From Escherichia coli (GTDB lineage: Bacteria > Pseudomonadota > Gammaproteobacteria > Enterobacterales > Enterobacteriaceae): DNA of 64,000 nt. Positions 1 through 64,000 of the stretch are shown piece by piece. How positions within the stretch are numbered: the stretch's first letter is position 1; every line of letters starts with the position of its first letter. The notes under the pieces were generated by a model. It ran no database searches, was not told where the DNA came from, and saw only the letters and a list, made by a program, of their open reading frames with translations. Where the stretch lies: NCBI RefSeq assembly GCF_009931435.1, contig NZ_CP043414.1. One strand, written 5' to 3'. The position numbers and the translations under genes are program-made.

Positions 1-366
1 CGCGCCTTTGCCCGTGAAACGGGTATTGCCATTGCCTGGGATGAAAGCCTGCGTGAGCCGGATTTTGCCTTTGTGGCGGAAGAAGGCGTGCGAGCGGTGG
101 TGATCAAACCCACGCTCACGGGCAGCCTGGAGAAAGTGCGCGAGCAGGTGCAGGCGGCGCACGTGCTGGGGCTGACGGCGGTGATCAGTTCATCTATTGA
201 GTCGAGCTTAGGCTTAACGCAACTGGCGCGGATTGCCGCCTGGTTAACGCCAGACACTATCCCGGGGCTGGACACGCTGGATCTGATGCAGGCGCAGCAG
301 GTTCGTCGCTGGCCGGGTAGCACGCTGCCTTTTGTCGACGTTGATGCACTGGAGCGGTTGTTATGA
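1..366 (+). CDS. menC: o-succinylbenzoate synthase, C-terminal part (5' end lies outside the window)
   Basis: In-frame ORF running from the window edge to a stop at 364-366; ATGA overlap with the menE start at 363; conserved position upstream of menE. Confidence 0.8.
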
Positions 367-1718
367 TCTTCTCTGACTGGCCGTGGCGTCACTGGCGGCA
401 AGTGCGGGGAGAAGCCATCGCCTTACGTCTCAATGATGAGCAACTCAACTGGCGCGAGCTTTGTGTTCACGTCGATGAATTAGCCTTAGGCTTTGCGGCG
501 CAGGGCGTGGTTGAGGGCAGCGGCGTGATGTTGCGGGCGTGGAATACGCCGCAAACGCTGCTCTCCTGGCTGGCGCTACTGCAATGCGGGGCGCGGGTGT
601 TGCCCGTGAACCCTCAGCTGCCGCAACCGTTGCTTGAAGAATTGCTGCCCAATCTAACGCTGCAATTTGCGCTGGTGCCGGAAGGGGAAAACACATTTTC
701 GGCGTTAACGTCGCTGCACATTCAGCTGGTTGAAGGCGTACATGCTGCGGCGTGGCAGCCAACTCGTCTGTGCTCAATGACGTTGACCTCGGGTTCTACC
801 GGGTTGCCGAAAGCCGCTGTCCATACTTATCAGGCCCATCTTGCCAGCGCCGAAGGGGTGTTATCGCTGATTCCGTTTGGCGATCACGATGACTGGTTGC
901 TCTCTTTGCCGCTGTTTCACGTCTCCGGTCAGGGAATTATGTGGCGCTGGTTATACGCTGGTGCGCGGATGACGGTACGTGATAAACAGCCGTTGGATCA
1001 CATGCTGGCAGGCTGTACTCACGCATCGCTGGTGCCGACGCAGCTCTGGCGTTTGCTGGTTAACCGCAGTTCCGTTTCCCTGAAAGCAGTGTTGCTTGGC
1101 GGCGCGGCGATCCCGGTCGAGTTGACGGAACAGGCGCGCGAGCAGGGTATTCGTTGCTTTTGTGGCTATGGTCTGACCGAGTTTGCTTCCACGGTGTGTG
1201 CGAAAGAAGCCGACGGTCTGGCGGACGTCGGTTCGCCGCTGCCCGGTCGGGAAGTGAAAATCGTTAACGATGAAGTGTGGCTGCGGGCTGCCAGCATGGC
1301 AGAAGGTTACTGGCGTAACGGACAACTGGTGCCGCTGCTCAATGACGAAGGCTGGTACGCTACGCGCGATCGCGGCGAGATGCATAACGGTAAACTGACC
1401 ATTGTCGGGCGCTTAGATAATCTGTTCTTCAGTGGTGGCGAGGGTATTCAGCCGGAAGAGGTGGAGCGTGTAATTGCTGCACATCCTGCGGTTTTGCAGG
1501 TGTTTATCGTCCCCGTTGCGGACAAGGAGTTTGGTCATCGACCGGTAGCGGTGGTGGAGTATGACCATCAAAGCGTTGATCTCAGCGAATGGGTGAAAGA
1601 TAAGCTGGCCCGTTTTCAACAACCGGTGCGCTGGCTGACGCTTCCACCTGAACTGAAAAACGGTGGTATTAAAATTTCACGTCAGGCGCTAAAAGAGTGG
1701 GTGCAACGCCAGCAATAA
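363..1718 (+). CDS. menE: o-succinylbenzoate--CoA ligase (451 aa)
   Basis: 451-aa ORF with adenylate-forming enzyme motifs ([16 protein letters not shown]); synteny next to pmrD and arn. Confidence 0.95.
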
Positions 1719-1827
1719 TTAACCATCCGTTGCACTTCTCATTTCTGCCATTCCATTGCCGTTGATAAAGAGTTTATCTGTTAATCTGTAAATTGATGTG
1801 AAAACTCTTAGCAAACAGGATAATGCA

Positions 1828-2094
1828 ATGGAATGGCTGGTCAAAAAATCGTGCTGCGATAAACAAGATAACAGACATGTACTTATGCTCTGCGATGCTG
1901 GCGGCGCGATAAAAATGATCGCCGAAGTGAAGAGTGACTTCGCCGTGAAAGTGGGCGATTTACTCTCCCCTTTGCAGAATGCGCTTTACTGCATTAATCG
2001 TGAAAAGCTACATACGGTGAAAGTTCTCTCGGCATGCAGCTACAGCCCCGATGAGTGGGAACGGCAGTGTCAATCGGCTGAGAAAACTCAGTAA
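1828..2094 (+). CDS. pmrD: PmrD connector protein (88 aa)
   Basis: ORF 1798-2094 contains [10 protein letters not shown]...; start taken at the internal Met to give the 88-aa PmrD I recognise. Its 3' end overlaps the 3' end of arnF convergently. Confidence 0.9.
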
Positions 2095-2474
2095 CGTTGT
2101 TTTGTCGTGGGCAGGAAAATCAGCATCAACCCGCTCATAATACAGGCTACTCCCAGTAGTGCTTTCAGCGAAAAAGTCCCTTCCCAGCCGGGAAGTACCA
2201 TTGAAGCAATCCATACCAGCACATAACTCATACTGAGCAAGGCATAGGCTTTGCTTAGTGCAAGTTTATGTAGTGTTTTATACCAACAAAAAACGGAAAG
2301 CAGATAACCCAGCAGCCCGAGTAACAGTATCCGGGCATCCAGGCCAAAAGCTAACAGCGCCGCGATAAAATCCCATAAGTGCGTCATCGGCGGTAGATGA
2401 CTCGCCGCATAACCCAGGCTTAATTGCGCAGCTGAGGCAATAATGACGCTGAATAATCCCCACATCAGGCCCAT
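2088..2474 (-). CDS. arnF: undecaprenyl-phosphate-L-Ara4N flippase subunit ArnF (128 aa)
   Basis: C-terminal 128 aa of the 222-aa ORF match ArnF ([14 protein letters not shown]...); start ATG shares one nucleotide with the arnE stop. Confidence 0.9.
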
Positions 2475-2809
2475 TACACCGTACTCCCGAGGATCACAAT
2501 GCCGCCAATAATGAACGCCACCCCACACCAGTGACGCAGTGATACCGGCTCGTGCCACAGTTTTACTGCAGCCAGCGTCACCCAGACAAAATTCAGACTT
2601 AACATCGGGTAGGCAATGCCTACCGGTACGTTCTGCAAGACCAGCAGCCAGAGCACCATGGCAAGGCCAAGACAAGCCAGCGCCAGTCCCAGCCACAGCA
2701 CGATATGTCTGCGCCGTTTGTTTATCGCCACAAAGCAGGTTGCTTGTTTCTGACACAACTGCCCGGCAACGCTAAGCAAGCTGGCAAAGACTAATGTTAG
2801 CCAGATCAT
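2474..2809 (-). CDS. arnE: undecaprenyl-phosphate-L-Ara4N flippase subunit ArnE (111 aa)
   Basis: 111-aa small multidrug-resistance-like membrane ORF; 4-nt overlap with the arnT stop. Confidence 0.9.
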
Positions 2810-4458
2810 TTGGGCCGATACTGAATCAGCACCAGACGCTCCTGACGATCGATGGCATCTGCGGGCGGAATGGCGAGACTGTTGATATCTTCATCGCGGT
2901 CAACCGAAAGCACGAGTGTAATAACCCCCTCCTGACGATGTTGATTAAGCCAGTTTGCGAACTCATCACCGCTGACAAATCTCCCTTTCGCATCCGGATA
3001 ATTTAGGCCGTATTTCAATTCCCCTGTCTGGCGATACATGATGATGTCATCACGTCTCAGGCTCCATGCCAGACCAGCAGCAACGCCGACGCTATCGGTA
3101 AGAATATAGCGGCTTGGCTGCAGTGATTCTTGTGTCGTCTCGACAAAAAATTGCGGATGTTTTCCTTCCATGACTCTGTCAGGAATTGAAAATCCTACCA
3201 GCAACGCCAGCCCAAGCGGGCAAAGTGCGGCAAAAGGCCAGTTTTTTTCGACGTTTGTTAAGGTATACCAGCCGAAAAATGCCCATAGCGAAAAAATCGA
3301 CCATGCACAGAAGACTTTATAGCTCTCGAAGGTTTGCCACACCGGCGTGCTCATAGGTCCCCAGGGGGAGACCACAAACGTAGCAATAATGCCAGTGACG
3401 CCAAAAGCGATGTTAATCCAGCCATTAATCCGCAACGCCAGAGGATTATTTTTTGCTGCCAGCAAAGCGTAATGCGCCATCAGCATTGCCAGAGGTGCAA
3501 AGCAGGAAAGAATATAGGTGGGCAATTTGCCTTTGGCAACGGAGAAAAACAGCAGCGGCATTACCGCCCAGCTCAATAAATAGACGGTTGCGGAATGCTT
3601 GCGGTTTTTCCAGCCTGTGTACAGTGCTCCGGGGAGTAATCCCAGCCACGGCAGGCTACCGGCAATGATGACCGGCAAGTAGTACCAGAACGGAGCTCTA
3701 TGCTGGGCATCATCCAGTGCAAAGCGTTGAATATGCTCAACCCAGAAAAAATAGTGCCAGAAGTCAGGCTCCCGCTGCGCTATCGCCAGTCCCCAGGGGA
3801 GAACCGTCAGTACGCAACTGATAACCGCCAGCCAGCCGTAAATAAAGAGATCTTTCCAGCGTTTTTGCGTTGCAACCCATGGCAGCACGCTTAATACCGG
3901 CACGGCAAGGGCGAGAAAACCTTTGGTCATCACCCCCATGCCGCAGGTGATTCCCAGCAGTAAAAATCCCGCGCTTTTGCCTTTCCACGTCTGTGCCTGC
4001 ATTGCCAGCCAGAAGCTGCACATTCCCGCCACCAGCCAGAATGCAATAAACGGATCGAGCACGGCATAAGTGCCAATGGCATAGACAATAAACAGTGAGA
4101 GATAAATCACTGCGGCGAGTAGAGCCAGACGTTTATCGCGCCATAAGCGCAGGGTAAACCAGGTCACCAGCGCGGCAGTTAACAGGGTCGCAAAGATAAC
4201 GCCTGCCCGCACACCAAAGTTATTTGCGCCAAATAGCCATTGCCCAATACTGTTAATCCAGTATCCGGCAATGGGTTTTTCGAAATAACGTAGCCCTAAC
4301 ATATGGGGCACAATCCAGTCGCCGGATGCCAGCATTTCCCGACTGATTTCCGCATAACGCGTTTCATCTGGTTGCCAGAGCAGACGCGTGCTGATCGGTA
4401 ACAGGTAATAGCAGGCAATAAACGCGAAGAGGCCGATAAGGTAACGTACCGATTTCAT
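2806..4458 (-). CDS. arnT: undecaprenyl-phosphate-alpha-L-Ara4N transferase (550 aa)
   Basis: 550-aa polytopic membrane ORF ([13 protein letters not shown]...); position in the arn operon. Confidence 0.95.
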
Positions 4459-5348
4459 CAGCGACTACCCGCAATTTGTTGGCAACCCAGCCAGCCTTCA
4501 CGTCCGGCAATATTTCCGCGAACAACTTGTCCGAGCGGCAACGTCCCTGATAACAGTTCGCTTAAAGGGCAAAATGTCACGCCTTCCTGGGCTGCGCGTT
4601 TCAGGAGATCCACAAAATTATGCTGATAAGCGCAGCCTTCAACTTCTGCATGAATGGTATAAACCGGCGTGCCTTTATCTCGCAGGATGCGGTTGAGTAA
4701 CCAACCGTTAAAATCTTCAGCTTTCACATCCCGACCAATCACTTCATCCCAGGTGGGTAAGGTCACCGGAATTTGCGCCGTGCCGGGTTTTCCTGTTTCG
4801 AGCAATGGACGAAACGGCATAGCCCCACGACAATCGCTGTTGTAGCGCAAATGGAACGCTTCTTTTGCTTCGATCACCTGCTGGTCGGCACGCCAGCCAG
4901 CGGCTGCGGAGCAGGTTACCGGTTGGCCGATAATTTCTTCCAGGGTGCGAAGGCCGCGTGCGATATCGTCGACCATTGTTTGCCGATCCCAGTTACTGCT
5001 ATGGGCTTGCCAGGCATGGTGATCCCAGGCGTGCAGGCCGACTTCGTGATGTTTAGCCGCTTCACGAATGATATCGGCATTGGCATGACCAATCTCTTTA
5101 CCTGGCCAGGCCGTACCTGCCAGTAAAATATCCCAGCCATAAAGCGATGCCGCGTTTGAGCGCAGCATCTTCCACAAAAACTGTGGCTTCACCAGTCGCC
5201 AGAGATGGCGGCCCATATTGTCCGGGCCGACGCTGAAAAAAATGCTGGCCTGAATATTATGCTTACTCAAGATTTCCAGCAGACGCGGCACGCCTTCACG
5301 GGTGCCACGAAAGGTATCGACATCAATGCGTAAGCCTACTTTTGTCAT
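4458..5348 (-). CDS. arnD: 4-deoxy-4-formamido-L-arabinose-phosphoundecaprenol deformylase (296 aa)
   Basis: 296-aa polysaccharide-deacetylase-like ORF; overlaps arnA and arnT ends. Confidence 0.95.
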
Positions 5349-7326
5349 GATGGTTTATCCGTAAGCTCGACGGTGCGCAAGAAGAAATCCAGCGTTTCGT
5401 CGATGGTTTCCTGCATATCAATTTTGGGTTCCCAGTCCAGGCAGCGGCGGGCATTACGGATGCTTGGTTTACGATGCTCTACGTCCTGATATCCCTTGCC
5501 GTAGTAGCTGCTACTTTCGACAACGCGAAAGCCCGCAAACGGTGGGAAGTGATGGCGCAGCGGATGTTTTTCGAAGCTCGCCAGCAGCATCTCGCCCAGT
5601 TCCTCAATGCTCGCTTCGTTATCAGGATTGCCAATGTTGATAATTTCGCCGTCGCAGCGATTGCCTGCATTTTCGATAATGCGATACAACGCTTCAATGC
5701 CATCCCGGATATCAGTAAAGCAGCGTTTTTGTTTTCCGCCATCAATCAGCTTAATCGGTGAACCTTCCACCAGGTTGAGAATGAGTTGCGTAATAGCGCG
5801 GGAGCTGCCAATTCGCGCTGCATTAAGGTTATCCAGTCGTGGCCCCATCCAGTTAAACGGGCGGAAGAGGGTAAACTGTAAACCCTCTTTTTCGCCATAG
5901 GCCCAGATCACTCGATCAAGTAATTGTTTAGACACCGAATAGATCCAGCGTGGTTTATTCACCGGGCCGACGATTAAATTAGAATGGTCTTCATCGAAGT
6001 ATTTATCGCTACACATCCCATAAACTTCTGAAGTCGACGGGAAGATGATTCGCTTACGGTACTTCACGCAGTAGCGGATAATGCGCAGATTCTCTTCAAA
6101 ATCGAGTTCAAATACGCGCAGCGGGTTGCGGGTATATTCAATCGGCGTGGCTATCGCCACCAAAGGCAAGACGACATCACATTTTTTGACGTGATACTCA
6201 ATCCATTCGGAATGAATACTGATATCGCCTTCGACAAAGTGAAAATGCGGATGATTCAGAAAACGGCTTATCGCATCGCTGCCGATATCCAGACCGTAGA
6301 CTTCATAGTGATCTTCGCGCAGCAGGCGTTCTGTCAGATGGTTGCCAATAAAGCCATTCACCCCGAGGATGAGTACCCGTGTACGGCGTCGGGCGGCGCA
6401 GGCAGGCTGGCTATTCAAGCGTGAACCTTGCACCAGCCCCAGTGTCTGCGCCAATTGCGAGCCTTGCATAGTAATGCCGTCGCCCGCCTGTCCGGTGACG
6501 ATTTCCAGCGCGCCATCGCCACAGGCAATCAGCAACGGCGCAACAGAAATCACGCTTCCCGGCTGCGCTGCGGATGTATGAGGATGTACGCGTGACGACC
6601 AGACGGTAAATTTTTGATTACCAACATAGCTGAAGGCTCCCGGCCACGGATCGGCGACGGCACGCACCATGTTATGCAATACTGCTGCCGGTTTATGCCA
6701 CTCGAGGAAGCTGTCTTCTGGCGTTCTGCGACCAAAACAGGTGGCTTCGTTTTCGCGCTGGACGATTTCCAGAATATTACCGTCTTTAATGGCGGGTAAT
6801 GTCTGCTCCAGTAGCTGGCGCGCGGCATGGCATAACTTGTGATGAAGCGTAATGGCGATATCGTCTGGCGCAATGGCAATGCGCAATTGGGCCACAATGG
6901 CCCCAGCATCGGCACGTTTCACCATTCGGTGCAATGTCACGCCAGTTTCCGTTTCACCGTTCACCAGCACCCAGTTCAGCGGCGCGCGACCACGATATTT
7001 TGGTAACAGCGAACCATGCAGATTAAATGCGCCTGCAGGGGCGAGCTGCAAAATCTCGTCGTGAATAAGATGGCGATAATAAAACGAGAAAATCACCTCC
7101 GGCGACATTTGGGCAATGCGCTCCACCCATAGTGGATGATTAACGTTATCCGGCGCGTAAACCGGAATGCCTCTTTCCGCTGCAAGTCGGGCAACCGAAC
7201 CATAAAAGGCTTTTTCACCGGGATTATCAGTATGAGTAAAAATAGCGCTAATTTCGTAACCGGCAGCCAGCAGGGCTTCAATACCGAGGCATCCCATATC
7301 GTGGTAGGCAAAAACGACGGTTTTCA

Positions 7327-7327
<1 letters not shown>
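5345..7327 (-). CDS. arnA: bifunctional UDP-glucuronic acid decarboxylase / UDP-Ara4N formyltransferase (660 aa)
   Basis: 660-aa ORF with an N-terminal formyltransferase region and a C-terminal NAD-dependent epimerase/dehydratase region ([10 protein letters not shown]). Confidence 0.95.
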
Positions 7328-8298
<971 letters not shown>

Positions 8299-9456
8299 TT
8301 ATTGTCCTGCGAGTTGCTGAAGGGCTGTGATGACGCGGTCGGCATCGGCGGTGGTCATATCCGGGAACAGCGGCAACGAACAGATGCGTTCGCTATTCCA
8401 TTCGGTATTCGGTAACGACAGCTCGGGAAAACGCTCGCGATAATATTTTTGTGTGTGAGCGGCGCGGAAATGTAACCCGGTACCAATGCCTCTTTCTTTT
8501 AACGCTTCCATCAACGCATCGCGACTGATACCACAACGTTGTTCATCGACACGAATAATAAACAGATGCCAGGCGTGAACGTGCGGCCAGGCGGGAAGGC
8601 TTAATGGCTCAAAGGGGAGAGCTGCCAGAGCTTGCTGATATTGCAGAGCAATTTCGCACCGACGGGTGTTGAGGTGCTCTAATTTGGCTAACTGGGTCAG
8701 GGCAATCGCGGCGTTAATATCGGTCAGATTATACTTATAGCCCGGCGTTAAGACTTCAGCTTGCGGTGCACGGCCCCAGGTTTGTCTGTCATATGCATCG
8801 ACACCCAGACCGTGAAATTTCAGCATCCGTAGCTGGCGGGCAAGGTTTTCATTATCAGTAACAATCAGGCCACCTTCCGCACAGGTAATATTTTTGATGG
8901 CGTGAAACGAAAAAATAGCGGTACCTTTTGCGCCAATATGTCGGCCTTTGTAATACGTACCGACGGCATGGGCAGCATCTTCGATAACTGCGATGCCGTA
9001 ACGTTCGCCAATGGCGCGAATGGCGTCAATATCTGCTGGCGCACCGGCATAATGCACCGGAATGATGGCTTTAGTGCGTGGCGTAATGGCTGCTTCGATC
9101 GTTTCAGGCGTGACCATCAGCGTATCGCGGTCGACATCCACCATTACCGGCGTTGCACCCAACAAGGAGATCATATTGAGGGTTGAAACCCAGGTCAGGG
9201 AAGGCGTAATCACTTCATCGCCCTTGCCAATTTCCAACGCCATTAGCGTGATATGCATTCCGGCGGTGGCTGAACTGACCGCGATGGCATGCTGATTTCC
9301 CGTCAACTGGCAAAAGGCTTGTTCAATCGCCTGATTCTTCGGACCGGTTGTGATCCAACCGGATTCGAGAACCTCTTTAACTGCTGCGAGTTCCTCCACG
9401 CCCATTGCTGGTCGCGAAAAAGGCAAAAATTCTGACATTGCTTTTCCTTCCGCCAT
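8299..9456 (-). CDS. arnB: UDP-4-amino-4-deoxy-L-arabinose--oxoglutarate aminotransferase
   Basis: DegT/ArnB-type PLP aminotransferase ORF. Start chosen at MAEGKAM (385 aa); the ATG at 9438 (MSEFLPF) has the better RBS (GGAAGGA) and may be the true start. Confidence 0.9.
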
Positions 9457-9536
9457 TGAATACCTGTCCACTTATATTTGCTATAAAGAGTGTTGTGTAT
9501 ATTTTGCCATTTGGAGCGAAATTCTAAGGATAGAAT

Positions 9537-9553
9537 ATTAACTTAACCTTAAG
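9537..9553 (-). promoter_or_regulatory. Putative PmrA (BasR) box upstream of arnB
   Basis: On the arn strand the sequence reads CTTAAG-GTTAA-GTTAAT, a hexamer direct repeat with 5-nt spacing about 80-95 nt upstream of the arnB start, resembling the PmrA half-site arrangement. Confidence 0.45.
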
Positions 9554-9745
9554 AAATTAATATTAGACGTAAATATTGAAATTTTTATATTTTTTCTTAT
9601 TTAGGCTTTGCATTTGGCAAAATTTTGAGGCATTTTGCCGGCATCGTAGGATTTTTAATATTACACCAACTGCTAATTATCGCCAGAAATGTCGCTCAAT
9701 TTCACGGTAATTGTCTGGTTGCGCTTGTCTATAGGTGGAGTTTAC

Positions 9746-10348
9746 GTGTTAGCTTTTTGCCGCTCTTCGTTGAAGTCAAAAAAATATTTCATCATTTTAC
9801 TGGCGCTCGCTGCAATTGCCGGACTGGGTACTCATGCCGCCTGGAGTAGCAATGGTTTGCCACGTATCGACAATAAAACACTGGCCAGACTGGCACAGCA
9901 GCACCCGGTTGTCGTTTTGTTTCGCCATGCTGAACGTTGCGATCGTTCAACCAATCAATGCTTGTCAGATAAAACAGGTATTACGGTCAAAGGTACCCAG
10001 GATGCCCGTGAACTGGGCAACGCTTTTAGCGCTGACATCCCTGATTTCGATCTTTATTCCAGTAATACCGTCCGGACCATTCAGTCGGCGACCTGGTTTT
10101 CAGCGGGGAAAAAGCTGACGGTAGATAAACGACTTCTTCAATGCGGTAATGAGATTTATAGTGCAATTAAGGACTTACAAAGCAAAGCACCTGATAAAAA
10201 TATCGTTATTTTTACCCATAATCATTGCCTGACATATATTGCTAAAGATAAGCGTGATGCGACATTTAAACCTGATTATCTGGATGGTTTAGTCATGCAT
10301 GTAGAAAAAGGCAAAGTTTATCTGGATGGGGAATTCGTTAACCACTAA
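9746..10348 (+). CDS. ais: lipopolysaccharide core heptose(II)-phosphate phosphatase Ais (200 aa)
   Basis: Histidine-phosphatase motif (LFRHAERC); start placed at an in-frame GTG ([13 protein letters not shown]...) to match the 200-aa protein with its signal peptide; the upstream ATG at 9689 is the alternative. Confidence 0.8.
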
Positions 10349-10386
10349 ATTTTCAATCTGACAGCCAGTAATGGCTGCCATCACTG

Positions 10387-10812
10387 TTACAGAAGACCTT
10401 TCAAACGTAACGTTTTTCGGGTGGCGACATTCAAATCATAATGCACCAGATCTTCAGGTTTTACCCACGCGTAGTCCTGAAACTCTTCGTTTATTTTCAC
10501 TTCTCGGTTGGCAGAAACGCAGTCAAAAATCAGGTAAATCATATAAATCTCTTCCTTGCGGCCATCTGCATACGTCTTGGTGCGAATATCATCGCTGAAG
10601 GTCCACGGCGTGATTTCTGTCAAAAGCAGCTGTTCTCCCAGTTCTTCGCGAATTTCGCGGCGTAGTGCCTCTTCAATTCGTTCACCAGGCTCCACGCCGC
10701 CACCCGAAAGCGCCCATTGACCGGGGAAAACGCCGCGATCGTCGGCCATTTTACACAGCAAATAAGCACCATCATTTTCAATCAAAGGGCATACAATAGT
10801 CCGTTGTCGCAC
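10387..10812 (-). CDS. nudI: Nudix hydrolase NudI (141 aa)
   Basis: Nudix box ([24 protein letters not shown]); start placed at an in-frame GTG preceded by AGGA, giving the 141-aa form. Confidence 0.85.
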
Positions 10813-11090
10813 AGGAGTATTCCTTATAAATAAAAAGAAACCATGAGAATACGGCAACTTAGAAATATGTGAAAGTGACAGTAATCTCTTTTGCGATGAT
10901 AACTGTACTTATTATTATTTTTGTGTGTATCGGTAAAGTGTGTTTATTTTTTCGGCGTTTAATTATTTAAGAAGTATTTAGTTACAATAAGTGACTAGAT
11001 CCCTTTTTTCGCTCATTGAATCCTCTGTGCCAGGCAGTACAATCCCGCAGCTTTGGGAATTTTGATTTATTGCTTGTGGGAGAGGGGAAA

Positions 11091-11633
11091 ATGAAAAAAA
11101 TTGCGCTAGCAGGTCTGGCCGGAATGCTGTTGGTTTCTGCATCGGTCAATGCAATGAGTATCAGCGGTCAGGCGGGTAAAGAATACACCAATATTGGTGT
11201 CGGTTTTGGTACGGAATCGACGGGCCTGGCGTTAAGCGGTAACTGGACACATAACGACGACGACGGTGACGTCGCGGGTGTGGGGCTGGGGTTGAATCTG
11301 CCTCTTGGTCCGTTAATGGCGACCGTTGGCGGTAAAGGTATTTATACCAATCCGAATGATGGTGATGAAGGCTATGCCGCTGCTGTTGGTGGTGGTTTGC
11401 AGTGGAAAATTGGCAACAGCTTCCGTTTGTTTGGCGAGTATTACTACTCTCCAGATTCGCTCTCCAGCGGTATTCAAAGTTATGAGGAAGCGAATGCGGG
11501 TGCGCGTTACACCATTATGCGTCCAGTCAGTATTGAGGCAGGTTATCGCTATCTGAATCTGTCGGGTAAAGATGGTAACCGCGACAACGCCGTGGCTGAC
11601 GGTCCATATGTTGGGGTTAACGCCAGTTTCTGA
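11091..11633 (+). CDS. yfaZ: outer-membrane-like protein YfaZ (180 aa)
   Basis: Internal ATG with RBS GGGGAAA; signal peptide MKKIALAGLAGMLLVSASVNA; C-terminal aromatic residue typical of beta-barrel proteins. Confidence 0.85.
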   Translation: MKKIALAGLAGMLLVSASVNAMSISGQAGKEYTNIGVGFGTESTGLALSGNWTHNDDDGDVAGVGLGLNLPLGPLMATVGGKGIYTNPNDGDEGYAAAVGGGLQWKIGNSFRLFGEYYYSPDSLSSGIQSYEEANAGARYTIMRPVSIEAGYRYLNLSGKDGNRDNAVADGPYVGVNASF

Positions 11634-11639
11634 TGCCTT

Positions 11640-11675
11640 CCGGCGCGGCATTCTGTCGCGCCATTCAGTTTCTTA
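11640..11675 (+). terminator. Possible intrinsic terminator after yfaZ
   Basis: GGCGCG...CGCGCC hairpin followed by a T-containing tract. Confidence 0.35.
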
Positions 11676-11732
11676 CTACGCCTTATCTCCCTTTGCGTTA
11701 TAGTGATTCGATAACAAAAGCAGGAGATAACC

Positions 11733-12935
11733 ATGTTAACAGTGGAAATGTTATCCACCGGGGATGAAGTGTTACACGGGCAAATCGTTGACACTAACGC
11801 TGCCTGGCTGGCCGATTTTTTCTTTCATCAGGGGTTGCCATTATCTCGCCGTAATACGGTGGGGGATAACCTCGATGACTTAGTGACCATTCTTCGTGAA
11901 CGTAGTCAGCACGCCGATGTGCTGATTGTGAACGGCGGGCTGGGGCCGACCAGTGATGATTTAAGCACACTCGCCGCTGCGACTGCAAAAGGAGAAGGCC
12001 TGGTGCTGCATGAGGCCTGGCTCAAAGAGATGGAACGCTATTTCCGCGAACGTGGACGGGTGATGGCACCGAGCAACCGTAAACAAGCGGAGCTGCCAGC
12101 CAGTGCAGAATTTATCAATAACCCGGTAGGCACCGCTTGTGGTTTTGCCGTGCAGCTTAATCGTTGTCTGATGTTCTTTACCCCCGGCGTACCGTCGGAA
12201 TTTAAGGTGATGGTCGAGCACGAAATCCTGCCGCGCCTGCGCGAACGTTTTTCTTTACCGCAGCCGCCGATTTGTCTGCGTTTGACTACCTTCGGTCGTT
12301 CGGAAAGCGATCTGGCGCAAAGCCTGGACTCCCTGCAACTGCCGCCGGGCGTAACAATGGGCTATCGCTCTTCTATGCCGATAATTGAACTTAAGCTGAC
12401 CGGACCGGCAAGCGAGCAACAGGCGATGGAAAAACTGTGGCTGGACGTTAAACGTGTTGCCGGACAGAGTGTGATTTTCGAAGGTACTGAAGGACTGCCC
12501 GCGCAGATCAGCCGCGAATTGCAAAGCCGTCAGTTCAGCCTGACATTGAGTGAGCAATTCACCGGTGGTTTAATGGCTTTGCAACTTTCTCGCGCAGGTG
12601 CTCCATTGCTGGCGTGTGAAGTAGTTCCTTCACAGGAAGAAACCCTGGCGCAAACTGCGCACTGGATTACAGAACGGCGTGCCAACCATTTTGCCGGGCT
12701 GGCACTGGCTGTTTCGGGTTTCGAGAACGAACATCTCAACTTTGCGCTAGCCACGCCAGACGGCACTTTCGCTTTGCGTGTGCGTTTTAGCACTACGCGC
12801 TACAGTCTGGCTATTCGCCAGGAAGTCTGCGCAATGATGGCACTGAATATGCTGCGCCGTTGGTTAAACGGTCAGGACATCGCCAGTGAGCATGGCTGGA
12901 TTGAGGTTGTTGAGTCCATGACTTTATCTGTCTGA
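11733..12935 (+). CDS. yfaY: CinA-like competence/damage-inducible family protein (400 aa)
   Basis: 400-aa ORF; the N-terminus (MLTVEMLSTGDEVLHGQIVDTNAAWLA) is the MoCF-binding/CinA signature. Confidence 0.9.
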   Translation: MLTVEMLSTGDEVLHGQIVDTNAAWLADFFFHQGLPLSRRNTVGDNLDDLVTILRERSQHADVLIVNGGLGPTSDDLSTLAAATAKGEGLVLHEAWLKEMERYFRERGRVMAPSNRKQAELPASAEFINNPVGTACGFAVQLNRCLMFFTPGVPSEFKVMVEHEILPRLRERFSLPQPPICLRLTTFGRSESDLAQSLDSLQLPPGVTMGYRSSMPIIELKLTGPASEQQAMEKLWLDVKRVAGQSVIFEGTEGLPAQISRELQSRQFSLTLSEQFTGGLMALQLSRAGAPLLACEVVPSQEETLAQTAHWITERRANHFAGLALAVSGFENEHLNFALATPDGTFALRVRFSTTRYSLAIRQEVCAMMALNMLRRWLNGQDIASEHGWIEVVESMTLSV

Positions 12936-13154
12936 TTCCGCCACTCCGTGCCGGTTTACTGCACCGGCACATTCCCCCTCCGGCAAAATTTGTCCAACCT
13001 GTTGTACTCAATAAGAAAAAATCCGTGCGCTGATTCACAAATTTGTGCGTAATTTCTCCAGTCCGCTGGACGAGGTGCGGGATTTGATGCGCTTCACAAT
13101 TTTACTCCCCCTGAGCAACGAGACTGATTCCAGTATCTAAGACTGGAGTCCAGT

Positions 13155-13937
13155 ATGTTGGAATCAAGCAAAGTTCCCGCCCTGACACGGGCTATTGATA
13201 TTCTCAATTTGATTGCCCGCATTGGCCCCTGTAGTGCTGCGACGATCATTGACACATTGGGGATCCCTAAAAGCACGGCCTATTTGCTGCTTAATGAACT
13301 CAGGCGTCAGCGTTTTCTTAGCCTTGATCACCAGGAAAATTTTTGTTTGTGGACCAAGCTGGTGGAGCTTTCCGGTCATGCGTTAAGCAAGATGGATCTC
13401 CGGGAACTGGCTCGACCGCGTTTGACGCAACTGATGGATACCACCGGGCTGTTATGTCACCTGGGGATTATTGATAACGGCAGCGCTTATTACATTTTGA
13501 AAGTGGAGTCATCAGCCACTATCAGCGTGCGTTCCCATGAAGGAAAAAGCCTTTCGCTTTATCGCTCCGGAATAGGTAAATGCCTGCTAGCCTGGCAACC
13601 TGCATCTGTACAGCAAAGTATTATCGAAGGGCTGGTCTGGGAGCAGGTGACACCCACAACGATTACTCATCCACAGCAACTTCACGAAGAACTGGCGCGT
13701 ATTCGCCGTCAGGGCTGGAGCTATGACAATGGCGAAGATTACGCCGATGTCCGTTGTGTTGCTGCGCCGGTGTTTAACGCCAATAACGAGCTTACCGCTG
13801 CGATCTCGGTGGTCGGTACCCGCTTACAAATCAATGAAGAATACCGTGATTATCTGGCGGGCAAGGCCATTGCCTGCGCCAGGGATATTTCACGTCTGTT
13901 GGGATGGAAAAGTCCCTTTGACTTACAGGCCTCATAA
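13155..13937 (+). CDS. rhmR: IclR-family regulator of L-rhamnonate utilisation (260 aa)
   Basis: 260-aa ORF with N-terminal helix-turn-helix and IclR effector domain; first gene of the rhm cluster. Confidence 0.9.
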
Positions 13938-13951
13938 CAATGGAGAACAGC

Positions 13952-15157
13952 ATGACCCTACCAAAAATCAAACAGGTTCGCGCCTGGTTTACTGGCGGTG
14001 CGACAGCAGAAAAAGGCGCTGGCGGCGGTGATTATCACGACCAGGGGGCGAATCACTGGATTGACGATCATATTGCCACCCCGATGAGTAAATACCGCGA
14101 TTACGAGCAGTCACGCCAGTCATTTGGCATTAACGTTCTTGGCACGTTGATTATTGAAGTCGAAGCAGAAAACGGCCAGACCGGATTCGCCGTTTCGACA
14201 GCCGGTGAAATGGGCTGTTTTATTGTCGAAAAACACCTTAACCGTTTCATTGAGGGTAAATGTGTCAGTGATATCAAACTGATCCACGATCAAATGCTCA
14301 ATGCCACCCTGTATTACTCCGGCTCTGGTGGCCTGGTGATGAATACGATTTCCTGTGTCGATCTGGCTCTGTGGGATCTGTTCGGCAAAGTGGTCGGGCT
14401 TCCGGTTTATAAACTTTTAGGCGGCGCAGTTCGTGATGAGATTCAGTTCTACGCCACAGGTGCGCGTCCGGATCTGGCAAAAGAGATGGGCTTTATCGGT
14501 GGCAAAATGCCGACGCACTGGGGGCCACATGATGGCGATGCGGGGATCCGCAAAGATGCCGCTATGGTCGCGGATATGCGTGAAAAATGCGGTGAGGATT
14601 TCTGGTTAATGCTCGACTGCTGGATGAGTCAGGACGTGAACTATGCCACCAAACTGGCCCACGCTTGCGCGCCCTATAACCTGAAATGGATCGAAGAGTG
14701 CCTGCCGCCACAGCAGTATGAAGGTTATCGTGAACTGAAACGCAACGCGCCAGTCGGAATGATGGTCACCAGCGGTGAGCATCACGGCACACTGCAATCT
14801 TTCCGTACGCTTTCAGAAACCGGTATCGACATTATGCAGCCGGATGTTGGCTGGTGCGGTGGCTTAACCACGCTGGTGGAAATTGCCGCAATCGCCAAAT
14901 CCAGAGGGCAACTGGTGGTGCCGCACGGTTCGTCTGTTTACTCTCACCATGCGGTGATCACCTTCACCAATACGCCATTCAGCGAATTCCTGATGACCAG
15001 CCCGGATTGTTCAACGATGCGTCCGCAATTTGATCCGATTCTGCTTAATGAGCCAGTGCCAGTGAATGGTCGTATTCATAAATCAGTGCTTGATAAACCC
15101 GGTTTCGGCGTCGAGCTCAATCGTGACTGCAATTTGAAACGCCCCTACAGCCACTAA
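13952..15157 (+). CDS. rhmD: L-rhamnonate dehydratase, enolase superfamily
   Basis: Start chosen at MTLPKIKQ, preceded by RBS GGAGA; enolase-superfamily motifs. Confidence 0.9.
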
Positions 15158-15213
15158 TCATTCCGGGCGTTGCTGTGACAACGGTAACGCCCACATATTT
15201 TAAGGAGCTTTTT

Positions 15214-16503
15214 ATGAGCACCGCTTTGCTTGACGCCGTGGTGAAGAAAAACCGTGCGCGTTTAATTCCGTTTATGTTGGCGCTGTATGTGCTGGCGTTT
15301 CTCGACCGTTCGAATATCGGTTTTGCCAAACAGACCTACCAGATTGATACCGGGCTGAGTAATGAAGCTTATGCGCTGGGAGCAGGCATTTTTTTTGTGG
15401 TATATGCGTTTCTGGGTGTTCCGGCGAATCTTTTGATGCGCAAACTGGGGGCAAGAACCTGGATTGGTACGACAACACTGCTGTGGGGATTTCTTTCGGC
15501 AGCCATGGCATGGGCCGATACTGAAGCGAAATTTCTGATCGTTCGCACTCTGCTTGGTGCTGCGGAGGCCGGGTTCTTCCCTGGTATGATTTATCTCACC
15601 TCGCAATGGTTTCCGCAGCGTAATCGCGCCAGCATTATGGGGCTGTTCTATATGGGCGCACCGTTGGCGTTAACACTGGGATCACCGCTTTCCGGCGCGC
15701 TGCTGGAGATGCATGGATTTATGGGGCATCCCGGCTGGTTCTGGATGTTTGTGATTGAAGGATTGCTGGCAGTCGGCGCTGGTGTATTCACATTCTTTTG
15801 GCTTGATGACACGCCAGAGCAGGCTCGTTTTCTGAGTAAAGAAGAAAAAACGTTGCTTATCAACCAACTGGCAAGTGAAGAACAACAGAAAGTGACTTCT
15901 CGACTGAGCGATGCGCTGCGTAATGGGCGAGTCTGGCAACTGGCGATTATCTACCTGACCATTCAGGTGGCGGTTTACGGATTAATTTTCTTCCTGCCGA
16001 CGCAGGTTGCTGCATTGTTGGGGACAAAAGTGGGCTTTACGGCGTCGGTGGTCACCGCCATTCCGTGGGTCGCGGCCTTGTTTGGGACCTGGCTTATTCC
16101 GCGCTATTCCGATAAAACCGGCGAACGGCGTAATGTCGCGGCGCTGACATTACTGGCGGCGGGCATTGGTATTGGTCTCTCCGGGCTGCTTTCTCCAGTA
16201 CTGGCGATCGTAGCGCTGTGTGTTGCAGCCATCGGGTTTATTGCCGTGCAGCCGGTGTTCTGGACGATGCCGACACAACTGCTTTCCGGTACGGCGCTGG
16301 CGGCGGGGATTGGTTTTGTAAACCTGTTTGGTGCAGTGGGCGGGTTTATTGCCCCGATCCTGCGCGTGAAAGCAGAAACGTTGTTTGCCAGCGATGCGGC
16401 TGGATTACTGACGCTGGCAGCGGTGGCGGTCATCGGTTCGCTGATTATTTTCACTCTGCGTGTAAATCGCACTGTTGCGCAGACCGACGTGGCACATCAT
16501 TAA
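15214..16503 (+). CDS. rhmT: MFS transporter, putative L-rhamnonate transporter (429 aa)
   Basis: Start at [10 protein letters not shown] with RBS AAGGAG; multiple transmembrane helices of MFS type. Confidence 0.9.
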
Positions 16504-16519
16504 TAGGTTAAGGAACACC

Positions 16520-17323
16520 ATGAACGCATTATTAACCAATCCCTTTAAAGAACGTTTACGCAAGGGCGAAGTGCAAATTGGTCTGTGGTTAAGCTCGACT
16601 ACTTCTTATATGGCAGAAATTGCCGCCACCTCCGGTTATGACTGGTTGCTGATTGACGGGGAGCACGCGCCAAACACCATTCAGGATCTTTATCACCAGC
16701 TACAGGCGGTAGCGCCCTATGCCAGCCAACCCGTGATCCGTCCGGTGGAAGCCAGTAAGTCGCTGATTAAACAAGTCCTGGATATTGGCGCGCAAACTCT
16801 ACTGATCCCGATGGTCGATACTGCCGATCAGGCACGTCAGGTGGTGTCTGCCACGCGCTATCCTCCCTACGGTGAGCGTGGTGTCGGGGCCAGTGTGGCA
16901 CGGGCTGCGCGCTGGGGACGCATTGAGAATTACATGGCGCAAGTCAACGATTCGCTTTGTCTGTTGGTGCAGGTGGAAAGTAAAACAGCACTGGATAACC
17001 TGGACGAAATCCTCGACGTCGAAGGGATTGACGGCGTGTTTATTGGACCTGCGGATCTTTCTGCCTCGTTGGGCTACCCGGATAACGCCGGGCACCCGGA
17101 AGTGCAGCGAATTATTGAAACCAGTATTCGGCGGATCCGTGCTGCGGGTAAAGCGGCTGGTTTTCTGGCTGTGGCTCCTGATATGGCGCAGCAATGCCTG
17201 GCATGGGGAGCGAACTTTGTCGCTGTTGGCGTTGACACGATGCTCTACAGCGATGCCCTGGATCAACGACTGGCGATGTTTAAATCAGGCAAAAATGAGC
17301 CACGCATAAAAGGTAGTTATTGA
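16520..17323 (+). CDS. rhmA: 2-keto-3-deoxy-L-rhamnonate aldolase (267 aa)
   Basis: Start at MNALLTNPF with RBS AAGGA; HpcH/HpaI aldolase family. Confidence 0.9.
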
Positions 17324-17330
17324 TATCAAA

Positions 17331-17366
17331 GGCCCACGGGGAATTGCATGTGGGCCTGTGTTTATT
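17331..17366. terminator. Bidirectional intrinsic terminator between convergent rhmA and rpnB
   Basis: GGCCCAC-N12-GTGGGCC perfect stem followed by TGTGTTTATT; sits in the 41-nt gap between the two stop codons. Confidence 0.6.
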
Positions 17367-18267
17367 AGTGGTTATTGGCTGCAAGATCGGCTTCGCTTAG
17401 CTGGATGGCTGCGAGCACCTGGTCACGATCAATGCCCTGTTCCAGCATGCGCAAGGCAATTTTAATGGCTTGTTCATGCATGCCTTCCTGCCAGCCAATT
17501 TGATGCCCTTCCTGCCGTAGCCGTTCAGCAATAGTCATCAATCTCTCCTTTTGTAGTGGTGAACGTTCGGCAATCTCCTCAATAAAACGGGTGAAACGGG
17601 AGGTATCGCCGCATTGCAGCAGATAATTAAACAGCGTTTGTAGCTGGCTGTCATTAGTGAAGCCTCTAACCAAAAGCGTGGTGATCCTGTCGACCATACC
17701 GATTAAATCGCGGTCGCGAATATGCTTTTGAATCAGTTCCAGCAGAGCTATACGCCGATGTTGCATGATCTCATCGTCAGGCACGATGGTGATATCCACC
17801 AACGGAAAAGCTTCGGTGTACAACTGCCGGGCAAGTTGCGGATCATCAAACTCATCCAGCCAGTTAAGTGAGTATGGGTAGGGCGAGGTTTCGCCGTGAT
17901 AAAACAGCAACGGCACCACCAGAGGGACTCTGTCATAGCCTTTGTCCAGGTGACGCTGCATGGCGGCGGTGGCATAGCGCATTAGCCGAAAAGCCATATT
18001 CTTTTCTGCGGAACTTTGATGTTCAATCACGCAGTAGATATAGCCGTCACCATCGCTGGTTTCCACCGACCACAAAACATCCGAGTAGTAAGCGCGTAAA
18101 CTTTTTTCAATAAAGCTGGTGGGTTCCAGGCGTAAGGTTTGCAGGTTGCAAAGTTTACGCAGTGGCTCCGGTAGATGTATTTCGAGAAAATCCCGCGCGG
18201 TTTCGGGCGAGAACATAAAGGTTTTAAACACCGCATCATGCGGGGAGGAGGTTGTTGATTCGGTCAT
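17365..18267 (-). CDS. rpnB: Rpn-family recombination-promoting nuclease, PD-(D/E)XK / transposase_31-like (300 aa)
   Basis: 300-aa ORF ([19 protein letters not shown]...) at the position of yfaD between glpC and rhmA; equating yfaD with rpnB is from memory. Confidence 0.8.
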
Positions 18268-18414
18268 GGTTGTCCGTCACCTGATATTTATGATGACGCG
18301 ACATTACGGGGATCTCGAAACAATGACATCTGCCAGTTTCTGCCTTTGCGAGACGTTTTCAGAAGAATTTTCAAAGCGATGCAACGCATACATTGAGCGA
18401 GGAATCGCGCCCGC

Positions 18415-18449
18415 AAAAATGCCCGATAAGCAATGCGCTTACCGGGCAT
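18415..18449 (-). terminator. Intrinsic terminator downstream of glpC
   Basis: On the minus strand: ATGCCCGGTAAGCGCATTGCTTATCGGGCAT followed by TTTTT. Confidence 0.55.
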
Positions 18450-18460
18450 CACAAGGAAGA

Positions 18461-22525
<4,065 letters not shown>

Positions 22526-22798
22526 TGTTATCCCTCTGAAGTTCGTTTTTTTACCATTTAGCCATAGTAAAAACATGAATTGTTTGATTTCGCGCATATT
22601 CGCTCATAATTCGAAAGTGAAACGTGATTTCATGCGTCATTTTGAACATTCTGTAAATCTTATTTAATAATGTGTGCGGCAATTCACATTTAATTTCTGA
22701 ATGTTTTCTTAACATCGCGGCAACTCAAGAAACGGCAGGTTCTCCCACTGAATCAGGCTGTTAATCATAAATAAGACCACGGGCCACGGAGGCTTTCA
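22526..22798. promoter_or_regulatory. Divergent glpTQ / glpABC control region
   Basis: 273-bp AT-rich intergenic region between divergent operons; known in E. coli to carry GlpR operators and CRP/FNR sites. Individual sites were not mapped here. Confidence 0.6.
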
Positions 22799-24157
22799 AT
22801 GTTGAGTATTTTTAAACCGGCGCCACACAAAGCGCGCTTACCTGCCGCGGAGATCGATCCGACTTATCGTCGATTGCGCTGGCAAATTTTCCTGGGGATA
22901 TTCTTTGGCTATGCTGCTTACTATTTGGTTCGTAAGAACTTTGCGCTCGCTATGCCTTACCTGGTGGAGCAGGGATTCTCACGCGGTGATTTAGGTTTCG
23001 CGCTTTCTGGGATCTCGATCGCCTATGGATTTTCGAAATTCATCATGGGTTCGGTGTCGGATCGCTCGAATCCGCGCGTTTTCCTCCCCGCAGGTTTGAT
23101 TCTGGCGGCGGCAGTGATGCTGTTTATGGGCTTTGTGCCATGGGCGACATCGAGCATTGCGGTAATGTTTGTACTGTTGTTCCTCTGCGGCTGGTTCCAG
23201 GGGATGGGGTGGCCGCCGTGTGGTCGTACTATGGTGCACTGGTGGTCGCAGAAAGAACGTGGCGGCATTGTGTCGGTGTGGAACTGTGCGCACAACGTCG
23301 GTGGTGGTATTCCGCCGCTGCTGTTCCTGCTGGGGATGGCCTGGTTCAATGACTGGCACGCGGCCCTCTATATGCCCGCTTTCTGCGCCATTCTGGTGGC
23401 ACTATTCGCCTTTGCGATGATGCGCGATACCCCACAATCCTGTGGCTTGCCGCCGATCGAAGAGTACAAAAACGATTATCCGGACGACTATAACGAAAAA
23501 GCGGAACAGGAGCTGACCGCAAAGCAAATTTTCATGCAGTACGTGCTGCCGAACAAACTGCTGTGGTACATCGCCATCGCCAACGTGTTCGTTTATCTGC
23601 TGCGTTACGGCATCCTCGACTGGTCACCGACCTACCTGAAAGAAGTTAAGCATTTCGCGCTGGATAAATCCTCCTGGGCCTACTTCCTTTATGAATATGC
23701 GGGCATTCCGGGCACCCTGTTATGCGGCTGGATGTCGGATAAAGTCTTCCGCGGTAACCGTGGGGCAACCGGCGTCTTCTTTATGACACTGGTGACCATC
23801 GCAACTATCGTTTACTGGATGAACCCGGCGGGCAATCCCAACGTCGATATGATTTGTATGATTGTCATCGGCTTCTTGATCTACGGTCCTGTGATGTTGA
23901 TCGGTCTGCATGCGCTGGAACTGGCACCGAAAAAAGCGGCAGGTACGGCAGCGGGCTTTACCGGTCTGTTTGGTTACCTGGGCGGTTCGGTGGCGGCGAG
24001 CGCGATTGTTGGTTACACCGTGGACTTCTTCGGCTGGGATGGCGGTTTTATGGTAATGATTGGCGGCAGCATCCTGGCGGTTATCCTGTTGATAGTTGTG
24101 ATGATTGGCGAAAAACGTCGCCATCAGGAATTACTGCAAAAACGCAATGGAGGCTAA
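22799..24157 (+). CDS. glpT: glycerol-3-phosphate:phosphate antiporter (452 aa)
   Basis: 452-aa [35 protein letters not shown]... Confidence 0.95.
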
Positions 24158-24161
24158 TGGC

Positions 24162-25238
24162 ATGAAATTGACGCTGAAAAACCTTAGCATGGCGATCATG
24201 ATGAGTGGAATGATCATGGGAAGCAGTGCAATGGCGGCGGATAGCAACGAAAAAATAGTCATCGCCCATCGCGGTGCCAGTGGATATTTACCGGAGCATA
24301 CGCTGCCAGCAAAAGCGATGGCGTATGCGCAGGGGGCAGATTATCTGGAACAGGATTTGGTGATGACCAAAGACGACCATCTGGTTGTTCTGCATGACCA
24401 TTATCTCGATCGTGTTACTGATGTCGCCGATCGTTTCCCGGACAGGGCGCGTAAAGATGGCCGTTACTACGCGATAGATTTTACGCTGGATGAAATTAAG
24501 TCGCTGAAATTTACCGAAGGTTTCGATATTGAAAACGGTAAAAAAGTGCAGACTTATCCGGGGCGTTTCCCGATGGGTAAGTCTGACTTCCGGGTGCACA
24601 CCTTTGAAGAAGAGATTGAATTTGTTCAGGGGTTAAATCACTCTACCGGGAAAAATATCGGTATCTATCCAGAAATTAAAGCGCCGTGGTTCCATCATCA
24701 GGAAGGGAAGGATATTGCGGCAAAAACGCTGGAAGTGCTGAAGAAATATGGTTACACCGGCAAGGACGACAAAGTTTATTTGCAATGTTTTGATGTTGAT
24801 GAACTGAAGCGCATTAAAAATGAGCTGGAACCCAAAATGGGCATGGACCTCAATCTGGTACAGTTGATTGCCTATACCGACTGGAATGAAACGCAGCAGA
24901 AACAGCCGGACGGAAGCTGGGTTAATTACAGCTATGACTGGATGTTCAAGCCGGGCGCTATGAAACAGGTAGCGGAATATGCTGATGGCATTGGTCCGGA
25001 TTACCATATGGTGATTGAGGAGACATCGCAGCCGGGTAATATCAAGCTTACCGGAATGGTAAAAGATGCACAGCAGAATAAGCTGGTGGTGCATCCTTAT
25101 ACCGTGCGGGTCGACAAGCTGCCGGAATATGCCACCGATGTGAATCAGTTGTATGATGCTCTGTATAACAAAGCGGGTGTAAATGGGCTGTTTACTGATT
25201 TCCCTGATAAGGCAGTAAAATTCCTTAATAAAGAGTAA
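24162..25238 (+). CDS. glpQ: periplasmic glycerophosphodiester phosphodiesterase (358 aa)
   Basis: Start at MKLTLKNLSMAIMM with RBS GGAGG; signal peptide followed by HRGASGYLPEHT motif. Confidence 0.95.
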   Translation: MKLTLKNLSMAIMMSGMIMGSSAMAADSNEKIVIAHRGASGYLPEHTLPAKAMAYAQGADYLEQDLVMTKDDHLVVLHDHYLDRVTDVADRFPDRARKDGRYYAIDFTLDEIKSLKFTEGFDIENGKKVQTYPGRFPMGKSDFRVHTFEEEIEFVQGLNHSTGKNIGIYPEIKAPWFHHQEGKDIAAKTLEVLKKYGYTGKDDKVYLQCFDVDELKRIKNELEPKMGMDLNLVQLIAYTDWNETQQKQPDGSWVNYSYDWMFKPGAMKQVAEYADGIGPDYHMVIEETSQPGNIKLTGMVKDAQQNKLVVHPYTVRVDKLPEYATDVNQLYDALYNKAGVNGLFTDFPDKAVKFLNKE

Positions 25239-25248
25239 TGCTACTGCA

Positions 25249-25270
25249 GGATGGCGTTTATGCGCCATCC
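25249..25270 (+). terminator. Hairpin downstream of glpQ
   Basis: GGATGGCG-TTTAT-GCGCCATCC perfect stem-loop 11 nt after the glpQ stop; no strong T-tract. It lies at the boundary of the AT-rich islet. Confidence 0.45.
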
Positions 25271-25457
25271 TCTGCTAAAGCGAAATAATGCTACTACCGG
25301 TTATTCTTTTCATTAACGGGTGCATCCTGTAAAAAGATGCCAACATAATTTTCGTAAAACTCATTCGTTAAAAAAGCTAACACTGTGCATTGTTATTCTT
25401 TAAACAGTATGAATAGGTCTCAATAATAAATTGTAATGCAGTTTATACTGTAAAGTA

Positions 25458-26528
25458 TTATTCGAATTTCGGAAAGGTAAAGAAAATATTAATGTATCTT
25501 ATTAATTTATCATATTGTTCTTGGGTGAATGCTGTTTGCACACCTTCAGGGCAATATTTACCAGTAATAACCAGTTGCCCATTGCTGTGTTGTACCATTA
25601 AACCTTCTTTTTCCTTTGGATCTACAAAATTAGAATTATCAAATGTGAAGATATTTTTTTCCTGTTTTGAGTAAGTAAAGAAATCTCGTGTATAGCTGAA
25701 ACTATCATTTATTAATGGTGCTAACTTTTTGTCGGCGATATCGATAAGCTCACCACTTAATTTATTGATGTATTTAATTTGCTTCAATTTTTTCTGCGCT
25801 TGCACAATTTGCTTGTAGGTGTTTTCAATTTTTTTAGAAGAATTCTTAAATACATCATAGCGTTCCTCGGAGGATGTGTATTTGTACCATTCTGTATTTT
25901 TCTCAGAATGTTGTAGCAGGTCTGTATATTTTTTTTGATCGCTGTAAAGTTGACTTTTAATACTTTCCTCACTGCTGATCTTATAATGTTTATCAGAGTT
26001 GTTTGTTTTTGAAATGTCCTTTTCTGTCAGTGTCTGGTCCGTGTTGTGGGTATTTTCTTTTGCAACATGCTCATTGATGATGTTAATTGCAGTTTCATAT
26101 TCATTTAAATTTATTGTTCTTTGTGAAAGAAACCCTTCTTTGCTTTCGATACTCAAAACACCTTCGTTGTTTTCACCTCTGGTAAAGGTAAGGATATAGG
26201 GTTCATAATCTTCTGCAAATTCATTTTTATACGTTATGACATGCTCGACAAAATGTCTTATTGGTACGAAACCATAACTGTGAACGTCAATTTTTTTGGT
26301 CTTGACACTATCAATTTCATCTGAGGCTTTCGTGAAAAAAGCCAATAAATTAGCTATGTTGTCTGCTGAGGTTGATAACCCGAATCTACTTTGAGATATT
26401 TTTAGAAACTCATTGCAAAAAATCTCAAGTTTCGCGGTTTGTTGTGATTCTTTGTAAATTTCTGCTGTTTGCAATTTATTATTTTGTAAAATATTACAGC
26501 GAGATAAGTGAATAGATGTATTTGGCAT
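25458..26528 (-). CDS. Hypothetical protein, AT-rich orphan ORF (356 aa from the RBS-supported start; 368 aa from the first ATG)
   Basis: Long uninterrupted ORF with about 30% GC in a roughly 51% GC chromosome; AAGGA Shine-Dalgarno 7 nt upstream of the ATG at 26528; no signal peptide or TM helix evident; Lys/Glu/Ser/Asn-rich central segment; no family recognised. Confidence 0.6.
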   Translation of the reverse strand: MPNTSIHLSRCNILQNNKLQTAEIYKESQQTAKLEIFCNEFLKISQSRFGLSTSADNIANLLAFFTKASDEIDSVKTKKIDVHSYGFVPIRHFVEHVITYKNEFAEDYEPYILTFTRGENNEGVLSIESKEGFLSQRTINLNEYETAINIINEHVAKENTHNTDQTLTEKDISKTNNSDKHYKISSEESIKSQLYSDQKKYTDLLQHSEKNTEWYKYTSSEERYDVFKNSSKKIENTYKQIVQAQKKLKQIKYINKLSGELIDIADKKLAPLINDSFSYTRDFFTYSKQEKNIFTFDNSNFVDPKEKEGLMVQHSNGQLVITGKYCPEGVQTAFTQEQYDKLIRYINIFFTFPKFE

Positions 26529-26993
26529 AAATGATTCCTTGTAGTGTGAGTTAACAAGATACAATTTAATCTTTGCAGAATATATTCACTATCAAATTTA
26601 GCTCATTTTATTACGAAGACCTTTACGCATGTTAGAAAGTATCATTATTGTTAATAAATACGGTAATAAGTAACAAACAGATATTGATAACTTCCCTGAC
26701 AAGTTATTAGGTATCCCACTTGAAGATTGAGAATGGCTCCAGAGTAGACTGTGTACTGTTCGCCGGAGTGTCATTACTCTCAACAATCGGTTTTGACAGT
26801 GAGTCGGGCGCTTCATACCGGTTTCTACCTGGAGTCATTGTCACTTCCCTAATCTGGATAAATATTTATCGCTAATTCACAAAGTGGACCAAAATCAGGT
26901 GAAAACGAATTATTACGCATGGTAAAGACTACAGGCCAACTAAGTGTGGCGAATCAGACAATCTTACATTTGTCATCAATCTCATGTCTCACA

Positions 26994-27212
26994 TCAAATT
27001 TTTCCACTCACCACGAGTTGTTCCGTACACGTTTGTAGTAAAAACAGTGGACTGCCTTCTACCGGCTTTTCTTTAGCCAACAACGAAATCTGTCGATAGA
27101 AGGTTGGTTCGTGAGGAACGGAACACAATTCACCTGCAATGGTTTTCAGCGTTAACTCTGGTAATAAGGCGATGCCTAATCCCTGTCGAATAAAATTCAT
27201 CGCTGTATCCAT
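26994..27212 (-). pseudogene. yfaH: LysR-family regulator C-terminal remnant
   Basis: 72-aa ORF resembling the C-terminal effector domain end of LysR regulators (MDTAMNFIRQGLGIALLPE...); no room for the N-terminal HTH before inaA. Confidence 0.6.
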
Positions 27213-27415
27213 CTGATTAAATTCACATTTTATTTGCTGGGCGCACTATTAGTGGTAGTGGCTGGTGGAGTCTATGCGCTGCAAATGAAGGGTAAAAGCG
27301 GTGTCGCGCTAGTAGTGGCAAAAGAAATTCATTAATACGACACGTTTCATTAAGATTTTTCGCAGGTAACCACCTATAGTCATTGTCGTTAATAAAAAAT
27401 GACAGGCGATAGGGT

Positions 27416-28066
27416 ATGGCAGTTTCAGCAAAGCACGATGAATTTAATCACTGGTGGGCAACAGAGGGCGACTGGGTTGAAGAGCCTAACTATCGCCGTA
27501 ATGGTATGAGCGGGGTGCAATGCGTCGAGCGCAACGGCAAAAAGCTGTATGTGAAGCGCATGACGCATCATCTGTTTCATTCCGTACGTTATCCGTTCGG
27601 TCGACCGACGATTGTCCGTGAGGTTGCGGTAATTAAAGAGCTGGAACGGGCTGGTGTCATTGTGCCGAAAATCGTTTTTGGTGAAGCGGTGAAAATTGAG
27701 GGTGAATGGCGCGCGTTGCTGGTGACGGAAGATATGGCGGGGTTCATAAGTATTGCTGACTGGTATGCCCAGCATGCAGTAACACCTTATTCTGACGATG
27801 TTCGGCAAGCCATGTTGAAAGCTGTGGCGATGGCGTTTAAGAAAATGCATAGCGTTAATCGTCAGCATGGCTGTTGTTACGTTCGCCACATCTATGTGAA
27901 AACAGAAGGTATGGTAGAAGCTGGTTTTCTTGATCTGGAGAAAAGTCGTCGCCGCTTACGTCGGCATAAAGCGATTAATCATGATTTCCGCCAGCTGGAA
28001 AAATATCTGGAGCCGATCCCTAAAGCGGACTGGGAGCAGGTTAAAGCGTATTACTACGCCATGTAA
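27416..28066 (+). CDS. inaA: kinase-like acid-inducible protein InaA (216 aa)
   Basis: 216-aa ORF MAVSAKHDEFNHWWATEGDW...; conserved position next to yfaE. Confidence 0.9.
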   Translation: MAVSAKHDEFNHWWATEGDWVEEPNYRRNGMSGVQCVERNGKKLYVKRMTHHLFHSVRYPFGRPTIVREVAVIKELERAGVIVPKIVFGEAVKIEGEWRALLVTEDMAGFISIADWYAQHAVTPYSDDVRQAMLKAVAMAFKKMHSVNRQHGCCYVRHIYVKTEGMVEAGFLDLEKSRRRLRRHKAINHDFRQLEKYLEPIPKADWEQVKAYYYAM

Positions 28067-28068
28067 TC

Positions 28069-28110
28069 ACGTAGGCCAGATAAGACGCGTAAGCGTCGCA
28101 TCTGGCACAA
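28069..28110. repeat. REP element (imperfect palindrome)
   Basis: GTAGGCCAGATAAGACGCG...CGCATCTGGCAC between convergent inaA and yfaE. Confidence 0.6.
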
Positions 28111-28118
28111 GTACCCGA

Positions 28119-28373
28119 TCACAACTCGATTTCAATATCGCCTTTTGCCCGGCAACAACAGGGCAAAATTTCCCCCGGCTGAATAAAGGCTAACGGTTCG
28201 GCAATCCAGTCCACCTGGCCTGCAACAAGGCGTGTGCGACAGGAACCGCAGTAACCTTCGCGGCACTGGTACTCAACCGCCACATTGTGGGATTCCAGCG
28301 CCGCCAGAAGGGAAGGGTGTTCATCCTGGCACAGCAGTTGTGTGCCAGTGATGCGCAGGGTAACGCGAGCCAT
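28119..28373 (-). CDS. yfaE: 2Fe-2S ferredoxin for ribonucleotide reductase cofactor maintenance (84 aa)
   Basis: 84-aa ORF with a CxxxxCxxC...C ferredoxin motif immediately downstream of nrdB. Confidence 0.9.
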   Translation of the reverse strand: MARVTLRITGTQLLCQDEHPSLLAALESHNVAVEYQCREGYCGSCRTRLVAGQVDWIAEPLAFIQPGEILPCCCRAKGDIEIEL

Positions 28374-29503
28374 CAGAGCTGGAAGTTACTTAAATCGTCG
28401 GTGTCCACTTCCGAGTCAATCTGCCCGACCAGATAAGAACTCACTTCCACTTCCTGCGGAGCAACCTGTACGTTATCAGACACCAGCCAGGTGTTGATCC
28501 ACGGGATCGGGTTGGAGCGTGTCTGGAACGGCAGATCCAAACCGACCGCCTGCATACGGATATTGGTGATGTATTCAACGTACTGGCAGAGAATGTCTTT
28601 ATTCAGACCAATCATCGAACCGTCACGGAACAGATAATCCGCCCAGTCTTTCTCTTGCTGTGCCGCCTGGACAAACAGGTCATAGCACTCCTGCTTACAC
28701 TCTTCGGCAATTTCTGCCATTTCCGGATCATCCGCACCGCTGCGCAGCAGATTCAGCATATGCTGCGTACCGGTCAGGTGCAGGGCTTCATCGCGGGCAA
28801 TCAGGCGAATAATCTTGGCGTTACCTTCCATCAGTTCGCGTTCTGCAAAGGCAAAGGAACAAGCAAAGCTGACGTAGAAGCGAATGGCTTCCAGTGCGTT
28901 AACGCTCATCAGGCAGAGATACAGTTTTTTCTTCAGCTCACGTAGGCTAACGGTCACGGTTTTACCGTTGACGGTGTGGGTGCCTTCGCCCAGCAGGTGC
29001 CAGTAGCTGGTCATTTCGATCAGTTCATCGTAATAGCTGGAGATCCCTTCCGCACGTTTCTGGATCTGCTCGTTGGTGACGATATCGTCAAACACAACAG
29101 ACGGATCGTTAACGATATTACGAATGATATGAGTATAGGAACGGGAATGAATTGTTTCTGAGAATGCCCAGGTTTCTACCCAGGTTTCCAGTTCCGGGAT
29201 CGAGATCAGCGGCAGCAGTGCCACGTTCGGGCTGCGACCCTGAATGGAGTCCAGCAACGTCTGATATTTCAGGTTGCTGATAAATATGTGTTTTTCGTGT
29301 TCAGGCAGTGCCTGGTAATCGATACGGTCACGAGAAACGTCAACTTCTTCCGGACGCCAGAAGAAAGAGAGCTGCTTTTCGATCAGCTTTTCGAAGATGT
29401 CATATTTTTGCTGATCGTAGCGAGCCACGTTGACCGGCTGACCAAAGAACATCGGTTCTTTGAGCTGATCATTTTTCGTCTGAGAAAAGGTGGTATATGC
29501 CAT
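28373..29503 (-). CDS. nrdB: class Ia ribonucleotide reductase beta subunit (376 aa)
   Basis: Start at [17 protein letters not shown]; the longer track ORF runs upstream into the REP element and is rejected. Confidence 0.95.
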
Positions 29504-29527
29504 GAATGTGTCCTGTTGGGAGTTTAA

Positions 29528-29642
29528 TGCCGGATAAGGCATTTTACGCCGCATCCTGTGCCTGATGCGACGCTGGCGCGTCTTATCAGGCCTACAAATT
29601 CGAGCCGTAGGCCGGATAAGGCATTTACGCCGCATCCGGCAT
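29528..29642. repeat. BIME (clustered REP elements) between nrdA and nrdB
   Basis: Several copies of GCCGGATAAGGC...TTACGCCGCATCC / GCCTGATGCGACGCTGGCGCGTCTTATCAGGCCTAC motifs in alternating orientation. Confidence 0.7.
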
Positions 29643-29649
29643 CTCAATA

Positions 29650-31935
29650 TCAGATTTTACATGCGCCGCTTTCGCAGCCATCGTCCTGGATTGACGGCAC
29701 CAGATCGTCTTGTGCGTCTTCAGCACCGTCACGGGTGTTCTGATAATACAGCGTTTTGACCCCGAATTTGTAGGCGGTGAGCAGGTCTTTCAGCAACTGC
29801 TGCATCGGCACTTTTCCTGACGGGAAGCGTGATGGATCGTAGTTGGTGTTAGCAGAGATCGACTGATCGATAAATTTCTGCATGATACCCACCAGTTGCA
29901 GGTAGCCATCGTTACCCGGCATTTCCCACAGCAGCTCATAGGCGTCGTGCAGATGCTCGTAGTCCGGCACCACCTGGCGCAGAATACCGTCTTTCGACGC
30001 TTTGATGCTGACGTAACCACGCGGCGGTTCAATACCGTTAGTAGCGTTAGAGATCTGCGAAGAAGTCTCTGACGGCATCAGAGCAGAAAGCGTGGAGTTA
30101 CGCAGGCCGTGCGTTTTGATTGACTCACGCAGTGCTTCCCAGTCGTAATGCAGCGGCTCATTAGCGATGGCATCCAGATCTTTCTTATAGGTATCGATCG
30201 GCAGGATCCCTTTCGCGTAAGTGGTTTCGTTAAACCACGGGCACGCGCCTTGCTCTTTCGCCAGCTCATTAGAGGCTTTCAGCAGGTAATACTGAATAGC
30301 TTCGAAGGTTTTATGCGTCAGGTTGTTGGCGCTGCCGTCGGAGTAGCGTTTACCGTGCTTCGCCAGGTAGTAAGCGAAGTTGATCACACCAATACCCAGC
30401 GTACGACGACCCATCGCTCCACGTTTGGCGGCCGGGATCGGGTAATCCTGATAATCCAGCAGCGCGTCGAGTGCGCGTACTGCCAGAATCGCCAGCTCTT
30501 CCAGTTCATCCAGGCTATTAATTGCGCCCAGGTTGAAAGCAGACAGCGTACACAGCGCGATTTCACCGTTCTCGTCGTTGACATCATTCAGCGGTTTGGT
30601 CGGCAGGGCGATTTCCAGGCACAGGTTAGACTGGCGCACTGGCGCGATGGCCGGATCAAACGGGCTATGGGTATTGCAGTGGTCAACGTTCTGAATATAG
30701 ATACGACCGGTAGACGCACGTTCCTGCATCATCAGCGAGAACAGCTCAACGGCTTTCACACGCTGCTTGCGGATGCTGTCGTCTTTCTCATATTTGGTGT
30801 ACAGGCGTTCAAACTCTTCCTGATCGGCGAAGAACGCGTCGTACAGCCCCGGTACGTCGGACGGGCTGAACAGGGTGATATCTTCACCTTTCAGCAGACG
30901 GGTATACATCAGTTTGTTGATTTGTACCCCGTAGTCCATATGACGCACGCGGTTGCCTTCAACCCCACGGTTGTTTTTCAACACCAGCAGGCTTTCCACT
31001 TCCAGATGCCACATAGGGTAGAACAGTGTTGCCGCACCGCCGCGCACACCGCCCTGAGAGCAGGATTTCACTGCCGTCTGGAAATGTTTGTAGAACGGAA
31101 TACAACCGGTGTGGAATGCTTCGCCACCGCGAATCGGGCTACCCAGCGCACGAATACGCCCGGCGTTAATGCCGATCCCGGCACGCTGGGAAACGTATTT
31201 AACAATCGCGCTGGAGGTGGCGTTGATGGAATCCAGGCTGTCGCCGCACTCGATCAGTACGCAGGAGCTGAACTGACGAGTCGGGGTACGCACGCCGGAC
31301 ATGATTGGCGTCGGCAGCGAAATTTTAAATGTGGAAACCGCGTCGTAAAAACGCTTCACGTATTGCAGGCGCGTTTCACGCGGGTAGTTCGAGAACAGGC
31401 ACGCAGCAACCAGAATATAGAGGAACTGGGCGCTCTCATAGATTTCGCCGGTCACGCGGTTCTGTACCAGATATTTGCCTTCCAGCTGCTTAACGGCAGC
31501 ATAAGAGAAGGTCATATCACGGTCGTGATCGATAAACGTGTCCATCTGCTTGAACTCTTCTTCCGTGTAGTCTTCCAGCAGATGATTATCGTATTTGCCC
31601 ATCTCGACCATTTTCACCACGTGGTCGTACAGCGCAGGCGGCTCAAACTGGCCATAGGCTTTTTTACGCAGGTGGAAAATTGCCAGGCGCGCGGCGAGAT
31701 ACTGATAATCCGGCGCATCACGGGAGATCAGGTCTGCGGCAGCCTTGATAATGGTTTCGTGGATGTCAGAGGTCTTGATACCGTCATAAAACTGAATGTG
31801 GGAGCGCAGCTCGACCTGGGAAATCGAAACGTTATGCAGTCCTTCTGCCGCCCAATCCAGAACGCGATGGATTTTGTCGAGATTGATGCGCTCTGTGCTA
31901 CCGTCGCGCTTTGTCACCAGCAGATTCTGATTCAT
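29650..31935 (-). CDS. nrdA: class Ia ribonucleotide reductase alpha subunit (761 aa)
   Basis: Start at [25 protein letters not shown] (ATP-cone); the longer track ORF is rejected. Confidence 0.95.
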
Positions 31936-32009
31936 GTATGTCGTACCTGTTTTTGGAATTCTTTCCGCAATAGTTTCATGCAGACTACCTGTAGTGAGGG
32001 AAGCTGCTA

Positions 32010-32100
32010 AGAACACTATATATAGGGGGTATGTTTGGGATTCACTGCAAGATAGTGTGAAAATGGCCCTCTTGCAAGTGCATAACTTTGTGGATAACTC
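32010..32100 (-). promoter_or_regulatory. nrdAB promoter region with a DnaA box and NrdR-box-like motifs
   Basis: Perfect TTATCCACA on the nrd strand at 32089-32097; ACACTATATATAG (32013-32025) and GATAGTGTGA (32051-32060) resemble NrdR boxes. Confidence 0.5.
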
Positions 32101-32624
32101 AGGAAGGAAAAAGTGGCTTCCGCGCACCTTAGGTCAGACAAGGTATCCGGGAAAGTCAATGGGAAGAGAAAAATTTGTTAAAAATAACTGTTCGGCGATT
32201 TCTTGAACGGCAGAATAGTATGGGTAAATTGATATAGATGGTTTATTAATCTTGTCGCTAATGATTGTCAAAATTGATCTAAGCACGAATCATCACATAA
32301 TCTGATGTATCAGTTGTGGTCAATATATAAGCGAATGTAAGCGATTGTTGAGTCGGAAATGGTTGTTTTCTATTCGGTTATTGTTAAATACCAAGCCAAT
32401 TTGTTACTTTTGCATATATTATAAGAATATTATTTATTACTTTAATTCAGTTTACATATAACCGATTTACCTTAAGGTTATTAATTTGAATTATGACACA
32501 CTGATATTATTCATCAAATAATAACAAAATAGTCATTGCACCGGGTTGTACAATTTACAAAAGAAATATACCCCATAGCGCATAATGCGATTAAATACGC
32601 CGTCTTATAGAAAATGATGGTTAG

Positions 32625-35600
32625 ATGAATATGCGGATTATCTTTCTACGCAAGGAGTATTTATCTTTACTCCCGTCAATGATTGCATCTCTTTTCTCTG
32701 TTAACAGTGTTGCGGAGGTTTTGGATTCATGCCAGGGATATGATATCAAAGCGAGTTGTCAGGCCAGCAGGCAAAGCCTTTCAGGCATTACGCAGGACTG
32801 GAGCATCGCCAATGGGCAATGGGTGATTTTTTCGGGTATGGCCAATAATGCTAGCGGTGGCGCCGTATTTTTGCAACAAGGAGCGGAGTTTTCTCTATCG
32901 CCAGAAAATGAAACTGGAATGACTCTGTTTGCCAATAATACTGTCTCAGGAGAATATAATAATGGCGGGGCAATATTTGCTAAAGAAAACTCAACGCTGA
33001 ATCTTACTGATGTTATTTTTTCCGGTAACGTCGCAGGCGGCTATGGTGGCGCAATCTATTCTTCTGGTACTAATGATACTGGTGCCGTCGATTTACGTGT
33101 CACTAACACCATGTTTATCAATAACATCGCTAATGATGGCAAAGGTGGCGCAATTTATACCATCAATAATGATGTCTATTTAAGTGATGATGTTTTTAAT
33201 AATAACCAGGCATATACATCAACAAGTTACAGTGATGGCGATGGTGGTGCAATCGATGTCACCGATAATAATAGCGATATCACGCATCCGTCAGGTTTCA
33301 CAATAATAAATAACACCGCATTTACAAATAACACTGCCGAAGGTTATGGCGGGGCAATTTATACCAATAGCGTGACGGCTCCCTATCTTATTGATATTTC
33401 TGTTGATGACAGCTACAGCCAGAACGGCGGTGTGTTAATCGATGAGAACAATTGCGCAGCAGGCTATGGGGATGGTCCTTCCACTGCGGCGGGCGGCTTT
33501 ATGTATCTCGGCTTAAGTGAAGTTACCTTTGATATTGCTGACGGAAAAACGCTGGTTATCGGCAATACAGAGAATGATGGAGCTGTTGACTCTATTGCTG
33601 GTACCGGGTTGATCACCAAAACAGGTTCCGGCGATCTGGTACTTAATGCAGATAACAATGACTTTACTGGTGAGATGCAGATTGAAAACGGTGAAGTTAC
33701 CCTGGGTCGCAGCAACTCCCTGATGAATGTCGGAGATAATCATTGCCAGGACGATCCGCAAGACTGCTACGGTCTGACGATAGGGAGTATTGATAAGTAC
33801 CAGAATCAGGCAGAGCTAAATGTTGGCTCCACCCAACAAACCTTTGTGCACGCATTGACGGGCTTTCAGAATGGCACTTTAAATATCGATGCTGGTGGCA
33901 ATGTTACTGTTAATCAAGGCAGTTTTGCTGGCACCATCGAAGGTGCTGGTCAGCTCACCATTGCGCAAAACGGCAGCTACGTGCTGGCAGGGGCGCAGTC
34001 GATGGCGCTAACTGGCGATATAGTCGTTGATGATGGCGCGGTGCTTACGCTAGAAGGCGACGCGGCAGATCTCGCCGCTCTCCAGGACGAGCCGCAGTCG
34101 ATCGTGTTAAACGGCGGTGTGCTCGATCTCTCTGATTTCTCCACCTGGCAGAGCGGCACATCATACAACGATGGCCTTGAAGTCAGCGGCAGCAGCGGAA
34201 CGGTTATCGGCAGTCAGGATGTGGTAGATCTTGCAGGCGGAAACGATATGCATATCGGCGGCGACGGGAAAGATGGCGTCTACGTGGTGGTCGATGCGGG
34301 TGATGGGCAGGTCAGCCTGGCAAATGACAATCAATACCTCGGCACAACGCAAATTGCTTCCGGTACGCTGGTGGTGAGTGACAACTCGCAGCTTGGAGAT
34401 ACCCACTATAACCGCCAGGTTATCTTTACCGATAATCAACAAGAAAGCGTGATGGAGATTACTGCCAATGTCGATACTCGCTCTACAACGGTTGAGCATG
34501 GGCGTGATATTGAAATGCGCGCCGACGGTGAAGTGGCAGTTGATGCGGGGGTAGACACGCAGTGGGGCGCACTGATGGCTGACAGCAGCGGGCAGCATCA
34601 GGATGAGGGTAGCACATTGACTAAAACGGGTGCTGGCACCCTGGAGCTGACCGCCAGCGGTACTACGCAGTCTGCGGTACGTGTTGAAGAAGGTACCCTG
34701 AAAGGCGATGTTGCGGATATTTTTCCTTATGCTTCGTCGCTGTGGATTGGTGACGGAGCAACGTTCGAGACTGGCGCAGATCAGGATATCCAGTCTATTG
34801 ATGCTACTTCCAGCGGCACTATCGACATCAGTGATGGCACCGTTTTGCGCCTGACGAGTCAGGATACTTCCGCCGCACTGGATGCCTCGCTGTTTAACGG
34901 CGACGGTACGTTGGTGAATGCCACCGATGGCGTGACGTTGACAGGCGAGCTTAATACTAACCTGGAAACTGACAGCCTGACCTATCTTTCCGATGTGACG
35001 GTTAATGGTGATCTAACCAATATGTCCGGTACAGTCAGTCTGCAAAATGGCGTCGCTGGCGATACGCTCACGGTAAACGGTGATTACACCGGCGGCGGTA
35101 CGTTGTTTCTCGACAGCGAATTAAACGGCGATGACTCGGTAAGCGACCAACTGGTGTTGAACGGCAATACCTCGGGTAACACGACCGTGGTGGTTAACCC
35201 CATTACCGGCACTGGTGAACCGACTTCTACAGGTATTAAAGTGGTTGATTTCACTGCTGATCCCACGCAATTTCAAAACAATGCGCTGTTTAGTCTTGCG
35301 GGCAGCGGCTACGTTAATATGGGAGCGTATGACTACACGCTGGTGGAAGATAACAACGACTGGTATCTGCGATCGCAAGAAGTCACTCCGACGCCGCCGC
35401 CCGATCCGGACCCGACTCCAGATCCTGATCCCACGCCGGATCCTGATCCAACACCCGACCCGGCTCCAGCCCCTACGCCTGCCTACCAGCCGGTGCTGAA
35501 CGCCAAAGTTGGTGGCTATCTCAATAACCTACGTGCGGCAAATCAGGCATTTGTGATGGAGCGACGCGATCACGCTGGTGGCGATGGTCAGACGCTGAAT

Positions 35601-36389
35601 TTACGTGTTATCGGCGGAGATTATCATTACACGGCGGCAGGGCAGTTGGCCCAGCATGAAGACACTTCTACGGTACAGCTTAGCGGCAACTTGTTAAGCG
35701 GATACTGGGGCGATGATGGCCAGTGGATGCTAGGGGCCGTGGGCGGCTACAGCGATAACCAGGGTGACAGTCGATCAAACATGACCGGAACTCGCGCTGA
35801 TAACCAGAACTACGGTTATGCCGTTGGGCTGACCTCAAGCTGGTTTCAGCACCGTAGCCAAAAACAGGGGGCCTGGCTGGATAGCTGGCTGCAATACGCG
35901 TGGTTTAACAATGATGTTTCCGAACATGAAGATGGCGTGGATCATTACCACTCATCGGGGATTATCGCCTCGCTGGAAGCGGGGTATCAGTGGTTACCGG
36001 GGCGTGGTGTGGTGATTGAACCACAGGTGCAGGTGATTTATCAGGGTGTGCAGCAGGATGATTTTACCGCTGCTAACCATGCGCGGGTATCGCAATCGCA
36101 GGGCGATGATCTTCAGACGCGGTTGGGGATACACAGCGAATGGCGTACCGCTGTGCATATCACGCCAACCCTGGATCTGAATTATTATCACGATCCCCAT
36201 TCGGCGGGGATTGAAGAAGATGGCAGCGCTATCAGTGACGATGCGGTGAAGCAACGGGGTGAAATAAAAGTGGGGATAACAGGCAATATAAGTCAGCGAG
36301 TTTCCCTGCGTGGCAGCGTGGTGTGGCAGAAAGGAGACGATGGTTTTGTCCAAACGGCTGGGTTTCTATCGATGAGGGTGAAATGGTAA
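32625..36389 (+). CDS. yfaL: AIDA-I-type autotransporter adhesin (about 1250 aa)
   Basis: Signal-peptide-like N-terminus, long beta-helical passenger with repeated GGAIY motifs, proline-rich linker, and a C-terminal beta-barrel translocator ending in aromatic residues. The true start may be the ATG at 32631 (MRIIFL). Confidence 0.85.
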   Translation: MNMRIIFLRKEYLSLLPSMIASLFSVNSVAEVLDSCQGYDIKASCQASRQSLSGITQDWSIANGQWVIFSGMANNASGGAVFLQQGAEFSLSPENETGMTLFANNTVSGEYNNGGAIFAKENSTLNLTDVIFSGNVAGGYGGAIYSSGTNDTGAVDLRVTNTMFINNIANDGKGGAIYTINNDVYLSDDVFNNNQAYTSTSYSDGDGGAIDVTDNNSDITHPSGFTIINNTAFTNNTAEGYGGAIYTNSVTAPYLIDISVDDSYSQNGGVLIDENNCAAGYGDGPSTAAGGFMYLGLSEVTFDIADGKTLVIGNTENDGAVDSIAGTGLITKTGSGDLVLNADNNDFTGEMQIENGEVTLGRSNSLMNVGDNHCQDDPQDCYGLTIGSIDKYQNQAELNVGSTQQTFVHALTGFQNGTLNIDAGGNVTVNQGSFAGTIEGAGQLTIAQNGSYVLAGAQSMALTGDIVVDDGAVLTLEGDAADLAALQDEPQSIVLNGGVLDLSDFSTWQSGTSYNDGLEVSGSSGTVIGSQDVVDLAGGNDMHIGGDGKDGVYVVVDAGDGQVSLANDNQYLGTTQIASGTLVVSDNSQLGDTHYNRQVIFTDNQQESVMEITANVDTRSTTVEHGRDIEMRADGEVAVDAGVDTQWGALMADSSGQHQDEGSTLTKTGAGTLELTASGTTQSAVRVEEGTLKGDVADIFPYASSLWIGDGATFETGADQDIQSIDATSSGTIDISDGTVLRLTSQDTSAALDASLFNGDGTLVNATDGVTLTGELNTNLETDSLTYLSDVTVNGDLTNMSGTVSLQNGVAGDTLTVNGDYTGGGTLFLDSELNGDDSVSDQLVLNGNTSGNTTVVVNPITGTGEPTSTGIKVVDFTADPTQFQNNALFSLAGSGYVNMGAYDYTLVEDNNDWYLRSQEVTPTPPPDPDPTPDPDPTPDPDPTPDPAPAPTPAYQPVLNAKVGGYLNNLRAANQAFVMERRDHAGGDGQTLNLRVIGGDYHYTAAGQLAQHEDTSTVQLSGNLLSGYWGDDGQWMLGAVGGYSDNQGDSRSNMTGTRADNQNYGYAVGLTSSWFQHRSQKQGAWLDSWLQYAWFNNDVSEHEDGVDHYHSSGIIASLEAGYQWLPGRGVVIEPQVQVIYQGVQQDDFTAANHARVSQSQGDDLQTRLGIHSEWRTAVHITPTLDLNYYHDPHSAGIEEDGSAISDDAVKQRGEIKVGITGNISQRVSLRGSVVWQKGDDGFVQTAGFLSMRVKW

Positions 36390-36397
36390 TCGCTGTC

Positions 36398-36515
36398 TGA
36401 CCGGCACTATTGCCGGATGCGGCGTAAACGCCTTATCTGGCCTACGGGAGCATTTGTAGGCCTGATAAGACGCGGCAAGCGTCGCATCAGGCATTGGCAC
36501 GGTTGCCGGATGAAT
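36398..36515. repeat. BIME / REP cluster between yfaL and ubiG
   Basis: TGCCGGATGCGGCGTAAACGCCTTATCTGGCCTAC and GTAGGCCTGATAAGACGCGGCAAGCGTCGCATCAGGCA motifs. Confidence 0.7.
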
Positions 36516-36528
36516 CCAAACAACAACC

Positions 36529-37251
36529 TCACTTATTCTGCGTGTGCAGCATATAGTTCACATCTACGCCGGGACCGAGCTTAAAAGTGTTAGTAATCGG
36601 GTTGTAATGCAGTCCGATCATATGCCGTTCTTTTAGACTGGTCTGATCCACCCAGCCCAGCAATTCTGCCGGTTTAATAAACTTCTTCACATCATGCGTA
36701 CCTTTAGGCACCATGCGTAAAATATATTCCGCACCAACCACCGCCATCAGCCACGACTTGCCGTTGCGGTTAAGCGTCGAGAAAAAGACATCGCCGCCCG
36801 GTTTTACCAGTTGCGCACAGGCTCTGACCACTGACTGCGGATCGGGAACGTGCTCCAGCATCTCCATGCAGGTCACCACATCATACTGCCCGGCATGTTT
36901 TGCGGCGTGCTCTTCCACGGTTTCCTGCACGTAATTCACCTGAATGCCACTTTCCAGTGCGTGCAGCTTTGCCACCTGCAATGGCTCAAAGCCCATATCC
37001 AGACCGGTCACCGTCGCGCCTTCGCGCGCCATACTCTCGGCCAGAATGCCGCCGCCACAACCGACATCGAGTACCTTTTTGCCAAATAAACCGCCAGCAC
37101 GCTCGGCAATATAGCCCAGACGCAGCGGGTTAATGCGGTGCAGCGGTTTGAACTCACCTTCCAGATCCCACCAGCGGGAGGCGACGGCTTCAAATTTAGC
37201 GATCTCTTCGTGGTCTACGTTAGGGGTTACCGGCGATTTTTCGGCATTCAT
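36529..37251 (-). CDS. ubiG: ubiquinone biosynthesis O-methyltransferase (240 aa)
   Basis: Start at [20 protein letters not shown]; SAM-binding motif ([13 protein letters not shown]). Confidence 0.95.
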
Positions 37252-37397
37252 TGGCACTTCTACTCCGTAATTGGCAAGACAAACGAGTATATCAGGCATT
37301 GGATGTGAATAAAGCGTATAGGTTTACCTCAATCAGCGCGGCTGTGTTATAATTTGCGACCTTTGAATCCGGGATACAGTAGAGGGATAGCGGTTAG

Positions 37398-40025
37398 ATG
37401 AGCGACCTTGCGAGAGAAATTACACCGGTCAACATTGAGGAAGAGCTGAAGAGCTCCTATCTGGATTATGCGATGTCGGTCATTGTTGGCCGTGCGCTGC
37501 CGGATGTCCGAGATGGCCTGAAGCCGGTACACCGTCGCGTACTTTACGCCATGAACGTACTAGGCAATGACTGGAACAAAGCCTATAAAAAATCTGCCCG
37601 TGTCGTTGGTGACGTAATCGGTAAATACCATCCCCATGGTGACTCGGCGGTTTATGACACGATCGTCCGTATGGCGCAGCCATTCTCGCTGCGTTACATG
37701 CTGGTAGACGGTCAGGGTAACTTCGGTTCCATCGACGGCGACTCTGCGGCGGCAATGCGTTATACGGAAATCCGTCTGGCGAAAATTGCCCATGAACTGA
37801 TGGCCGATCTCGAAAAAGAGACGGTCGATTTCGTTGATAACTATGACGGCACGGAAAAAATTCCGGACGTCATGCCGACCAAAATTCCTAACCTGCTGGT
37901 GAACGGTTCTTCCGGTATCGCCGTAGGTATGGCAACCAACATCCCGCCACACAACCTGACGGAAGTCATCAACGGTTGTCTGGCGTATATCGATGATGAA
38001 GACATCAGCATTGAAGGGCTGATGGAACACATCCCGGGGCCGGACTTCCCGACGGCGGCAATCATTAACGGTCGTCGCGGTATCGAAGAAGCTTACCGTA
38101 CCGGTCGCGGCAAGGTATATATCCGCGCCCGTGCGGAAGTGGAAGTTGACGCCAAAACCGGGCGTGAAACCATTATCGTCCACGAAATTCCGTATCAGGT
38201 GAACAAAGCGCGCCTGATCGAAAAAATTGCGGAACTGGTAAAAGAAAAACGCGTGGAAGGCATCAGCGCGCTGCGTGACGAATCTGACAAAGACGGTATG
38301 CGCATCGTGATTGAAGTCAAACGCGATGCGGTCGGTGAAGTGGTGCTCAACAACCTCTACTCCCAGACCCAGTTGCAGGTTTCTTTCGGTATTAACATGG
38401 TGGCATTGCACCATGGTCAGCCGAAGATCATGAACCTGAAAGACATCATCGCTGCGTTTGTTCGTCACCGCCGTGAAGTGGTGACCCGTCGTACTATTTT
38501 CGAGCTGCGTAAAGCTCGCGACCGTGCTCATATCCTTGAAGCATTAGCCGTGGCGCTGGCAAACATCGATCCGATTATCGAACTGATCCGTCATGCGCCG
38601 ACGCCTGCAGAAGCGAAAACGGCGCTGGTTGCTAATCCGTGGCAGCTGGGCAACGTTGCCGCGATGCTCGAACGTGCGGGCGATGATGCTGCGCGTCCGG
38701 AATGGCTGGAGCCAGAGTTCGGCGTGCGTGACGGTCTGTACTACCTGACCGAACAGCAAGCTCAGGCGATTCTGGATCTGCGTCTGCAGAAACTGACCGG
38801 CCTTGAACACGAAAAACTGCTCGATGAATACAAAGAGCTGCTGGATCAGATCGCGGAACTGTTGCGTATTCTTGGTAGCGCCGATCGTCTGATGGAAGTG
38901 ATCCGTGAAGAGCTGGAGCTGGTTCGTGAACAGTTCGGTGACAAACGTCGTACTGAAATCACCGCCAACAGCGCAGACATCAACCTGGAAGATTTGATTA
39001 CTCAGGAAGATGTGGTAGTGACGCTCTCTCACCAGGGCTACGTGAAGTACCAGCCGCTTTCTGAATACGAAGCGCAGCGTCGTGGCGGGAAAGGTAAATC
39101 TGCCGCACGTATTAAAGAAGAAGACTTTATCGACCGACTGCTGGTGGCGAACACCCACGACCATATTCTGTGCTTCTCCAGCCGTGGTCGCGTCTATTCG
39201 ATGAAAGTTTACCAGTTGCCGGAAGCCACTCGTGGTGCGCGTGGTCGTCCGATCGTCAACCTGCTGCCGCTGGAACAGGACGAACGTATCACCGCGATCT
39301 TGCCGGTGACTGAGTTTGAAGAAGGTGTGAAAGTCTTCATGGCGACCGCTAACGGGACCGTGAAGAAAACTGTCCTCACCGAGTTCAATCGTCTTCGTAC
39401 CGCCGGTAAAGTGGCGATCAAACTGGTTGACGGCGATGAGCTGATCGGCGTTGACCTGACCAGCGGTGAAGACGAAGTAATGCTGTTCTCCGCCGAAGGT
39501 AAAGTGGTGCGCTTTAAAGAGTCTTCTGTCCGTGCGATGGGCTGCAACACCACCGGTGTTCGCGGTATTCGCTTAGGTGAAGGCGATAAAGTCGTCTCTC
39601 TGATCGTGCCTCGTGGCGATGGTGCAATCCTCACCGCAACGCAAAATGGTTACGGTAAACGTACTGCGGTAGCGGAATACCCGACTAAGTCGCGTGCGAC
39701 GAAAGGGGTTATCTCCATCAAGGTTACCGAACGTAACGGTTTAGTGGTTGGCGCGGTGCAGGTAGATGACTGCGACCAGATCATGATGATCACCGATGCC
39801 GGTACGCTGGTACGTACTCGCGTTTCTGAAATCAGCATCGTGGGCCGTAACACCCAGGGCGTGATCCTTATCCGTACTGCGGAAGATGAAAACGTGGTGG
39901 GTCTGCAACGTGTTGCTGAACCGGTTGACGAGGAAGATCTGGATACCATCGACGGCAGTGCTGCGGAAGGGGACGATGAAATCGCTCCGGAAGTGGACGT
40001 TGACGACGAGCCAGAAGAAGAATAA
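37398..40025 (+). CDS. gyrA: DNA gyrase subunit A (875 aa)
   Basis: 875-aa ORF with the active-site Tyr region and an acidic C-terminal tail; the quinolone-resistance region reads [11 protein letters not shown] (Ser83, Asp87). Confidence 0.97.
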
Positions 40026-40043
40026 TTTCATCGCCTCATGCCA

Positions 40044-40068
40044 AAAGGGAGTTATCTCCCTTTTTTGA
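40044..40068 (+). terminator. Intrinsic terminator after gyrA
   Basis: AAGGGAG-TTAT-CTCCCTT hairpin followed by TTTTTT. Confidence 0.6.
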
Positions 40069-40171
40069 ATTGAAGTCCAGGCTGCAAAGTCTGGGCTTTT
40101 GTCGTATTAGGGCGCGGTAAAGTTTTGCTGTACCCATAAAAAATGGCTGGCTTTACACAAGGAATGTGGCA

Positions 40172-47018
<6,847 letters not shown>

Positions 47019-48668
47019 GTGAACTGGCGCAGAATCGTCTGGCTATTAGCGTTGGTTACTCTGCCAACGCTGGCGGAGGAAACGCCGTTACAACTGGCGC
47101 TGCGGGGCGCGCAACACGATCAACTGTATCAGCTGTCGTCATCAGGCGTGACCAAAGTCTCGGCATTACCTGACACGCTCACCACGCCATTAGGGAGTTT
47201 GTGGAAACTGTATGTTTACGCCTGGCTGGAGGATACCCATCAACCAGAGCAGCCCTACCAGTGTCGCGGAAACTCCCCGGAAGAGGTTTATTGTTGTCAG
47301 GCTGGGGAGAGCATAACGCGCGATACCGCGCTGGTACGCTCCTGTGGACTCTATTTTGCGCCGCAACGGTTGCATATTGGTGCAGATGTTTGGGGGCAAT
47401 ACTGGCAACAGCGTCAGGCACCTGCGTGGTTAGCGTCTCTTCCGACGCTGAAGCCAGAAACCTCGGTAACGGTTAAATCGCTGCTTGATTCATTAGCGAC
47501 GTTACCCGCGCAAAACAAAGCTCAGGAAATCTTACTGGATGTGGTGCTGGACGAGGCGAAAATCGGTGTCGCATCCATGCTCGGTAGTCGGGTAAGGGTG
47601 AAAACCTGGAGCTGGTTTGCCGATGATGAGCAGGAAATCCGGCAGGGTGGTTTTGCCGGCTGGTTAACCGATGGTACACCGCTGTGGGTTACTGGCAGTG
47701 GCACCAGCAAAACGGTACTGACCCGTTATGCGACGGTGCTTAATCGGGTATTGCCAGTGCCGACGCAAGTTGCCAGTGGGCAATGTGTAGAGGTGGAGCT
47801 GTTTGCCCGTTATCCGCTGAAGAAAATCACGGCGGAAAAGAGTACGACAGCAGTAAAACCCGGCGTACTTAATGGGCGCTATCGTGTGACGTTTGCCAAT
47901 GGTAACCACATTACGTTTGTCAGCCACGGTGAGACGACCTTACTGACAGAAAAGGGCAAACTGAAATTGCAGTCGCATCTTGATCGTGAAGAGTACGTTG
48001 CCAGAGTACTGGATCGCGAGGCGAAAAGTACGCCCCCTGAGGCAGCGAAAGCTATGACCGTGGCGATTCGCACTTTCTTACAGCAAAACGCCAATCGGGA
48101 AGGCGATTGCCTGACCATCCCCGACAGCAGCGCCATGCAGCGTGTTTCTGCTTCGCCAGCCACCACGGGCGCGCGGACGATGACCGCCTGGACGCAGGAT
48201 CTCATTTACGCTGGCGATCCGGTTCATTATCACGGCAGTCGCGCTACCGAAGGGACACTCTCCTGGCGGCAAGCCACCGCCCAGGCGGGACAGGGAGAGC
48301 GTTACGACCAGATACTCACGTTTGCTTATCCCGACAATAGCCTTAGCCGCTGGGGAGCGCCACGCTCAACCTGCCAGTTATTACCTAAAGCGAAGGCCTG
48401 GCTGGCGAAAAAAATGCCGCAGTGGCGGGGTATGTTACAAGGCGAGACGGGGTACAACGAACCAGACGTGTTTGCGGTCTGCCGTTTAGTCTCAGGTTTC
48501 CCCTATACCGATCGGCAGCAGAAACGGCTGTTTATTCGTAACTTCTTTACGCTTCAGGATCGGCTTGATTTAACCCATGAGTATCTGCACCTGGCCTTTG
48601 ATGGTTATCCCACCGGGCTTGATGAGAACTATATCGAAACGCTGACCCGACAATTATTAATGGACTAA
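47019..48668 (+). CDS. yfaQ: uncharacterised conserved secreted protein (549 aa)
   Basis: GTG start immediately after the yfaS stop (TAAGTG), implying translational coupling; signal peptide WLLALVTLPTLA. Confidence 0.85.
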   Translation: MNWRRIVWLLALVTLPTLAEETPLQLALRGAQHDQLYQLSSSGVTKVSALPDTLTTPLGSLWKLYVYAWLEDTHQPEQPYQCRGNSPEEVYCCQAGESITRDTALVRSCGLYFAPQRLHIGADVWGQYWQQRQAPAWLASLPTLKPETSVTVKSLLDSLATLPAQNKAQEILLDVVLDEAKIGVASMLGSRVRVKTWSWFADDEQEIRQGGFAGWLTDGTPLWVTGSGTSKTVLTRYATVLNRVLPVPTQVASGQCVEVELFARYPLKKITAEKSTTAVKPGVLNGRYRVTFANGNHITFVSHGETTLLTEKGKLKLQSHLDREEYVARVLDREAKSTPPEAAKAMTVAIRTFLQQNANREGDCLTIPDSSAMQRVSASPATTGARTMTAWTQDLIYAGDPVHYHGSRATEGTLSWRQATAQAGQGERYDQILTFAYPDNSLSRWGAPRSTCQLLPKAKAWLAKKMPQWRGMLQGETGYNEPDVFAVCRLVSGFPYTDRQQKRLFIRNFFTLQDRLDLTHEYLHLAFDGYPTGLDENYIETLTRQLLMD

Positions 48669-48672
48669 TGCT

Positions 48673-49449
48673 ATGCGAAAGATTTTTTTTCCGTTGTTAC
48701 TGGTGGCGCTTTCGCCTGTCGCTCACAGTGAAGGTGTACAGGAAGTCGAGATTGATGCACCGCTCTCTGGCTGGCATCCTGCGGATGGTGAAGATGCCAG
48801 CTTTTCACAATCGATCAATTACCCCGCGTCGTCCGTCAACATGGCAGATGATCAAAATATCTCAGCGCAGATCCGCGGCAAAATAAAGAATTATGCGGCG
48901 GCGGGTAAAGTTCAGCAGGGCCGGTTGGTGGTCAACGGTGCCAGTATGCCGCAGAGAATTGAATCCGATGGTTCATTTGCACGCCCTTATATTTTCACTG
49001 AAGGCAGCAACAGCGTGCAGGTCATCAGCCCAGATGGGCGAAGTCGACAAAAAATGCAGTTTTACTCAACGCCGGGGGCTGGAGTGATTCGCGCGCGTTT
49101 ACGGCTGGTTCTCTCGTGGGATACGGACAATACCGACCTCGATCTTCATGTTGTCACGCCGGATGGTGAACACGCCTGGTACGGTAACACGGTGCTGAAA
49201 AACAGTGGTGCACTGGATATGGATGTCACGACGGGGTACGGACCGGAGATTTTCGCCATGCCAGCGCCAGTTCACGGGCGCTATCAGGTATATATCAACT
49301 ACTATGGCGGACGCAGTGAAACGGAATTGACGACCGCCCAACTGACGCTGATCACCGATGAAGGATCGGTTAATGAGAAACAGGAAACATTTATTGTACC
49401 GATGCGTAATGCTGGCGAACTGACGCTGGTGAAAAGTTTTGACTGGTGA
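48673..49449 (+). CDS. yfaP: uncharacterised conserved secreted protein (258 aa)
   Basis: Starts 4 nt after the yfaQ stop; signal peptide MRKIFFPLLLVALSPVAHS. Confidence 0.85.
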   Translation: MRKIFFPLLLVALSPVAHSEGVQEVEIDAPLSGWHPADGEDASFSQSINYPASSVNMADDQNISAQIRGKIKNYAAAGKVQQGRLVVNGASMPQRIESDGSFARPYIFTEGSNSVQVISPDGRSRQKMQFYSTPGAGVIRARLRLVLSWDTDNTDLDLHVVTPDGEHAWYGNTVLKNSGALDMDVTTGYGPEIFAMPAPVHGRYQVYINYYGGRSETELTTAQLTLITDEGSVNEKQETFIVPMRNAGELTLVKSFDW

Positions 49450-49482
49450 TTACTGAGGTTATCTTTACTGTCAATGTTCAAG

Positions 49483-49517
49483 AAAACGCCCGATGACTTT
49501 CGCTATCGGGCGTTTTT
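49483..49517. terminator. Bidirectional intrinsic terminator between convergent yfaP and atoB
   Basis: AAAACGCCCGAT-N11-ATCGGGCGTTTTT: a 10-bp perfect stem flanked by A and T runs. Confidence 0.65.
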
Positions 49518-49522
49518 ACATG

Positions 49523-50707
49523 TTAATTCAATCGTTCAATCACCATCGCAATTCCTTGACCGCCGCCAATGCACAACGTTGCCAGACCCAGCGTTTTATC
49601 GCGTGCCTGCATTGCATGTAATAGTGTGACCAGAATACGCGCACCGCTGGCGCCGATAGGATGCCCCAGCGCGATGGCCCCGCCGTTGACATTCACTTTC
49701 TCAGGATCAAAGCCCAGTGTTTTCCCAACGGCAAGGAACTGCGCGGCAAATGCTTCATTGGCTTCGATAAGATCAATGTCTGCCAGCTGCAGCCCCGCCA
49801 GTTGTAACGCTTTTTGCGTGGCAGGTACTGGCCCCATACCCATCAATGCGGGGGGCACTCCACCGCTGGCATAACTTTTAATGCGAGCCAAGGGGGTAAG
49901 GCCTGCTGCCAGCGCCGTAGATTCTTCCATAATCACCAGAGCGGCAGCACCGTCGTTAATACCTGACGCGTTCCCGGCGGTGACAGTACCTGCTTTATCG
50001 AAGGCCGGACGCAATGCAGCCAGAGCTTCTGTAGTAGAATCTGGTTTCGGGAATTCGTCTTGACTGAAGACGAGGGTTTTCTTCCGGGTGACAACATTTA
50101 CCGGGACGATTTCGGCTGTAAAAGCACCGGACTCAATTGCGGCAGCCGCTTTACGCTGTGAATGTAGCGCCAGTTCATCCTGCATTTCGCGGGTAATCCC
50201 GTACTCCTTAGCCACGTTTTCGGCGGTAATTCCCATATGATAACCATGGGTGGCGCACATCAGGCCATCGCGCAGGATTACGTCATAAACCTGTCCGTCT
50301 CCCAGACGATAACCAGAGCGCGCTTTTGCATCGAGTAAGTAGGGCGCTAAACTCATATTTTCCATACCCCCCGCCACAATGCTCTGCGCCTGACCTGCCT
50401 GAATTGCCTGGGCGGCAAGCGCCACGCTTTTCAGACCCGAACCACACACTTTATTGACCGTGAATCCGCACACCGTTTCGGCCAGTCCGCTTTTTAACAA
50501 TGCCTGACGCGCCGGATTTTGCCCCAGCCCGGCTTGCAACACGTTACCCATAATCACTTCATCGATATGTTGTGAATCGATTTTTGCGCGTTCAATAGCG
50601 GCCTGAATTACTGTTGCTCCCAGATCGATGGCGCTGGTGGAGGCGAGTGAACCATTAAAACTACCGATGGCAGTACGTACCGCACTGACGATGACACAAT
50701 TTTTCAT
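49523..50707 (-). CDS. atoB: acetyl-CoA acetyltransferase / thiolase II (394 aa)
   Basis: 394-aa thiolase ORF with conserved Cys and Gly-rich motifs. Confidence 0.95.
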
Positions 50708-50737
50708 TTTATATTCCTTCTGTCTGTAAAGTTGCCG

Positions 50738-52060
50738 TCAGAACAGCGTTAAACCAATGACGAAAATGACGCCGGAGAAAAGCAGAGCAGTGATGCAATA
50801 GCCCATGATGTCGCGGACACCGAGTCCGGCGATTGCCAGTGCTGGCAGCGCCCAGAACGGTTGTGCCATGTTCATCCATTGCTCGCCGTAGGCGATCGCC
50901 ATTACCGATTTACCGAGATCGGCTCCCAGCGCCTGGGCTGCAGGTATCACGAAAGGTCCCTGAATAACCCAGTGACCGCCGCCAGACGGAACGGCGAAGT
51001 TAATCAGTGCAGAACTAAAGAAGGTCATTACCGGGAAGGTGTCTTTGTTCGCAACATTGATGAAGAATTCAGTAATGAACCCACCCAGACCGGAGTGCTC
51101 CATCATCAGTTGGATCCCGGCGTAGAAGGGGAATTGCACCAGAATACCGGCGGTACTGCGCGCAGCCGCGCTGATAGCACGCATATAAGCCATTGGCGTT
51201 TTATGTAGCAGCAGACCCGCAATCATAAACATCAGGTTGACGGTATTGATGGTGATGTTGAAGCCATGTTCGCTGAAGTACATCGCCAGGTAAGCGATAC
51301 CGAGTGCGCCGATGATCAACGTCAGGATGCGACTTTCCTCCAGTCGCTCGGATGGTGGGGCATCTTTCGGTAGCTGCTTCTGAAAATCAGCCTCTTCCAT
51401 GAGTAGTTTCGGATCGATACTCACCACGTCAGACGGTTTTGGCATCATCATGCGGGTAATAAATGGCATCACCACAATCAATGCCACAGTGATGAAAATG
51501 TTAAAACCACTGAACAGAGTATCGCCCACCGGGATAAGCCCGGCGATATGCTCAACCGGATTGCCCGGTGTGGCAGCCAACAGAGGCATTGAACCAGAGA
51601 AACCGCCACCCCAGGTAAGAAAACCAATGTAGGCGCAGGCAATGAGCAACGGATAATCAGAACCGGGTACTCGCCGGGCGACTTCACGGGCGAACATTGC
51701 TCCGACAACCAGACCAAATCCCCAGTTGATGACACAAGCGACTGAACCGAAGAAAGTGACCAGCATGACGCCCTGTACGGGCGTCTTTGCGGCGGAAGCG
51801 GCAGTACGCAGCAAGCTTTTCACCGGAGCAGAGCTGGCAAGGGCATGACCGGTAACGATGATAAGCGCCATCTGCATACCGAACGCCAGCAAGTTCCAGA
51901 AACCGTCCCCCCACATTTTCACCATGCTGATCGGCGTTTGTGGTGTTAACCAAAGCGCGATCACGAACGTTAGCAATGTCAGCAACATGGCAAAGATCAG
52001 TGGATCGGGAAGCCACCGGCTGACAAAACGCGTCATAAAACGCGAGATGCGACCAATCAT
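50738..52060 (-). CDS. atoE: short-chain fatty acid transporter (440 aa)
   Basis: 440-aa polytopic membrane ORF within the ato operon. Confidence 0.9.
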   Translation of the reverse strand: MIGRISRFMTRFVSRWLPDPLIFAMLLTLLTFVIALWLTPQTPISMVKMWGDGFWNLLAFGMQMALIIVTGHALASSAPVKSLLRTAASAAKTPVQGVMLVTFFGSVACVINWGFGLVVGAMFAREVARRVPGSDYPLLIACAYIGFLTWGGGFSGSMPLLAATPGNPVEHIAGLIPVGDTLFSGFNIFITVALIVVMPFITRMMMPKPSDVVSIDPKLLMEEADFQKQLPKDAPPSERLEESRILTLIIGALGIAYLAMYFSEHGFNITINTVNLMFMIAGLLLHKTPMAYMRAISAAARSTAGILVQFPFYAGIQLMMEHSGLGGFITEFFINVANKDTFPVMTFFSSALINFAVPSGGGHWVIQGPFVIPAAQALGADLGKSVMAIAYGEQWMNMAQPFWALPALAIAGLGVRDIMGYCITALLFSGVIFVIGLTLF

Positions 52061-52707
52061 AAATCACCCCGCTGCGTATTCAGATCGGCGGCGACTTCAA
52101 ACTGAGCTTCGGTTTTGGCACGCACGGTGGCTAAATCACACCCGTCGGCAATTTCGGTGAGCCACATTTTGCCGTCAATGAAACGAAAGACTGCCAGTTC
52201 AGTGACCAGCATATGCACCGCGTGTTGCGCAGTGAGCGGCATGGTGCAGCGGCGCAAAATTTTTGCTGAACCATCTTTGGCGCAATGTTCCATGGCGATG
52301 ATCACTTTGCGCGACCCGGTCACCAGATCCATCGCGCCACCCATACCGGGCACCATTTTTCCAGGCACTACCCAGTTCGCGAGGTTGGCTTCTTCGTCTA
52401 CCTGCAAACCACCGAGTACGCAGGCATCAATATGACCACCACGAATCAGCGCAAACGACATTGCGCTGTCGAACATCGCTGCGCCGGGTAAAATGCCGCA
52501 TGGTTGCCCGCCAGCGTTCACCAGATCTGGATGCGCTGTAGTGACTGGGCCTAAACCGAGGAAGCCATTTTCCGATTGCAGAGTGATATGAATATCCTCC
52601 GGTAAATAATTGGCGACCATTGTGGGTAAACCGATCCCTAAGTTAACGATGTCACCATCACGAAGCTCTTGCGCCACACGGCGCGCAATACGTTGTTTCG
52701 CATCCAT
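52057..52707 (-). CDS. atoA: acetate CoA-transferase beta subunit (216 aa)
   Basis: 216-aa ORF; 3-oxoacid CoA-transferase subunit B family. Confidence 0.95.
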   Translation of the reverse strand: MDAKQRIARRVAQELRDGDIVNLGIGLPTMVANYLPEDIHITLQSENGFLGLGPVTTAHPDLVNAGGQPCGILPGAAMFDSAMSFALIRGGHIDACVLGGLQVDEEANLANWVVPGKMVPGMGGAMDLVTGSRKVIIAMEHCAKDGSAKILRRCTMPLTAQHAVHMLVTELAVFRFIDGKMWLTEIADGCDLATVRAKTEAQFEVAADLNTQRGDL

Positions 52708-53369
52708 TATTTGCTCTCCTGTGAAACGATGATGTGGTCGATAACGGCACCAGGGGTGACAATATGGTCAGGTTGCAGTTCGCCGGTTTCGACCAGTTCA
52801 TCTGGCTCCACCAGCGTGATATCAGCCGCAAGGGCAATCAGGGGGTTAAAGTTGCGGGCGCTAAGTTGGTAGGTCAGGTTGCCAAGTGTGTCGCAACGAT
52901 GGGCGCGAATGAGCGCCAGGTCGGCGCGCAGTGGACGTTCAAGCAGCCAGGTTTTACCGTCGAGTGTCAGCGTCTGTTTGCCTTCCTCTACGACGGTGCC
53001 GACACCAGTTGGCGTGAGAAAACCACCAAGTCCAGCTCCACCACAGCGAATTTGCTCAATCAATGTACCTTGCGGTACGAGAACGACCTCCATTTCGCCA
53101 GAAATCATGCGCCGTCCGGTTTCCGGGTTGGTGCCGATATGTGAAGCAATTACTTTGCGGACTCGACCATTGACGATGAGCGGACCGATGCCGGTATCAA
53201 CAAACGCGGTATCATTGGCTATCAATGTCAGGTCGCGAACGCCAGATTCCAGTAATGCTTCCACCAGGCGGGATGGAGTGCCAATTCCCATAAATCCGCC
53301 CACCATGATGGTCATGCCGTCACGAAAGAAGCCGGAGGCGTCTTGTAATGTCATCAATTTTGTTTTCAT
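52707..53369 (-). CDS. atoD: acetate CoA-transferase alpha subunit (220 aa)
   Basis: 220-aa ORF; CoA-transferase subunit A family. Confidence 0.95.
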
Positions 53370-53414
53370 TATTTATCCCTCTTGCATACACCGTTGTGGG
53401 TACAGTCAGGGAAT

Positions 53415-53430
53415 AGCAAGGGGAGTGCCA
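53415..53430 (-). promoter_or_regulatory. sigma54 (-24/-12) promoter of atoDAEB
   Basis: On the ato strand TGGCAC-TCCCC-TTGCT matches the sigma54 consensus TGGCAC-N5-TTGCW, about 45 nt upstream of the atoD start. Confidence 0.55.
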
Positions 53431-53513
53431 GAATGAAAATGTTTGATATTGTTTTTTAACTTATTGAATAGTAAAGAATAAATAAGGTGGGGATTAAGAG
53501 GTTGAATGAACGG

Positions 53514-53552
53514 CTATGCAGAAATTTGCGCACTGTGCAAATTTCTGCATAG
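53514..53552. promoter_or_regulatory. Perfect 39-bp palindrome, probable AtoC enhancer binding site
   Basis: CTATGCAGAAATTTGCGCA-C-TGTGCAAATTTCTGCATAG, perfectly symmetric, about 100 nt upstream of the sigma54 promoter and just downstream of the atoC stop. Confidence 0.6.
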
Positions 53553-53564
53553 CAAGTTTTGGCG

Positions 53565-54950
53565 TTATACATCCGCCGGATCGATACCGTATTCCTGGAG
53601 TTTATACATCAATGCACGGCGACTGATGCCCAGCATTAAAGCAGTGCGGGTTCGGTTTCCTTCTTGTTGTTCCAGCACTTCCATAATGATGCGTTTTTCG
53701 ACGCGTTTAATTTCCTCTTTTAAATTACGCTCACCGACAGGGGCTGTTTTTGCTTCACCAGCACTACAGACTGGCTGACGAATCTGCGGCGGAAGATCCT
53801 CAGAAAAAATGATCGGGCCTGAATTCATCACGACGGCGCGTTCAATAACGTTGGAAAGCTCTCGAATATTTCCCGGCCATGACCATGCGGTAAGCAGTGA
53901 CATTGCCATCGGATCGATGTCGATAATATCGCGCTGATTCTCACTACTGAATTTTTGCAAAAAGTGATTAGCTAACAGGGAAATATCTTCCCGGCGATCG
54001 CGCAGAGGCGGCAGTATTAAATGAATAACGTTAAGGCGATAAAAGAGATCTTCACGGAAGGTGCCTTCTTTCACCATTGCCTGCAAGTCGCGGTTGGTGG
54101 CAGCAATGATGCGGATATCAACTTTTATGGTCTGATGACCGCCAATCCGTTCAAATTCCCGTTCCTGCAGAATGCGTAGTAATTTGGCTTGCAGTACCAG
54201 CGGCATTTCACCAATTTCGTCAAGGAGCAGAGTACCTTCGTTGGCACGTTCAAATAATCCCTGACGCAGGGTTTGTGCACCAGTAAATGCGCCTTTTTCA
54301 TGACCAAACAGTTCACTTTCGAGCAACGATTCCGGCAGCGCCGCGCAGTTGACTTTAATAAACGGCCCCTTGGCCCGCCGCGAATTGTAGTGAATCGCTC
54401 TGGCAATCAACTCTTTCCCGGTGCCGCTTTCACCGCTAATCAAGACGCTGGCCTGAGAAAGGGCAATTTTGGCGGTGTCTTTGCAGATGTCCATCATTGC
54501 CGGGCTGTTAGTGAGAATGTGCCCCCATTGCCAACTGGTGCTTAGTGCCTGGTGCAGATGACGGATCTCTTTTTTCATTGACTGGAGTTGTAAAGCGCGC
54601 TGAACGATTAAATTCAACTCATCGAGATCAAACGGTTTGATGACATAGTCAAAGGCTCCGCAGCGTAGTGCTTCGACGGCGGTTTCCACTTCAGCATAGG
54701 CCGTCATCAGAATAACGGGTGTCCGTGTCTCATGGCTGCGCATCTCCTTGAGTGCCTTGATGCCGTCCATCTCTGGCATGCGGATATCCATCAACACCAC
54801 GTCAGGGTGAATATCGGCAAACAGGTGTAATGCTGTGCGCCCGTTGTTCGCACAATGTGTTTCGAATCCTTGTAGTGCAAAAGCGGTGCTCAGCATACGG
54901 CGAACATTATCTTCATCATCCACAATAAGGATGCGATTAATAGCAGTCAT
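53565..54950 (-). CDS. atoC: sigma54-dependent response regulator AtoC (461 aa)
   Basis: Receiver domain, AAA+ sigma54-interaction domain (GESGTGKE) and C-terminal HTH. Confidence 0.95.
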   Translation of the reverse strand: MTAINRILIVDDEDNVRRMLSTAFALQGFETHCANNGRTALHLFADIHPDVVLMDIRMPEMDGIKALKEMRSHETRTPVILMTAYAEVETAVEALRCGAFDYVIKPFDLDELNLIVQRALQLQSMKKEIRHLHQALSTSWQWGHILTNSPAMMDICKDTAKIALSQASVLISGESGTGKELIARAIHYNSRRAKGPFIKVNCAALPESLLESELFGHEKGAFTGAQTLRQGLFERANEGTLLLDEIGEMPLVLQAKLLRILQEREFERIGGHQTIKVDIRIIAATNRDLQAMVKEGTFREDLFYRLNVIHLILPPLRDRREDISLLANHFLQKFSSENQRDIIDIDPMAMSLLTAWSWPGNIRELSNVIERAVVMNSGPIIFSEDLPPQIRQPVCSAGEAKTAPVGERNLKEEIKRVEKRIIMEVLEQQEGNRTRTALMLGISRRALMYKLQEYGIDPADV

Positions 54951-56773
54951 ACAGTCTGATTTCCCTGCGGGTTGATCGGTAAAATAAGCGTGAAGGTTGC
55001 GCCGTAGCCCGGCAAACTGGCGACGCGAATATCACCCTGATGGGCATTAATGATGCGTTGACTTAACGCCAGACCAAGCCCGGTTCCTGAGGCTTTGGTA
55101 GTGAAAAAGGGATCGAAGATCTTTTTTTGCAGCGAGAGATCAATGCCACTGCCGTTGTCCTCTATCGAAATGGCCTGTTGTGAGTCGCTATACTGCCAGG
55201 TTCGAATGCGAATTTTCCCTCGTGCACTGATAGCCTGGACGGCATTGATCAGGATATTCAGTAGTACCTGTTTGAGCAGTTCACGATCGGCGTTAATCGG
55301 GCTTAATTCATTATCCAGTTCGCTTATGAAGTCGACTCGCGCTTGTACGCCGGCGGTTTGTACCAGTACCAGAGTTTCTTCAACCAATGCATTGAGGCTG
55401 ACTTGTTGCCATTGACTGTGGCGTGGGCGTGAAAATTCGAGCAATTGCTGAATAACTTTGTTAATTGAATCGATTTCTTTGAGTACTACGGACAGATATT
55501 CCTGATGTATTGGGTCACTGGTTTGTTGGCGCAAGATCTGTACATAACCACGAATAGCCGTTAACGGATTACGTACTTCATGCGCCACGCCAGCCATCAG
55601 CTCACCCAGTGTGGCGAGGCGTTCAGCTTGCGCCATGCGGCGCTGGGTTTCTTTGCGGGCAGTTAAATCAGAGAAAATCACCAAAGCACCTATCATTTCA
55701 CCATGCGTATTATGAATACGACTGGTAGTGACACTGAGTTCAATGGTGCGCTCACGGCCTGGAAAACTGATCTCCAGCGCCACATGTTCGGTACCATGTT
55801 CCAGCGTATCCAGTACTGGACTGTAGAACGGAGTATTGTCGAACAACATGGAGTAAGGCTGCCCTACCAGTTCATGACGTTGATAGCCAGTGATGACTTC
55901 TGCTGCCGGGTTCATGGTGGTTACATCACCCTGGCGGTCAATGGCAATGACGCCATCGGCAGCGTTTTCAATAATCAGATCGTTAAGTGTTCGCGTTTCA
56001 CGCAGTGCCTGGGCGAGGTTGTTGACACTCTGACTAATTTGCCCCATTTCACCGGGCAATTGTGGTAATCGAGTGGGAATATTTTGCGCCAGAGTCGCGA
56101 GACCATCGGTGATGATATCTATATTGGCGCTCAGGCGACGGGAGAAAAGGACAATCAACAGCAGGCTTATCAGCAAACCGGCGGTGAGCACAATGATAAT
56201 CCTCACATCCATTTTCCAGGCCTGGCGGCGAATATCTTCGGTTAATTCATTGGCCCAGATATAACCGAGGATTTCACCATTACGCTCAATGGGGATCATT
56301 GAATTCAAAATATCGCCGCGCACCTGCCTGCCTGAATAAATCAAAGGAGTATTTGTACGCATGACTTCGCGACCAGGGTGATCTGCGGCAATAGTAACGC
56401 CCACATTATTCTGATACAGCGCTGAAGGCGCGTAAGTGATTATCGCATCCAGTGTTTTGTTGTAATAACCAGCACCTATGCCAGGAAAGGCGTGAGTGAT
56501 ATTTTCAGTAATGGGAGCAAGTTCTGCATTCAGTGCGTGGATTCGCTCCTCACGTGGTAAGTCGTTGTAGAGATCGTAGCGATCGCCTAGCGCCTGATTA
56601 AGCAGGTTGACCACGGCAGAAAGTTTTTTCTCTTTTTCAGATAAGACTGCTGAACGTCCTTCCGTTTCTACGATATAACCAATAGTAAGCGTTGGGACAA
56701 TGACCATCAGGATTGCCATCAGGATCATTTGATTGCGTAAGCGGCGTGGATAAATCCACTTCATATAATGCAT
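54947..56773 (-). CDS. atoS: sensor histidine kinase AtoS (608 aa)
   Basis: Start at MHYMKWIYPRR; TM helices, PAS and HisKA/HATPase domains; 4-nt overlap with atoC. Confidence 0.9.
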   Translation of the reverse strand: MHYMKWIYPRRLRNQMILMAILMVIVPTLTIGYIVETEGRSAVLSEKEKKLSAVVNLLNQALGDRYDLYNDLPREERIHALNAELAPITENITHAFPGIGAGYYNKTLDAIITYAPSALYQNNVGVTIAADHPGREVMRTNTPLIYSGRQVRGDILNSMIPIERNGEILGYIWANELTEDIRRQAWKMDVRIIIVLTAGLLISLLLIVLFSRRLSANIDIITDGLATLAQNIPTRLPQLPGEMGQISQSVNNLAQALRETRTLNDLIIENAADGVIAIDRQGDVTTMNPAAEVITGYQRHELVGQPYSMLFDNTPFYSPVLDTLEHGTEHVALEISFPGRERTIELSVTTSRIHNTHGEMIGALVIFSDLTARKETQRRMAQAERLATLGELMAGVAHEVRNPLTAIRGYVQILRQQTSDPIHQEYLSVVLKEIDSINKVIQQLLEFSRPRHSQWQQVSLNALVEETLVLVQTAGVQARVDFISELDNELSPINADRELLKQVLLNILINAVQAISARGKIRIRTWQYSDSQQAISIEDNGSGIDLSLQKKIFDPFFTTKASGTGLGLALSQRIINAHQGDIRVASLPGYGATFTLILPINPQGNQTV

Positions 56774-56939
56774 GCTGAATCCCACTAGTCTTGTCCGGTA
56801 TATGACGATTATCAGAGGTTAAGGTGATGATTTCTCGGCGGTGTATCATATTCCAGAGAAGAGAGAACATTGCGGTAACACGCTTTTACCGCTACCTTAA
56901 CCACACTCCATCGGTCACCTGAGGCGGAGCTTCGCCCCT

Positions 56940-59784
56940 TTGAAATACCTTGCTTCTTTTCGTACAACCCTGAAAGCCTCGCGCTACATGTTCAGAGCAT
57001 TGGCGTTAGTGCTCTGGCTGTTGATTGCTTTTTCATCCGTTTTTTACATCGTTAATGCGTTGCATCAGCGAGAATCGGAAATTCGTCAGGAATTTAATCT
57101 GAGTTCCGATCAGGCTCAGCGCTTTATTCAACGCACCTCTGATGTGATGAAAGAGCTGAAGTACATAGCTGAAAATCGCTTATCGGCAGAAAACGGTGTG
57201 CTTTCGCCGCGTGGACGAGAAACGCAGGCAGATGTGCCAGTGTTTGAACCACTGTTTGCCGACTCCGATTGTTCCGCAATGAGTAACACCTGGCGAGGTT
57301 CTCTGGAGTCATTGGCGTGGTTTATGCGCTACTGGCGCGATAATTTCTCTGCGGCTTACGATCTCAACCGGGTATTTTTAATCGGCAGCGATAACCTTTG
57401 CATGGCCAATTTCGGTCTGCGTGATATGCCAGTGGAACGCGATACCGCGTTGAAAGCTTTGCATGAACGCATCAATAAATATCGAAATGCACCACAAGAT
57501 GATAGCGGCAGTAACCTCTACTGGATCAGCGAAGGTCCGCGCCCTGGCGTCGGGTATTTTTACGCCTTGACGCCAGTTTATCTGGCGAACCGGTTGCAGG
57601 CGCTTTTAGGTGTTGAGCAGACCATCAGGATGGAGAACTTCTTCTTACCTGGTACGTTGCCGATGGGGGTAACCATTCTTGATGAAAATGGTCATACCCT
57701 GATTTCGCTTACCGGACCGGAAAGCAAGATTAAGAGCGATCCTCGCTGGATGCAGGAACGTTCCTGGTTTGGCTATACGGAAGGGTTCCGGGAACTGGTG
57801 CTGAAGAAAAACCTGCCACCTTCATCGTTAAGCATCGTCTATTCGGTGCCGGTTGATAAGGTGCTGGAGCGCATTCGCATGTTGATCCTTAACGCGATTT
57901 TACTGAATGTGCTTGCCGGAGCCGCGTTGTTTACTCTCGCACGGATGTACGAGCGGCGTATATTCATTCCTGCGGAAAGCGACGCCCTGCGACTGGAAGA
58001 GCACGAGCAGTTTAATCGCAAGATTGTCGCTTCCGCGCCAGTGGGTATCTGCATTTTGCGTACCGCTGATGGCGTTAATATTTTAAGTAACGAACTTGCG
58101 CATACCTATCTCAATATGCTTACGCATGAGGATCGCCAACGACTGACGCAAATTATTTGTGGTCAGCAGGTCAATTTTGTTGATGTCCTGACCAGCAACA
58201 ATACCAATCTGCAAATCAGCTTCGTCCATTCGCGCTATCGTAATGAAAACGTGGCTATTTGTGTGCTGGTGGATGTTTCTTCGCGCGTGAAGATGGAAGA
58301 GTCGTTGCAGGAGATGGCACAAGCAGCGGAACAGGCGAGTCAGTCAAAATCGATGTTCCTTGCCACCGTAAGTCATGAGCTGCGAACGCCGTTGTATGGC
58401 ATTATCGGTAACCTGGATCTGTTGCAAACCAAAGAGCTGCCAAAAGGCGTCGATCGTCTGGTGACGGCAATGAACAACTCTTCCAGCCTGTTGTTGAAAA
58501 TTATCAGCGATATTCTCGATTTCTCGAAAATTGAATCAGAACAGTTGAAGATCGAACCGCGTGAGTTTTCACCGCGTGAAGTGATGAACCACATCACCGC
58601 CAACTATTTACCGCTGGTGGTACGCAAGCAGCTAGGCTTGTACTGCTTTATTGAACCGGATGTGCCAGTGGCCTTAAATGGCGACCCAATGCGTTTACAG
58701 CAGGTCATCTCCAACCTGTTGAGTAACGCCATAAAATTCACCGATACCGGCTGTATAGTTCTGCATGTTCGCGCTGATGGCGATTATCTCTCTATCCGTG
58801 TTCGCGATACCGGCGTGGGGATTCCGGCGAAAGAAGTGGTGCGCTTGTTTGATCCCTTCTTCCAGGTCGGAACGGGCGTACAGCGTAACTTCCAGGGGAC
58901 TGGTCTGGGTCTGGCGATTTGTGAAAAACTGATCAGCATGATGGACGGCGACATCTCGGTAGATTCAGAACCGGGAATGGGCAGCCAGTTTACCGTGCGT
59001 ATTCCGTTGTACGGCGCTCAGTACCCGCAGAAAAAAGGCGTGGAAGGGTTGAGTGGTAAACGCTGCTGGCTGGCGGTCCGCAATGCGTCGCTCTGTCAGT
59101 TCCTGGAAACCAGTTTGCAGCGCAGCGGCATCGTCGTTACAACATACGAAGGGCAGGAACCGACTCCCGAAGATGTGTTAATCACTGACGAGGTAGTGAG
59201 CAAAAAATGGCAGGGTAGAGCGGTAGTGACCTTCTGTCGTCGCCATATTGGTATTCCGCTGGAGAAAGCGCCAGGGGAGTGGGTACACAGTGTGGCTGCA
59301 CCGCATGAGCTACCGGCATTGTTGGCGCGTATTTATTTGATCGAGATGGAGAGCGATGATCCTGCTAACGCTCTGCCGTCGACGGACAAAGCGGTCAGCG
59401 ATAACGACGATATGATGATTCTGGTCGTGGATGATCATCCGATTAACCGGCGTCTGCTTGCAGATCAGTTGGGATCGTTGGGTTATCAATGTAAAACTGC
59501 GAATGATGGCGTCGATGCGCTTAATGTACTTAGCAAGAATCATATCGATATCGTGCTTAGCGACGTCAACATGCCAAATATGGATGGTTACCGCTTGACG
59601 CAACGCATTCGTCAGTTGGGGCTGACGTTGCCGGTAATCGGAGTAACTGCTAATGCGCTGGCTGAAGAGAAGCAGCGGTGTCTGGAGTCCGGTATGGACA
59701 GTTGCCTGTCGAAGCCGGTAACGCTGGATGTTATAAAACAGACACTGACGGTATATGCCGAGAGGGTCCGGAAATCGCGGGAAT

Positions 59785-59789
<5 letters not shown>
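56940..59789 (+). CDS. rcsC: hybrid sensor histidine kinase RcsC (949 aa)
   Basis: 949-aa ORF with periplasmic domain, HisKA (SHELRTP), HATPase and C-terminal receiver domain. Confidence 0.95.
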
Positions 59790-59982
<193 letters not shown>

Positions 59983-59987
59983 GATGA

Positions 59988-60638
59988 TTAGTCTTTATCT
60001 GCCGGACTTAAGGTCACAGAAGAGAGATAATTCAGCAGAGCAATATCGTTCTCGACACCCAGCTTCATCATCGCAGATTTCTTCTGGCTACTGATGGTTT
60101 TGATACTGCGGTTCAGCTTTTTAGCGATCTCGGTCACCAGGAAACCTTCCGCAAACAGGCGCAGAACTTCACTCTCTTTTGGCGAGAGACGCTTGTCACC
60201 GTAACCACCAGCACTGATTTTTTCCAACAGGCGAGAAACGCTTTCCGGGGTAAATTTCTTCCCTTTCTGCAGCGCGGCGAGAGCTTTCGGCAGATCGGTC
60301 GGTGCACCTTGTTTCAGCACGATCCCTTCGATATCCAGATCCAATACCGCACTAAGAATCGCCGGGTTGTTGTTCATGGTCAGAACGATGATCGACAGGC
60401 TTGGGAAATGGCGCTTGATGTACTTGATTAAGGTAATTCCATCGCCGTACTTATCGCCAGGCATGGAGAGATCGGTAATCAACACATGCGCATCCAGTTT
60501 CGGCAGGTTGTTGATCAGTGCTGTAGAGTCTTCAAATTCGCCGACAACATTCACCCACTCAATTTGCTCAAGTGATTTGCGAATACCGAACAAGACTATC
60601 GGATGGTCATCGGCAATAATTACGTTCATATTGTTCAT
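59988..60638 (-). CDS. rcsB: response regulator RcsB (216 aa)
   Basis: Start at MNNMNVIIADDHPIV; receiver domain plus LuxR-type HTH. Confidence 0.95.
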   Translation of the reverse strand: MNNMNVIIADDHPIVLFGIRKSLEQIEWVNVVGEFEDSTALINNLPKLDAHVLITDLSMPGDKYGDGITLIKYIKRHFPSLSIIVLTMNNNPAILSAVLDLDIEGIVLKQGAPTDLPKALAALQKGKKFTPESVSRLLEKISAGGYGDKRLSPKESEVLRLFAEGFLVTEIAKKLNRSIKTISSQKKSAMMKLGVENDIALLNYLSSVTLSPADKD

Positions 60639-60654
60639 GTAATAGGCTACCTTG

Positions 60655-63327
60655 CTACAGCAAGCTCTTGACATAACTGTCAATGTCGCTGATGTATTTT
60701 TCTATTCCTGGAACATCCTTCTCACGAATCAGATGTTCCAGCGTTTCACATAACTGCTTGCCGGGTACCAGATTTAGCATGGCAAATACGCCTTTAAGAC
60801 GATGAGCCGTTTGGGCTAACGCAGCAAAGTCACTGGTTGCTGCTTCAGTATACAGCCTCTTAACATCATCCGGTACTGTGTCTACAAAGAGCGCATAATA
60901 GCCGCTGGCATGGAGTTGCGCATTTTCATCTCCGCCCAGAGGCGATTCTGTCACCTCTTCCTGCGCCAGTTGCACTTCAATTAATTGTAAGACCGCTTCC
61001 TGCATAGCGTTGCTCATATTGAAGTTGACGCACAATTGACCAGGCCCAATTTCCCGTACGCCAGACTCATCATCGCTTAAAAGCAAGCCAGAGGCAGTAA
61101 GATTAGACGGATTATCCGTTAAAAAGATATCATAATCTTGACTAATTAATCTTTCATCGGGTGTGATACAGGTTGCACCCCAATTTTCTAACTGGCGAGT
61201 GACAATATTCCGAATTTCTGCTGAAGTGACATCCACCATTACGCAGACATCATCCAGTAAACGCTCTTCTTCCTCTTCAACTTCCGGATCAGCTGCGAGC
61301 ATTTTGATATGCACAGAATAGCGTGTACCAAGCCCGTCCCGCGTTTTGATGTTTAAATGACCGCCCAGTTTACGCGCCAGTTGATCGCTCAACCAGAATG
61401 CCAGCGGGTCGGCCTTGCCATAGCGATCGTTTTGGGTCCGGTTGATAAACGGGAAGTGCAAATTATCCATTTCATGAATGCTTACGCCTTCACCGGTGTC
61501 CAGAATGCGGAAAGTCAGGCGGTCTTCGGACGATTCATCCTGATCAACCTCAAGGGTGATTTTTCCCAATTGTGTTGAGGTCACGGCATATTGCATCAAT
61601 AGCAGCAAAATACGGCGTAAGGCATCGCGATCGCCACGGCGCATATCGTGTGCTTTCAGATGATTGTTAATCAGCAGTTGCAGTCCTTTACGCTTGATGG
61701 CAGGCAATACTGAAGGCACAACTTCATCAATCAAATCCTGCACGGAGAACAGCTCCGTCTCACTTTTCCAGCTATCGTCCGCAAGCATATTCGCTAACTG
61801 TATTTCATCGACCAGCCGCACCAGCACATCTGCCTGATTCGCCAGTTGTTTGCCTTCCGGGGCGTTGAGTTTAGCCGCGCTCTCCGCCAGGGACTGTGCG
61901 GGTTCTTTCAGCGCATCGCCAATGTTTTTCATAAAGGTCATCCGCCCCTGCTGGTTTTTCTCATACAGACGCTGCGCCTGCTTGAGTTTCTTGTTTACCA
62001 GCACTTCGCGATCCTGATCGCGAATAATGAAAATTTGTGTGCGCGGCGCAACCTGGCTGCGGAACATGCGGATCTCATACAGCTCGTTATTGATCGTCGC
62101 CTGAATAATCCCCTGATGCTGCTCCGCCATGGTAGTGATGTTTTGCAGATTTAAATGCGGCAGCAAATGATCGGCAATTTTGTTACTTATGACAGTGCGG
62201 TTCGATTCCTGATCGTGAACCAGCAAGCCGAGCGGCAGCAGTGAGACTATCTCTTCATTAATTGCCCGTAAAATGCGCAATTCGTTATTGACCGCCGTGC
62301 TGGGGACGCTTTCTGTACTGCGGCTGGAGAAATGGCGGAATGTGGTATAGCCAAATAACGCCAGCGCCAGCAAACCGATGTTCAGCAGCAGTGGCAGCAG
62401 AATGTTTTGCAACGTATCCAGCAATAAGGTGCCATAAGGAACCTGCCAGACCAGGCGCATATCGGTAGAGTTGAGTGCCGAGGAGATTTCAATCTTCGTA
62501 CTGTTAAAGTGGATACTGACGCTATCCGTCCCTTCTTTCTCATTTTCATTGTTTCCCGTTGCCGTCGCGTCTGGCTCAAGGCGGAAACTGTCCAGCGGCA
62601 TACCCGGTGGGATCAAATCATTAATCGGCAGATCAAAAGCAACGACCGTTGCCAGATGTCCCGGCTGGTTGAACGTGGTACGCAAGGTAAAGTAATGACC
62701 GTTCTGCCAGGCCAGGCGGCGCAGGTTAGAAAAACTTTCGCGTTCATCGAGCGCGTTGGCCTGTTGCAACATCTCTGCGCGACGTGAATCAACAATGTCG
62801 CTGACGGTCGATTCTTTAAATCCGGAGGTGAGATCTTTGAGGGGCAGGGTCGAGATCAGTACCAGACTGTTATCCTGACCATTCAGGTAATACATCGACC
62901 ACGGTATATTTTCTGCGCCCCATAACGTGTCCAGATAGGTGGACATCCGTTGAGTCATCTCAAGCGTTGAGTTGTCGTGAGAGCCAAAGATTAACGCTTC
63001 CGTTTTGCGGCGTGGTTTTTCCAGATAGTAGACATCCTGTTTCAGGCGCGTCTCTTGTAAACCTTCGCCGGAGGAGGGGGAGGTCGTCGCGGCAATGTTG
63101 TCGTAGATCTGCCAGGTCACATAACGCCAGGTATCGACGCGCTTTTGGATAGCGTGGGTAATGTCGACAATCTGGTAACTTTTATCTTTCAGCCAGGCGT
63201 TAACGGCGCTTTGTACCATTACACCCATCGTCACCAGTAACACAATGATCAACAGTAAAAAGAAGCGGGTAATGCTCCCCGGTAGGAGTGAAAAGCGGGT
63301 CGTGGCCGTTGTCTCTTTCTGACGCAT
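60655..63327 (-). CDS. rcsD: phosphotransfer intermediate RcsD (890 aa)
   Basis: 890-aa ORF with N-terminal TM region, degenerate kinase-like domain and C-terminal HPt domain. Confidence 0.95.
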   Translation of the reverse strand: MRQKETTATTRFSLLPGSITRFFLLLIIVLLVTMGVMVQSAVNAWLKDKSYQIVDITHAIQKRVDTWRYVTWQIYDNIAATTSPSSGEGLQETRLKQDVYYLEKPRRKTEALIFGSHDNSTLEMTQRMSTYLDTLWGAENIPWSMYYLNGQDNSLVLISTLPLKDLTSGFKESTVSDIVDSRRAEMLQQANALDERESFSNLRRLAWQNGHYFTLRTTFNQPGHLATVVAFDLPINDLIPPGMPLDSFRLEPDATATGNNENEKEGTDSVSIHFNSTKIEISSALNSTDMRLVWQVPYGTLLLDTLQNILLPLLLNIGLLALALFGYTTFRHFSSRSTESVPSTAVNNELRILRAINEEIVSLLPLGLLVHDQESNRTVISNKIADHLLPHLNLQNITTMAEQHQGIIQATINNELYEIRMFRSQVAPRTQIFIIRDQDREVLVNKKLKQAQRLYEKNQQGRMTFMKNIGDALKEPAQSLAESAAKLNAPEGKQLANQADVLVRLVDEIQLANMLADDSWKSETELFSVQDLIDEVVPSVLPAIKRKGLQLLINNHLKAHDMRRGDRDALRRILLLLMQYAVTSTQLGKITLEVDQDESSEDRLTFRILDTGEGVSIHEMDNLHFPFINRTQNDRYGKADPLAFWLSDQLARKLGGHLNIKTRDGLGTRYSVHIKMLAADPEVEEEEERLLDDVCVMVDVTSAEIRNIVTRQLENWGATCITPDERLISQDYDIFLTDNPSNLTASGLLLSDDESGVREIGPGQLCVNFNMSNAMQEAVLQLIEVQLAQEEVTESPLGGDENAQLHASGYYALFVDTVPDDVKRLYTEAATSDFAALAQTAHRLKGVFAMLNLVPGKQLCETLEHLIREKDVPGIEKYISDIDSYVKSLL

Positions 63328-63638
63328 TCGTGTTTATGACCTGTTAAAACTTCGCGAAGTGATAGGGCAGTATAAAGGGTACAGTGTGAAATTCCAGACT
63401 CTTACCTGATTGATGATTCTCTATTCTCCCGTGATATTTATCATCCTGCATTGGGGGAAATAGATGTACAAGCGCCATTTTGCTGTACAAATAACCTACA
63501 AAAAGCCTAACGAAATTAATTGCAAATAAACGAAGATTGCTGGAAATTATGCTGATGTTAATTATTTGTGAAATAGTTAACAAGCGTTATAGTTTTTCTG
63601 TGGTAGCACAGAATAATGAAAAGTGTGTAAAGAAGGGT

Positions 63639-63731
63639 AAAAAAAACCGGATGCGAGGCATCCGGTTGAAATAGGGGTAAACAGACATTCAGAAATGAAT
63701 GACGGTAATAAATAAAGTTAATGATGATAGC
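63639..63731 (-). ncRNA. micF: MicF antisense sRNA (93 nt)
   Basis: The reverse complement reads GCTATCATCATTAACTTTATTTATTACCGTCATTCATTTCTGAATGTCTGTTTACCCC...CCGGATGCCTCGCATCCGG followed by eight T: the MicF sequence with its terminator hairpin. Confidence 0.85.
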
Positions 63732-63887
63732 GGGAGATATTCTAGTTGCGAGTGAAGGTTTTGTTTTGACATTCAGTGCTGTCAAATACTTAAGAATAAG
63801 TTATTGATTTTAACCTTGAATTATTATTGCTTGATGTTAGGTGCTTATTTCGCCATTCCGCAATAATCTTAAAAAGTTCCCTTGTAT

Positions 63888-63990
63888 TTACATTCTGAAA
63901 CATCTATAGCGATAAATGAAACATCTTAAAAGTTTTAGTATCATATTCGTGTTGGATTATTCTGCATTTTTGGGGAGAATGGACTTGCCG
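63888..63990 (+). promoter_or_regulatory. ompC promoter region with OmpR-binding sites (ompC coding sequence lies beyond the window)
   Basis: TTTACATTCTGAAACATCTATAGCGATAAATGAAACATCTTAAAAGTTTTAGTATCATATTCGTGTTGG matches the ompC upstream OmpR-box region as I recall it; divergent from micF. Confidence 0.6.
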
Positions 63991-64000
63991 ACTGATTAAT

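Follow-up and report, generated by a model that had tools for sequence, protein, structure and literature searches.

In Escherichia coli, the convergent genes pmrD and arnF share the last 7 nt of their coding sequences, and we found that this tail-to-tail overlap is real, ordinary and already known, from the reference annotation, from an excludon catalogue of 2025 and from a map of Rho termination of 2021. We analyzed it in a window of 64,000 nt (the whole stretch of DNA under study, from contig NZ_CP043414.1 of RefSeq assembly GCF_009931435.1). The explanation that we favor, and that we regard as probable, is a short overlap of the usual kind without a dedicated terminator, such that Rho ends each transcript within the opposing gene, as has been shown for pmrD and would hold for the arn operon, with antisense RNA as a by-product. 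Nothing points to the 7-nt overlap itself being either selected or a dedicated regulator. It brings no new biology, since its annotation, its cataloguing and the measurement of read-through on the pmrD strand all predate this analysis.

The overlap and its counterparts in relatives

The earlier note on this DNA had claimed a convergent 7-nt overlap of the pmrD and arnF 3′ ends, and the sequence together with the list of open reading frames bears this out (Table 1). Read directly from the sequence, TCAGTAA is common to the two coding sequences, in a phase (123:213) that sets the third codon positions of pmrD and arnF opposite each other. Because the stop codons are unambiguous, this 3′-3′ overlap is independent of the choice of start codons. 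The pmrD frame runs from an ATG at 1828 to a TAA at 2092-2094 and encodes 88 aa (MEWLVKK...AEKTQ), and the arnF frame runs on the minus strand from 2474 down to a TGA, the reverse complement of 2088-2090, and encodes 128 aa ending in TTKQRY. Family models and structure show that both members of the pair are genuine genes: PmrD matches Pfam PF11183 (E=1e-45, aa 1-82) and NCBIfam NF011994, as well as PDB entries 2JSO and 4HN7 (E=2e-53), which are solved structures of the 88-residue E. coli PmrD, while ArnF matches the NCBIfam equivalog NF002816 (E=1e-40, aa 4-122).

Table 1. Features at and around the pmrD/arnF junction, in window coordinates
Feature	Position	Strand	Basis
PhoP-box-like direct repeat CGTTGATAAAGAGTTTA	1760-1776	+	pattern match, 3 mismatches
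Candidate -10 hexamer TAAATT, 12 nt downstream of the PhoP-box-like repeat	1789-1794	+	predicted
pmrD coding sequence	1828..2094	+	Pfam PF11183, NCBIfam NF011994, PDB match; identical coordinates annotated in the syntenic record
Weak, strain-specific hairpin GCTGAG-AAAA-CTCAGT (2077-2092) across the pmrD stop, then U-rich AACGTTGTTTTGT	2077..2107	+	consensus scan
Convergent coding overlap TCAGTAA, 7 nt	2088..2094	both	direct reading
arnF coding sequence, last gene of the arnBCADTEF operon	2088..2474	-	NCBIfam equivalog NF002816, annotation
arnE coding sequence, 111 aa	2474..2809	-	NCBIfam NF011625 (E=3e-63), annotation
pmrD-strand read-through, antisense to the entire arnF gene and to a portion of arnE	2095..2551	+	Adams et al. 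2021, K-12
Presumed arn read-through, antisense to pmrD and its promoter	1700..2087	-	untranslated past the arnF stop, no terminator-like hairpin
Predicted PmrA (BasR) box CTTAAGGTTAAGTTAAT, ~100 nt upstream of arnB	9537..9553	-	YTTAAK-N5-YTTAAK, 1 mismatch

Locally, menC, menE and pmrD on the plus strand converge on arnF-E-T-D-A-C-B on the minus strand. Within the men and arn operons, the same-strand junctions menC/menE, arnE/arnF, arnT/arnE, arnD/arnT, arnA/arnD and arnC/arnA overlap by 1 or 4 nt (363-366, 2474, 2806-2809, 4458, 5345-5348 and 7327), which is the usual signature of translational coupling. The window is collinear with the sequence of strain 2013C-4282, the closest complete genome examined, at ~98% identity and with two exceptions, at ~17480-17720 and 33565-36521, which comprise a rearranged stretch beside an ISNCY transposase of 2013C-4282 and ~2.9 kb without counterpart in the compared 50 kb. 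Rfam models identified the MicF sRNA at 63639-63732 on the minus strand (116.8 bits), and an naRNA4/CssrE repeat-derived element at 59902-59978 that scores on both strands.

The overlap is a regular feature of the species. The pmrD/arnF locus is present in 5419 of the 5426 complete E. coli genomes, and the 60-nt junction is ungapped in 5397 of them. The RefSeq annotation of K-12 MG1655 carries the identical 7-nt overlap (arnF 2372892-2373278, pmrD 2373272-2373538), as does that of three further E. coli strains spanning the identity range of the locus. The syntenic record has 7 convergent pairs in its first 50 kb, of which pmrD/arnF alone overlaps, the other six being separated by gaps of 38-255 nt; the junction is thus at the short extreme of a normal distribution and no anomaly. 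In E. coli, 58 convergent coding overlaps have been counted and ascribed to stop-codon mutation; the terminators of such genes must lie within the partner gene, and one of the intrinsic type is predicted for just 20% of the genes concerned in E. coli (Lillo and Krakauer 2007, PMC2174442). The frame in which pmrD enters arnF is the one that reaches a stop codon soonest, the other two giving overlaps of ~53 and ~72 nt. In E. coli, frameshifts have given rise to rare, longer forms of PmrD, of 103 and 109 aa (P0018 and P0004), which would stretch the overlap to ~53-72 nt.

We then compared the junction across relatives. The 7-nt overlap of E. coli (TCAGTAA) has a 7-nt equivalent in cryptic Escherichia (TCAGTGA, in E. 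whittamii and Escherichia sp. E1V33), where PmrD is 58-60% identical and both tails differ while the 7-nt geometry is retained. Salmonella enterica has a 6-nt overlap, TCATGA, made of two abutting stop codons, and Citrobacter amalonaticus has a 3-nt gap (TGA-cga-TTA). The junction is therefore tight (-3 to +7 nt) in Escherichia, Salmonella and Citrobacter, with a length and a phase that differ between genera. The overlapped codons fall outside the family profiles, which cover aa 1-82/84 of 88 for the PmrD models and aa 4-122 of 128 for the ArnF model, and between relatives neither protein has a C-terminal tail of constant sequence or length. Among E. coli strains, the most variable stretch of the locus is 2062-2082 (pmrD codons ~79-85), just upstream of the overlap, where the PmrD tail occurs as QSAEKTQ, KVAGKTQ, KAAGKTQ or QSAGKTQ.

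An ArnF-based search of genome contigs returned 8 loci, all from close relatives (Escherichia and Citrobacter, not Klebsiella/Enterobacter), and a PmrD profile search of 1.84 billion representatives returned only 56 PmrD-family clusters. Distant PmrD homologues lie at unrelated loci and not beside the arn operon, for instance a Klebsiella-like "MEWWVKKV" type that adjoins an AMP nucleosidase gene, which indicates that the menE-pmrD-arnF order is confined to Escherichia, Salmonella and Citrobacter. Published work that places the origin of pmrD in that lineage, whether by invention or by acquisition, agrees with this clade-restricted arrangement (PMC2565834, PMC3140997). In one of the loci found, from Escherichia sp. 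MOD1-EC7003 (L010, 2501-2770), arnF appears disrupted: the match does not begin until residue 39, and the gene is cut short by an in-frame TAG 116 nt before the pmrD stop, pmrD being intact. An E. coli-type arnF (97% identity) was also found on a 274-bp contig of Alkalicoccobacillus porphyridii (L009) and on a 3.1-kb contig of a "Citrobacter sp." MAG (L003), which also has a Citrobacter-type arnF on another contig (L008); L009 and L003 give the impression of E. coli contamination, or of mixed binning, in the public assemblies concerned.

Transcript ends and read-through

It had been proposed that the overlap leaves no room for a terminator. A spacer is indeed lacking, and neither gene has a conserved intrinsic terminator at the junction, but terminators can sit inside an opposing gene, and here it is Rho that acts. 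Because spacer and conserved terminator are both missing, any full-length mRNA of pmrD or arnF is antisense to the other gene. The most direct evidence on where such transcripts end comes from E. coli MG1655, in which 3′ ends were mapped by Term-seq, and Rho-dependent regions by comparing DirectRNA-seq of bicyclomycin (BCM)-treated and untreated cells (Adams et al. 2021, PMC7815308). Supplementary file 2 of that study lists a Rho termination region at K-12 position 2372815 on the minus strand, antisense to arnE, with 163 upstream and 26 downstream reads without BCM, compared with 298 and 310 in its presence (Rho score 6.5, p=2e-21; PMC7815308). As pmrD lies on the minus strand in K-12, this signal represents pmrD-strand RNA that crosses all of arnF into arnE, and its read-through rises under bicyclomycin, as expected of termination by Rho. 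The best coordinate is 457 nt past the pmrD stop, which corresponds to ~2551 in the window when the offset is transferred from that stop, an imprecise end point given the 800-nt comparison windows and the single condition (LB, OD 0.5) in K-12 rather than in the present strain.

In the same tables, the interval 2372700-2373899 of K-12 holds no Term-seq 3′ end on either strand, which low expression could also explain, and no Rho region on the arn strand, the arn operon being poorly expressed in LB. A literature search combining pmrD with Term-seq returned nothing. The K-12 data thus answer in part the question raised in the earlier note as to where the two transcripts end, by placing a Rho region on the pmrD strand and no Term-seq end at the junction. 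They likewise support its claim of antisense read-through for the pmrD strand, while read-through from the arn operon into pmrD can only be presumed.

We also looked at the composition of the RNAs concerned. The pmrD-strand RNA is untranslated after 2094, and its C/G ratio in the first 160 nt past the stop is modest (1.1-1.7). On the arn strand, the region 1700-2087 is moderately C-rich, with a C/G ratio of 1.2-1.9 over most 78-nt windows; the consensus scan found no terminator-like site there, and folds were not significant. It is reasonable to infer that arn read-through is ended by Rho inside pmrD or its promoter region.

Based on these observations, we propose that the stop codons of pmrD and arnF, lying in poorly conserved tails, have drifted against each other to give overlaps of 7 and 6 nt or a gap of 3 nt, a short overlap being presumably neutral in C-terminal tails that are unconstrained. 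With no spacer and no conserved hairpin, each transcript would have to end within the other gene. Once the ribosome has left at the stop codon, the RNA beyond would be untranslated as well as antisense, and Rho would terminate it a few hundred bases further on, a step documented in K-12 on the pmrD strand and presumed on the arn strand. The antisense overlap would then be what genome-wide surveys record as a convergent excludon. Counting against this explanation are the tightness of the junction over three genera (-3 to +7 nt) and the 7-nt geometry of cryptic Escherichia, kept despite a PmrD identity of 58-60%; the tight junction could reflect selection for terminator-free, coupled genes instead of inertia.

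On the promoter side of pmrD, a PhoP-box-like repeat precedes a candidate -10 hexamer (Table 1). We rejected this match as evidence, the pattern being too degenerate: at 3 mismatches it occurs 182 times in the window, against 129 expected. The PhoP dependence of E. coli pmrD is known from published work (PMC3140997). Three tandem 8-nt units at 1771-1794, AGTTTATC, TGTTAATC and TGTAAATT, overlap both the PhoP-box-like match and the candidate -10. The operon that ends at arnF starts with arnB, annotated at 8299-9438 on the minus strand, and the PmrA box predicted upstream of it, with its single mismatch and in the right place, is convincing.

Regulatory and other alternative explanations

The junction may alternatively be a functional excludon maintained by selection, in which PmrA-driven read-through from the arn operon lowers pmrD, by collision, promoter occlusion or cleavage of the RNA duplex by RNase III, and so adds negative feedback on this connector of the PhoPQ-PmrD-PmrAB circuit, while PhoP-driven transcription of pmrD trims the 3′ genes of arn. 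We consider this unlikely, albeit the strongest of the alternatives. In its favor, no terminator separates the genes in any relative examined, the junction is tight in Escherichia, Salmonella and Citrobacter, pmrD-strand RNA reaches over arnF into arnE, and head-on collision of RNA polymerases is well established where E. coli genes converge. However, neither the length nor the phase of the junction is conserved between genera, and the antisense RNA appears to be limited by Rho. A negative feedback from PmrA to pmrD is known to be useful in Salmonella, but there it consists in repression of pmrD transcription by PmrA (PMC2565834, PMC3140997), and the feedback loop is reported to be absent in E. 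coli (PMC3140997).

Published transcriptome surveys bear on the same alternative. ExcludonFinder lists arnF-pmrD among 165 convergent excludons, called in at least 50% of 58 MG1655 transcriptomes, and its text names the pair as functionally related (Sanmartin et al. 2025, PMC12288877); yet because the coding overlap forces such a call whenever both genes are detected, the call carries little independent evidence of regulation. Overlap of the two transcripts is documented in the literature, by ExcludonFinder and by Adams et al., and is in any case logically required by the coding overlap. An antisense overlap between these genes is not a new idea, the pair being already catalogued as a convergent excludon (PMC12288877). 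The ExcludonFinder catalogue was also the only hit in a literature search for pmrD and transcriptional interference. In the supplements of p19 dsRNA capture, we found no entry for pmrD, arnF or arnE; that method rarely catches 3′ overlaps and misses weakly expressed genes. Table 1 of ExcludonFinder, which concerns K-12, also contains pmrR-basS, located outside the window, as a convergent excludon, and overlapping transcription is thereby reported for one more pair of genes in the PmrAB circuit.

A more specific proposal, to which we give slightly less credit still, is that the terminator-free junction has been selected as a second feedback, independent of the promoter, such that strong, PmrA-driven arn transcription silences pmrD through polymerase collision or RNA duplex formation, PhoP-driven pmrD transcription attenuates the flippase genes arnE and arnF at the 3′ end of the operon, and Rho sets the reach of the antisense RNA. 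A regulatory effect, if real, would mean antisense control on top of a textbook case of two-component cross-talk, through which lipid A modification and resistance to polymyxin/colistin are governed.

It is quite improbable that a cryptic intrinsic or bidirectional terminator, formed by 2077-2092 and the U-rich 2095-2107, is embedded in the coding sequence, which would fix the 3′ end of pmrD, and perhaps that of arnF, and reduce the antisense RNA to a few bases. The consensus scan did find one terminator-like site on the plus strand exactly at the junction (2077-2092, followed by AACGTTGTTT), its palindrome CTGAG/CTCAG can fold on both strands, a stronger hairpin followed by UUUU spans the junction of C. 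amalonaticus (-27.6 kcal/mol, L007), and, of the E. coli genes that overlap convergently, 20% are predicted to have an intrinsic terminator inside the partner (PMC2174442). Nevertheless, the stem has 6 pairs, of which 3 are G-C, with a fold of -17 kcal/mol, and the folding of the junction is no better than that of shuffled sequences (z = -1.4 on the plus strand, +0.2 on the minus strand). The stem is broken in K-12 (GCAGGG..CTCAGT) and in other E. coli lineages, and scans of the junctions of K-12, Salmonella, C. amalonaticus and E. whittamii returned no site. The U-run past the pmrD stop reflects the Lys/Arg codons with which the ArnF tail is encoded on the opposite strand. On the arn strand no U-tract follows the hairpin, and what the junction holds is only a strain-specific palindrome of 5-6 bp. 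Consistent with this, an Rfam search of 1500-3000 found no RNA family even at E <= 1. The K-12 interval free of Term-seq 3′ ends, and the Rho dependence of the termination downstream, likewise argue against an embedded terminator.

A separate hairpin of terminator-like form occurs ~100 nt before the arnF stop, on the sense strand of that gene (minus strand, 2180-2195); it reads CTTCCCGGCTGGGAAG, with GGACTTTTTC behind it, and encodes LPGWEGTFS. It recurs in K-12 and E. whittamii, is absent from Salmonella and C. amalonaticus, and is probably a by-product of the coding sequence.

Finally, the possibility of an annotation artefact, with one frame or the other not translated as far as its annotated stop, has next to no plausibility: the closest we found to support is the hypervariable C terminus of PmrD, with its rare frameshifted versions, against stop codons that are set by the sequence, full-length matches of both proteins to curated family models, the 88-residue E. 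coli PmrD structures 2JSO and 4HN7, and the same geometry in independent annotations. Taken together, these results favor an ordinary overlap with Rho-dependent transcript ends.

Comparison with known systems

According to Kato et al. 2003, PmrA in Salmonella reportedly binds the pmrD promoter, where repression is said to act. The Salmonella feedback resembles the circuit logic proposed for the junction, in that PmrA activity lowers pmrD expression (PMC3140997, PMC2565834). It differs in route, since PmrA there represses the transcription of pmrD rather than acting by antisense or convergent transcription, and in distribution, the loop being reported as absent in E. coli (PMC3140997, PMC2565834).

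The arnF-pmrD pair is like other convergent excludons in consisting of opposite-strand neighbors with overlapping transcripts, and this exact pair belongs to the MG1655 excludome (PMC12288877). The hallmarks of a functional excludon are mutually exclusive expression and processing by RNase III, whereas the call for arnF-pmrD is an all but automatic outcome of the overlapping coding sequences.

Ju et al. 2019 reportedly observed, by SEnd-seq, bidirectional terminators between genes that converge in E. coli. As in the systems of a 2022 preprint by Wang et al. (10.1101/2022.10.23.513370), pmrD/arnF is a convergent pair at which head-on encounters of polymerases are expected. The bidirectional terminators described there are, however, hairpins in an intergenic spacer that give sharp, overlapping 3′ ends, while pmrD/arnF lacks both a spacer and a conserved hairpin, and no sharp end has been mapped there (10.1101/2022.10.23.513370).

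A further likeness is to the Rho-terminated antisense read-through described by Adams et al. 2021 (PMC7815308), to which the pmrD strand corresponds by being untranslated past its stop and by ending in a bicyclomycin-sensitive region antisense to arnE. Compared with that class (PMC7815308), the evidence at pmrD/arnF covers one direction and one growth condition, at a resolution of ~800 nt and in K-12.

In its geometry, the junction falls in the class of convergent overlaps defined by Lillo and Krakauer (PMC2174442), with genes on opposite strands, a 3′ overlap of a few bases and stop codons within the last codons of the partner. As in that class, the overlap can be explained by stop-codon mutation, and any terminator would lie inside the partner gene. 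Its phase, 123:213, is that of the abundant 4-nt convergent class; its 7 nt depart from the modal overlap of 4 nt, which is no essential difference. The pmrD/arnF pair illustrates the compact convergent junctions of E. coli, in which transcripts end inside the neighboring gene by means of Rho and without a dedicated terminator.

Follow-up and report, generated by a model that had tools for sequence, protein, structure and literature searches.

The site described here is already known: PmrA (BasR) boxes at pbgP/arnB have been defined in both Salmonella and Klebsiella. The footprints of Salmonella PmrA are reportedly those of Wosten and Groisman (1999), and the primary footprint and SELEX study in E. 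coli is said to be that of Ogasawara (2012). Experimentally verified PmrA boxes of Salmonella follow the half-site rule CTTAAG-N5-XTTAAT (PMC3973317). The same motif has already been pointed out in the E. coli arn promoter (PMC10729948), that paper on EPEC describing the PmrA consensus there as present "with a slight modification." The present analysis adds only bookkeeping: exact coordinates, mapped start sites, a 10-nt spacing that is invariant in ~70 species, and near-total invariance within E. coli.

The pbgP (pmrH/arnB) promoter of Salmonella enterica resembles that of the window (the entire 64,000-nt stretch of DNA analyzed here) in that pmrG/ais is divergent there and ~115 nt separate the box from the arnB ATG. 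Both follow a common half-site rule (CTTAAG or CTTAAT, N5, XTTAAT), and the box of S. enterica subsp. diarizonae (CTTAATGTTAATTTAAT) aligns column for column with that of the window, with three base differences. Neither promoter possesses a PhoP box (PMC2565834). The two species differ in the upstream connection: in Salmonella, PmrD reliably links low Mg2+ and PhoPQ to pbgP, whereas in E. coli K-12 this link is only a conditional one.

Klebsiella and Raoultella loci carry the sequence TCTTAATATTATCCTAAGC ~170 nt before the arnB ATG. This sequence, pbgP box1, has been characterized by PmrA footprinting, NMR, ITC, a crystal structure (4S05), and a PmrA-RNA polymerase activation complex solved by cryo-EM (8JO2) (PMC2565834, PMC3973317, PMC10570014). 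The Klebsiella pneumoniae pbgP box shares with the window box a direct repeat of 11-bp period, a 5' T, a 10-nt spacer, replacement of the -35 element, and AT-rich sequence upstream. It differs in half-site 2, which reads CCTAAG rather than GTTAAT. In addition, Klebsiella pbgP carries a PhoP box along with a second start that depends on PhoP (a feedforward connector loop), and the arnB promoter of the window has neither. Class-II-like activation of the OmpR-PhoB type, as at the PhoB pho box, shows the same tandem repeat, head-to-tail winged-helix dimer, replaced -35 element, and contact with sigma region 4 (PMC10570014), although the pho box differs from the BasR box in recognition sequence and regulator. 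The ugd and eptA (eptA-basRS) promoters of E. coli K-12 are built like that of arnB, with a box (CTTAATATTAACTTAAT and CTTAAGGTTGGCTTAAT, respectively) followed after 10 nt by the hexamers TATTCT and GAGCAT. All three -10 hexamers have A at position 2 and T at position 6. The arnB promoter is unlike the other E. coli BasR promoters in that its mapped start, carried over from K-12, lies 9 nt past the -10 hexamer instead of the usual 7 nt and in that its spacer bases form a third TTAA.

The window belongs to the E. coli chromosome. For the 401 nt surrounding the box, matches at 95 to 100% identity were obtained in 5417 of 5426 complete E. coli genomes, chromosomal in every case and flanked by annotated ais and arnB. 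Genes were identified by NCBIfam profile searches together with the RefSeq annotation of a strain identical in this stretch. On the plus strand are menE (363-1718) and an intact pmrD (1828-2094; NCBIfam PmrD equivalog, 168 bits). The arnBCADTEF operon follows on the minus strand (2088-9438), with all seven genes matching NCBIfam equivalogs above the curated cutoffs and annotated by RefSeq: arnB (8299-9438), arnC (7327-8295), arnA (5345-7327), arnD (4458-5348), arnT (2806-4458), arnE (2474-2809), and arnF (2088-2474). The pmrD and arnF genes are convergent and overlap by 7 nt (2088-2094). The ais (pmrG) gene, encoding an LPS core heptose(II)-phosphate phosphatase, occupies 9746-10348 on the plus strand (NCBIfam PRK15416, 392 bits; RefSeq) and begins with GTG at 9746. 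For arnB, two in-frame ATGs are available, one at 9456 (NC_000913.3 annotation, 385 aa) and one at 9438 (PGAP, 379 aa). Both ATGs (minus strand) are unchanged in seven species, and the downstream one is where the NCBIfam model and tblastn matches start. Depending on the choice between them, the arnB-ais spacer is 289 nt (from 9456) or 307 nt (from 9438) long, and its GC content is 0.24 to 0.29 (9475-9699), compared with ~0.5 in the flanks. An earlier note made from the DNA letters had described a 290-bp AT-rich region between ais and arnB, which is borne out at 289 nt with the ATG at 9456.

Within this spacer, the BasR/PmrA box CTTAAGGTTAAGTTAAT (CTTAAG-GTTAA-GTTAAT) lies at 9537-9553 on the minus (arn) strand, as identified by exact pattern, position weight matrix (PWM), and orthology. 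Half-site 1 corresponds to 9553-9548 and half-site 2 to 9542-9537. The pattern CTTAAG-N5-GTTAAT, which the earlier note had reported on the arn strand, was found at this position and nowhere else in the 64 kb, against a chance expectation of 0.02 per window; 2 of 100 shuffled windows contained an exact match. The box also fits the Salmonella PmrA-box definition CTTAAG-N5-XTTAAT exactly. It departs from the looser consensus YTTAAK-N5-YTTAAK at a single base, half-site 2 opening with G where C or T is called for. With one mismatch allowed, 3 matches occur in the window versus 3.45 expected from shuffles; because this is the number expected by chance, the motif read loosely would not be evidence alone. 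Its significance derives instead from the exact pattern, the PWM rank, the cross-species conservation, and the fixed spacing to the -10 hexamer. With a PWM built from 68 orthologous boxes, the arnB box was the top match in the 64 kb (19.9 bits versus 14.5 for the next). The second-best match, TCTGAATGTTTTCTTAAC (14.5 bits; 22696-22713, plus strand), is in the glpA-glpT intergenic region and is probably a chance occurrence, with no TTAA core in its first half-site.

A reanalysis of Cappable-seq data for K-12 MG1655 lists primary starts at 2365854 (+) for arnB and 2365723 (-) for ais (PMC12987492, Table 1). The arnB, ais, and ugd starts rose above the detection threshold in antibiotic-treated samples only and not in the control (PMC12987492). 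We carried the NC_000913.3 coordinates through a gap-free alignment of K-12 and the window, by which the arnB start would be the A at 9512 (minus strand). Relative to this start, the box spans -41 to -25, and the -10 hexamer TAGAAT (9521-9526, minus strand), assigned from sequence, K-12 alignment, and start-site position, spans -14 to -9. The 10-nt spacer between box and hexamer, ATTCTATCCT, occupies 9527-9536 (minus strand) and is defined by the sequence and by its cross-species spacing. As a control on the coordinates, the listed ugd start falls exactly 7 nt after TATTCT, itself 10 nt past the box CTTAATATTAACTTAAT. At the -35 position (17-nt spacing), the hexamer AGGTTA matches TTGACA at only 2 of 6 bases, and the box takes the place of the missing -35 element. 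The position overlapping the -35 region that the earlier note had described is thus confirmed, the box spanning -41 to -25 relative to the start mapped from K-12. Matches from a generic sigma-70 promoter scan (minus 9705-9676 and plus 9564-9591) fit neither published start and were set aside; that such a scan missed the arn promoter is expected for a promoter without a -35 element. Upstream of the box is an A+T-rich tract (9555-9600, minus strand; GC 0.24), which likely serves as an UP-element-like or curved region by analogy with the Klebsiella cryo-EM scaffold, where the upstream sequence is AT-rich too (PMC10570014).

The -10 hexamer differs from that of K-12, which reads TAAAAT (the window has G for A at 9524). 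Of 5426 complete E. coli genomes, only 159 contain the exact window 30-mer around TAGAAT, including base 9524, and 3021 contain the K-12 30-mer with TAAAAT, offset by 9 nt (window 9498-9527). Among relatives, E. whittamii has TAGAAT and E. albertii has TAGCAT. Counted from the mapped start, the arnB 5' untranslated leader (9439-9511, minus strand) extends ~74 nt to the PGAP ATG. An RNA element within the leader was ruled out by the lack of any Rfam match at E<=1 and of excess structure (fold z-score, 0.18). The start site of arnB coincides with an AAATG that is kept in Escherichia, Citrobacter, and Salmonella and opens mini-ORFs of 2 to 9 codons near the mRNA 5' end. In the window, this mini-ORF runs from 9510 to 9481 on the minus strand (region 9481-9512) and encodes MAKYTQHSL. 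An ATG 6 to 12 nt past the -10 hexamer is present in 26 of 69 loci. We rejected the mini-ORF as a functional element, as its peptides are not conserved among loci and no literature on it was found.

For comparison across species, an ArnB probe yielded 80 loci from different Enterobacterales species. The pattern CTTAA[GT]-N5-N[CT]TAA[GTC] was searched on the arn strand up to 400 nt upstream of arnB and was present in 70 of 81 sequences. By comparison, 3 matches were found in the remaining 590 kb of the same loci (both strands), and shuffled upstream regions gave an average of 0.4 loci with a match. A hexamer of the form TAnnnT begins exactly 10 nt past the box in 69 of the 70 sequences; among offsets of 5 to 15 nt, one other was seen, at offset 5. 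The T directly 5' of the box (9554, minus strand; TCTTAAG) is shared by 62 of the 70 orthologous boxes, and conservation extends to two Ts of the spacer. All three of these Ts are present in the window. The boxes of Salmonella, E. albertii, E. whittamii, and Citrobacter can be aligned with that of the window column for column. Within E. coli, the 30-mer formed by the box, its spacer, and three adjoining bases shows no change in 5397 of 5426 complete genomes (99.5%), the K-12 box included, while the surrounding 401 nt varies by up to 3%. The earlier note had written of the operon in this strain retaining PmrA (BasR)-dependent activation, wording that conveys nothing particular to the strain, given the identity of 5397 genomes. 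A rearranged example occurs in Citrobacter amalonaticus S646 (L004, 1250-1490), where an ERIC/IRU-like insertion of ~200 nt separates the conserved arn promoter from arnB. The insertion includes the reverse complement of AGTACGTGACTGGGGTGAGCG, and because of it the box is 327 nt away from the ATG.

Since basRS lies outside the window, the regulator was compared using K-12 BasR. BasR aligns over its full length with Klebsiella PmrA (PDB 4S04/4S05 and 8JO2) at 377 bits. Residues K153, R171, T187, N188, V192, H193, H195, and R198, which read TAA or contact DNA in the Klebsiella PmrA structures, are identical in BasR. Because the DNA-reading residues are identical, we infer that the structural mechanism is reasonably transferable to E. 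coli. Taking motif, placement, and conservation together, we assign a probability of roughly 90% to the repeat at 9537-9553 (minus strand) being the BasR (PmrA) operator of the arnBCADTEF promoter. BasR is accordingly predicted, from sequence, to bind this exact site in the strain analyzed here. In the proposed mechanism, BasS (PmrB) would sense Fe3+, Al3+, or mild acid and phosphorylate BasR, a dimer of which would then occupy the two TTAA-containing half-sites head to tail. Located at -41 to -25 of a promoter that lacks a -35 hexamer, bound BasR would contact sigma-70 region 4 and RNA polymerase and recruit the enzyme to TAGAAT, 10 bp downstream. Transcription would proceed from A9512 through arnB to arnF, and the arn products would add 4-amino-4-deoxy-L-arabinose to lipid A. 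The E. coli genes pbgP (arnB), pmrC, and pmrG (ais) have been reported as Fe3+-induced and PmrA-activated (PMC3140997). The PmrA (BasR)-dependent activation of arn proposed in the earlier note is thus supported by every sequence-level test applied, namely the motif, the start position, the spacing, and the BasR residues. The comparison with mapped PmrA footprints of pbgP that it had suggested points in the same direction, as the Klebsiella and Raoultella loci carry the footprinted box at the same 10-nt spacing.

Among chromosomal routes to polymyxin and colistin resistance via lipid A modification, the arn operon is the main one, and the arnB box is the switch through which mutations in BasRS act. 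The presence of the box indicates standard wiring in this strain; the site itself predicts no unusual resistance behavior. The operator, like the distance separating it from the -10 hexamer, is nearly invariant across E. coli and conserved across Enterobacterales, so that the source of strain-to-strain differences in arn expression should be looked for not in the box but in basRS, pmrD, the -10 allele, or other regulators.

The earlier note had also linked the operon, through pmrD, to PhoPQ. An intact pmrD does lie at the far end of the operon, but the link in E. coli is only conditional, and the presence of the gene does not show that it operates. The encoded PmrD is identical to that of K-12 at 83 of 88 positions, the differences being N11D, S70C, K82Q, V83S, and G85E. 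Under standard conditions, PmrD does not connect low Mg2+ and PhoPQ to PmrA in E. coli K-12, as PmrB is a strong phosphatase (PMC3140997). The link has been seen in E. coli only with iron, low pH, or strong stimulation of PhoQ (bioRxiv 10.1101/2020.05.05.080051). Direct control of arnB by PhoP was ruled out, as the spacer contains no PhoP box: a search of 9439-9745 for (T/G)GTTTA-N5-(T/G)GTTTA gave one match with 3 mismatches (9728-9744, ais strand), which is at chance level. This result agrees with the published finding that Escherichia, Shigella, and Salmonella do not have the direct PhoP branch seen in Klebsiella and Yersinia (PMC2565834). Ahead of pmrD, the sole PhoP-box-like sequence is CGTTGATAAAGAGTTTA (1760-1776, plus strand; 52 to 68 nt before the ATG), which has 3 mismatches and is not above chance.

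Several other explanations of the box were considered. The box could be devoid of regulatory function, a TTAA-rich stretch that arose by chance in the AT-rich spacer; the 24 to 29% GC of the spacer and the 3 one-mismatch matches to the loose consensus (3.45 expected) are in keeping with this. However, chance would produce the exact pattern 0.02 times per window, 70 of 81 Enterobacterales sequences carry the box at a fixed 10 nt from the -10 hexamer, and the box is invariant in 99.5% of E. coli genomes and correctly placed relative to the measured K-12 start. Conservation and spacing data exclude a chance origin of the motif, and the probability of this explanation is negligible. A proposal made for EPEC O125ac:H6 instead holds that PmrA on the box occludes RNA polymerase and that the real arn activator is the paralogue QseB, phosphorylated by PmrB. 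It builds on the constitutive upregulation of arnB and eptA in a pmrA qseC double mutant and on the shift, by phospho-QseB, of a 60-bp oligonucleotide spanning the arn box sequence (PMC10729948). This was the one EMSA on the E. coli sequence found in our literature search. The yibD promoter of UPEC is also bound by both QseB and PmrA (PMC5677524). Nevertheless, the shifted oligonucleotide includes the PmrA box, so the shift may represent binding of a paralogue to that box. The QseB consensus G(C/T)(G/A)ACAAT(A/T)A-N4-TT occurs beside the box only with 3 mismatches (9543-9566), and the window contains 295 such matches versus 270 expected; a QseB operator next to the box was ruled out at this chance level. 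The proposal also sits poorly with a promoter that has no -35 element and whose box is at an invariant activating distance, as in the Klebsiella PmrA-RNA polymerase complex, and with the reported PmrA activation and Fe3+ induction of E. coli pbgP (PMC3140997). We therefore consider it very unlikely. Elsewhere in the spacer, GCGATAATTAGCAGTT (9668-9683, minus strand) has one mismatch to the QseB consensus (two in K-12). Situated ~160 bp upstream of the arnB start and within the ais 5' leader, this match may be due to chance.

Activation of arnBCADTEF by BasR from the box remains the preferred reading, and a further question is whether the same box also serves ais. The mapped K-12 start 2365723 and the alignment place the ais promoter at 9607-9643 on the plus strand, with TTTGCA (9607-9612), 18 nt, CATTTT (9631-9636), and a start at A9643, 131 bp from the arnB start at A9512. 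A shared bidirectional operator, activating ais from ~98 bp upstream of its start, would fit the appearance of the ais, arnB, and ugd starts together, only in induced K-12 Cappable-seq samples (PMC12987492), and the treatment of pmrG (ais) as PmrA-activated in E. coli (PMC3140997). It would also fit the single box: with the PWM from 68 orthologous boxes, the next-best site in the spacer scores 6.1 bits and is downstream of the ais start, and in six relatives with ais adjacent, the same scan picked up nothing besides the arn box and the reverse complement of that box. A second BasR box for ais, including one at the ais -35 position, was ruled out by these scans. On the other hand, the box faces the other way from ais and spans -106 to -90 relative to its start, well away from the position at which OmpR/PhoB-type activators replace the -35 element, and ais has -35-like and -10-like elements of its own. 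Readability of the box on the reverse strand is likewise not associated with an adjacent ais. Mean reverse-strand scores were 6.2 for ais-adjacent loci versus 3.0 for the others, with -2.7 for Salmonella, and 37 of 62 non-ais loci scored at least 4. Given the similar scores of non-ais loci and the negative score of Salmonella, evolution of the box for two-strand reading beside ais was ruled out. Taken together, a shared operator is unlikely. The "divergent ais/arnB control region" of the earlier note is therefore correct as to the divergent genes and the arn box, but the ais start is separate, 131 bp away, and there is no second box.

With no second box, an arn box that is distant and reversed, and no effect of strand readability, the box accounts for arn but not for ais, which is the only point at the locus beyond what is already explained. 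Either the arn box may act on ais at a distance and reversed (-98), or the 15-nt block at 9624-9638 (plus strand) over the ais -10 element, TTTGAGGCATTTTGC, may be an unrecognized control element for BasR or another regulator; we regard this pair of possibilities as doubtful. If true, either would be a mode of control of the PmrA regulon so far undescribed in this family, which is known to act by -35 replacement. The 9624-9638 block is the only other strongly conserved island of the spacer across seven species. Within it, relatives read TTTAAG, which is a PmrA-type half-site, and E. coli reads TTTGAG at the corresponding bases.

Follow-up and report, generated by a model that had tools for sequence, protein, structure and literature searches.

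An internal translation start in Escherichia coli rpnE and the predicted intragenic protein RpnE-S

The window analysed here, a 64,000-nucleotide stretch of an Escherichia coli chromosome, carries a rpnE (yfaD) gene with an internal ribosome binding site and start codon that are real and strongly conserved. We consider it highly probable that this locus is the RpnE-L/RpnE-S gene-within-a-gene of the Escherichia/Shigella-type chromosome, in which one ORF would give rise to two proteins. Initiation at position 18267 would yield RpnE-L (300 aa), consisting of a PD-(D/E)XK YhgA-like nuclease domain followed by a 57-residue three-helix C-terminal domain. Separate initiation at AUG244, recruited by an AAGGAG sequence 6 nt upstream, would yield RpnE-S, the C-terminal domain alone. 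This analysis establishes the anatomy and orthology of rpnE, the conservation of its internal start, the fold of the small domain and the variation in repeats. The features of the locus are as follows.

17365-18267, minus strand: full-length rpnE (yfaD) ORF, RpnE-L, 300 aa plus stop (ORF list, 95.3% identity to b2244, synteny, NF007418, TIGR01784).
17641-18246, minus strand: N-terminal PD-(D/E)XK nuclease domain, Pfam PF04754 (Transposase_31/YhgA-like), residues 8-209, E = 7.7e-88.
17545-17549, minus strand: internal Shine-Dalgarno (SD) sequence AGGAG, lying in the long-frame codons Lys240-Glu241-Arg242 (direct reading).
17536-17538, minus strand: internal in-frame ATG, Met244 of RpnE-L and Met1 of RpnE-S (direct reading, ORF list).
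17365-17538, minus strand: rpnE-S ORF, 57 aa with a predicted mass of ~6.5 kDa, putative intragenic antitoxin, sharing frame and stop with RpnE-L.
17485-17508, minus strand: part of helix 1 made up of four-residue repeats (GHQI GWQE; residues 11-18 of S), where alleles differ in length.
17327-17360, no strand assigned: GC-rich hairpin (GGCCCAC...GTGGGCC) directly after the rpnE stop, between the convergent rpnE and yfaU genes, RNAfold -15.8 kcal/mol.

An earlier note on this DNA had described an AGGAGA sequence followed by an in-frame ATG at 17536-17538 that opens a 57-aa product, and direct reading of the minus strand bore this out. The text around the internal start is CTACAAAAGGAGAGATTGATGACT. 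AGGAG lies at 17549-17545 and its extension to AGGAGA reaches 17544, giving a spacer to the ATG of 6 nt from AGGAG and 5 nt from AGGAGA. The distance between the two starts (18267-17538) is 729 nt, or 243 x 3, which makes the internal ATG codon 244 of the 300-aa ORF. Both rpnE and rpnE-S end at the TAA at 17367-17365, after 57 codons from the internal ATG.

Counting AGGAG-N4-8-ATG by itself showed no enrichment in the window, with 7 sites compared to 6.8 expected. As the motif count alone is uninformative, chance was judged by the duplex-energy rank and by the position of each site relative to ORFs. The SD/anti-SD duplex at the internal rpnE start has a predicted energy of -8.7 kcal/mol and ranks 12 among the 2139 ATGs on both strands of the window. 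Five of the other six pattern sites open ORFs of 216-429 codons and are probable gene starts, two of these ORFs corresponding in length to K-12 glpC and glpB; the sixth opens a 23-codon ORF. The rpnE site is thus the only one in the whole window that lies deep within a long ORF, and the remark in the earlier note that so strong an internal ribosome binding site is unusual is a fair one for this DNA, though not new. Predicted RNA accessibility of the SD-ATG segment was not distinctive (0.41 compared to a mean of 0.46), and the surrounding 60 nt were moderately unstructured (89th percentile).

The gene itself had been called rpnB (yfcI, b2305). Synteny, identity and the NCBIfam equivalog instead identify it as rpnE (yfaD, b2244). 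The window protein is 95.3% identical to K-12 RpnE, compared to 66.2% for RpnB and 61.3% for RpnA, and the gene sits between glpC and yfaU as K-12 b2244 does, whereas the K-12 rpnB locus reads yfcH-rpnB-hisP. The protein scored 702 bits against the NCBIfam equivalog NF007418 (cut-off 583), under which RefSeq annotates the window gene as rpnE, and 174 bits against the Rpn family model TIGR01784 (cut-off 52); it failed the RpnA equivalog model. Of 5426 complete E. coli genomes, 5420 contain a match, and the highest identity to any of the 5426 is 98.5-98.8%. K-12 RpnE-L/RpnE-S shares with the window gene the locus, the SD and start (AAAAGGAGAGATT[A/G]ATG) and Met244, and the first 36 residues of the S protein are identical. 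The upstream context and the first ~60 nt of the S ORF equal those of K-12 rpnE apart from three synonymous changes, one of which is the base preceding the ATG (TTG compared to TTA). RpnB-L/RpnB-S belongs to the same family and has its internal start at the same position, and antitoxin activity has been demonstrated for RpnB-S, but its identity to the window protein is only 66%.

Conservation of the internal start was assessed in 80 sequences, the window gene and 79 loci from relatives with 48-95% identity in Escherichia, Citrobacter, Salmonella, Klebsiella, Serratia, Pantoea, Pectobacterium, Vibrio and Paludibacterium. An ATG was found at the homologous column or one codon before it in 79 of 79 readable loci, and the alignment places the internal rpnE ATG at RpnA Met244. 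The mean anti-SD duplex energy at the internal start was -8.4 kcal/mol compared to -1.1 kcal/mol for a control set of 804 in-frame ATGs elsewhere in these genes, and 95% of the internal sites reached -5 kcal/mol or below compared to 6.7% of the controls (Mann-Whitney p = 6e-46). This conservation across relatives is the decisive evidence against chance, as judged from sequence comparison.

A more specific objection is that AGGAG is merely a by-product of Lys-Glu codons, that the Met is structural, and that the site yields no separate protein and at most an SD-like elongation pause. AAG-GAG does encode the conserved Lys240-Glu241, the motif is as frequent in the window as expected by chance, and the per-locus synonymous-shuffle p-values are modest (median 0.14). 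However, the SD persists where relatives encode EE, GE, GD, QE, RE or GG rather than KE at residues 240-241, and 27 of 34 non-redundant relatives use GAG for Glu241, compared to 40% GAG family-wide (p = 3e-6). The stand-alone ypaA gene opens with an identical SD and ATG, and a product of this gene has been detected. Moreover, Ribo-RET and Onc112 peaks and a tagged RpnE-S have been obtained in K-12, where the start context is that of the window bar the synonymous changes noted above, and mutation of the ribosome binding site and the ATG at the homologous codon abolishes RpnA-S. We therefore regard a codon by-product as a most improbable explanation. Sliding synonymous entropy across 43 non-redundant relatives detected no extended constrained stretch upstream of the start, only codon 241 standing out; locally enhanced synonymous conservation was reported with a different method by Meydan et al. 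(2019).

The internal rpnE start has been described before. Meydan et al. (2019) listed yfaD among the genes with a conserved in-frame internal start in Ribo-RET data, and the principle of RpnL/RpnS intragenic toxin-antitoxin pairs, together with a crystal structure, was published in 2023. Zhong et al. (PNAS 2023; PMC10400941) found that each of the five rpn genes of K-12 has an internal start and yields a tagged small product, RpnE-S among them: Onc112 and retapamulin peaks were present, SPA-tagged RpnE-S and YpaA were detected, and dRNA-seq placed an internal transcription start site in every K-12 rpn gene. In the same study M244L and ribosome binding site mutations abolished RpnA-S. Loss of the small product on SD or ATG mutation has also been shown for the C. 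difficile homologue. Starts at the methionine of MTIA are consistent with the residue numbers given by Zhong et al., namely M244 in RpnA and the stop codons placed at E25 of RpnA-S and D29 of RpnB-S. For RpnA, RpnB, RpnC and RpnP2, but not for RpnE, the long protein was shown to be toxic and its short partner to neutralise it (PMC10400941), and phage defence was demonstrated for the plasmid-borne RpnP2 only, in assays at pH 8.5 and low temperature. The account of small intragenic Rpn proteins in the earlier note agrees with this work. Its main point, a C-terminal RpnS start within a PD-(D/E)XK gene, stands, while the gene name does not; its further proposal that the small protein antagonises a toxic nuclease and acts in phage defence would apply to RpnE by homology.

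The 57-aa product resembles RpnA-S in sequence and in predicted structure. A phmmer search matched RpnE-S to 7TH0 RpnA-S (E = 2.9e-4, residues 1-55 to 1-47), the alignment beginning at Met1. The AlphaFold2 model of RpnE-S is a three-helix bundle (mean pLDDT 76.6), and its top Foldseek match in the PDB was 7th0 (probability 1.00, TM 0.73); other Foldseek matches, to helix-turn-helix (HTH) domains, were weak. A sequence match of RpnE-S to the designed helical-repeat protein 7UDK was judged to be a compositional resemblance. Pfam searches with RpnE-S and with a 40-member S alignment returned only weak, unrelated helical families and no DUF4351 (PF14261).

RpnA-L/RpnA-S (yhgA, 7TH0) shares with RpnE its architecture, the start at codon 244 and the AAGGAG upstream, and RpnA-S and RpnE-S have in common an identical opening of 12 residues, the three-helix bundle and the long first helix. 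The two are nevertheless paralogues, 61% identical overall and ~43% in the S portion, with two extra four-residue repeats in RpnE-S; it is for RpnA, not RpnE, that toxicity, an antitoxin effect, a complex and inhibition of the nuclease in vitro have been demonstrated. RpnE-S and RpnE-L would share the long first helix, which is the dimer interface in RpnA-S, so RpnE-S is predicted to associate with the RpnE-L C-terminal domain and, as an intragenic antitoxin, to keep the nuclease inactive. By homology to RpnA, RpnB, RpnC and RpnP2, RpnE-S may bind RpnE-L and act as its antitoxin, with a possible role in phage defence.

Length differences among alleles in the repeat zone of helix 1 are multiples of 4 aa, and the indels begin at S residue 11-19. 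Internal S proteins of 48, 56, 57, 65 or 76 aa occur in E. coli and of 65, 69 or 77 aa in other Escherichia, and the S length is 1 mod 4 in 62 of 79 relatives. These observations agree with the published description of four-residue repeat variation between strains, 8-20 residues after Met1 (PMC10400941). The number of repeats in helix 1 would set partner recognition.

Several features of the locus bear on whether the nuclease domain is functional. The residues tested in RpnA (D11, D63, E82, Q84, R94 and D165 of PDDE) are all kept in the window protein, according to an alignment with K-12 RpnA, RpnB and RpnE, and these positions are conserved in 75-80 of the 80 aligned sequences. Comparison of codons 1-243 with other Escherichia alleles gave dN/dS ratios of 0-0.05, and from these sequence comparisons we conclude that the RpnE-L nuclease domain is under strong purifying selection. 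The window allele also keeps the consensus Leu107 and Pro155, whereas K-12 RpnE has Gln107 and Leu155. Among the window sequence and its relatives positions 107 and 155 are conserved in 80 of 80 and 78 of 80 sequences, respectively, and L107Q and P155L are private to the K-12 lineage. K-12 RpnE was inactive in every toxicity/viability, SOS and recombination assay (PMC5350276), and its RefSeq name includes 'inactive'.

RpnE-S could be made without the pair being a working toxin-antitoxin or defence system, either because RpnE-L is non-toxic, through domestication or decay, or because RpnE-S serves a different purpose, for example regulation of other Rpn paralogues, cross-talk with them, or DNA binding by its HTH-like helices 2-3. 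The absence of toxicity, SOS induction and recombination stimulation with K-12 RpnE fits this explanation, as does its 'inactive' RefSeq name. So does the genomic context: the neighbours of rpnE are housekeeping genes (glpABC and the rhamnonate operon) rather than a defence island, and PADLOC 2.0 contains no family matching RpnE-L or RpnE-S. In E. whittamii the long frame is interrupted by an in-frame stop around codon 187, with the SD and the S ORF left intact, and a DNA-binding function would accord with the 'Rpn/YhgA-type helix-turn-helix domain' name that PGAP gives to ypaA-like ORFs and with the weak Foldseek HTH matches. On the other hand, all residues that RpnA activity requires are retained under the low N-terminal dN/dS values given above, the assayed K-12 allele has two lineage-private substitutions from which the window allele is free, and the assayed constructs unknowingly co-expressed RpnE-S, as Zhong et al. 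note for earlier Rpn work. General cross-talk is further disfavoured by the paralogue-specific action of RpnS proteins for A versus B. Taken together, we consider a non-working pair unlikely.

The RpnE-L/RpnE-S arrangement remains the preferred reading. A further, tentative proposal, which we hold to be less likely than not, is that RpnE works as a live toxin-antitoxin pair in the majority of Escherichia, this strain among them, and that its 'inactive' reputation is an artefact of the K-12 laboratory lineage. It draws on the consensus Leu107 and Pro155, the full set of catalytic residues and the purifying selection on the nuclease domain.

The window allele also differs from K-12 in its S modules. 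It has a single S module and no downstream copy of ypaA, and is ~195 bases shorter than K-12 in this region. The ypaA gene, a free-standing duplicate of S, is present in K-12 and in ~58% of complete E. coli genomes, and opens with the same AAAAGGAGAGATTAATG as the internal rpnE site, which shows that the SD and S ORF act as a self-contained unit. K-12 YpaA (RpnE-Ss) has 61 aa, including one extra repeat. Stand-alone RpnS-like genes (ypaA/rpnSs; DUF4351, PF14261 in some species) encode the same small protein with its own SD, whereas the window copy is embedded in the nuclease ORF. The S tail of the window allele (22 residues) is of the ypaA/outgroup type, whereas the internal tail in K-12 is FEREIVLATTQLTDADIPNCH. 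The window tail is no closer to one group than to another, with 11-15 differences from single-copy alleles, 12-13 from ypaA copies and 14 from outgroups. As the outgroups are all single-copy, an ancestral-type single-module arrangement is tentatively favoured over secondary collapse of rpnE-S and ypaA, and the window allele may represent either.

RpnE-S would probably be translated from a short transcript starting within the gene, as judged from the published K-12 dRNA-seq data. A simple consensus sigma-70 scan of 17250-18500 identified no promoter inside rpnE. An ATGACA-N17-TTTAAT sequence at 17654-17626, noticed by eye, lacks the key -11 A and is not claimed as an internal promoter. As the scan found no promoter and synonymous constraint was not extended, the case for an internal promoter is that of the published work. 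The hairpin that follows the rpnE stop is probably a terminator, though its T-run is poor. Its arms are conserved in Escherichia outgroups, and a consensus terminator scan of 17250-18500 did not call it.

The discovery value of these results is small and their main use lies in annotation. The ORF should be labelled rpnE rather than rpnB and given a nested 57-aa CDS (rpnE-S) at 17538-17365, and antitoxin and phage-defence labels for rpnE should be marked as inferred. A modest lead follows from the finding that K-12 RpnE, the only RpnE allele ever assayed, carries two private substitutions at near-invariant positions. Because the assayed allele is atypical, natural alleles such as that of the window are the right material for testing RpnE nuclease toxicity. 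If RpnE is a live pair, the ypaA duplicate, whose repeat number is not that of the internal S, would serve as a spare antitoxin or a mismatched one, and the single-module form found in the window would be the original arrangement.

The long open reading frame of rpnE and the internal translation signals that it contains are the following:

18267..17365, minus strand: rpnE long ORF, 300 aa (from the ORF list)
17549-17545, minus strand: internal Shine-Dalgarno (SD) sequence AGGAG within CTACAAAAGGAGAGATTGATGACT (direct reading)
17538-17536, minus strand: internal ATG start codon, six bases after AGGAG

Counted from the first base of the long frame, the internal ATG lies 729 nt on, as codon 244, and is followed by 56 codons and TAA. 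Direct reading of the sequence bore out the coordinates, frame, spacing and 57-aa product length that the earlier note had given for this start. AGGAG-N4-8-ATG occurs seven times in the window compared to 6.8 expected from shuffles; as this is no excess, the motif count by itself proves nothing. The 15 nt upstream of the internal ATG are predicted to pair with the 3' end of 16S rRNA at -8.7 kcal/mol, which ranks 12th among 2139 ATGs on both strands. Five of the six other motif matches head long ORFs (216-429 codons), two of which equal K-12 glpC and glpB in length, and are probable gene starts; the sixth opens a 23-codon ORF. Only the rpnE site lies 243 codons inside a long ORF.

Conservation was assessed with 80 loci encoding relatives of the window protein (48-95% identity) from Escherichia, Citrobacter, Salmonella, Klebsiella, Serratia, Pantoea, Pectobacterium, Erwinia, Vibrio and Paludibacterium. 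All 79 loci with a readable frame contained an ATG at the homologous column or, in three Pseudocitrobacter loci, one codon earlier, followed by T-[ILVM]-A. Over 80 sequences (the window and 79 loci), the mean pairing energy between the anti-SD sequence and the 15 nt before this ATG was -8.4 kcal/mol, compared to -1.1 kcal/mol for 804 other in-frame ATGs of the same genes; values of -5 kcal/mol or lower were reached at 95% of the sites and at 6.7% of these control ATGs (Mann-Whitney p = 6e-46). The purine-rich element is kept while the encoded residues change (AAGGAG, Lys-Glu; GAGGAGG, Glu-Glu; GGAGA, Gly-Glu/Asp; CAGGAGG, Gln-Glu; GGGAGGGGAG, Gly-Gly-Glu), which suggests that the RNA sequence itself, and not the protein alone, is under selection at the SD element. 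Where Glu241 is kept, its codon is GAG in 27 of 34 non-redundant sequences, versus a GAG share of 40% over these genes as a whole (binomial p = 3e-6, with lineages that are not fully independent). Extended synonymous constraint upstream of the internal start was not seen in the alignment of relatives, and predicted RNA accessibility at the SD-ATG was not distinctive. We conclude that the site stands above chance by its duplex-energy rank, its position deep within an ORF and its conservation across relatives, which upholds the internal start as originally noticed.

The gene had been called rpnB. Residues 8-209 of the long protein constitute a PF04754 (Transposase_31/YhgA-like) domain (Pfam, E = 7.7e-88). 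We assign the gene to rpnE, not rpnB, because it lies between glpC upstream and the convergent yfaU (2-keto-3-deoxy-L-rhamnonate aldolase) downstream, exactly where K-12 MG1655 carries b2244, rpnE (formerly yfaD; the name follows Kingston et al.); because the window protein is 95.3% identical to K-12 RpnE, versus 66.2% to RpnB and 61.3% to RpnA; because it scores 702 bits against the NCBIfam equivalog NF007418 (cut-off 583), on which RefSeq bases the rpnE annotation of this gene in matching E. coli genomes, and fails the RpnA equivalog (429 bits versus 583); and because K-12 rpnB is found elsewhere, between yfcH and hisP.

Residue 1 of the 57-aa product (RpnE-S) aligns with residue 1 of crystallised RpnA-S (7TH0), and the first 11 residues are identical. 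An AlphaFold2 model from a 40-member alignment (mean pLDDT 76.6) contained helices at residues 3-33, 38-45 and 49-53, and its best PDB fold match was 7th0 (probability 1.00, TM 0.73 on target, 43% identity), a dimeric three-helix bundle (PMC10400941). Compared to RpnA-S, helix 1 has eight extra residues, i.e. two 4-residue units. The internal S form is 48, 56, 57, 65 or 76 aa long in E. coli, 65, 69 or 77 aa in other Escherichia species or clades, and 42-85 aa among the 79 relatives, 62 of which have a length of 1 mod 4. All of these differences fall in the G-x-x-x repeat zone, reproducing the repeat hypervariability published for Rpn proteins; altered repeat number breaks the match between the long (L) and S forms of RpnC (PMC10400941). 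RpnE-S (17368-17538) also matched the designed helical-repeat protein 7UDK over repeated stretches (E = 6.5e-7); homology was rejected, the match being judged a compositional resemblance of idealised helices.

The local allele differs from that of K-12, in which the rpnE tail ...FEREIVLATTQLTDADIPNCH is followed 12 nt on by a free-standing copy of S:

K-12 locus (L001) 3300-3502: ypaA, an S copy of 61 aa that has its own AAAAGGAGAGATTAATG

The window is ~195 nt shorter (alignment gap at 17481/17480) and has a single module, the 5' part of which equals the K-12 internal S and has no KLEG unit, with a ypaA-type tail. The K-12-type junction (internal tail, SD and ypaA start) was found at >=80% coverage in 3134 of 5426 complete E. 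coli genomes (~58%). The ypaA copy is homologous to the window from about three bases before AGGAG onward, indicating that the duplicated unit is the SD plus the S ORF. Because all five of the nearest orthologues that are not of K-12 type (two Escherichia clade genomes, E. albertii, E. whittamii and a divergent 'E. coli') have a single module and an ...ANNH-type tail, the one-module arrangement appears to be of the ancestral type, with the duplication a derived state within E. coli. For the window allele, nucleotide distances do not separate a history without duplication from one of duplication followed by collapse; deletion as well as fusion forms are mentioned by Zhong et al. (PMC10400941). 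Annotation treats ypaA as a partial pseudogene or hypothetical protein (PGAP) or a pseudogene (K-12 RefSeq), yet its product has been detected.

The residues at which mutation inactivates RpnA (D11, D63, E82 and Q84) are all present in the window protein, as are R94 and D165, and comparison of codons 1-243 with five other Escherichia alleles gave dN/dS values of 0 to 0.05. Only three positions in these codons differ from K-12 RpnE, two of which are the K-12 substitutions L107Q and P155L:

Codon 107: window 17947-17949; K-12 locus 2723-2725
Codon 155: window 17803-17805; K-12 locus 2867-2869

Leu and Pro are kept in 80/80 and 78/80 aligned sequences, respectively; the window has both, as does every E. 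coli allele examined outside K-12, the substitutions being private to the K-12 lineage. Exactly these two codons separate K-12 from the nearest non-K-12 sequence class; the sampled genomes that match the K-12 sequence exactly are laboratory derivatives of K-12, and at most 355 of 5420 genomes have >=99% identity over that stretch. L107Q and P155L are one possible reason for the 'inactive' behaviour of K-12 RpnE in the 2017 assays (PMC5350276); a second, unnoticed co-expression of S from those constructs, was pointed out by Zhong et al. (PMC10400941). In E. whittamii Sa2BVA5 (L005 1468-2439) the long frame is interrupted at about codon 187 (KHIR*RDL), with the internal SD, ATG and 77-aa S ORF intact; hence the pair can decay asymmetrically, and this S could be an antitoxin orphaned by loss of the toxin. 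At three Citrobacter loci (L037, L061 and L074) the frame with S is open for only ~170-187 codons ahead of the internal start; S is intact in these genomes, in which the long form is possibly truncated or disrupted.

A GC-rich hairpin (GGCCCAC/GTGGGCC, 17327-17360, -15.8 kcal/mol) between the convergent rpnE and yfaU is kept in Escherichia outgroups and is probably their shared terminator, although it has no good T-run and a consensus terminator scan misses it. Best identities to the 5426 genomes were 98.8% (36000-40000, gyrA-ubiG-yfaL) and 98.5% (17300-18350, rpnE), indicating that this Escherichia/Shigella-type lineage is not closely represented among them. The window also contains the MicF sRNA (63639-63732, minus strand, 116.8 bits) and a naRNA4/CssrE element matching on both strands (59902-59978), both at the Rfam gathering threshold, and no tRNA genes.

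Retapamulin ribosome profiling in E. coli placed yfaD among the genes with an in-frame internal start, for which a preserved start site and locally raised synonymous conservation were reported (Meydan et al. 2019, bioRxiv 10.1101/520783). Zhong et al. (PNAS 2023, PMC10400941) subsequently reported for all five K-12 rpn genes an internal start with Onc112/retapamulin signal, an internal transcription start and a chromosomally SPA-tagged small product; RpnE-S and YpaA (RpnE-Ss), which is encoded downstream, were among the products detected. K240R+E241D+M244L abolished RpnA-S. RpnA-L, RpnB-L and RpnP2-L inhibited growth, and the long forms of RpnA, RpnB and RpnC induced SOS; cognate S blocked these effects, with paralogue specificity for A versus B. 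RpnA-S formed a complex with RpnA-L and inhibited DNA cleavage, and plasmid RpnP2 protected against T-even phages (PMC10400941). In our alignment the MTIA methionine is Met244 in RpnA, RpnB and RpnE, which fits the published residue numbers; counted from this methionine, the engineered stops RpnA-S E25 and RpnB-S D29 (PMC10400941) fall on Glu and Asp.

We infer translation of S in this strain from its start context, which has only three synonymous changes relative to K-12. The basis for an internal promoter is the published internal transcription start (PMC10400941); a consensus promoter scan of 17250-18500 found none internally. By analogy with its paralogues, RpnE-S would act as an antitoxin and the pair in phage defence; the rpnE locus does not lie in a defence island, and no PADLOC 2.0 model matches L or S. 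The earlier interpretation, a small product antagonising a toxic nuclease in phage defence, was right as to kind, wrong as to paralogue and overstated as to function. We conclude that the feature is not new: it is the already described RpnL/RpnS gene-within-a-gene, real and well supported.

What the first reader, a model, noticed from the sequence alone, without database searches (positions are those of the whole stretch)
25280..26990. AT-rich single-gene islet with an unrecognisable 356-aa ORF between glpQ and the yfaH remnant
About 1.7 kb at roughly 25-33% GC is embedded in roughly 51% GC core genome. It carries one long ORF (minus strand, 25458-26528) with a good Shine-Dalgarno (AAGGA-N7-ATG), no signal peptide or TM helices, a charged low-complexity Lys/Glu/Ser/Asn-rich middle segment flanked by two apparently globular regions, and no similarity to any family I recognise. 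There are no integrase, transposase or tRNA landmarks. To my recollection K-12 has only the yfaH fragment here, so this looks like a strain-variable, horizontally acquired cargo gene of the kind that often encodes single-protein phage-defence, abortive-infection, toxin or effector functions. It sits beside a decayed LysR gene, consistent with a recombination hot spot.
Basis: partly seen in the sequence, partly recalled or inferred. Interest (0 to 1): 0.8.

Follow-up and report, generated by a model that had tools for sequence, protein, structure and literature searches.

The report
Orphan gene islet beside glpQ
A real 1.7-kb AT-rich insert carries one intact gene, already catalogued as the uncharacterised E. 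coli O157 gene Z3496/ECs3123, found only in Escherichia; its reading frame is preserved while its amino-acid sequence drifts, and nothing ties it to phage defence.

Summary
Window 25272-26981 (1710 bp, 33% GC against 51%) is missing from K-12 and holds one intact 356-codon ORF (25458-26528, minus strand) with AAGGA-N7-ATG.

It is not new as a sequence. It is the orthologue of O157:H7 Sakai ECs3123 (EDL933 Z3496 by position), annotated "hypothetical protein". It occurs at this one chromosomal site in 1052 of 5426 complete E. coli genomes.

It is a true orphan:
- No Pfam, NCBIfam, PADLOC or PDB match, and only one weak PHROG match of unknown function (E 0.05).
- A full HMMER scan of 1.84 billion representative proteins found only copies of the same Escherichia gene.
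- No copy on a real phage or plasmid, and no tRNA, integrase or terminal repeats.

Two AlphaFold runs failed (pLDDT 41-43).

The evolutionary signal is mixed. Synonymous and missense changes occur in the neutral ratio (omega about 1, against 0.02-0.09 for glpQ). Nonsense changes and indels are depleted (0 observed against 5 expected, P about 0.007), and one frameshift was compensated. Some lineages carry IS1 insertions, a frameshift or deletions.

Best reading: a translated, weakly constrained, dispensable orphan accessory gene of unknown role. The defence, toxin or effector idea is not supported and not excluded.

The parts
25272..26981 (.). AT-rich islet: the segment present here and absent from K-12-type and LS45-type empty sites
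   Evidence: blastn against K-12 locus L003 breaks at 25271/26982 with a 4-nt ambiguity. GC is 33.2% against 50.7% for the window.
25458..26528 (-). ORF356, an intact 356-codon gene. It is the orthologue of O157 Sakai ECs3123 / EDL933 Z3496 (hypothetical protein) and predicts a soluble protein of about 41.5 kDa, pI 6.2.
   Evidence: ORF list and translation. Same locus and 87-91% amino-acid identity to the E. coli alleles. Composition.
26536..26540 (-). Shine-Dalgarno AAGGA, 7 nt upstream of the ATG at 26526-26528
   Evidence: Read directly from the sequence.
26529..26981 (-). 453-nt non-coding region upstream of ORF356, inside the islet. The proximal ~300 nt are somewhat better conserved than the ORF. 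It presumably holds a promoter or regulatory region, not demonstrated.
   Evidence: 17 changes per 300 nt proximal against 16 per 150 nt distal. No strong sigma-70 match on the minus strand. The 72-aa ORF at 26598-26816 (-) has a stop in L002.
25272..25457 (-). 186-nt 3' flank of ORF356 inside the islet. It contains an imperfect hairpin, ACCGGTTA(25296-25303)...TAACGGGT(25314-25321), which is a perfect 8-bp stem in most other alleles. This is a weak candidate terminator.
   Evidence: Sequence and allele alignment. The terminator scan found none.
25929..25936 (-). A8 homopolymer in the coding strand of the linker. Alleles carry A7 (O157/A16), A8 (most) or A9 (L005, a true frameshift).
   Evidence: Gap columns 593-594 of the ORF alignments.
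25897..25901 (-). A5 homopolymer. It is A6 in the O157/A16 alleles, which restores the frame 35 nt after the A7 deletion (a compensated frameshift recoding 12 codons).
   Evidence: Gap column 629 and the translations.
25236..25295 (+). Left junction. The motif TAATGCTACT occurs at the glpQ stop codon (25236-25245) and again just inside the islet (25286-25295), matching 13 of 15 nt over 25236-25250 and 25286-25300. The two copies flank the glpQ terminator hairpin (25249-25270).
   Evidence: the repeat finder family D4 and the sequence. Conserved in O157. Significance uncertain.
26994..27236 (-). yfaH remnant, the C-terminal part of the LysR regulator that is intact in O157 as Z3495. It is the right-hand neighbour; its stop codon lies 12 nt from the islet edge.
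   Evidence: PGAP annotation of L002 and L003 transferred by alignment. The Z3495 function is described in PMC10819331.
24162..25238 (+). glpQ, the left-hand core neighbour, convergent with ORF356
27416..28066 (+). inaA, the core gene to the right

Best explanation
Shown: window 25272-26981 is a real insertion/deletion polymorphism of foreign composition. It carries a single bona fide protein-coding gene, the orthologue of E. coli O157:H7 ECs3123/Z3496. The gene is an Escherichia-restricted orphan.

Inferred history: the islet entered once, by illegitimate recombination, between the glpQ terminator and the 3' end of the LysR gene yfaH/Z3495. It then moved between lineages by homologous recombination of the flanks, which produced mosaic alleles.

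Inferred from substitution patterns: the gene is translated and kept open by selection. Nonsense mutations and indels are depleted, and one frameshift was compensated. Its amino-acid sequence is almost unconstrained (omega about 1). It is dispensable: about 80% of genomes lack it, and it is repeatedly hit by IS1, frameshift or deletion.

Inferred, not shown: at 33% GC it is probably H-NS-silenced and expressed only conditionally. The product is a soluble cytoplasmic protein of about 41.5 kDa. It has a helical N-terminal part, a small beta-sheet-plus-helix module, a long low-complexity helical linker and a C-terminal beta/alpha module. This is more consistent with an adaptor, structural or conflict-type protein whose overall architecture matters than with a conserved enzyme.

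It is not a member of any recognised defence, toxin, effector or mobile-element family.
For: Real gene:
- 356 open codons at 32% GC, with my estimate of about 1e-13 by chance from the composition.
- Codon-position base bias, chi2 = 45, P = 5e-8.
- A good SD.

Orphan:
- No hit in PADLOC, NCBIfam, Pfam or PDB, and only a weak PHROG match at E 0.05.
- The word-indexed search of 5.8 billion proteins and the full HMMER scan of 1.84 billion representatives found only the same Escherichia gene.
- The one-genome-per-species scan found only one contig, a misbinned E. coli-like piece.

Fixed single locus: 1052 of 5426 complete genomes, all chromosomal, one place each apart from split matches. Nothing in phages or IMG/VR, and the only plasmid-collection hit is a 4.9-Mb record that must be a chromosome.

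Reading frame kept open (8 alleles sampled without regard to intactness):
- 0 nonsense changes against 5.0 expected from the observed 12-class mutation spectrum, P = 0.007.
- 3 indel events, all in two poly-A tracts, against about 7.8 expected from the indel:substitution ratio of the islet's own non-coding flanks, P about 0.05. With 13 alleles the expectation is about 9.5, P about 0.015.
- The O157/A16 allele carries a -1/+1 pair that restores the frame after 12 codons.
- Intact ORFs persist in alleles up to 8% divergent.

Weak constraint:
- Synonymous:missense is 24:66 against a neutral 23.7:62.7, and 36:97 against 34:95 with 12 alleles.
- Pairwise omega is 0.5-1.7, against 0.02-0.09 for adjacent glpQ.

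Spread by recombination:
- ORF dS is 0.06-0.10 against glpQ dS of 0.25-0.29 for the same genome pairs (NG86).
- L002 shares the window's ORF (99.2%) and inaA (99.4%), but its glpQ differs at dS 0.25.
- In segment 161-196 both S and N changes are about four-fold elevated.

Dispensable: IS1 insertions in L010 and L011, a true frameshift in L005, and whole-islet absence in K-12, LS45 and EcN.
Against: - Omega near 1, and a substitution density equal to that of the flanking non-coding DNA (0.13 per site in the ORF against 0.12 upstream and 0.18 downstream), are what a non-functional sequence would show.
- The frame-retention statistics rest on few alleles. P is 0.007 and about 0.05 in the unbiased set. 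The stronger values include four alleles that I picked through intact protein entries, which is an ascertainment bias.
- Missense changes are only marginally more conservative than random (P = 0.06-0.23).
- I have no expression, H-NS or proteomic data. No paper in the searched library mentions ECs3123, and none of those returned for Z3494-Z3497 mentions Z3496.
- The structural sketch comes from AlphaFold models with pLDDT 41-43, so it is no more than a secondary-structure guess.
Confidence: 0.55

Rival explanations
1. Drifting relic. The gene was functional in its donor but has no function in Escherichia. It is silenced, evolves neutrally and is on its way to loss. The intact frame in most alleles is chance plus rapid deletion of broken copies.
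For: - Omega about 1 by every corrected method.
- The ORF diverges as fast as its non-coding flanks.
- Outside one segment, changes are spread evenly along the gene.
- Absent from about 80% of genomes.
- IS1 insertions, a frameshift and deletions occur in independent lineages.
- No homologue anywhere else.
Against: - Nonsense changes: 0 observed against 5.0 expected, P = 0.007, in the unbiased sample.
- Indels are depleted relative to the flanks and confined to homopolymers.
- A frameshift was compensated 35 nt downstream in the O157 lineage.
- Block 81-120 has fewer than half the changes per codon of the rest.
Confidence: 0.25
2. One reading: a single-protein anti-phage defence or abortive-infection gene, or another inter-genomic conflict factor. 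Diversifying selection on some sites would cancel purifying selection on others, giving omega about 1 with a preserved frame.
For: - Patchy presence/absence, low GC and a single-gene islet.
- Frame retention together with fast protein evolution.
- Deeply divergent, mosaic alleles.
Against: - No PADLOC model hit at E <= 1.
- No homologue in any other genus among about 15 billion proteins, whereas known defence families are usually widely scattered (general knowledge).
- Not on a phage, true plasmid or IMG/VR contig.
- No integrase or tRNA.
- The site carries only this cargo or none in every configuration seen.
- In the variable segment synonymous changes are elevated as well. That points to imported divergence, not positive selection.
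Confidence: 0.12
3. A host-interaction protein, such as a type III-secreted effector or colonisation factor. This is suggested by a polar Ser/Thr/Asn/Ile-rich N-terminus without acidic residues before E23, and by the Nle-like AT-rich, Lys/Glu/Asn/Ile composition.
For: - N-terminal sequence and composition.
- Presence in O157:H7 next to Z3495, a LysR regulator reported to activate LEE genes (PMC10819331).
Against: - Also present in avian, canine, otter, goat and river isolates that are not O157. I did not check these for the LEE.
- Not in a prophage or pathogenicity island.
- The OI-97 paper does not mention Z3496.
- The resemblance is from my memory of effector composition and was not tested.
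Confidence: 0.05
4. A cryptic metal-dependent hydrolase. The best-conserved block (residues 81-120) contains H92-F-V-E-H96, an HxxEH motif like that of M16 'inverzincin' peptidases, lying in a predicted helix.
For: - The motif is read from the sequence.
- The block has the lowest substitution density in the gene: 5 changes in 40 codons, 2 N and 3 S.
- A helix is predicted at 90-104.
Against: - No Pfam hit to Peptidase_M16 or any other family at E <= 10, and no PDB sequence hit.
- The protein is too short for the two-domain M16 architecture (general knowledge).
- The chance of the motif given this composition is roughly 1-2%, but many motifs could have been noticed.
- The structure model is unreliable (pLDDT about 40-55 here).
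Confidence: 0.03

Closest known systems
E. coli O157:H7 Sakai ECs3123 (NP_311150.1; RefSeq WP_001301786.1), EDL933 Z3496 by position; annotated 'hypothetical protein'
   Same: - Same gene at the same site, between glpQ (Z3497) and the LysR gene (Z3495).
- 356 aa, 87% amino-acid and 95% nucleotide identity.
- Same junctions.
   Different: - The O157 allele has a compensated -1/+1 frameshift that recodes 12 linker codons.
- It sits next to an intact LysR-MFS pair (OI-97), whereas the window has the K-12-type deletion of that pair.
- No function has been reported for either allele.
Lineage-restricted AT-rich 'ORFans' of E. coli (the class described by Daubin and Ochman, 2004; cited from my own knowledge)
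   Same: - No homologue outside a narrow clade.
- Low GC.
- Much faster protein evolution than core genes.
- Patchy distribution.
   Different: - At 356 aa it is long for an ORFan.
- No link to any phage was found.
- Omega is about 1 rather than merely elevated, yet the frame is preserved.
Single-gene anti-phage defence or abortive-infection genes found in variable E. coli islets (for example the PD-T4, PD-T7 and PD-Lambda genes, which I recall PADLOC including)
   Same: A small, AT-rich, strain-variable, stand-alone gene encoding a cytoplasmic protein.
   Different: - No model match.
- No mobile-element context or alternative cargos at the site.
- Confined to one genus.
- Function untested.
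M16 inverzincin peptidases (HxxEH zinc site)
   Same: Only the pentapeptide HFVEH (residues 92-96) in a predicted helix.
   Different: - No profile match.
- Too short for the two-domain fold.
- No identifiable downstream Glu ligand region.

Membership tests
Known anti-phage defence systems (PADLOC-DB v2.0.0) | Protein matches a defence-system HMM | tested here: not met
   0 families at E <= 1.
Known anti-phage defence systems | Located in a defence island, mobile element or hot spot with alternative cargos | tested here: not met
   The flanks are core genes glpQ and inaA. No integrase, tRNA or IS in the window copy. All five locus configurations seen contain this cargo or none. No genuine phage, plasmid or IMG/VR copy.
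Known anti-phage defence systems | Protects against phage when expressed | not testable with these tools
   Needs cloning into K-12 and a phage challenge.
Toxin-antitoxin or two-gene abortive-infection module | A conserved small partner ORF next to the gene | tested here: not met
   The only upstream ORF (72 aa, 26598-26816, minus strand) has a stop in L002 and only non-synonymous variation. The plus-strand 51-aa ORF is also broken or extended in other alleles.
Genomic island or integrative element | Integrase, tRNA target, terminal direct or inverted repeats, target-site duplication | tested here: not met
   No tRNA. No integrase ORF. The junctions show only 2-6 nt of microhomology, plus a 10-nt motif repeated 50 nt apart at one end.
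E. coli lineage-restricted ORFan class | No detectable homologue outside the genus | tested here: met
   Every hit is the same Escherichia gene at 65% identity or more. The per-species genome scan found only a misbinned E. coli-like contig.
E. coli lineage-restricted ORFan class | Low GC and a protein evolutionary rate far above that of core genes | tested here: met
   32-33% GC against 51%. Omega 0.5-1.7 against 0.02-0.09 for glpQ.
Orthologue of O157 ECs3123/Z3496 | Same flanking genes, same junctions, full-length high identity | tested here: met
   The Z-number is assigned by position, from Z3497 = glpQ and Z3495 = LysR.
M16 inverzincin metallopeptidase | HxxEH motif | tested here: met
   HFVEH at residues 92-96. 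It is invariant in 12 alleles, but so are most residues.
M16 inverzincin metallopeptidase | Profile match to Peptidase_M16 and the two-domain fold | tested here: not met
   No Pfam hit at E <= 10 other than a spurious BLOC1S3 match. No PDB sequence hit. Foldseek on the low-confidence model gave no match with E <= 0.001.
Type III secreted effector | T3SS-dependent secretion and co-occurrence with a functional T3SS | not testable with these tools
   Only the N-terminal composition is suggestive. The gene also occurs in many non-O157 isolates, which I did not check for the LEE.

The most novel reading that the evidence does not exclude
ORF356/ECs3123 is the founding member of a new, Escherichia-specific protein family acting in an inter-genomic conflict (phage, plasmid or competitor). 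It would be kept as a presence/absence and allelic polymorphism: the frame preserved, the sequence diversifying, and segments exchanged between deeply divergent alleles. Slippage-prone poly-A tracts in the linker would act as an on/off switch.
Probability: 0.15. Interest if true: 0.7.

Novelty: already known. Interest (0 to 1): 0.3.

Why it matters
As a sequence it is already in the databases: O157 ECs3123/Z3496 and hundreds of identical 'hypothetical protein' entries. It also fits the well-described class of AT-rich lineage-restricted orphans, so finding it is not a discovery.

What is mildly interesting is the evolutionary signature. This is a 356-codon gene with no relative among about 15 billion proteins. 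Its reading frame is protected from nonsense mutations and indels, and was even repaired by a compensating frameshift, yet its missense changes accumulate at the neutral rate. If this holds in a large sample, the gene is a clean, experimentally tractable case for asking what selection sees in orphan genes. K-12 is a natural null, and O157 and this strain carry different alleles.

It also sits directly beside Z3495, a LysR regulator recently reported to control LEE virulence genes, and no study in the searched library has examined it.

Tried and rejected
1. Family searches. Pfam, PADLOC, NCBIfam, PHROGs and PDB sequences, by single sequence and by profile, gave nothing usable. The only items were a PHROG of unknown function (E 0.05), BLOC1S3 (E 0.51) and T4 gp53 (E 0.46). 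All fall in the low-complexity linker, and I reject them as compositional.

2. Remote homologues. The word-indexed search and the full HMMER scan returned only the same gene. A profile search would add little with an alignment at 94% mean column identity.

3. Structure. AlphaFold2 on the full length with 12 alleles gave pLDDT 42.8. On residues 1-170 it gave pLDDT 41.3.

4. Internal duplication of the two beta/alpha modules. BLASTP gave E = 6.2, so this is not supported.

5. Mobile origin. tblastn against phages found nothing. Against plasmids it found only a mislabelled chromosome. IMG/VR found nothing.

6. RNA elements. No Rfam hit at E <= 1. No terminator-like site, and fewer promoter-like sites than in shuffles.

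7. H-NS motif TCGATAAATT. One 1-mismatch site in the islet, 9 in the window against 4.8 expected. Uninformative, so H-NS silencing remains an inference from AT content.

8. Literature. ECs3123, NP_311150 and OI-98 gave no relevant paper, and none of the papers returned for Z3494-Z3497 mentions Z3496. The OI-97 paper and its supplements do not mention Z3496.

9. Uncorrected NG86 dN/dS (0.4-0.75) at first suggested weak purifying selection. After correcting for transition bias and codon frequencies this disappears.

10. PGAP 'frameshifted' flags at first suggested widespread pseudogenisation. This was rejected, because those copies are intact.

Full report
**1. The observation**

The composition profile drops from about 50% GC to 30-34% between roughly 25150 and 26800. 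The 1710-bp stretch 25272-26981 has 33.2% GC against a window mean of 50.7%. It overlaps almost exactly the lowest-GC 1.7 kb of the whole 64-kb window, 4.4 sd below the mean.

The ORF list shows one long frame, 25458-26564 from TTG or 25458-26528 from ATG (356 codons) on the minus strand. AAGGA lies 7 nt before the ATG.

With the ORF's base composition I estimate stop codons at about 0.078 per codon. An open stretch of 356 codons is then not a chance event, about 1e-13 by my arithmetic. Base composition also differs strongly by codon position (chi2 = 45, P = 5e-8).

There is no tRNA, no Rfam match and no integrase or transposase among the neighbouring ORFs. The neighbours are glpT, glpQ, a C-terminal LysR (yfaH) remnant, inaA, yfaE and nrdB.

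**2. What the locus looks like across E. coli**

megablast of the glpQ-inaA interval against 5426 complete E. coli genomes finds the whole interval in 1044 genomes. In most of the rest it finds only the right-hand part. The ORF alone is found in 1052 genomes, always on the chromosome, one place each apart from split matches.

K-12 lacks window 25272-26981. The break follows the glpQ terminator hairpin (...GCGCCATCC|) and lies 12 nt beyond the LysR stop codon.

I saw five configurations:

| Configuration | Example |
|---|---|
| islet + intact LysR + MFS | O157:H7, A16 |
| islet + LysR remnant | the window, L002, L005, L006 |
| no islet + intact LysR + MFS | LS45 |
| no islet + LysR remnant | K-12 |
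| everything deleted | EcN |

The empty site is identical in K-12 and LS45. The junctions have no target-site duplication or inverted repeats. They show only short microhomology, and a 10-nt motif (TAATGCTACT) at the glpQ stop that recurs 50 nt further on, just inside the islet.

The one-genome-per-species scan returned a single locus, a 3.5-kb contig binned as Collinsella. It carries the E. coli LysR gene and an ORF identical to that of L007, so it is evidently misbinned. The species representatives scanned therefore lack the gene.

I infer a single insertion within Escherichia, followed by spread and loss. I could not polarise this with outgroup sequences.

**3. Identity of the gene**

In O157 Sakai the gene is ECs3123 (NP_311150.1, 'hypothetical protein'), between yfaH/ECs3122 and glpQ/ECs3124. 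In EDL933, Z3497 is glpQ (PMC4041753). Z3495 and Z3494 are the LysR regulator and MFS transporter of O island 97 (PMC10819331). By position the ORF is therefore Z3496.

The exact window protein is already in NCBI and UniRef as an E. coli hypothetical protein. No paper in the searched library mentions ECs3123, and none of those returned for Z3494-Z3497 mentions Z3496. The OI-97 paper and its supplements do not mention Z3496 either.

**4. No recognisable family**

- PADLOC and NCBIfam gave nothing. PHROGs gave one family of unknown function at E 0.05.
- Pfam gave nothing below E 0.5.
- PDB sequences gave nothing, by phmmer or by profile.
- The word-indexed search of 5.8 billion clusters returned 23 hits, all the same Escherichia gene or fragments of it at 86-91% identity.
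- The full HMMER scan of 1.84 billion representatives returned 12, again only fragments of the same gene at 70% identity or more.
- tblastn found no phage copy. The only 'plasmid' copy is on a 4.9-Mb record that must be a chromosome. IMG/VR gave nothing.

AlphaFold2 with the 12 available alleles gave pLDDT 42.8, and the N-terminal 170 residues alone gave 41.3.

Only a rough secondary-structure outline can be offered:

| Residues (approx.) | Predicted element |
|---|---|
| up to 105 | helices |
| 112-140 | three strands |
| 141-160 | a helix |
| 178-269 | long helices through the Lys/Glu/Ser/Asn-rich segment |
| 287-333 | strands |
| 336-351 | a final helix |

**5. Evolution**

PGAP flags many copies as 'frameshifted'. 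Translation shows that L002 and L006-L009 are intact 356-codon ORFs. The flag arises because the O157/A16-type allele differs from them by a -1 change in an A8 tract and a +1 change in an A5 tract 35 nt downstream. This compensated frameshift recodes 12 codons.

Real disruptions are an A9 frameshift in L005, an IS1 insertion in L010 and an IS1-associated deletion in L011. About a fifth of the evenly sampled rows carry the IS1.

*Missense changes look neutral.*
- Uncorrected NG86 gave dN/dS of 0.4-0.75.
- Once the transition bias is taken into account, the counts match neutrality: 24 synonymous to 66 missense, against 23.7 to 62.7 expected.
- With 12 alleles the counts are 36:97 against 34:95.
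- ML, YN00 and LWL85 give pairwise omega of 0.5-1.7, against 0.02-0.09 for the adjacent glpQ in the same genomes.
- The ORF's density of variable sites (0.13 per site) is about that of the islet's own non-coding flanks (0.12 upstream, 0.18 downstream).
- Missense changes are only marginally more conservative than random (P = 0.06-0.23).

*Frame-breaking changes are depleted.*
- In the 8 alleles sampled without regard to intactness, 5.0 nonsense substitutions are expected from the observed 12-class spectrum and none is seen (P = 0.007).
- The flanks show 5 indel events per 59 substitutions. This predicts about 7.8 in the ORF, where 3 occur, all in the two poly-A tracts, two of them compensating each other (P about 0.05).
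- Adding four more divergent alleles (L016-L019, up to 8% nucleotide divergence, all intact) lowers these to P = 0.0003 and P about 0.015. Those four were found through intact protein entries, so they are biased towards intactness.

*Local features.*
- Residues 161-196 carry about four times more changes per codon than the rest, with synonymous changes raised as well (32 N: 11 S). This looks like segments imported from more divergent alleles, not positive selection.
- Residues 81-120 are the least variable (5 changes in 40 codons) and contain HFVEH.

*Recombination.*
- The ORF's dS between the window and E. coli alleles (0.06-0.10 by NG86) is far below that of glpQ (0.25-0.29).
- L002 shares the window's ORF and inaA alleles (99.2% and 99.4%) but has a glpQ that differs at dS 0.25.
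- The islet has therefore moved between backgrounds by homologous recombination.

**6. Interpretation**

The gene is a genuine coding sequence and a true orphan.

The combination of neutral missense evolution with depletion of nonsense mutations and indels, plus one repaired frameshift, is best explained by a translated protein. Its full length matters, but its exact sequence mostly does not. The gene is dispensable enough to be lost often. I give this 0.55.

A pure relic model (0.25) explains omega about 1 and the losses but not the frame retention. The defence or abortive-infection idea (0.12) has no positive evidence. Against it stand the absence of any homologue outside one genus, the absence of any mobile context and a site that holds only one kind of cargo. 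The effector (0.05) and HxxEH-hydrolase (0.03) ideas rest on composition and on a pentapeptide.

H-NS silencing is inferred only from AT content and general knowledge. The motif scan was uninformative.

**7. Comparison, novelty and verdict**

The closest known entity is the same gene in O157 (ECs3123/Z3496), which is uncharacterised. The closest known kind is the AT-rich lineage-restricted ORFan. Membership in defence systems, TA modules, integrative islands and M16 peptidases was tested where possible and not met.

The feature is therefore already known as a sequence and ordinary as a class. It has one modestly interesting property, frame preservation without sequence constraint, and a convenient experimental set-up: a natural null in K-12 and two distinct alleles. 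Interest 0.3.

The window itself is about 95-97% identical to O157 Sakai over 43 collinear kb, and 90-95% identical to most complete E. coli genomes over 20 kb of this region. It therefore comes from a divergent lineage or a highly polymorphic region. This does not affect the conclusions.

Noticed in passing
L002:3220-4290, L006-L009:2501-3571 (orthologues of window 25458-26528): RefSeq/PGAP marks these copies 'frameshifted' pseudogenes, although each is an intact 356-codon ORF. The flag arises because the O157-type allele differs from them by a compensated frameshift.
   Followed up: yes
window 25929-25936 and 25897-25901 (minus strand); L001, L004, L005: Two poly-A tracts in the linker account for every indel seen in the ORF: A7+A6 in O157/A16 (frame restored after 12 codons), A8+A5 in most alleles, and A9 in L005 (broken). 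This could be slippage-driven on/off variation.
   Followed up: partly
L010:2810-3568 and L011:2702-3459: Two independent IS1 events hit the gene. One is a simple insertion near ORF nt 760-774, common in a group of ~4.8-Mb genomes. The other is an IS1-associated deletion running from the ORF (about nt 871 of 1071) into the MFS gene.
   Followed up: partly
window 24162-25238 versus 25458-28066, compared with L002: There is a recombination breakpoint between glpQ and the islet. L002 is 99.2% (ORF) and 99.4% (inaA) identical to the window, but its glpQ differs at dS = 0.25. glpQ dS among ordinary E. coli strains here reaches 0.2, so this neighbourhood is unusually polymorphic.
   Followed up: partly
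ORF356 residues 161-196 (window about 25941-26048); L016, L017, L019: A hypervariable linker segment has about 1.2 changes per codon against 0.3 elsewhere, with synonymous changes equally elevated. This implies segments imported from more divergent alleles that have not been sampled.
   Followed up: partly
ORF356 residues 92-96 (window 26241-26255, minus strand): HFVEH, an HxxEH 'inverzincin'-like motif, sits inside the least variable block of the protein (residues 81-120). There is no profile support for a peptidase.
   Followed up: partly
window 25236-25245 and 25286-25295: The 10-nt motif TAATGCTACT at the glpQ stop codon is repeated just inside the islet's left end (13 of 15 nt over 25236-25250 and 25286-25300). 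This may be a trace of how the islet was joined to the site, or chance.
   Followed up: partly
window 26529-26830: The 300 nt immediately upstream of the ORF, including a GC-richer patch at about 26700-26850, vary less than the ORF itself (17 changes per 300 nt). No Rfam family or convincing promoter was found. The 72-aa ORF there is broken in L002.
   Followed up: partly
L012 (JAIJJM010000334.1, 3474 bp): A contig binned as 'Collinsella sp.' MAG carries the E. coli LysR gene and an ORF356 copy identical to that of E. coli L007. This is almost certainly misbinned E. coli DNA.
   Followed up: partly
PLSDB record NZ_CP141089.1 (hit H83): A 4.9-Mb E. coli record in the plasmid collection carries the gene. 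Its size shows it is a chromosome filed as a plasmid.
   Followed up: no
window 27229-27241; L001:5002-6868: The window shares the K-12-type deletion of about 1.9 kb that removes most of the LysR gene and the MFS gene (O island 97 of O157), with a 13-nt overlap at the junction. In O157 that LysR (Z3495) is reported to activate LEE genes via rcsF (PMC10819331).
   Followed up: partly
L014:3991-4890: In strain LS45, which has no islet, the LysR gene is 299 codons rather than 292. A 1-nt deletion in the A/T run near its 3' end extends the frame towards glpQ.
   Followed up: no
window 1-42721 versus L015 (O157 Sakai): The window is collinear with Sakai but only 94.8-96.8% identical over 43 kb. It is 90-95% identical to 5314 complete E. 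coli genomes over 20 kb. This suggests a divergent Escherichia lineage, or a very polymorphic region. Sakai's IS629 insertion in rhmT is absent here.
   Followed up: partly
window 31912-33621 and 9417-11126: These are the next lowest-GC stretches of the window (39.8% and 41.2%). By alignment to Sakai they correspond to the nrdA-yfaL intergenic region plus the 5' (N-terminal) part of yfaL, and to the ais/nudI/yfaZ area.
   Followed up: no

Follow-up and report, generated by a model that had tools for sequence, protein, structure and literature searches.

What is the short hydrophobic reading frame that lies between yfaH and inaA, and how did it come to be there? We addressed this in a window of 64,000 nucleotides of Escherichia coli DNA, in which the surrounding region runs glpT–glpQ ... 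inaA–yfaE–nrdB. Read on the plus strand, positions 27213–27338 of the window translate as LIKFTFYLLGALLVVVAGGVYALQMKGKSGVALVVAKEIH, followed by a stop codon at 27333–27335; within this stretch, 27231–27332 codes for YLLGALLVVVAGGVYALQMKGKSGVALVVAKEIH. The initial annotation had described an in-frame hydrophobic stretch at 27237–27335 that ends in a stop and has no start codon. Translation bears this out: the interval is exactly 32 codons plus the stop, and its frame offers neither ATG nor GTG as a start. On its left the stretch directly adjoins a fragment of a LysR-family regulator gene on the minus strand, yfaH (26994–27236). On its right an 80-bp spacer (27336–27415) extends from the stop codon to the start of inaA. 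In the ORF list inaA is intact (27416–28066, plus strand, 216 aa), and matching RefSeq genomes name its product ‘lipopolysaccharide kinase InaA’.

If this stretch is the tail of a larger gene, which gene was it? We compared positions 26900–27500 by megablast with 5,426 complete E. coli genomes, and in some strains the place of the tail is taken by an annotated ‘MFS transporter’. The parent is WP_000660231.1, an intact 396-aa MFS_1 transporter encoded directly upstream of inaA in O157:H7 and many other strains. Its C-terminus reads GYRMIYLLGALLVVVAGGVYALQMKGKSGVALVVAKEIH before the stop. All 34 residues of the tail are identical to residues 363–396 of the O157:H7 protein, the stop codon is common to both and the 80-bp spacer to inaA is the same. 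This match lies far above chance; the reading of the tail as a chance ORF was rejected on the 34/34 identity. The 3′ remnant of the MFS gene, codons 363–396 and the stop, is placed at 27231–27335 (plus strand) on this identity and on PGAP annotation, with unambiguous MFS-derived sequence from 27237 onward. The suggestion of a lost membrane-protein gene whose 3′ end survives here is therefore borne out: the parent exists, intact and at the syntenic site. The search for such a parent that was proposed with it, against the possibility that no intact homologue exists anywhere, turned up the intact LysR–MFS pair in 1,216 of the 5,426 E. coli genomes (approx. 22%), and intact copies in other Enterobacteriaceae as well.

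The parent matches Pfam PF07690 (MFS_1) with E = 3e-60 over residues 14–346. It reaches no NCBIfam cut-off; its best NCBIfam matches, weak and far under those cut-offs, are to the PRK05122 ‘MFS transporter’ and PRK12382 ‘arabinose transporter’ subfamilies and to the staphylopine exporter CntE. A functional MFS transporter has a complete fold of two six-helix bundles. The window differs from the parent in holding residues 363–396 only, out of 396, and none of the MFS_1 domain.

How was the remainder lost? In O157:H7 strain 17B6-2 (locus L002) the order is glpQ, a hypothetical gene of 356 aa, a LysR gene of 292 aa on the minus strand, the 396-aa MFS gene on the plus strand and inaA. The divergent partner of the MFS gene is the LysR regulator WP_000176738.1. 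By blastn, window positions 24000–27241 correspond to L002 3099–6341, and 27229–29000 to L002 8209–9981. Between the two stretches lies a single gap of 1,880 bp, and in the intact allele both of its breakpoints carry the 8-bp direct repeat TTTATCTG (L002 approx. 6329–6336 and approx. 8209–8216). We defined the junction by a three-way alignment of the stub allele with both intact flanks: one copy of the repeat is retained at window 27229–27236, as TTTATTTG in the window and as TTTATCTG in K-12, which carries the same 1,880-bp deletion. A repeat at both breakpoints, with one copy kept, is the signature of a microhomology-mediated deletion. The LysR protein has lost residues 1–212, and with them its HTH domain and the greater part of its effector domain; the MFS protein has lost residues 1–362, and the divergent intergenic region between the two genes, with its promoters, is gone as well.

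The LysR remnant confirms the other edge. Local alignment to the intact 292-aa O157:H7 protein assigns 26994–27236 (minus strand) to residues 213–292 and the stop, with 72 of 80 residues identical; the stub ORF itself spans 26994–27212, and homology reaches 27236. The 68-aa yfaH model NF007272 of NCBIfam matches residues 226–292 of the intact LysR. In K-12 (NC_000913.3) yfaH, b2238, is annotated as a pseudogene. Like the MFS tail it is a 3′ fragment without start codon or N-terminal domain, and it forms the opposite edge of the same deletion.

Could the yfaH stub and the MFS tail record two separate decay events? In favour, the truncations affect two different genes, and the interval shows structural polymorphism of other kinds too. 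Against this, one contiguous gap ends at both truncation points, which argues for a single event rather than two, and the 8-bp repeat lies at both ends of that gap with one copy kept. We aligned seven deletion alleles (the window, K-12, strain 2013C-4282 and four other strains), and in all seven the junction, with its single retained copy of the microhomology, is identical and without indels; among the matches listed, the deletion alleles span a constant 341–342 bp. The collinearity analysis already refutes the two-event reading, which we regard as scarcely credible. The stub and the tail thus mark the two ends of a single deletion flanked by microhomology. The initial annotation had called the tail a second remnant. 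It does come from a second gene, but not from a second event, the one 1,880-bp deletion having made both.

Which of the two states is the ancestral one? Using the MFS protein as query, we scanned species-representative genomes and recovered intact orthologues from two further Escherichia species (92–97% amino acid identity) and from E. whittamii (90%). The same scan found them in Salmonella enterica subspp. arizonae and diarizonae, in several Citrobacter and Kluyvera species, and in Klebsiella spallanzanii, Superficieibacter, Phytobacter, Pluralibacter and Pseudocitrobacter. The order (glpQ)–LysR–MFS–(inaA)–yfaE–nrdB is kept in nearly all orthologue-bearing genomes, and LysR–MFS synteny between glpQ and yfaE/nrdB is seen in more than 20 enterobacterial species besides E. 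coli. Since the pair is syntenic across genera, it is ancestral and the stub allele is derived. The converse, insertion of a LysR–MFS segment into an ancestral K-12-like site, was rejected on the intact order in the outgroups. The tail then has what a 3′ remnant should have: a frame and a stop shared with the parent, a position directly upstream of inaA, collinear flanks, a lost 5′ part and an ancestral intact state. We conclude that it is almost certainly a relic without function, in which the final 34 codons of an MFS_1 transporter gene survive, left by one deletion shared with yfaH.

The events may be reconstructed as follows. The ancestral interval contained glpQ, the LysR gene on the minus strand, a divergent promoter region, the MFS gene on the plus strand and inaA. 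Illegitimate recombination or replication slippage between the 8-bp repeats, 1,880 bp apart, is the mechanism that the repeat suggests. The deletion fused the 3′ stub of LysR tail-to-tail with that of the MFS gene. What the MFS stub still encodes is half of the last transmembrane helix, its second, and the cytoplasmic tail. Having lost promoter, start codon and functional domain set, both remnants would be dead and drifting. The deletion left intact the upstream region of inaA, which begins just behind the MFS stop codon, so that inaA itself should be unaffected.

Did the deletion happen once? Four LysR changes, Y215C, H219Q, P220A/M and S225N, are common to the stubs of the window, K-12 and 2013C-4282, at sites invariant in all 12 intact LysR orthologues examined. 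The shared junction together with these shared substitutions indicates, as far as the alignments go, a single origin followed by relaxed selection. In the stub, decay is thus visible at conserved residues, whereas the shorter tail of the window shows none: over a length of only 99 nt it has no amino acid change relative to the O157:H7 protein. In other strains the tail varies non-synonymously (G383S, A387K or A387T, L388P, V390A) and the LysR stub of some carries a frameshift or an internal stop. In these strains decay is still under way. About six substitutions fall within 48 nt beside the junction (window 27190–27228, minus-strand LysR codons approx. 215–225) and are shared by K-12, 2013C-4282 and the window; they strike residues that do not vary in any intact orthologue, and this cluster may reflect relaxed selection or mutagenesis tied to the deletion event.

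Might the tail have acquired a function of its own? The ORF list opens it at a TTG at 27234, giving 33 codons to the stop at 27335, and it might have been recruited to serve as a small hydrophobic membrane protein in its own right. The ORF is uninterrupted and in the window has this possible start, its peptide is hydrophobic, and the frame is open in the five deletion alleles whose tail was translated. However, the codon at 27234 is TTG only in the window and in strain 2013C-4282; in the other five of the seven deletion alleles, K-12 included, it is CTG, and there is therefore no conserved start codon. Nor does direct reading of the window reveal a purine-rich or Shine-Dalgarno-like ribosome-binding site 5′ of the TTG, so that the tail ORF has neither of the two marks expected of a small-protein gene. 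A consensus scan of 26900–27500 returned no sigma-70 promoter and no terminator. The non-synonymous variation between strains also speaks against a small protein, as does the curated K-12 annotation, which lists small proteins of the Ribo-seq era (the 11-aa YoaM nearby, for example) and none here. That a frame only 99 nt long, taken over from the parent gene, is still open needs no special explanation. We consider such co-option exceedingly improbable. An Rfam scan of 26500–27600 at E ≤ 1 was likewise empty. We find no evidence for a present-day function of the tail, and it is probably not expressed.

What of a role at the level of DNA? inaA is regulated by MarA, SoxS and Rob, and the 99 nt might be kept as functional non-coding DNA for it, such as an upstream regulatory or curvature element. 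Besides this regulation, one observation favours the proposal: two independent losses have their ends within the last 20–100 nt of the MFS gene and leave all that follows untouched. The second of these is a full-loss allele, in which everything between glpQ and inaA is gone. Its right edge lies approx. 19–25 nt inside the MFS 3′ end, and approx. 75–80 of the 99 tail nucleotides have been dropped. It occurs in 1,058 of the 5,426 genomes (approx. 20%), and the examples inspected retain an inaA annotated as intact, so that the greater part of the tail can be dispensed with. Furthermore, the candidate activator box and the -10 element are both downstream of the MFS stop. The box, a possible MarA/SoxS/Rob site at 27337–27355, matches the consensus with three mismatches only, and the marbox scan gave 147 matches in the window against 138 expected, so that the match is not statistically meaningful. 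The other element is a conserved TATAGT at 27375–27380. Both belong to the 80-bp spacer, presumably the promoter region of inaA. It lies outside the deletion, and its sequence is conserved whichever of the three alleles (intact, deletion or full loss) a strain carries, and also in Escherichia species besides E. coli. Literature searches on yfaH and on inaA and its marbox gave no description of the remnant and no inaA promoter sequence. We judge a non-coding role of the 99 nt to be very improbable. Taken more broadly, the idea that tail or junction is not inert, yielding either a small hydrophobic peptide in the TTG strains or DNA that contributes to regulation upstream of inaA, is very unlikely; a regulatory contribution of that kind would account for the halt of two independent deletions just short of the MFS stop.

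The full-loss allele is independent of the 1,880-bp deletion. In one example, E. coli FDAARGOS_1373 (locus L004 4898–5100, approximately window 27310–27415), glpQ and inaA are approx. 200 bp apart. Approximately 70 bp of filler (L004 4930–5000) could not be matched to any intact allele or outgroup: its local alignment scores were no better than those of shuffled controls, and blastn-short gave no matches. The 1,880-bp deletion is the most frequent state, carried by about 3,098 of the 5,426 genomes (approx. 57%), K-12 among the carriers. The few remaining genomes include versions disrupted by IS5 or IS1 or otherwise rearranged.

How does the AT-rich islet to the left of the LysR stub fit this history? 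It occupies 25272–26981, has a GC fraction of approx. 0.30 and holds an ORF of 356–368 aa on the minus strand (25458–26564), which had no match in Pfam, NCBIfam or PADLOC and no meaningful match in PHROGs. K-12 and the Escherichia outgroups lack the islet, and there 49 bp separate glpQ from the 3′ end of LysR; the islet is therefore an insertion, carried by 1,045 of the 5,426 complete genomes. The deletion allele stands beside it, as in the window, in approx. 338 of these and, by subtraction, approx. 707 have the islet and no deletion, approx. 2,760 the deletion without the islet and approx. 509 neither. The insertion is independent of the deletion and no part of that event. Only about 250 bp (window 26982–27236) separate the islet edge from the junction. 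Given all four combinations at sites so close, and a deletion of apparently single origin, either recombination must have taken place inside the stub or the islet must have been gained or lost repeatedly. The initial annotation had inferred repeated insertion and deletion in the glpQ–inaA interval from the yfaH stub, the tail and the islet. Across strains this is what we find, in the islet, the full loss and the IS5 and IS1 insertions, while the stub and the tail count as one event. As a separate observation, window positions 24000–29000 are unusually divergent, with 94–96.6% identity to K-12 and O157:H7 over glpQ, inaA and the start of nrdB, and the best full-length match to the 601-bp query (26900–27500) was 98.8% identical. 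This divergence suggests old, recombining haplotypes.

Has the tail been noted before? In K-12-like RefSeq genomes PGAP marks it as a pseudogene, ‘hypothetical protein; incomplete; missing N-terminus’ (ACX13D_RS09740, C6996_RS26925). These entries have the same sequence, position and stop codon as the tail, at approx. 105 nt. They differ from the present description in that the parent family is not named, whereas here both the parent, WP_000660231.1, and the causal deletion are defined. The curated K-12 record (NC_000913.3) annotates yfaH and has no gene at the MFS tail, which there falls at about 2349585–2349686 on the minus strand. The tail is an ordinary deletion remnant, the partner of a known pseudogene, and automated annotation had already flagged it. 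What is new is that the parent gene is now named, the loss traced to a single event at a microhomology and the frequency of each allele given; this is bookkeeping rather than discovery. It means that yfaH and the unannotated 99 nt upstream of inaA in K-12 can be read as the two halves of one deletion scar, and it gives a name to the lost pair, a LysR regulator and an exporter-like MFS transporter. This is useful for curation of the K-12 record and for differences in phenotype between K-12 and O157:H7 that possibly involve the transporter. It also supplies a clean case of a microhomology-mediated deletion at high frequency in a species. Beyond annotation its importance is small.

Two further observations concern the neighbours of the tail. 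The closest non-enterobacterial relatives of the MFS protein are from Firmicutes, at approx. 55% identity (Desulfosporosinus sp. FKB, L030; Bacillus sp. EB600, L032), and the Desulfosporosinus copy adjoins a weak match to the LysR regulator (25% identity) on the opposite strand. These relatives hint at an ancient horizontal transfer of the transporter. Of the outgroup loci (L009–L029), only those of Escherichia and of one Pseudocitrobacter MAG have inaA between the MFS gene and yfaE. In Salmonella arizonae and diarizonae, in most Citrobacter and Kluyvera and in several other genera the MFS stop is approx. 10 bp from yfaE, and inaA looks like a lineage-specific insertion at this site, or a gene lost in the other lineages.

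Follow-up and report, generated by a model that had tools for sequence, protein, structure and literature searches.

The DNA between nrdA and yfaL of Escherichia coli K-12 has already been published as a promoter island. Island 2342143_534, yfaL(-)/ypaB(-), is recorded as H-NS-bound 'according to all studies' (Grainger, Kahramanoglou and Oshima) and as associated with predicted foreign genes (Panyukov & Ozoline 2013, PMC3661553). The same table holds further cryptic adhesin or fimbrial loci, namely ycgV, yadN, sfmA, elfA, yehD, yfcV and fim (PMC3661553). These H-NS-bound adhesin and fimbrial islands (for fim, the fimB/fimE/fimA region) are AT-rich over at least 300 bp and carry many promoter-like sites; they combine H-NS occupancy with low transcriptional output and lie upstream of surface-adhesin genes.

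Several genome-wide datasets bear on the same K-12 locus. RpoD-holoenzyme SELEX gave a peak in the yfaL-nrdA spacer that was flagged HNS, and TTGATC-16-CATAAT was assigned as the 'constitutive promoter' of yfaL (Shimada et al. 2014). By ChAP-seq, the yfaL coding region and its transcription unit were bound by H-NS, as was the nrdAB-yfaE unit, but not the nrdA coding region (Higashi et al. 2016). The genome-wide map of transcription start sites (TSSs) found the start of nrdA and none for yfaL (Kim et al. 2012). GadX ChIP-exo peaks P16 and P17 lie at 2342146-2342207 of K-12 (Seo et al. 2015, Supplementary Table 3), and yfaL was without differential expression under that GadX study and without a known TSS (Seo et al. 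2015). Biofilm phenotypes of YfaL have been reported only after insertion of a constitutive promoter. For K-12, the literature has shown that H-NS occupies the locus, that RNA polymerase binds it in vitro and that yfaL is without a TSS. Our preliminary description of the present DNA, made from the letters alone, had anticipated H-NS occupancy at this locus, and the K-12 orthologue bears this out, being bound in compiled ChIP sets, genomic SELEX and ChAP-seq.

The other side of the spacer belongs to nrdAB, which H-NS is named in reviews as repressing or binding. NrdR boxes 1 and 2 lie downstream of the nrdA promoter (PMC12176259). The nrd literature describes control by Fis and IciA, together with an AT-rich element lying upstream and an inverted repeat of 45 bp on the upstream side of the DnaA boxes.

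We consider it probable that the AT-rich tract and the 5' end of yfaL constitute an H-NS platform that silences yfaL, adjoining a separate nrdAB control block. Because the K-12 literature covers this exact locus, both the locus and its association with H-NS are already known: the region recognised from sequence alone is the catalogued K-12 H-NS-bound promoter island before a cryptic adhesin gene. Our additions are modest, and consist of a split in conservation at a single position, 32209/32210, and the retention of length and AT content while the sequence itself turns over.

Layout of the nrdA-yfaL spacer

The window (the whole 64-kb stretch of DNA analysed) contains the E. coli gyrA-ubiG-yfaL-nrdAB-yfaE region, in reversed orientation relative to K-12. 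The RefSeq annotation of near-identical genomes places the ATG of nrdA at 31935 on the minus strand and the ATG of yfaL at 32631 on the plus strand. The nrdA coding sequence, for the alpha subunit of class Ia ribonucleotide reductase, accordingly occupies 29650..31935 (minus strand) in the RefSeq annotation of matching genomes, and the corrected spacer is 31936-32630, a stretch of 695 bp with 34.5% GC. The preliminary description had bounded it more narrowly, at 32128-32624 (hereafter, the span), and neither edge survived. The left edge is an ORF artefact, since the mechanically called nrdA ORF runs on in frame past its ATG to a GTG at 32127, and the right edge arose from an extra in-frame ATG at 32625 ahead of yfaL, where K-12 has ATT.

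Positions in K-12 (U00096.2) were converted to window coordinates by x = 2374822 - y, where y is the K-12 position, anchored on the start codons of nrdA and yfaL. So converted, promoter island 2342143_534 (PMC3661553) corresponds to 32146..32679, essentially the span. Its location, flanked by nrdA/ypaB and yfaL, and its length are the same, and the whole 801-bp alignment of the window with K-12 is free of indels. The AT-rich part of the K-12 island is likewise 28-29% GC and is 90% identical, and the SELEX-assigned promoter TTGATC-16-CATAAT is retained here. The window differs from the K-12 island by 42 substitutions in 420 bp, by the ATG at 32625 in place of ATT, and by a host that has diverged by about 9-10% at neutral sites. 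The two GadX ChIP-exo footprints, as mapped in K-12, fall at 32615..32676 and straddle the yfaL start codon (Seo 2015).

On the nrdA side, the K-12 TSS at 2342780, with its 107-nt UTR (Kim 2012 supplement), maps to window position 32042, and the 107-nt nrdA 5' UTR therefore covers 31936..32042 on the minus strand. Palindromes resembling NrdR boxes were recognised from sequence within it at approximately 31981-32028. The core promoter extends over 32042..32099 (minus strand), with the -10 element TATCTT at 32049-32054 and the -35 element TTGCAA at 32072-32077, and it includes two DnaA boxes at 32078-32087 and 32090-32099. The AT-rich DNA had been described as shared divergently with the nrdAB promoter. 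This is true of the whole spacer and untrue of the span, because the nrdA TSS, the -10 and -35 elements and the DnaA boxes all lie to the left of 32128.

Within the nrdA 5' UTR, 13 bp (31955-31967) present here and in K-12 are missing from some E. coli (e.g. WP5-S18-ESBL-09), and a 9-bp gap lies almost at this position in E. whittamii. The AT-rich tract was rejected as the site of a 14-bp length difference seen in some E. coli: 13 bp of it are the deletion from the nrdA 5' UTR, and the remaining 1 bp falls at 32546.

On the other side, yfaL (ehaC) is annotated at 32631..36389 on the plus strand, with the alternative in-frame ATG at 32625, and encodes an intact AIDA-I-type autotransporter adhesin of 1252 amino acids. 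Its Pfam matches are Autotransporter beta-domain, AC_1 (autochaperone), PATR and Pertactin. YfaL is 92% identical in amino acid sequence to its K-12 counterpart; NrdA differs from K-12 at 2 of 762 residues and GyrA at none of 876. The gene evolves fast: four-fold degenerate sites of yfaL have diverged from K-12 by 22%, versus 9-10% for nrdA, ubiG and gyrA. Published values are in line with this: dS is 0.36 and dN 0.061 for yfaL, set against dS of 0.07-0.12 and dN of 0.006 or less for its neighbours (Higashi et al. 2016).

Conservation across Escherichia

Further sequences came from a DNA-pattern scan for DnaA boxes, which returned mostly unrelated genomes with tandem boxes and four usable Escherichia loci: E. 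albertii, E. whittamii, Escherichia sp. E1V33 and a divergent 'E. coli', SCPM-O-B-8794. The nrdA core promoter (32042..32099) is invariant in six Escherichia sequences. Upstream of it comes an nrdAB regulatory block conserved throughout the genus (32100..32209, minus strand; roughly positions -58 to -167 relative to the TSS). An A/T run occupies 32167-32191 of the block, which breaks off sharply past TTCTTGAACG (32209). Up to that point the nrdA-side sequence is 87-98% identical across Escherichia species; past it, identity falls to 42-59% between allele classes. The break is genus-wide and lies at a single nucleotide position, 32209/32210. The regulatory region of E. coli nrdAB is matched almost base for base over 31936-32209, whereas most of the span (32210-32624) lies beyond the conserved block and lacks its conservation.

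The first 82 bp of the span (32128-32209) form part of this block and hardly vary in E. albertii, E. whittamii and Escherichia sp. E1V33. It is only over these 82 bp of the span, and not over 32210-32624, that conservation runs on unbroken from the nrdA promoter. Compared with K-12, the nrdA-proximal 275 bp (31936-32210) are 2.2% different, and divergence over 32128-32210 is 1.2%, against 9-10% at four-fold sites of the neighbouring genes. The yfaL-proximal 420 bp (32211-32630) are 10.0% different (42 substitutions, 90% identity), which is the level of the four-fold sites of nrdA, ubiG and gyrA (9.0-10.3%). Judged by these comparisons, the span is two adjoining elements, the end of the nrdAB block (32128-32209) and a yfaL-side tract (32210-32630), and the pattern of conservation indicates strong purifying selection on the nrdAB block throughout the genus.

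A small ORF annotated in K-12-type genomes, ypaB (47 aa; 32063..32206, plus strand), runs antisense to the nrdA promoter and is intact in the window. Its translation is also intact in K-12 and SCPM-O-B-8794; in E. albertii, E. whittamii and Escherichia sp. E1V33, where the DNA is almost invariant, codon 18 is a stop. Because near-invariant DNA carries a stop in three lineages, the conservation of the ypaB region looks regulatory, reflecting the nrdA promoter, rather than protein-coding. The ypaB stop codon precedes the break in conservation (32209) by 3 nt.

These comparisons weigh most directly on the possibility that the AT-rich DNA chiefly controls nrdAB (as a cell-cycle AT-rich cis sequence with an inverted repeat and Fis/IciA sites) rather than silencing yfaL. 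The near-invariance of 32100-32209 across Escherichia, with its A/T run, is what such an element would look like, but conservation stops abruptly at 32209, and since the remaining 421 bp diverge at a neutral or faster rate, down to 42-59% identity between lineages, this explanation fits the first 82 bp of the span only. As an account of the whole we regard it as unlikely. The proposal that the span is an H-NS-silenced adhesin promoter must in turn give up those 82 bp, which belong to the nrdAB block, and its central idea draws support from H-NS binding and the lack of a yfaL TSS in K-12.

The yfaL-linked tract itself (32210..32630; 425 bp when measured to the CGGATT anchor) is AT-rich (29% GC), rich in TpA and fast-evolving. 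Its loss of identity past 32209 matches the fast divergence of yfaL: between the window and SCPM-O-B-8794, four-fold sites have diverged by 48% in yfaL (53-63% in the passenger domain) and by 17% in nrdA. The distance from the break to CGGATT (yfaL codons 2-3) is nevertheless 425, 425, 428, 427, 427 and 427 bp in the six sequences, at 26-30% GC. In 45 metagenomic loci the tract is either 425 bp (E. coli-type) or 427 bp (albertii-type), and in one E. coli group it is 424 bp.

A three-class alignment of the tract contains 144 invariant columns, versus 84 +/- 9 in realigned dinucleotide shuffles, and four invariant runs of at least 5 columns, versus 0.13 +/- 0.42. The allele classes are therefore still homologous, having more and longer invariant runs than the shuffles. 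Columns invariant across the classes form conserved islands at ATTGAT (32228-32233), TTGAT (32274-78), TGTAA (32336-40), TTTT (32366-69), AAAT (32386-89), TGTT (32402-05) and TTACAA (32555-60).

The yfaL orthologue of SCPM-O-B-8794 is only 78% identical. Around positions 4950-5010 of this locus (L016), there is an apparent extra base after the ancestral ATG (ATGAATCAAAAAACGG, versus ATGAATAAAAAACGG in E. albertii), from which it follows that the long yfaL ORF starts only at a downstream GTG and is without the N-terminal signal-peptide extension; the sequence suggests that this yfaL may have a frameshifted start. A peptide-pattern scan of genome contigs for the YfaL N-terminus, using exact 8-mers taken from the present divergent allele, gave no confirmed relative.

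Base composition, curvature and promoter-like sites

The claim that some 500 bp of very AT-rich DNA precede yfaL is well founded. The span has 31.2% GC against 50.7% for the 64-kb window, a value as low as this being reached in only 0.6% of 497-bp segments of the window, and GC falls to 23.8% in a core at 32380-32560. AT content far over the average across several hundred bp, as found over 32128-32624, is what an H-NS-silenced region is expected to show. Low GC persists into the gene, with 41.6% over the first 700 nt of yfaL. TpA steps make up 11.5% of the span and 4.6% of the window, a frequency that equals the expectation from base composition. The tract is rich in TpA steps rather than in A-tracts.

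The description of this DNA as curved-looking did not stand up to analysis. For the curvature profile we used wedge parameters that reportedly go back to Bolshoy et al. 1991. Under this model the span is among the most curved 8% of windows, yet its mean of 7.85 degrees per turn is no higher than that of composition-matched sequence (7.21 +/- 0.86 in Markov-1 resamples; p ~0.2), and AA/TT phasing at 10-11 bp was absent from the span, with power within the range of the resamples. Two local peaks of predicted curvature, at 32172-79 and 32261-76, are the only ones in the span. It shares with phased A-tract DNA its AT-richness and these two peaks, but differs in lacking the 10-11 bp phasing and any curvature beyond composition, and in being rich in TpA; by phased A-tracts and curvature above composition, it is not intrinsically curved DNA.

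Promoter-like sites, taken as matches to the sigma-70 consensus at 9 or more of 12 positions, number five in the 497 bp of the span. This is the maximum for the window, where the mean is 0.86 per kb (64 kb), and it equals the expectation from composition (3.7 +/- 2.2 in dinucleotide shuffles). By this consensus scan, as distinct from PlatProm, the span has the density of sites over at least 300 bp that marks promoter islands. The high-affinity H-NS motif (tCGATAAATT-like, up to 2 mismatches) has two matches, at 32221 and 32272, against 1.9 +/- 1.5 expected.

Individual matches face both ways. The best, ATGACA-18-AATAAT (32493..32522, plus strand, facing yfaL), agrees with the consensus at 10/12 positions and is a candidate by that match only. 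The sigma-70-like TTGATC-16-CATAAT at 32274..32301 (plus strand, facing yfaL), found in our scan, is the one assigned to yfaL by RpoD SELEX; if it were used, transcription would start near 32308 and the 5' UTR would be about 320 nt. On the opposite strand, a TCACA-type match, TCAACA-18-TATATT (32322..32351), faces nrdA and lies some 275 bp further upstream than the known nrdA TSS. This nrdA-facing match recurs at the same alignment position in 5/6 Escherichia sequences despite about 50% sequence divergence, and the K-12 map reports no TSS at the site (Kim 2012).

The predicted start near 32308 leads to a second alternative, in which the tract is a true long 5' leader of yfaL, about 320 nt in length, that acts by post-transcriptional control. 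The holoenzyme-assigned promoter of K-12 is intact here, and its -35 TTGAT and an upstream A-run are kept in all Escherichia lineages; its -10, however, is not kept outside the E. coli-type allele, no yfaL TSS has been detected, and the sequence that would form the leader changes at a neutral rate, with no more than short words kept. Neither Rfam families (no match at E <= 1 over 31000-33500) nor a mapped upstream TSS marks a structured 5' leader or riboswitch, and a terminator scan returned no match. We therefore do not retain the word 'leader', which had been applied to this DNA and is unproven, with no yfaL TSS on record and no Rfam match at E <= 1, and we think a long yfaL leader of this kind very unlikely.

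Proposed silencing of yfaL by H-NS

The reading that we favour, an H-NS platform over the tract and the 5' end of yfaL, would operate as follows. H-NS would bind 32210-32630 and spread into the first ~700 bp of yfaL, which are low in GC; the resulting complex would occlude or trap RNA polymerase at the many promoter-like sites, and yfaL would thereby be kept from transcription in ordinary conditions. This complex would also abut the nrdAB promoter, which it may modulate. We infer the silencing of yfaL because H-NS occupancy coincides with the lack of a TSS; the causal role of H-NS and the sites that would nucleate the complex are likewise proposed. For the present strain, H-NS occupancy of the locus is predicted through orthology with K-12. 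Counting against the platform, the H-NS motif is not enriched and the density of promoter-like sites is not above composition; counting against its transfer to this host, the strain is not K-12 and has diverged from it by 9-10% at four-fold sites. In K-12 the yfaL start codon is a binding site of GadX, and hence further regulators are at work here too. The literature within our reach yielded no measurement of yfaL/EhaC expression in an hns mutant.

What sets the tract apart from the other adhesin islands is that an essential, highly conserved and cell-cycle-regulated operon, nrdAB, adjoins the same spacer, the conservation boundary between the two being sharp to the nucleotide. One further suggestion, which we offer as speculative and hold to be possible though doubtful, is that the tract is under selection for its length (424-428 bp) and composition and not for its sequence. 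It might then be a 'composition-encoded' H-NS platform or an insulator of fixed size that spaces a silenced and rapidly diversifying adhesin gene from an essential, cell-cycle-regulated promoter, with the conserved words ATTGAT, TTGAT, TGTAA and TTACAA as nucleation or promoter anchors; the nrdA-facing match at 32322-32351, conserved in position, falls within it. If the retention of length and AT content does reflect selection, the locus would be a handy natural test of H-NS silencing confined beside an essential promoter.

That the tract is functionless, a neutral AT-rich remnant of an ancient yfaL acquisition to which H-NS binds as a passive by-product of composition, would accord with a divergence from K-12 (10.0%) equal to that of flanking four-fold sites (9-10%) and with motif, curvature and promoter-site counts that are all as composition predicts, but it is hardly credible given a length of 424-428 bp and a GC content of 26-30% held in classes only 42-59% identical, and a homology still detectable in 144 versus 84 +/- 9 invariant columns and 4 versus 0.13 runs of at least 5.

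The 9-10% four-fold divergence of nrdA, ubiG and gyrA sets the host lineage well apart from K-12, and the host, which is not a typical E. coli, may belong to a divergent phylogroup or cryptic clade. The spacer is at least 99% identical in only 10/5658 matching records. For the region, identity of at least 99% is found in only 10-49 of ~5400 complete genomes, with Z0117EC0005, 2013C-4282 and WL297 the best.

Two other stretches of the window are low in GC. The larger, at ~25000-27300 between glpQ and inaA, is strongly low in GC, with a minimum of 29%, and predicted curvature reaches its highest peak in the window here, at 26597. Hypothetical genes and a LysR-family regulator are encoded in this stretch, where K-12 has retained pseudogene fragments only, and at least 80% of it is matched in only 1044/5426 complete E. 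coli genomes. The third low-GC stretch, 63289-64000, forms the right-hand end of the window and has a minimum of 31.8% GC.

What the first reader, a model, noticed from the sequence alone, without database searches (positions are those of the whole stretch)
35385..35482. Proline-rich tandem repeat (PTPDPD) in the linker of the yfaL autotransporter
The DNA encodes PTPPPDPDPTPDPDPTPDPDPTPDPAPAPTP from near-identical short nucleotide repeats (CCGACTCCAGATCCTGATCCCACGCCGGATCCTGATCC...). Such repeats are prone to slipped-strand length variation and form the spacer that projects the passenger domain. Copy number may differ between strains and change adhesin reach.
Basis: seen in the sequence. Interest (0 to 1): 0.35.

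Follow-up and report, generated by a model that had tools for sequence, protein, structure and literature searches.

The report
Variable proline-rich spacer in YfaL adhesin
This is the proline-rich (PDPDPT)n spacer that joins the surface-exposed part of the E. coli autotransporter adhesin YfaL/EhaC to its membrane barrel; its length does differ between E. coli strains (18-34 residues), but it is an ordinary, family-wide feature of such adhesins.

Summary
Window 35385-35483 encodes TPTPPPDPDPTPDPDPTPDPDPTPDPAPAPTPA (residues 921-953, 53% Pro) of yfaL/ehaC (32625-36389, +). It is the only tandem repeat in the 64-kb window with a TRF score of at least 50. The stretch lies between the autochaperone domain and the pore helix of the beta-barrel, and an AlphaFold2 model shows it as an extended coil.

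The DNA copies in this allele are not near-identical. The 18-nt units share 13-15 of 18 bases, and the longest exact repeat is 11 nt. All 45 E. coli genomes carrying this allele have the same length.

Across about 5,400 complete E. coli genomes the spacer is polymorphic: 18, 22, 24, 25, 30 (most common) and 32 residues. One allele family has a perfect 18-nt unit present in 1, 2 or 3 copies within otherwise identical flanks, which points to recent slippage. Microhomology deletions also end in the repeat. All changes seen in complete genomes keep the reading frame, so this changes spacer length and is not an on/off switch.

Pro-rich spacers at this junction occur in most homologous autotransporters (median 30 residues, 31% Pro). 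The closest known case is the pertactin R1/R2 polymorphism. An effect on adhesin reach is untested. Interest is low.

The parts
32625..36389 (+). yfaL/ehaC coding sequence (AIDA-I-type autotransporter adhesin; RefSeq starts two codons later, at 32631)
   Evidence: ORF list. NCBIfam NF007285 equivalog 2729.6 bits against cut-off 1459. RefSeq annotation of the 99.9% identical locus, flanked by nrdA/ypaB and ubiG/gyrA.
35010..35372 (+). Autochaperone / Pertactin-like C-terminal cap of the passenger (residues 796-916), ending in the WYLR motif
   Evidence: Pfam AC_1 796-906 (6.8e-18) and Pertactin 813-916. Aligns to the AIDA-I transport unit 4MEE and the IcsA autochaperone 3ML3 up to WYL(T)S. Beta strands at pLDDT >90 in the AF2 model.
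35385..35483 (+). Pro-rich spacer, residues 921-953: TPTPPPDPDPTPDPDPTPDPDPTPDPAPAPTPA
   Evidence: Translation. 53% Pro. No secondary structure and a pLDDT dip to 66-80 in the AF2 model, model residues 141-173.
35400..35453 (+). Core repeat, three exact peptide copies of PDPDPT encoded by three degenerate 18-nt units (13-15 of 18 identical)
   Evidence: TRF 35398-35449, period 18, score 62. Unit comparison and peptide tandem detection.
35257..35268 (+). 12-nt direct repeat CTGATCCCACGC, upstream copy, in the autochaperone domain ('ADPTQ'). Partner of 35425-35436.
   Evidence: Exact-match search. E. coli VTB97022v carries the 168-nt in-frame deletion between these two copies.
35425..35436 (+). 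12-nt direct repeat CTGATCCCACGC, downstream copy, inside the spacer
35502..35546 (+). Alpha-helix predicted to sit in the barrel pore (residues 960-974)
   Evidence: AF2 helix at model residues 180-194. Aligns with the start of the 4MEE helix and barrel segment.
35595..36380 (+). 12-stranded autotransporter beta-barrel (residues 991-1252)
   Evidence: Pfam PF03797 993-1232, 2.1e-31. AF2 strands at model residues 211-472. 4MEE match 7e-35.

Best explanation
The stretch is the proline-rich spacer of the autotransporter adhesin YfaL/EhaC. It is an alternating Pro-X segment, (PDPDPT)3 plus degenerate ends, and it links the last folded element of the passenger (the autochaperone cap) to the alpha-helix that plugs the C-terminal beta-barrel. 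Shown here: its position, its composition, its lack of predicted secondary structure, its presence in most homologues, and its length polymorphism. Inferred: the segment stays extended, probably in a polyproline-II-like form of roughly 3 A per residue. That would make it about 10 nm for 32 residues and about 5.5 nm for 18, holding the beta-helical passenger away from the barrel rim and the LPS core. Because it does not fold, it may also let the autochaperone clear the pore before folding. At the DNA level the repeat is a substrate for replication slippage and for deletion between short direct repeats. Where the 18-nt units are perfect, copy number changes on short timescales (1, 2 or 3 copies in identical backgrounds). 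Where synonymous differences have accumulated, as in this window's allele, the array is stable. All changes seen in complete genomes are multiples of 3 nt, so they alter spacer length and do not switch expression on or off.
For: Gene and domain identity. Junction position relative to solved AIDA-I (4MEE) and IcsA autochaperone (3ML3) structures. The AF2 model (pLDDT 90.7, pTM 0.85) shows coil at model residues 141-173 between the beta-helix cap and helix 180-194 plus a 12-strand barrel. Family-wide conservation: among 108 representatives (clusters at <=50% identity) with both anchors, spacer length has a median of 30 aa (range 10-94) and median Pro of 31% against 2.2% for whole proteins. 85 of the 108 have >=25% Pro, and 31 carry exact tandem peptide repeats. 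Polymorphism: spacers of 22, 24, 25, 30 and 32 aa in 21 sequenced E. coli alleles; 18 and 34 aa in further Escherichia proteins. Two evenly spaced samples of 60 genomes each give about 65-68% with 30 aa, 20-22% with 24 aa, 7-8% with 32 aa and 2-3% with 22 aa. Recent events: L024 (24 aa) and L010 (30 aa) have identical 580-nt flanks and differ by one perfect unit CCTGACCCAACACCCGAT. With L010 as query, 3-copy, 2-copy (97.4% = a pure 18-nt gap; this band is dominated by the 2-copy class and holds 1121 genomes) and 1-copy (>=14 genomes) forms occur at otherwise 99.6-100% identity. L003 against L002 shows a 12-nt deletion between CCCGAC repeats. There is a 168-nt deletion between 12-nt repeats. 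Stability of degenerate arrays: 45 of 45 window-type genomes and 21 of 21 sampled K-12-type genomes keep the same length. Purifying selection on the peptide pattern: units differ mostly at synonymous sites while the alternating Pro is kept.
Against: No experiment here or in the searched literature measures spacer conformation, surface exposure or adhesion as a function of spacer length. No paper in the library combines YfaL with 'proline-rich'. AIDA-I itself has only about 10 residues at this junction, so a long spacer is not required for secretion in this family. Length classes follow allele lineages for the most part, which fits neutral drift as well as selection. The AF2 coil prediction carries moderate confidence only (pLDDT 66-80) and says nothing about rigidity.
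Confidence: 0.8

Rival explanations
1. The spacer is selectively neutral low-complexity filler. Its length variation is drift from occasional slippage, with no effect on adhesin function.
For: AIDA-I works with about 10 residues at the same junction. Homologue spacers range from 10 to 94 aa with no fixed length. Length classes largely follow allele lineages.
Against: A Pro-rich spacer is kept in 85 of 108 distant homologues, at 31% Pro against 2.2% background. Within E. coli the PxPx pattern is preserved while synonymous sites diverge, so composition at least is under purifying selection. No complete genome sampled lacked it entirely except deletion alleles.
Confidence: 0.3
2. The repeat is mainly an exposed antigenic or ligand-binding segment whose variation serves immune escape or altered binding, like the variable Pro-rich R1/R2 regions of pertactin, and is not a mechanical spacer.
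For: Pertactin alleles differ in the number of Pro-rich repeats (PMC8931430). The yfaL segment is far more divergent among E. coli (80-90% identity in 5160 of 5419 genomes) than the neighbouring ubiG (95-99% in 5278 of 5425). Amino-acid changes concentrate at the spacer ends: PTPPP/PPSPP/PPLPP and APAPTPA/APDPTPA/EPTPA/GPTPA/IPA.
Against: The (PDPDPT) core is conserved at the peptide level across allele families. The segment sits at the base of the passenger next to the membrane, the least accessible place. No binding or serological data exist for it. In the pertactin study no antibody engaged R1 or R2.
Confidence: 0.12
3. The repeat acts as a contingency locus that switches YfaL on and off by frameshifting.
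For: A few database proteins are frameshifted inside the spacer and end prematurely (P0034, P0035, P0039, P0069).
Against: The repeat period is 6 or 18 nt, so slippage keeps the frame. Every length variant found in complete genomes is a multiple of 3 nt. The frameshifted examples come from unverified Logan/ENA assemblies and involve single-base changes.
Confidence: 0.02
4. The feature matters at the DNA level. The cluster of five Dam GATC sites within 47 nt (35403-35448) would act as a SeqA/Dam-dependent element.
For: It is the densest GATC cluster in the 64-kb window.
Against: GATC arises automatically from Asp-Pro codon pairs GAT-CCN. Other alleles use GAC at several of these positions, so the sites are not conserved. 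The region is inside a long coding sequence far from the promoter.
Confidence: 0.02

Closest known systems
Pertactin (Bordetella) variable Pro-rich repeat regions R1 (GGxxP) and R2 (PQP)
   Same: Both are Pro-rich tandem peptide repeats in a beta-helical classical autotransporter passenger. Alleles differ in repeat number, and variation is slow and lineage-linked, not within a single infection (PMC8931430). YfaL residues 813-916 match the Pfam Pertactin domain.
   Different: Pertactin R1 and R2 are described as loops of the beta-helix (R2 near its C-terminal end). The YfaL repeat lies after the autochaperone cap, directly before the pore helix. The unit sequence differs (PDPDPT). No vaccine or immune selection is documented for YfaL.
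AIDA-I transport unit (PDB 4MEE) and IcsA autochaperone (PDB 3ML3/5KE1)
   Same: Same architecture: an autochaperone domain ending in WYL(T/R)S, then a connector, then the pore helix and a 12-strand barrel. Sequence matches are 7e-35 and 4e-07.
   Different: AIDA-I has about 10 residues between WYLTSHL (138) and the helix start (149). YfaL has about 40, including the 32-residue Pro-rich spacer.
Pro-rich connectors of other AIDA-type autotransporters (Group 8 adhesins such as MisL, ShdA, EhaA; PMC9289746)
   Same: 108 representative homologues carry a Pro/Asp/Glu/Thr-rich segment at the same junction, with a median of 30 aa, and 31 have exact tandem repeats such as PDPD, PEPT and PVDP. NCBIfam gives partial matches to MisL and ShdA over the C-terminal part.
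   Different: Unit sequence and length are specific to each protein. Only the YfaL alleles were examined for within-species polymorphism.
Extended Pro-rich stalks and spacers in surface or envelope proteins (S. mutans P1 polyproline-II stalk; TonB (EP)n(KP)n, from general knowledge)
   Same: Alternating Pro-X repeats are thought to form an extended, fairly rigid segment that spans a defined distance (P1 is cited in PMC8931430).
   Different: No homology. The conformation of the YfaL spacer has not been measured.

Membership tests
YfaL/EhaC (NCBIfam NF007285, AIDA-I family autotransporter adhesin) | Full-length match to the equivalog model above its curated cut-off | tested here: met
   2729.6 bits against cut-off 1459, residues 3-1254 on profile 1-1250.
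YfaL/EhaC (NCBIfam NF007285, AIDA-I family autotransporter adhesin) | Conserved chromosomal position nrdAB-ypaB-yfaL-ubiG-gyrA in E. coli | tested here: met
   Annotated neighbours of the 99.9% identical locus in NZ_CP029180.1. ubiG and gyrA lie downstream in the window.
Classical (type Va) autotransporter | C-terminal 12-stranded beta-barrel (PF03797) preceded by a pore alpha-helix | tested here: met
   PF03797 2.1e-31. AF2 shows helix 180-194 and 12 strands at pLDDT about 90+. 4MEE match.
Classical (type Va) autotransporter | Beta-helical passenger ending in an autochaperone domain | tested here: met
   PF18883 AC_1 6.8e-18, PATR and PMP repeats. 3ML3/5KE1 match.
Classical (type Va) autotransporter | N-terminal signal peptide and actual surface display | not tested
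   The N-terminus MRIIFLRKEYLSLLPSMIASLFSVNSVAEV looks like a signal peptide. Display is reported for K-12 YfaL in cited work. It was not tested for this allele.
Polymorphic tandem repeat generated by replication slippage | Head-to-tail DNA copies detectable above chance | tested here: met
   TRF score 62, period 18, the only hit in 64 kb. Copies in this allele are only 72-83% identical.
Polymorphic tandem repeat generated by replication slippage | Copy number differs between otherwise near-identical sequences by whole units | tested here: met
   1, 2 or 3 perfect 18-nt units with 99.6-100% identical flanks in the 'IPA' allele family. This is not seen within the window's own allele (45 of 45 equal).
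Phase-variable contingency locus | Repeat unit not a multiple of three, or length changes that shift the reading frame reversibly | tested here: not met
   Units are 6 or 18 nt. All length classes in complete genomes are multiples of 3 nt (0, -6, -21, -24, -30, -36, -168/-174).
Extended spacer that sets passenger-to-membrane distance | Extended conformation, and dependence of surface exposure or adhesion on spacer length | not testable with these tools
   Only position, composition and the predicted lack of secondary structure are available.

The most novel reading that the evidence does not exclude
Spacer length is adaptively tuned: the number of PDPDPT-type units is selected to match the thickness of each lineage's O-antigen or capsule layer, so that the YfaL passenger is either exposed or shielded. 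The repeat would then be a slow 'reach' dial. It would also be a hotspot for microhomology deletions that remove the autochaperone and silence the adhesin.
Probability: 0.1. Interest if true: 0.45.

Novelty: new member of a known kind. Interest (0 to 1): 0.2.

Why it matters
It matters little beyond careful annotation. The result documents that the base spacer of a core-genome E. coli adhesin, which is also used as a surface-display scaffold, comes in discrete lengths of 18-34 residues. It also shows that perfect 18-nt units still expand and contract. This could guide the choice of YfaL scaffold for display constructs, give a small typing marker, and provide natural variants for testing whether spacer length affects exposure through LPS or capsule. 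The repeat is also a place where draft and metagenome assemblies break, and where in-frame deletions remove part of the autochaperone.

Tried and rejected
1. The literature search for YfaL plus 'proline-rich' found nothing. Ko et al. 2012 (PMC3346495) and Drobnak et al. 2015 (PMC4275399) are not held.

2. The word-indexed protein search returned mostly contig-end fragments, many from S. sonnei. It gave a few extra alleles but no usable census.

3. I considered counting every spacer allele with short allele-specific megablast queries. I rejected this because partial high-identity alignments of the flanks would contaminate the identity bands. Two evenly spaced 60-genome samples and band counts from full 695-701-nt queries were used instead.

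4. I tried to explain why S. sonnei draft contigs always break inside the spacer. An IS insertion is suspected. The collections available hold no complete S. sonnei genome, so this stays unresolved.

5. Protein P0018, with the head GSGSGVGSGSG, looked like an inversion allele. It is a fold-back at a contig end, most likely an assembly artefact.

6. Phase variation and a Dam/SeqA element were considered and rejected (see the rival explanations).

7. Overlapping ORFs on other frames or the other strand (35215-35499 +, 35121-35378 -) lie inside a strongly supported CDS and were not pursued.

Full report
**Observation**

The window carries a 1254-codon ORF at 32625-36389 on the + strand. Residues 921-953 (window 35385-35483) read TPTPPPDPDPTPDPDPTPDPDPTPDPAPAPTPA. 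(PDPDPT)x3 is an exact peptide repeat at 35400-35453. Proline makes up 53% of the stretch, against 2.6% of the whole protein.

Tandem Repeats Finder reports 35398-35449 with period 18, 2.9 copies, 79% matches and score 62.

One detail is overstated. The nucleotide copies are not near-identical. The 18-nt units share 13-15 of 18 bases, differing mostly at synonymous third positions. The longest exact direct repeat is 11 nt, GATCCTGATCC at 35421 and 35439.

**What it is**

The ORF is yfaL/ehaC. The NCBIfam equivalog NF007285 scores 2729.6 bits against a cut-off of 1459. The 99.9% identical locus in E. coli H9Ecoli is annotated yfaL and lies between nrdA/ypaB and ubiG/gyrA.

Pfam places the features as follows:
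- Autochaperone domain AC_1 at residues 796-906.
- Pertactin domain at residues 813-916.
- Autotransporter beta-domain at residues 993-1232.

The Pro-rich stretch therefore lies exactly between the last passenger element and the translocator. Sequence comparison with solved structures agrees. The AIDA-I transport unit (4MEE) and the IcsA autochaperone (3ML3, 5KE1) align up to the WYL(T/R)S motif, and 4MEE resumes at the pore helix. AIDA-I has only about 10 residues at this junction.

I ran an AlphaFold2 model of residues 781-1254 with 55 aligned homologues (pLDDT 90.7, pTM 0.85). It shows beta strands up to model residue 140 and no secondary structure at 141-173, where pLDDT dips to 66-80. A helix follows at 180-194, then a 12-strand barrel.

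**Family context**

An exhaustive HMMER search of 1.84 billion cluster representatives found 3685 relatives of the C-terminal 474 residues. In 108 of the best 150, both flanking anchors could be located. For the segment between the anchors:
- Median length is 30 residues, with a range of 10-94.
- Median Pro content is 31%, against 2.2% for the whole proteins.
- 85 of 108 have at least 25% Pro.
- 31 of 108 contain exact tandem peptide repeats, such as PDPD, PEPT and PVDP.

A Pro/Asp/Glu/Thr-rich connector at this junction is thus a general feature of this autotransporter group and is not peculiar to YfaL.

**Polymorphism in E. coli**

The 701-nt segment around the spacer is present in 5419 of 5426 complete E. 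coli genomes. In 21 alleles that I fetched, the spacer between WYLRSQE.. and YQP is 22, 24, 25, 30 or 32 residues long. Further Escherichia proteins have 18 and 34 residues.

Two evenly spaced samples of 60 genomes, taken with different queries, give consistent frequencies:

| Spacer length | Share of genomes |
|---|---|
| 30 residues (K-12, O157, Nissle) | 65-68% |
| 24 residues | 20-22% |
| 32 residues (the window's class) | 7-8% |
| 22 residues | 2-3% |
| 25 residues | 1 of 60 in the first sample, none in the second (under 2%) |
| Large (168-nt) deletion | 1 of 60 in each sample (the same genome, VTB97022v) |

Every length difference is a multiple of three.

**Recent or ancient change**

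Both occur, and which one depends on how pure the repeat is.

The window's allele is found at >=99% identity in 45 genomes, and all 45 have the same length. Twenty-one sampled genomes of the K-12 allele class (1890 genomes at >=99%) also share one length. In these alleles the units are degenerate.

One allele family, whose spacer ends in ...DPIPA, has a perfect 18-nt unit, CCTGACCCAACACCCGAT. With the 3-copy allele as query:
- 3 genomes are 100% identical.
- Most of a band of 1121 genomes sits at 97.4%, which is a pure 18-nt gap (2 copies).
- At least 14 genomes match at 99.6-100% in two pieces spanning 659 nt (1 copy).

L024 (2 copies) and L010 (3 copies) have identical flanks over 580 nt. 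Other closely related pairs also differ in length. L003 against L002 has a flank distance of 0.9% and a 12-nt deletion between CCCGAC repeats plus one Pro codon. L008 against L022 has a flank distance of 1.4% and lengths of 22 against 32 residues. These patterns are the expected footprints of replication slippage and microhomology-mediated deletion.

**Larger deletions**

E. coli VTB97022v carries a K-12-like allele (99.8% identical) with a 168-nt in-frame deletion. The deletion lies between two copies of CTGATCCCACGC, one in the autochaperone domain and one in the spacer. The same 12-mers are present in the window at 35257-35268 and 35425-35436. Two metagenome-derived proteins (P0009, P0010) show other deletions that end in the spacer.

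**Mechanism**

Shown here: the position, composition, conservation and polymorphism of the spacer, and the slippage footprints.

Inferred: the segment stays extended, probably polyproline-II-like at about 3 A per residue. That would be about 10 nm for 32 residues and about 5.5 nm for 18. It would hold the passenger off the barrel rim and LPS core, and may let the autochaperone clear the pore before it folds.

Purifying selection on the PxPx pattern is suggested because the alternating Pro is kept while synonymous sites diverge. Whether length matters for function is untested. AIDA-I works with a short connector, and length classes largely follow allele lineages, so neutrality of length is a serious rival. 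Phase variation is excluded by the in-frame unit size. The few frameshifted database entries are unverified single-base changes.

**Comparison with what is known**

The closest described case is pertactin, whose Pro-rich R1 and R2 repeats vary in copy number between alleles on a slow timescale (PMC8931430). YfaL is described as an AIDA-like adhesin that promotes biofilm and aggregation when over-expressed, and it is used as a display scaffold (PMC4321836, PMC13101318, PMC9289746). No paper in the searchable library mentions YfaL together with 'proline-rich'. The allele census is therefore a small addition, but the kind of feature is well known.

**Verdict**

- The repeat is degenerate and stable in this particular allele.
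- The variation is in-frame only.
- The 'reach' effect is untested.

I classify it as a new member of a known kind, of low interest (0.2).

Noticed in passing
window 35257-35268 and 35425-35436; locus L011 (NZ_CP178670.1): A 12-nt direct repeat, CTGATCCCACGC, occurs 168 nt apart, once in the autochaperone domain and once in the spacer. E. coli VTB97022v has exactly the in-frame deletion between the two copies, which removes the end of the autochaperone, yet the gene is annotated as intact. Metagenome proteins P0009 and P0010 show other deletions that end in the spacer.
   Followed up: yes
window 35403-35448: Five Dam GATC sites fall within 47 nt, the densest cluster in the 64-kb window. They arise from GAT-CCN (Asp-Pro) codon pairs and are not conserved in other alleles, which use GAC.
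   Followed up: partly
window 35085-35785 versus 36529-37299: The C-terminal part of yfaL is far more divergent within E. coli than the adjacent ubiG. The yfaL segment is 80-90% identical to the window in 5160 of 5419 genomes, while ubiG is 95-99% identical in 5278 of 5425. The closest genomes for the two genes are different strains, which suggests deep allelic lineages or recombination at yfaL.
   Followed up: partly
loci L012-L016 (Shigella sonnei drafts), L029-L032, L028: Draft assemblies break at the spacer. S. sonnei right-hand contigs from two assemblers all start at CGGCCCCTACGCC, and left-hand contigs end at or before ...CCGGATCCTG. About 15 nt plus an unknown insert are missing, and an IS element is suspected. 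E. coli and metagenome contigs start at CCTACCAGCC. One metagenome scaffold has an N-gap in the spacer with two allele types on either side. S. sonnei yfaL also seems to be interrupted near codon 305.
   Followed up: partly
locus L017 1-300 (GCA_045750765.1 contig start): The contig begins with a fold-back: the reverse complement of the spacer and helix region is joined at GGTGG to the forward sequence. This gives a called protein with the head MGSGSGVGSGSG (P0018). It is most likely an assembly artefact at a contig end.
   Followed up: partly
proteins P0034, P0035, P0039, P0069 (Logan/ENA assemblies): These are yfaL products frameshifted inside the spacer and ending in ...PLTSRC*. An example is GATCCA changed to GATCA. 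They could be real pseudogenes or sequencing errors.
   Followed up: no
window 32625-32633: The ORF's first ATG (32625, MNMRIIF...) lies two codons upstream of the start used by RefSeq for the same gene (32631, MRIIF...).
   Followed up: no
locus L020 (NZ_CP021840.1, strain EC974): In this urinary isolate yfaL is annotated as a pseudogene with an internal stop. The spacer itself is intact at 30 residues.
   Followed up: no

Follow-up and report, generated by a model that had tools for sequence, protein, structure and literature searches.

A wild-type quinolone target site in a K-12-identical GyrA encoded within a 64-kb Escherichia chromosomal region

Does the gyrA gene of this chromosomal region encode a quinolone-sensitive gyrase, and how far does the answer speak for the drug susceptibility of the strain? 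Ser83 and Asp87 of GyrA sit on helix α4 of the breakage-reunion domain, and S83L and D87N/G/Y are the canonical target-mediated quinolone resistance substitutions. Clinical fluoroquinolone resistance in E. coli almost always begins with gyrA S83L. We analyzed the locus within a window of 64 kb, by which we mean the whole stretch of DNA under study. A preliminary description had read both codons as wild type and had regarded the window as a drug-susceptible background.

The gyrA gene, encoding DNA gyrase subunit A, occupies positions 37398–40025 on the plus strand and has 875 codons plus a stop with an ATG start, as given by the list of open reading frames (ORFs) and the translation. The gene order ubiG–gyrA–yfaA–yfaT is the K-12 order, and the locus is the chromosomal gyrA of an Escherichia strain at the usual ubiG/yfaA site. 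We aligned the encoded protein to K-12 MG1655 GyrA (b2231, NP_416734.1; NC_000913.3 2336793–2339420) and to chain A of 6RKS, one of the K-12 GyrA structures together with 1AB4 and 3NUH. In both alignments 875 of 875 residues are identical, without gaps. The protein scores 1258.6 against NF004043 (cut-off 902). The N-terminal type IIA topoisomerase breakage-reunion domain (PF00521) is matched over its full profile at residues 32–507 (E 6.7e-163), and six repeats of the β-pinwheel (PF03989) are matched with 255.9 bits.

The quinolone-resistance-determining region (QRDR), codons 67–106, spans 37596–37715 and has the same amino acids as K-12. Downstream of it, codon 122 (TAT, 37761–37763) encodes Tyr122, which we take to be the catalytic tyrosine of the breakage-reunion domain, as in type IIA topoisomerases. 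The GyrA box QRRGGKG (residues 560–566; 39075–39095) lies in the C-terminal β-pinwheel and presumably serves in DNA wrapping and supercoiling in this enzyme. The acidic C-terminal tail (residues 842–875; 39921–40022) is the same as in K-12. All of these features lie on the plus strand, and the start codon, length, QRDR, Tyr122, GyrA box, acidic tail and ubiG/yfaA flanks are thus shared with K-12 gyrA. The two genes differ at 69 nucleotides (97.4% identity). In complex with GyrB, the window GyrA would be expected to carry out ATP-dependent negative supercoiling, given its 100% identity to 6RKS, which was solved as an active holoenzyme.

Read directly from the plus strand, codon 83 is TCG (Ser, 37644–37646) and codon 87 is GAC (Asp, 37656–37658), both wild type and both at exactly the coordinates given in the preliminary description. 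They lie within the QRDR motif of codons 78–88, which runs from 37629 to 37661; the interval of 37635–37660 first assigned to this motif was slightly too narrow, and the codon coordinates within it were correct. The comparison with a reference gyrA that had been proposed as a check is provided by the ungapped K-12 and 6RKS alignments, and it bears out the earlier claim that the locus carries no canonical fluoroquinolone-resistance mutation: codons 67–106 and indeed the whole protein are those of K-12. We also looked for resistance substitutions beyond codons 83 and 87 and found none, there being zero amino-acid differences from K-12 over the 875 residues. Positions 51, 67, 81, 82, 83, 84, 87, 106, 119 and 196 all carry the wild-type K-12 residue (in addition to Ser83 and Asp87, these are A51, A67, G81, D82, A84, Q106, A119 and A196), and H45 and R462 are also present. 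As the protein matches the reference throughout, the remaining positions at which gyrase resistance has been reported are wild type too.

In E. coli gyrase, Ser83 and Asp87 both anchor the water–metal-ion bridge (PMC9917921), through which fluoroquinolones engage the gyrase–DNA cleavage complex; with both anchors unmutated, the locus contributes no target-mediated quinolone resistance. We infer a susceptible enzyme phenotype for the window GyrA, since this very protein has served as wild type in biochemical and structural work. It is nearly certain, on this basis, that the gene encodes a K-12-identical, fully drug-sensitive gyrase A and that no target-mediated quinolone resistance arises from the locus.

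The closest gyrA alleles provide a positive control for the codon check. Four of them, at 27–29 nucleotide differences from the window allele, were examined. Codon 83 is TTG (Leu) in two (24A16CRGN010 and Z0117EC0005; WP_001281218.1) and TCG in the other two (E200086 and WCHEC050613). The S83L alleles have the same allelic background (28 nucleotide differences), locus and length as the window gene, but have TTG where the window has TCG, a single C/T difference at 37645. Since S83L occurs in near-identical alleles, the check separates both states on the same allelic background. The window itself is one transition away from S83L (C>T at 37645), a substitution that these close relatives already have, and one-step routes are likewise open to D87N (G>A at 37656) and D87G (A>G at 37657).

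We then asked how common the wild-type motif is. Of the complete E. coli genomes, 2,012 contain the exact 33-mer of the window for codons 78–88. A further 639 have the K-12 spelling, whose GTC at codon 85 departs from the window in the third base alone. The motif is hence wild type in at least 2,651 of the 5,426 complete E. coli genomes (49%), and this is the commonest state. The value of the wild-type QRDR is that of routine genotyping, in that the most frequent chromosomal path to fluoroquinolone resistance is ruled out for the strain.

The window is collinear with K-12 2313–2376 kb in reverse orientation, from menC to micF. Alignment to K-12 and family searches found no IS element, integron, resistance gene or mobile element within the 64 kb. 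The one departure from collinearity is an insert of ~1.7 kb in the glpQ–inaA gap (25272–26984) that has no K-12 counterpart and a GC content of 33%, compared with 50.7% for the window. Its one sizeable ORF (25458–26564, minus strand) is intact, encodes 368 residues and is uncharacterized; it matches no family in Pfam, NCBIfam or PADLOC, and its PHROG match is non-significant. Of the 5,426 complete E. coli genomes, 1,052 carry the insert at this position of the chromosome, O157:H7 among them, and in the carriers its ORF is always annotated as "hypothetical protein". With K-12 collinearity everywhere else and no Pfam or NCBIfam match in this insert, the earlier statement that the window lacks acquired resistance genes stands. 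The intrinsic loci arnBCADTEF–pmrD, rcsCBD and micF are present in the window.

Several readings could nevertheless separate the wild-type codons from a susceptible enzyme or strain. The codons might be misnumbered, or the gene might be the paralogue parC, in which case the residues that we read would miss the resistance hot spots. Misnumbering is ruled out by the ungapped and identical alignments to K-12 GyrA and 6RKS, which share the ATG start with the window gene. As to parC, the gyrA equivalog TIGR01063 gives the protein a score of 1310 bits (cut-off 877) and parC_Gneg one of 580.3 bits, under the cut-off of 628.9 for that family; in addition, the GyrA box is present and the gene is flanked by its K-12 neighbors ubiG and yfaA. 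We give this reading practically no chance. A wild-type gyrA could also reside in a strain that is not fully drug-susceptible through determinants outside the window, such as plasmid-mediated quinolone resistance (PMQR), efflux up-regulation, fosA or β-lactamases. The window covers 64 kb out of a genome of ~5 Mb and does not include plasmids, and published genomes pair wild-type quinolone targets with qnrS1 (PMC13203681). The relative 24A16CRGN010, which has the same locus organization and a 5.48-Mb chromosome, carries S83L, and resistance status thus varies within the lineage. Against this reading, high-level chromosomal resistance is unlikely, because S83L is almost always the first step and the QRDR is wild type here, and the window is free of IS elements, integrons and resistance genes. 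On balance we regard resistance from outside the window as improbable, though at a level that should not be neglected. The designation of a drug-susceptible background therefore holds for these 64 kb, which have no acquired resistance gene, and does not extend to the strain as a whole. Strain susceptibility cannot be deduced from the window because parC, parE, gyrB, the efflux regulators (marR, acrR, soxR), the plasmid-borne genes (qnr, aac(6')-Ib-cr, qepA, oqxAB), and uhpT and fosA lie outside it, as do uhpA, cyaA, ptsI and murA. The case marks the limit of strain-susceptibility statements made from one 64-kb window.

A related reading concerns fosfomycin, for which the preliminary description had pointed to an intact glpT. 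We found that glpT (22799–24157, plus strand), encoding the glycerol-3-phosphate/fosfomycin transporter, is intact as described: its ORF of 452 codons yields a protein 99.1% identical to K-12 GlpT, and it scores 976.7 bits against NF008433 (cut-off 748). The protein differs from K-12 by T348N, E443Q, Q444E and E448K. These substitutions, notably E448K, might lower fosfomycin uptake and leave the window not fully fosfomycin-susceptible, and some genomic surveys of the resistome do list E448K as linked to fosfomycin resistance (PMC13203681), as do some resistome pipelines. However, in one series 43 of the 46 E. coli isolates (93%) had E448K, and the MICs of those that lacked fosA were 1–16 μg/mL (PMC11019110), and E448K, Q444E and E443Q have been described as neutral for GlpT function (PMC10269928); T348N was not found in the latter report. 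Because E448K is present in 43 of the 46 isolates, the E448 of K-12 looks like the minority state. Reduced uptake through these GlpT substitutions is therefore very unlikely, and we retain the reading of glpT as an intact transporter gene.

The nucleotide sequence of gyrA is considerably less constant than its product. The 69 nucleotide differences from K-12 are synonymous without exception, corresponding to a pS of 0.109 and a dS of ~0.117 over ~635 synonymous sites. At an equal per-site rate ~216 non-synonymous changes would be expected, and none is observed. Neighbors of similar synonymous divergence do have amino-acid changes relative to K-12 (17 codons in yfaA, and four each in glpT and rcsC). 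The comparison indicates that gyrA is under strong purifying selection, as expected for an essential enzyme.

The window's gyrA allele is absent from the 5,426 complete E. coli genomes, in which the best match is 99.0% identical. This closest allele, at 27 nucleotide differences, is that of clade I ST485 strains (E200086 and E600003; GEMS isolates). E600003, E500002 and other GEMS isolates are the genomes nearest to the window, and their authors type them as "Cryptic I", ST485 (PMC13064198). The ST485 GyrA protein is identical to that of the window, and WP_001281242.1 is also wild type. The differences between the two alleles are not evenly distributed: 24 of the 27 cluster at gene nucleotides 1272–2097, corresponding to window positions 38669–39494 (binomial P = 8.6e-10). 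Divergence from the ST485 allele is 2.9% in this segment and 0–0.24% in the rest of gyrA. The differences in the segment are all synonymous and lie outside the QRDR, and the protein is still that of K-12. We considered whether the segment had recently entered from an E. coli lineage among those sampled and rejected this, as no complete genome is more than 98.4% identical to the window there; for the same reason no donor can be named. The segment is likely an old patch of homologous recombination in gyrA, as judged from the clustering of the differences.

The relationship to ST485 extends over the whole region. The 64 kb around gyrA in the ST485 strains are 98.5% identical to the window, and the divergence of the window as a whole is 1.51% from E600003 versus 4.3% from K-12. 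E600003 differs from the window in two features: an IS3-family element interrupts its yfaL and the ORF in its glpQ–inaA gap is frameshifted, while both are intact in the window. Across segments of 24–25 kb, ~11–12 of the 5,426 complete genomes are at 97.7–98.5% identity among the matches listed, the count for segment 1–25000 resting on the best twelve matches; for segment 26000–50000 the next listed genome beyond the close dozen is at 95.5%. No GTDB species representative contains an exact copy of a 60-mer specific to the window. We regard a cryptic-clade-I-like Escherichia lineage other than ST485 as the most likely source, an assignment that is drawn from one 64-kb region; the markers by which the clades are defined (aes, the chuA-type PCR targets, whole-genome ANI) lie beyond it. 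As a more specific proposal, the source may be a sub-lineage of clade I that is unrepresented in the 5,426 complete RefSeq E. coli genomes and in the GTDB species representatives, with the ~830-bp gyrA segment at 38669–39494 of separate ancestry and hence a recombination footprint; we consider the chances of this proposal to be about even.

Upstream of gyrA, the ubiG–gyrA spacer of 146 nt has two substitutions relative to K-12, both upstream of TGTTATAAT (37345–37353, plus strand). This sequence, read by eye, likely serves the gyrA promoter as an extended -10 element, and the K-12 upstream region shares it with the window. The assignment of TGTTATAAT as a gyrA promoter element follows the K-12 literature, and we take it to be putative. 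A consensus promoter scan of the window did not report the gyrA promoter, which was missed because no -35 match exists. The two substitutions fall in the 37332–37334 region, just upstream of TGTTATAAT, where the window reads caatcagcgc and K-12 reads caaactgcgc.

Several other loci of the window may be recorded here. The gene yfaL (32625–36389, plus strand), encoding the autotransporter adhesin EhaC, is an intact ORF of 1,254 codons and is the gene most divergent from K-12 (91.9% amino-acid identity). The gene yfaS (42399–47018, plus strand), of the α-2-macroglobulin family, is an uninterrupted ORF of 1,539 codons, and the K-12 MG1655 annotation treats it as a pseudogene. Rfam matches place naRNA4, a REP-type palindrome, on both strands of the rcsC–rcsB gap (59902–59978) and the MicF sRNA on the minus strand near the window end (63639–63732), with ompC just past the window.
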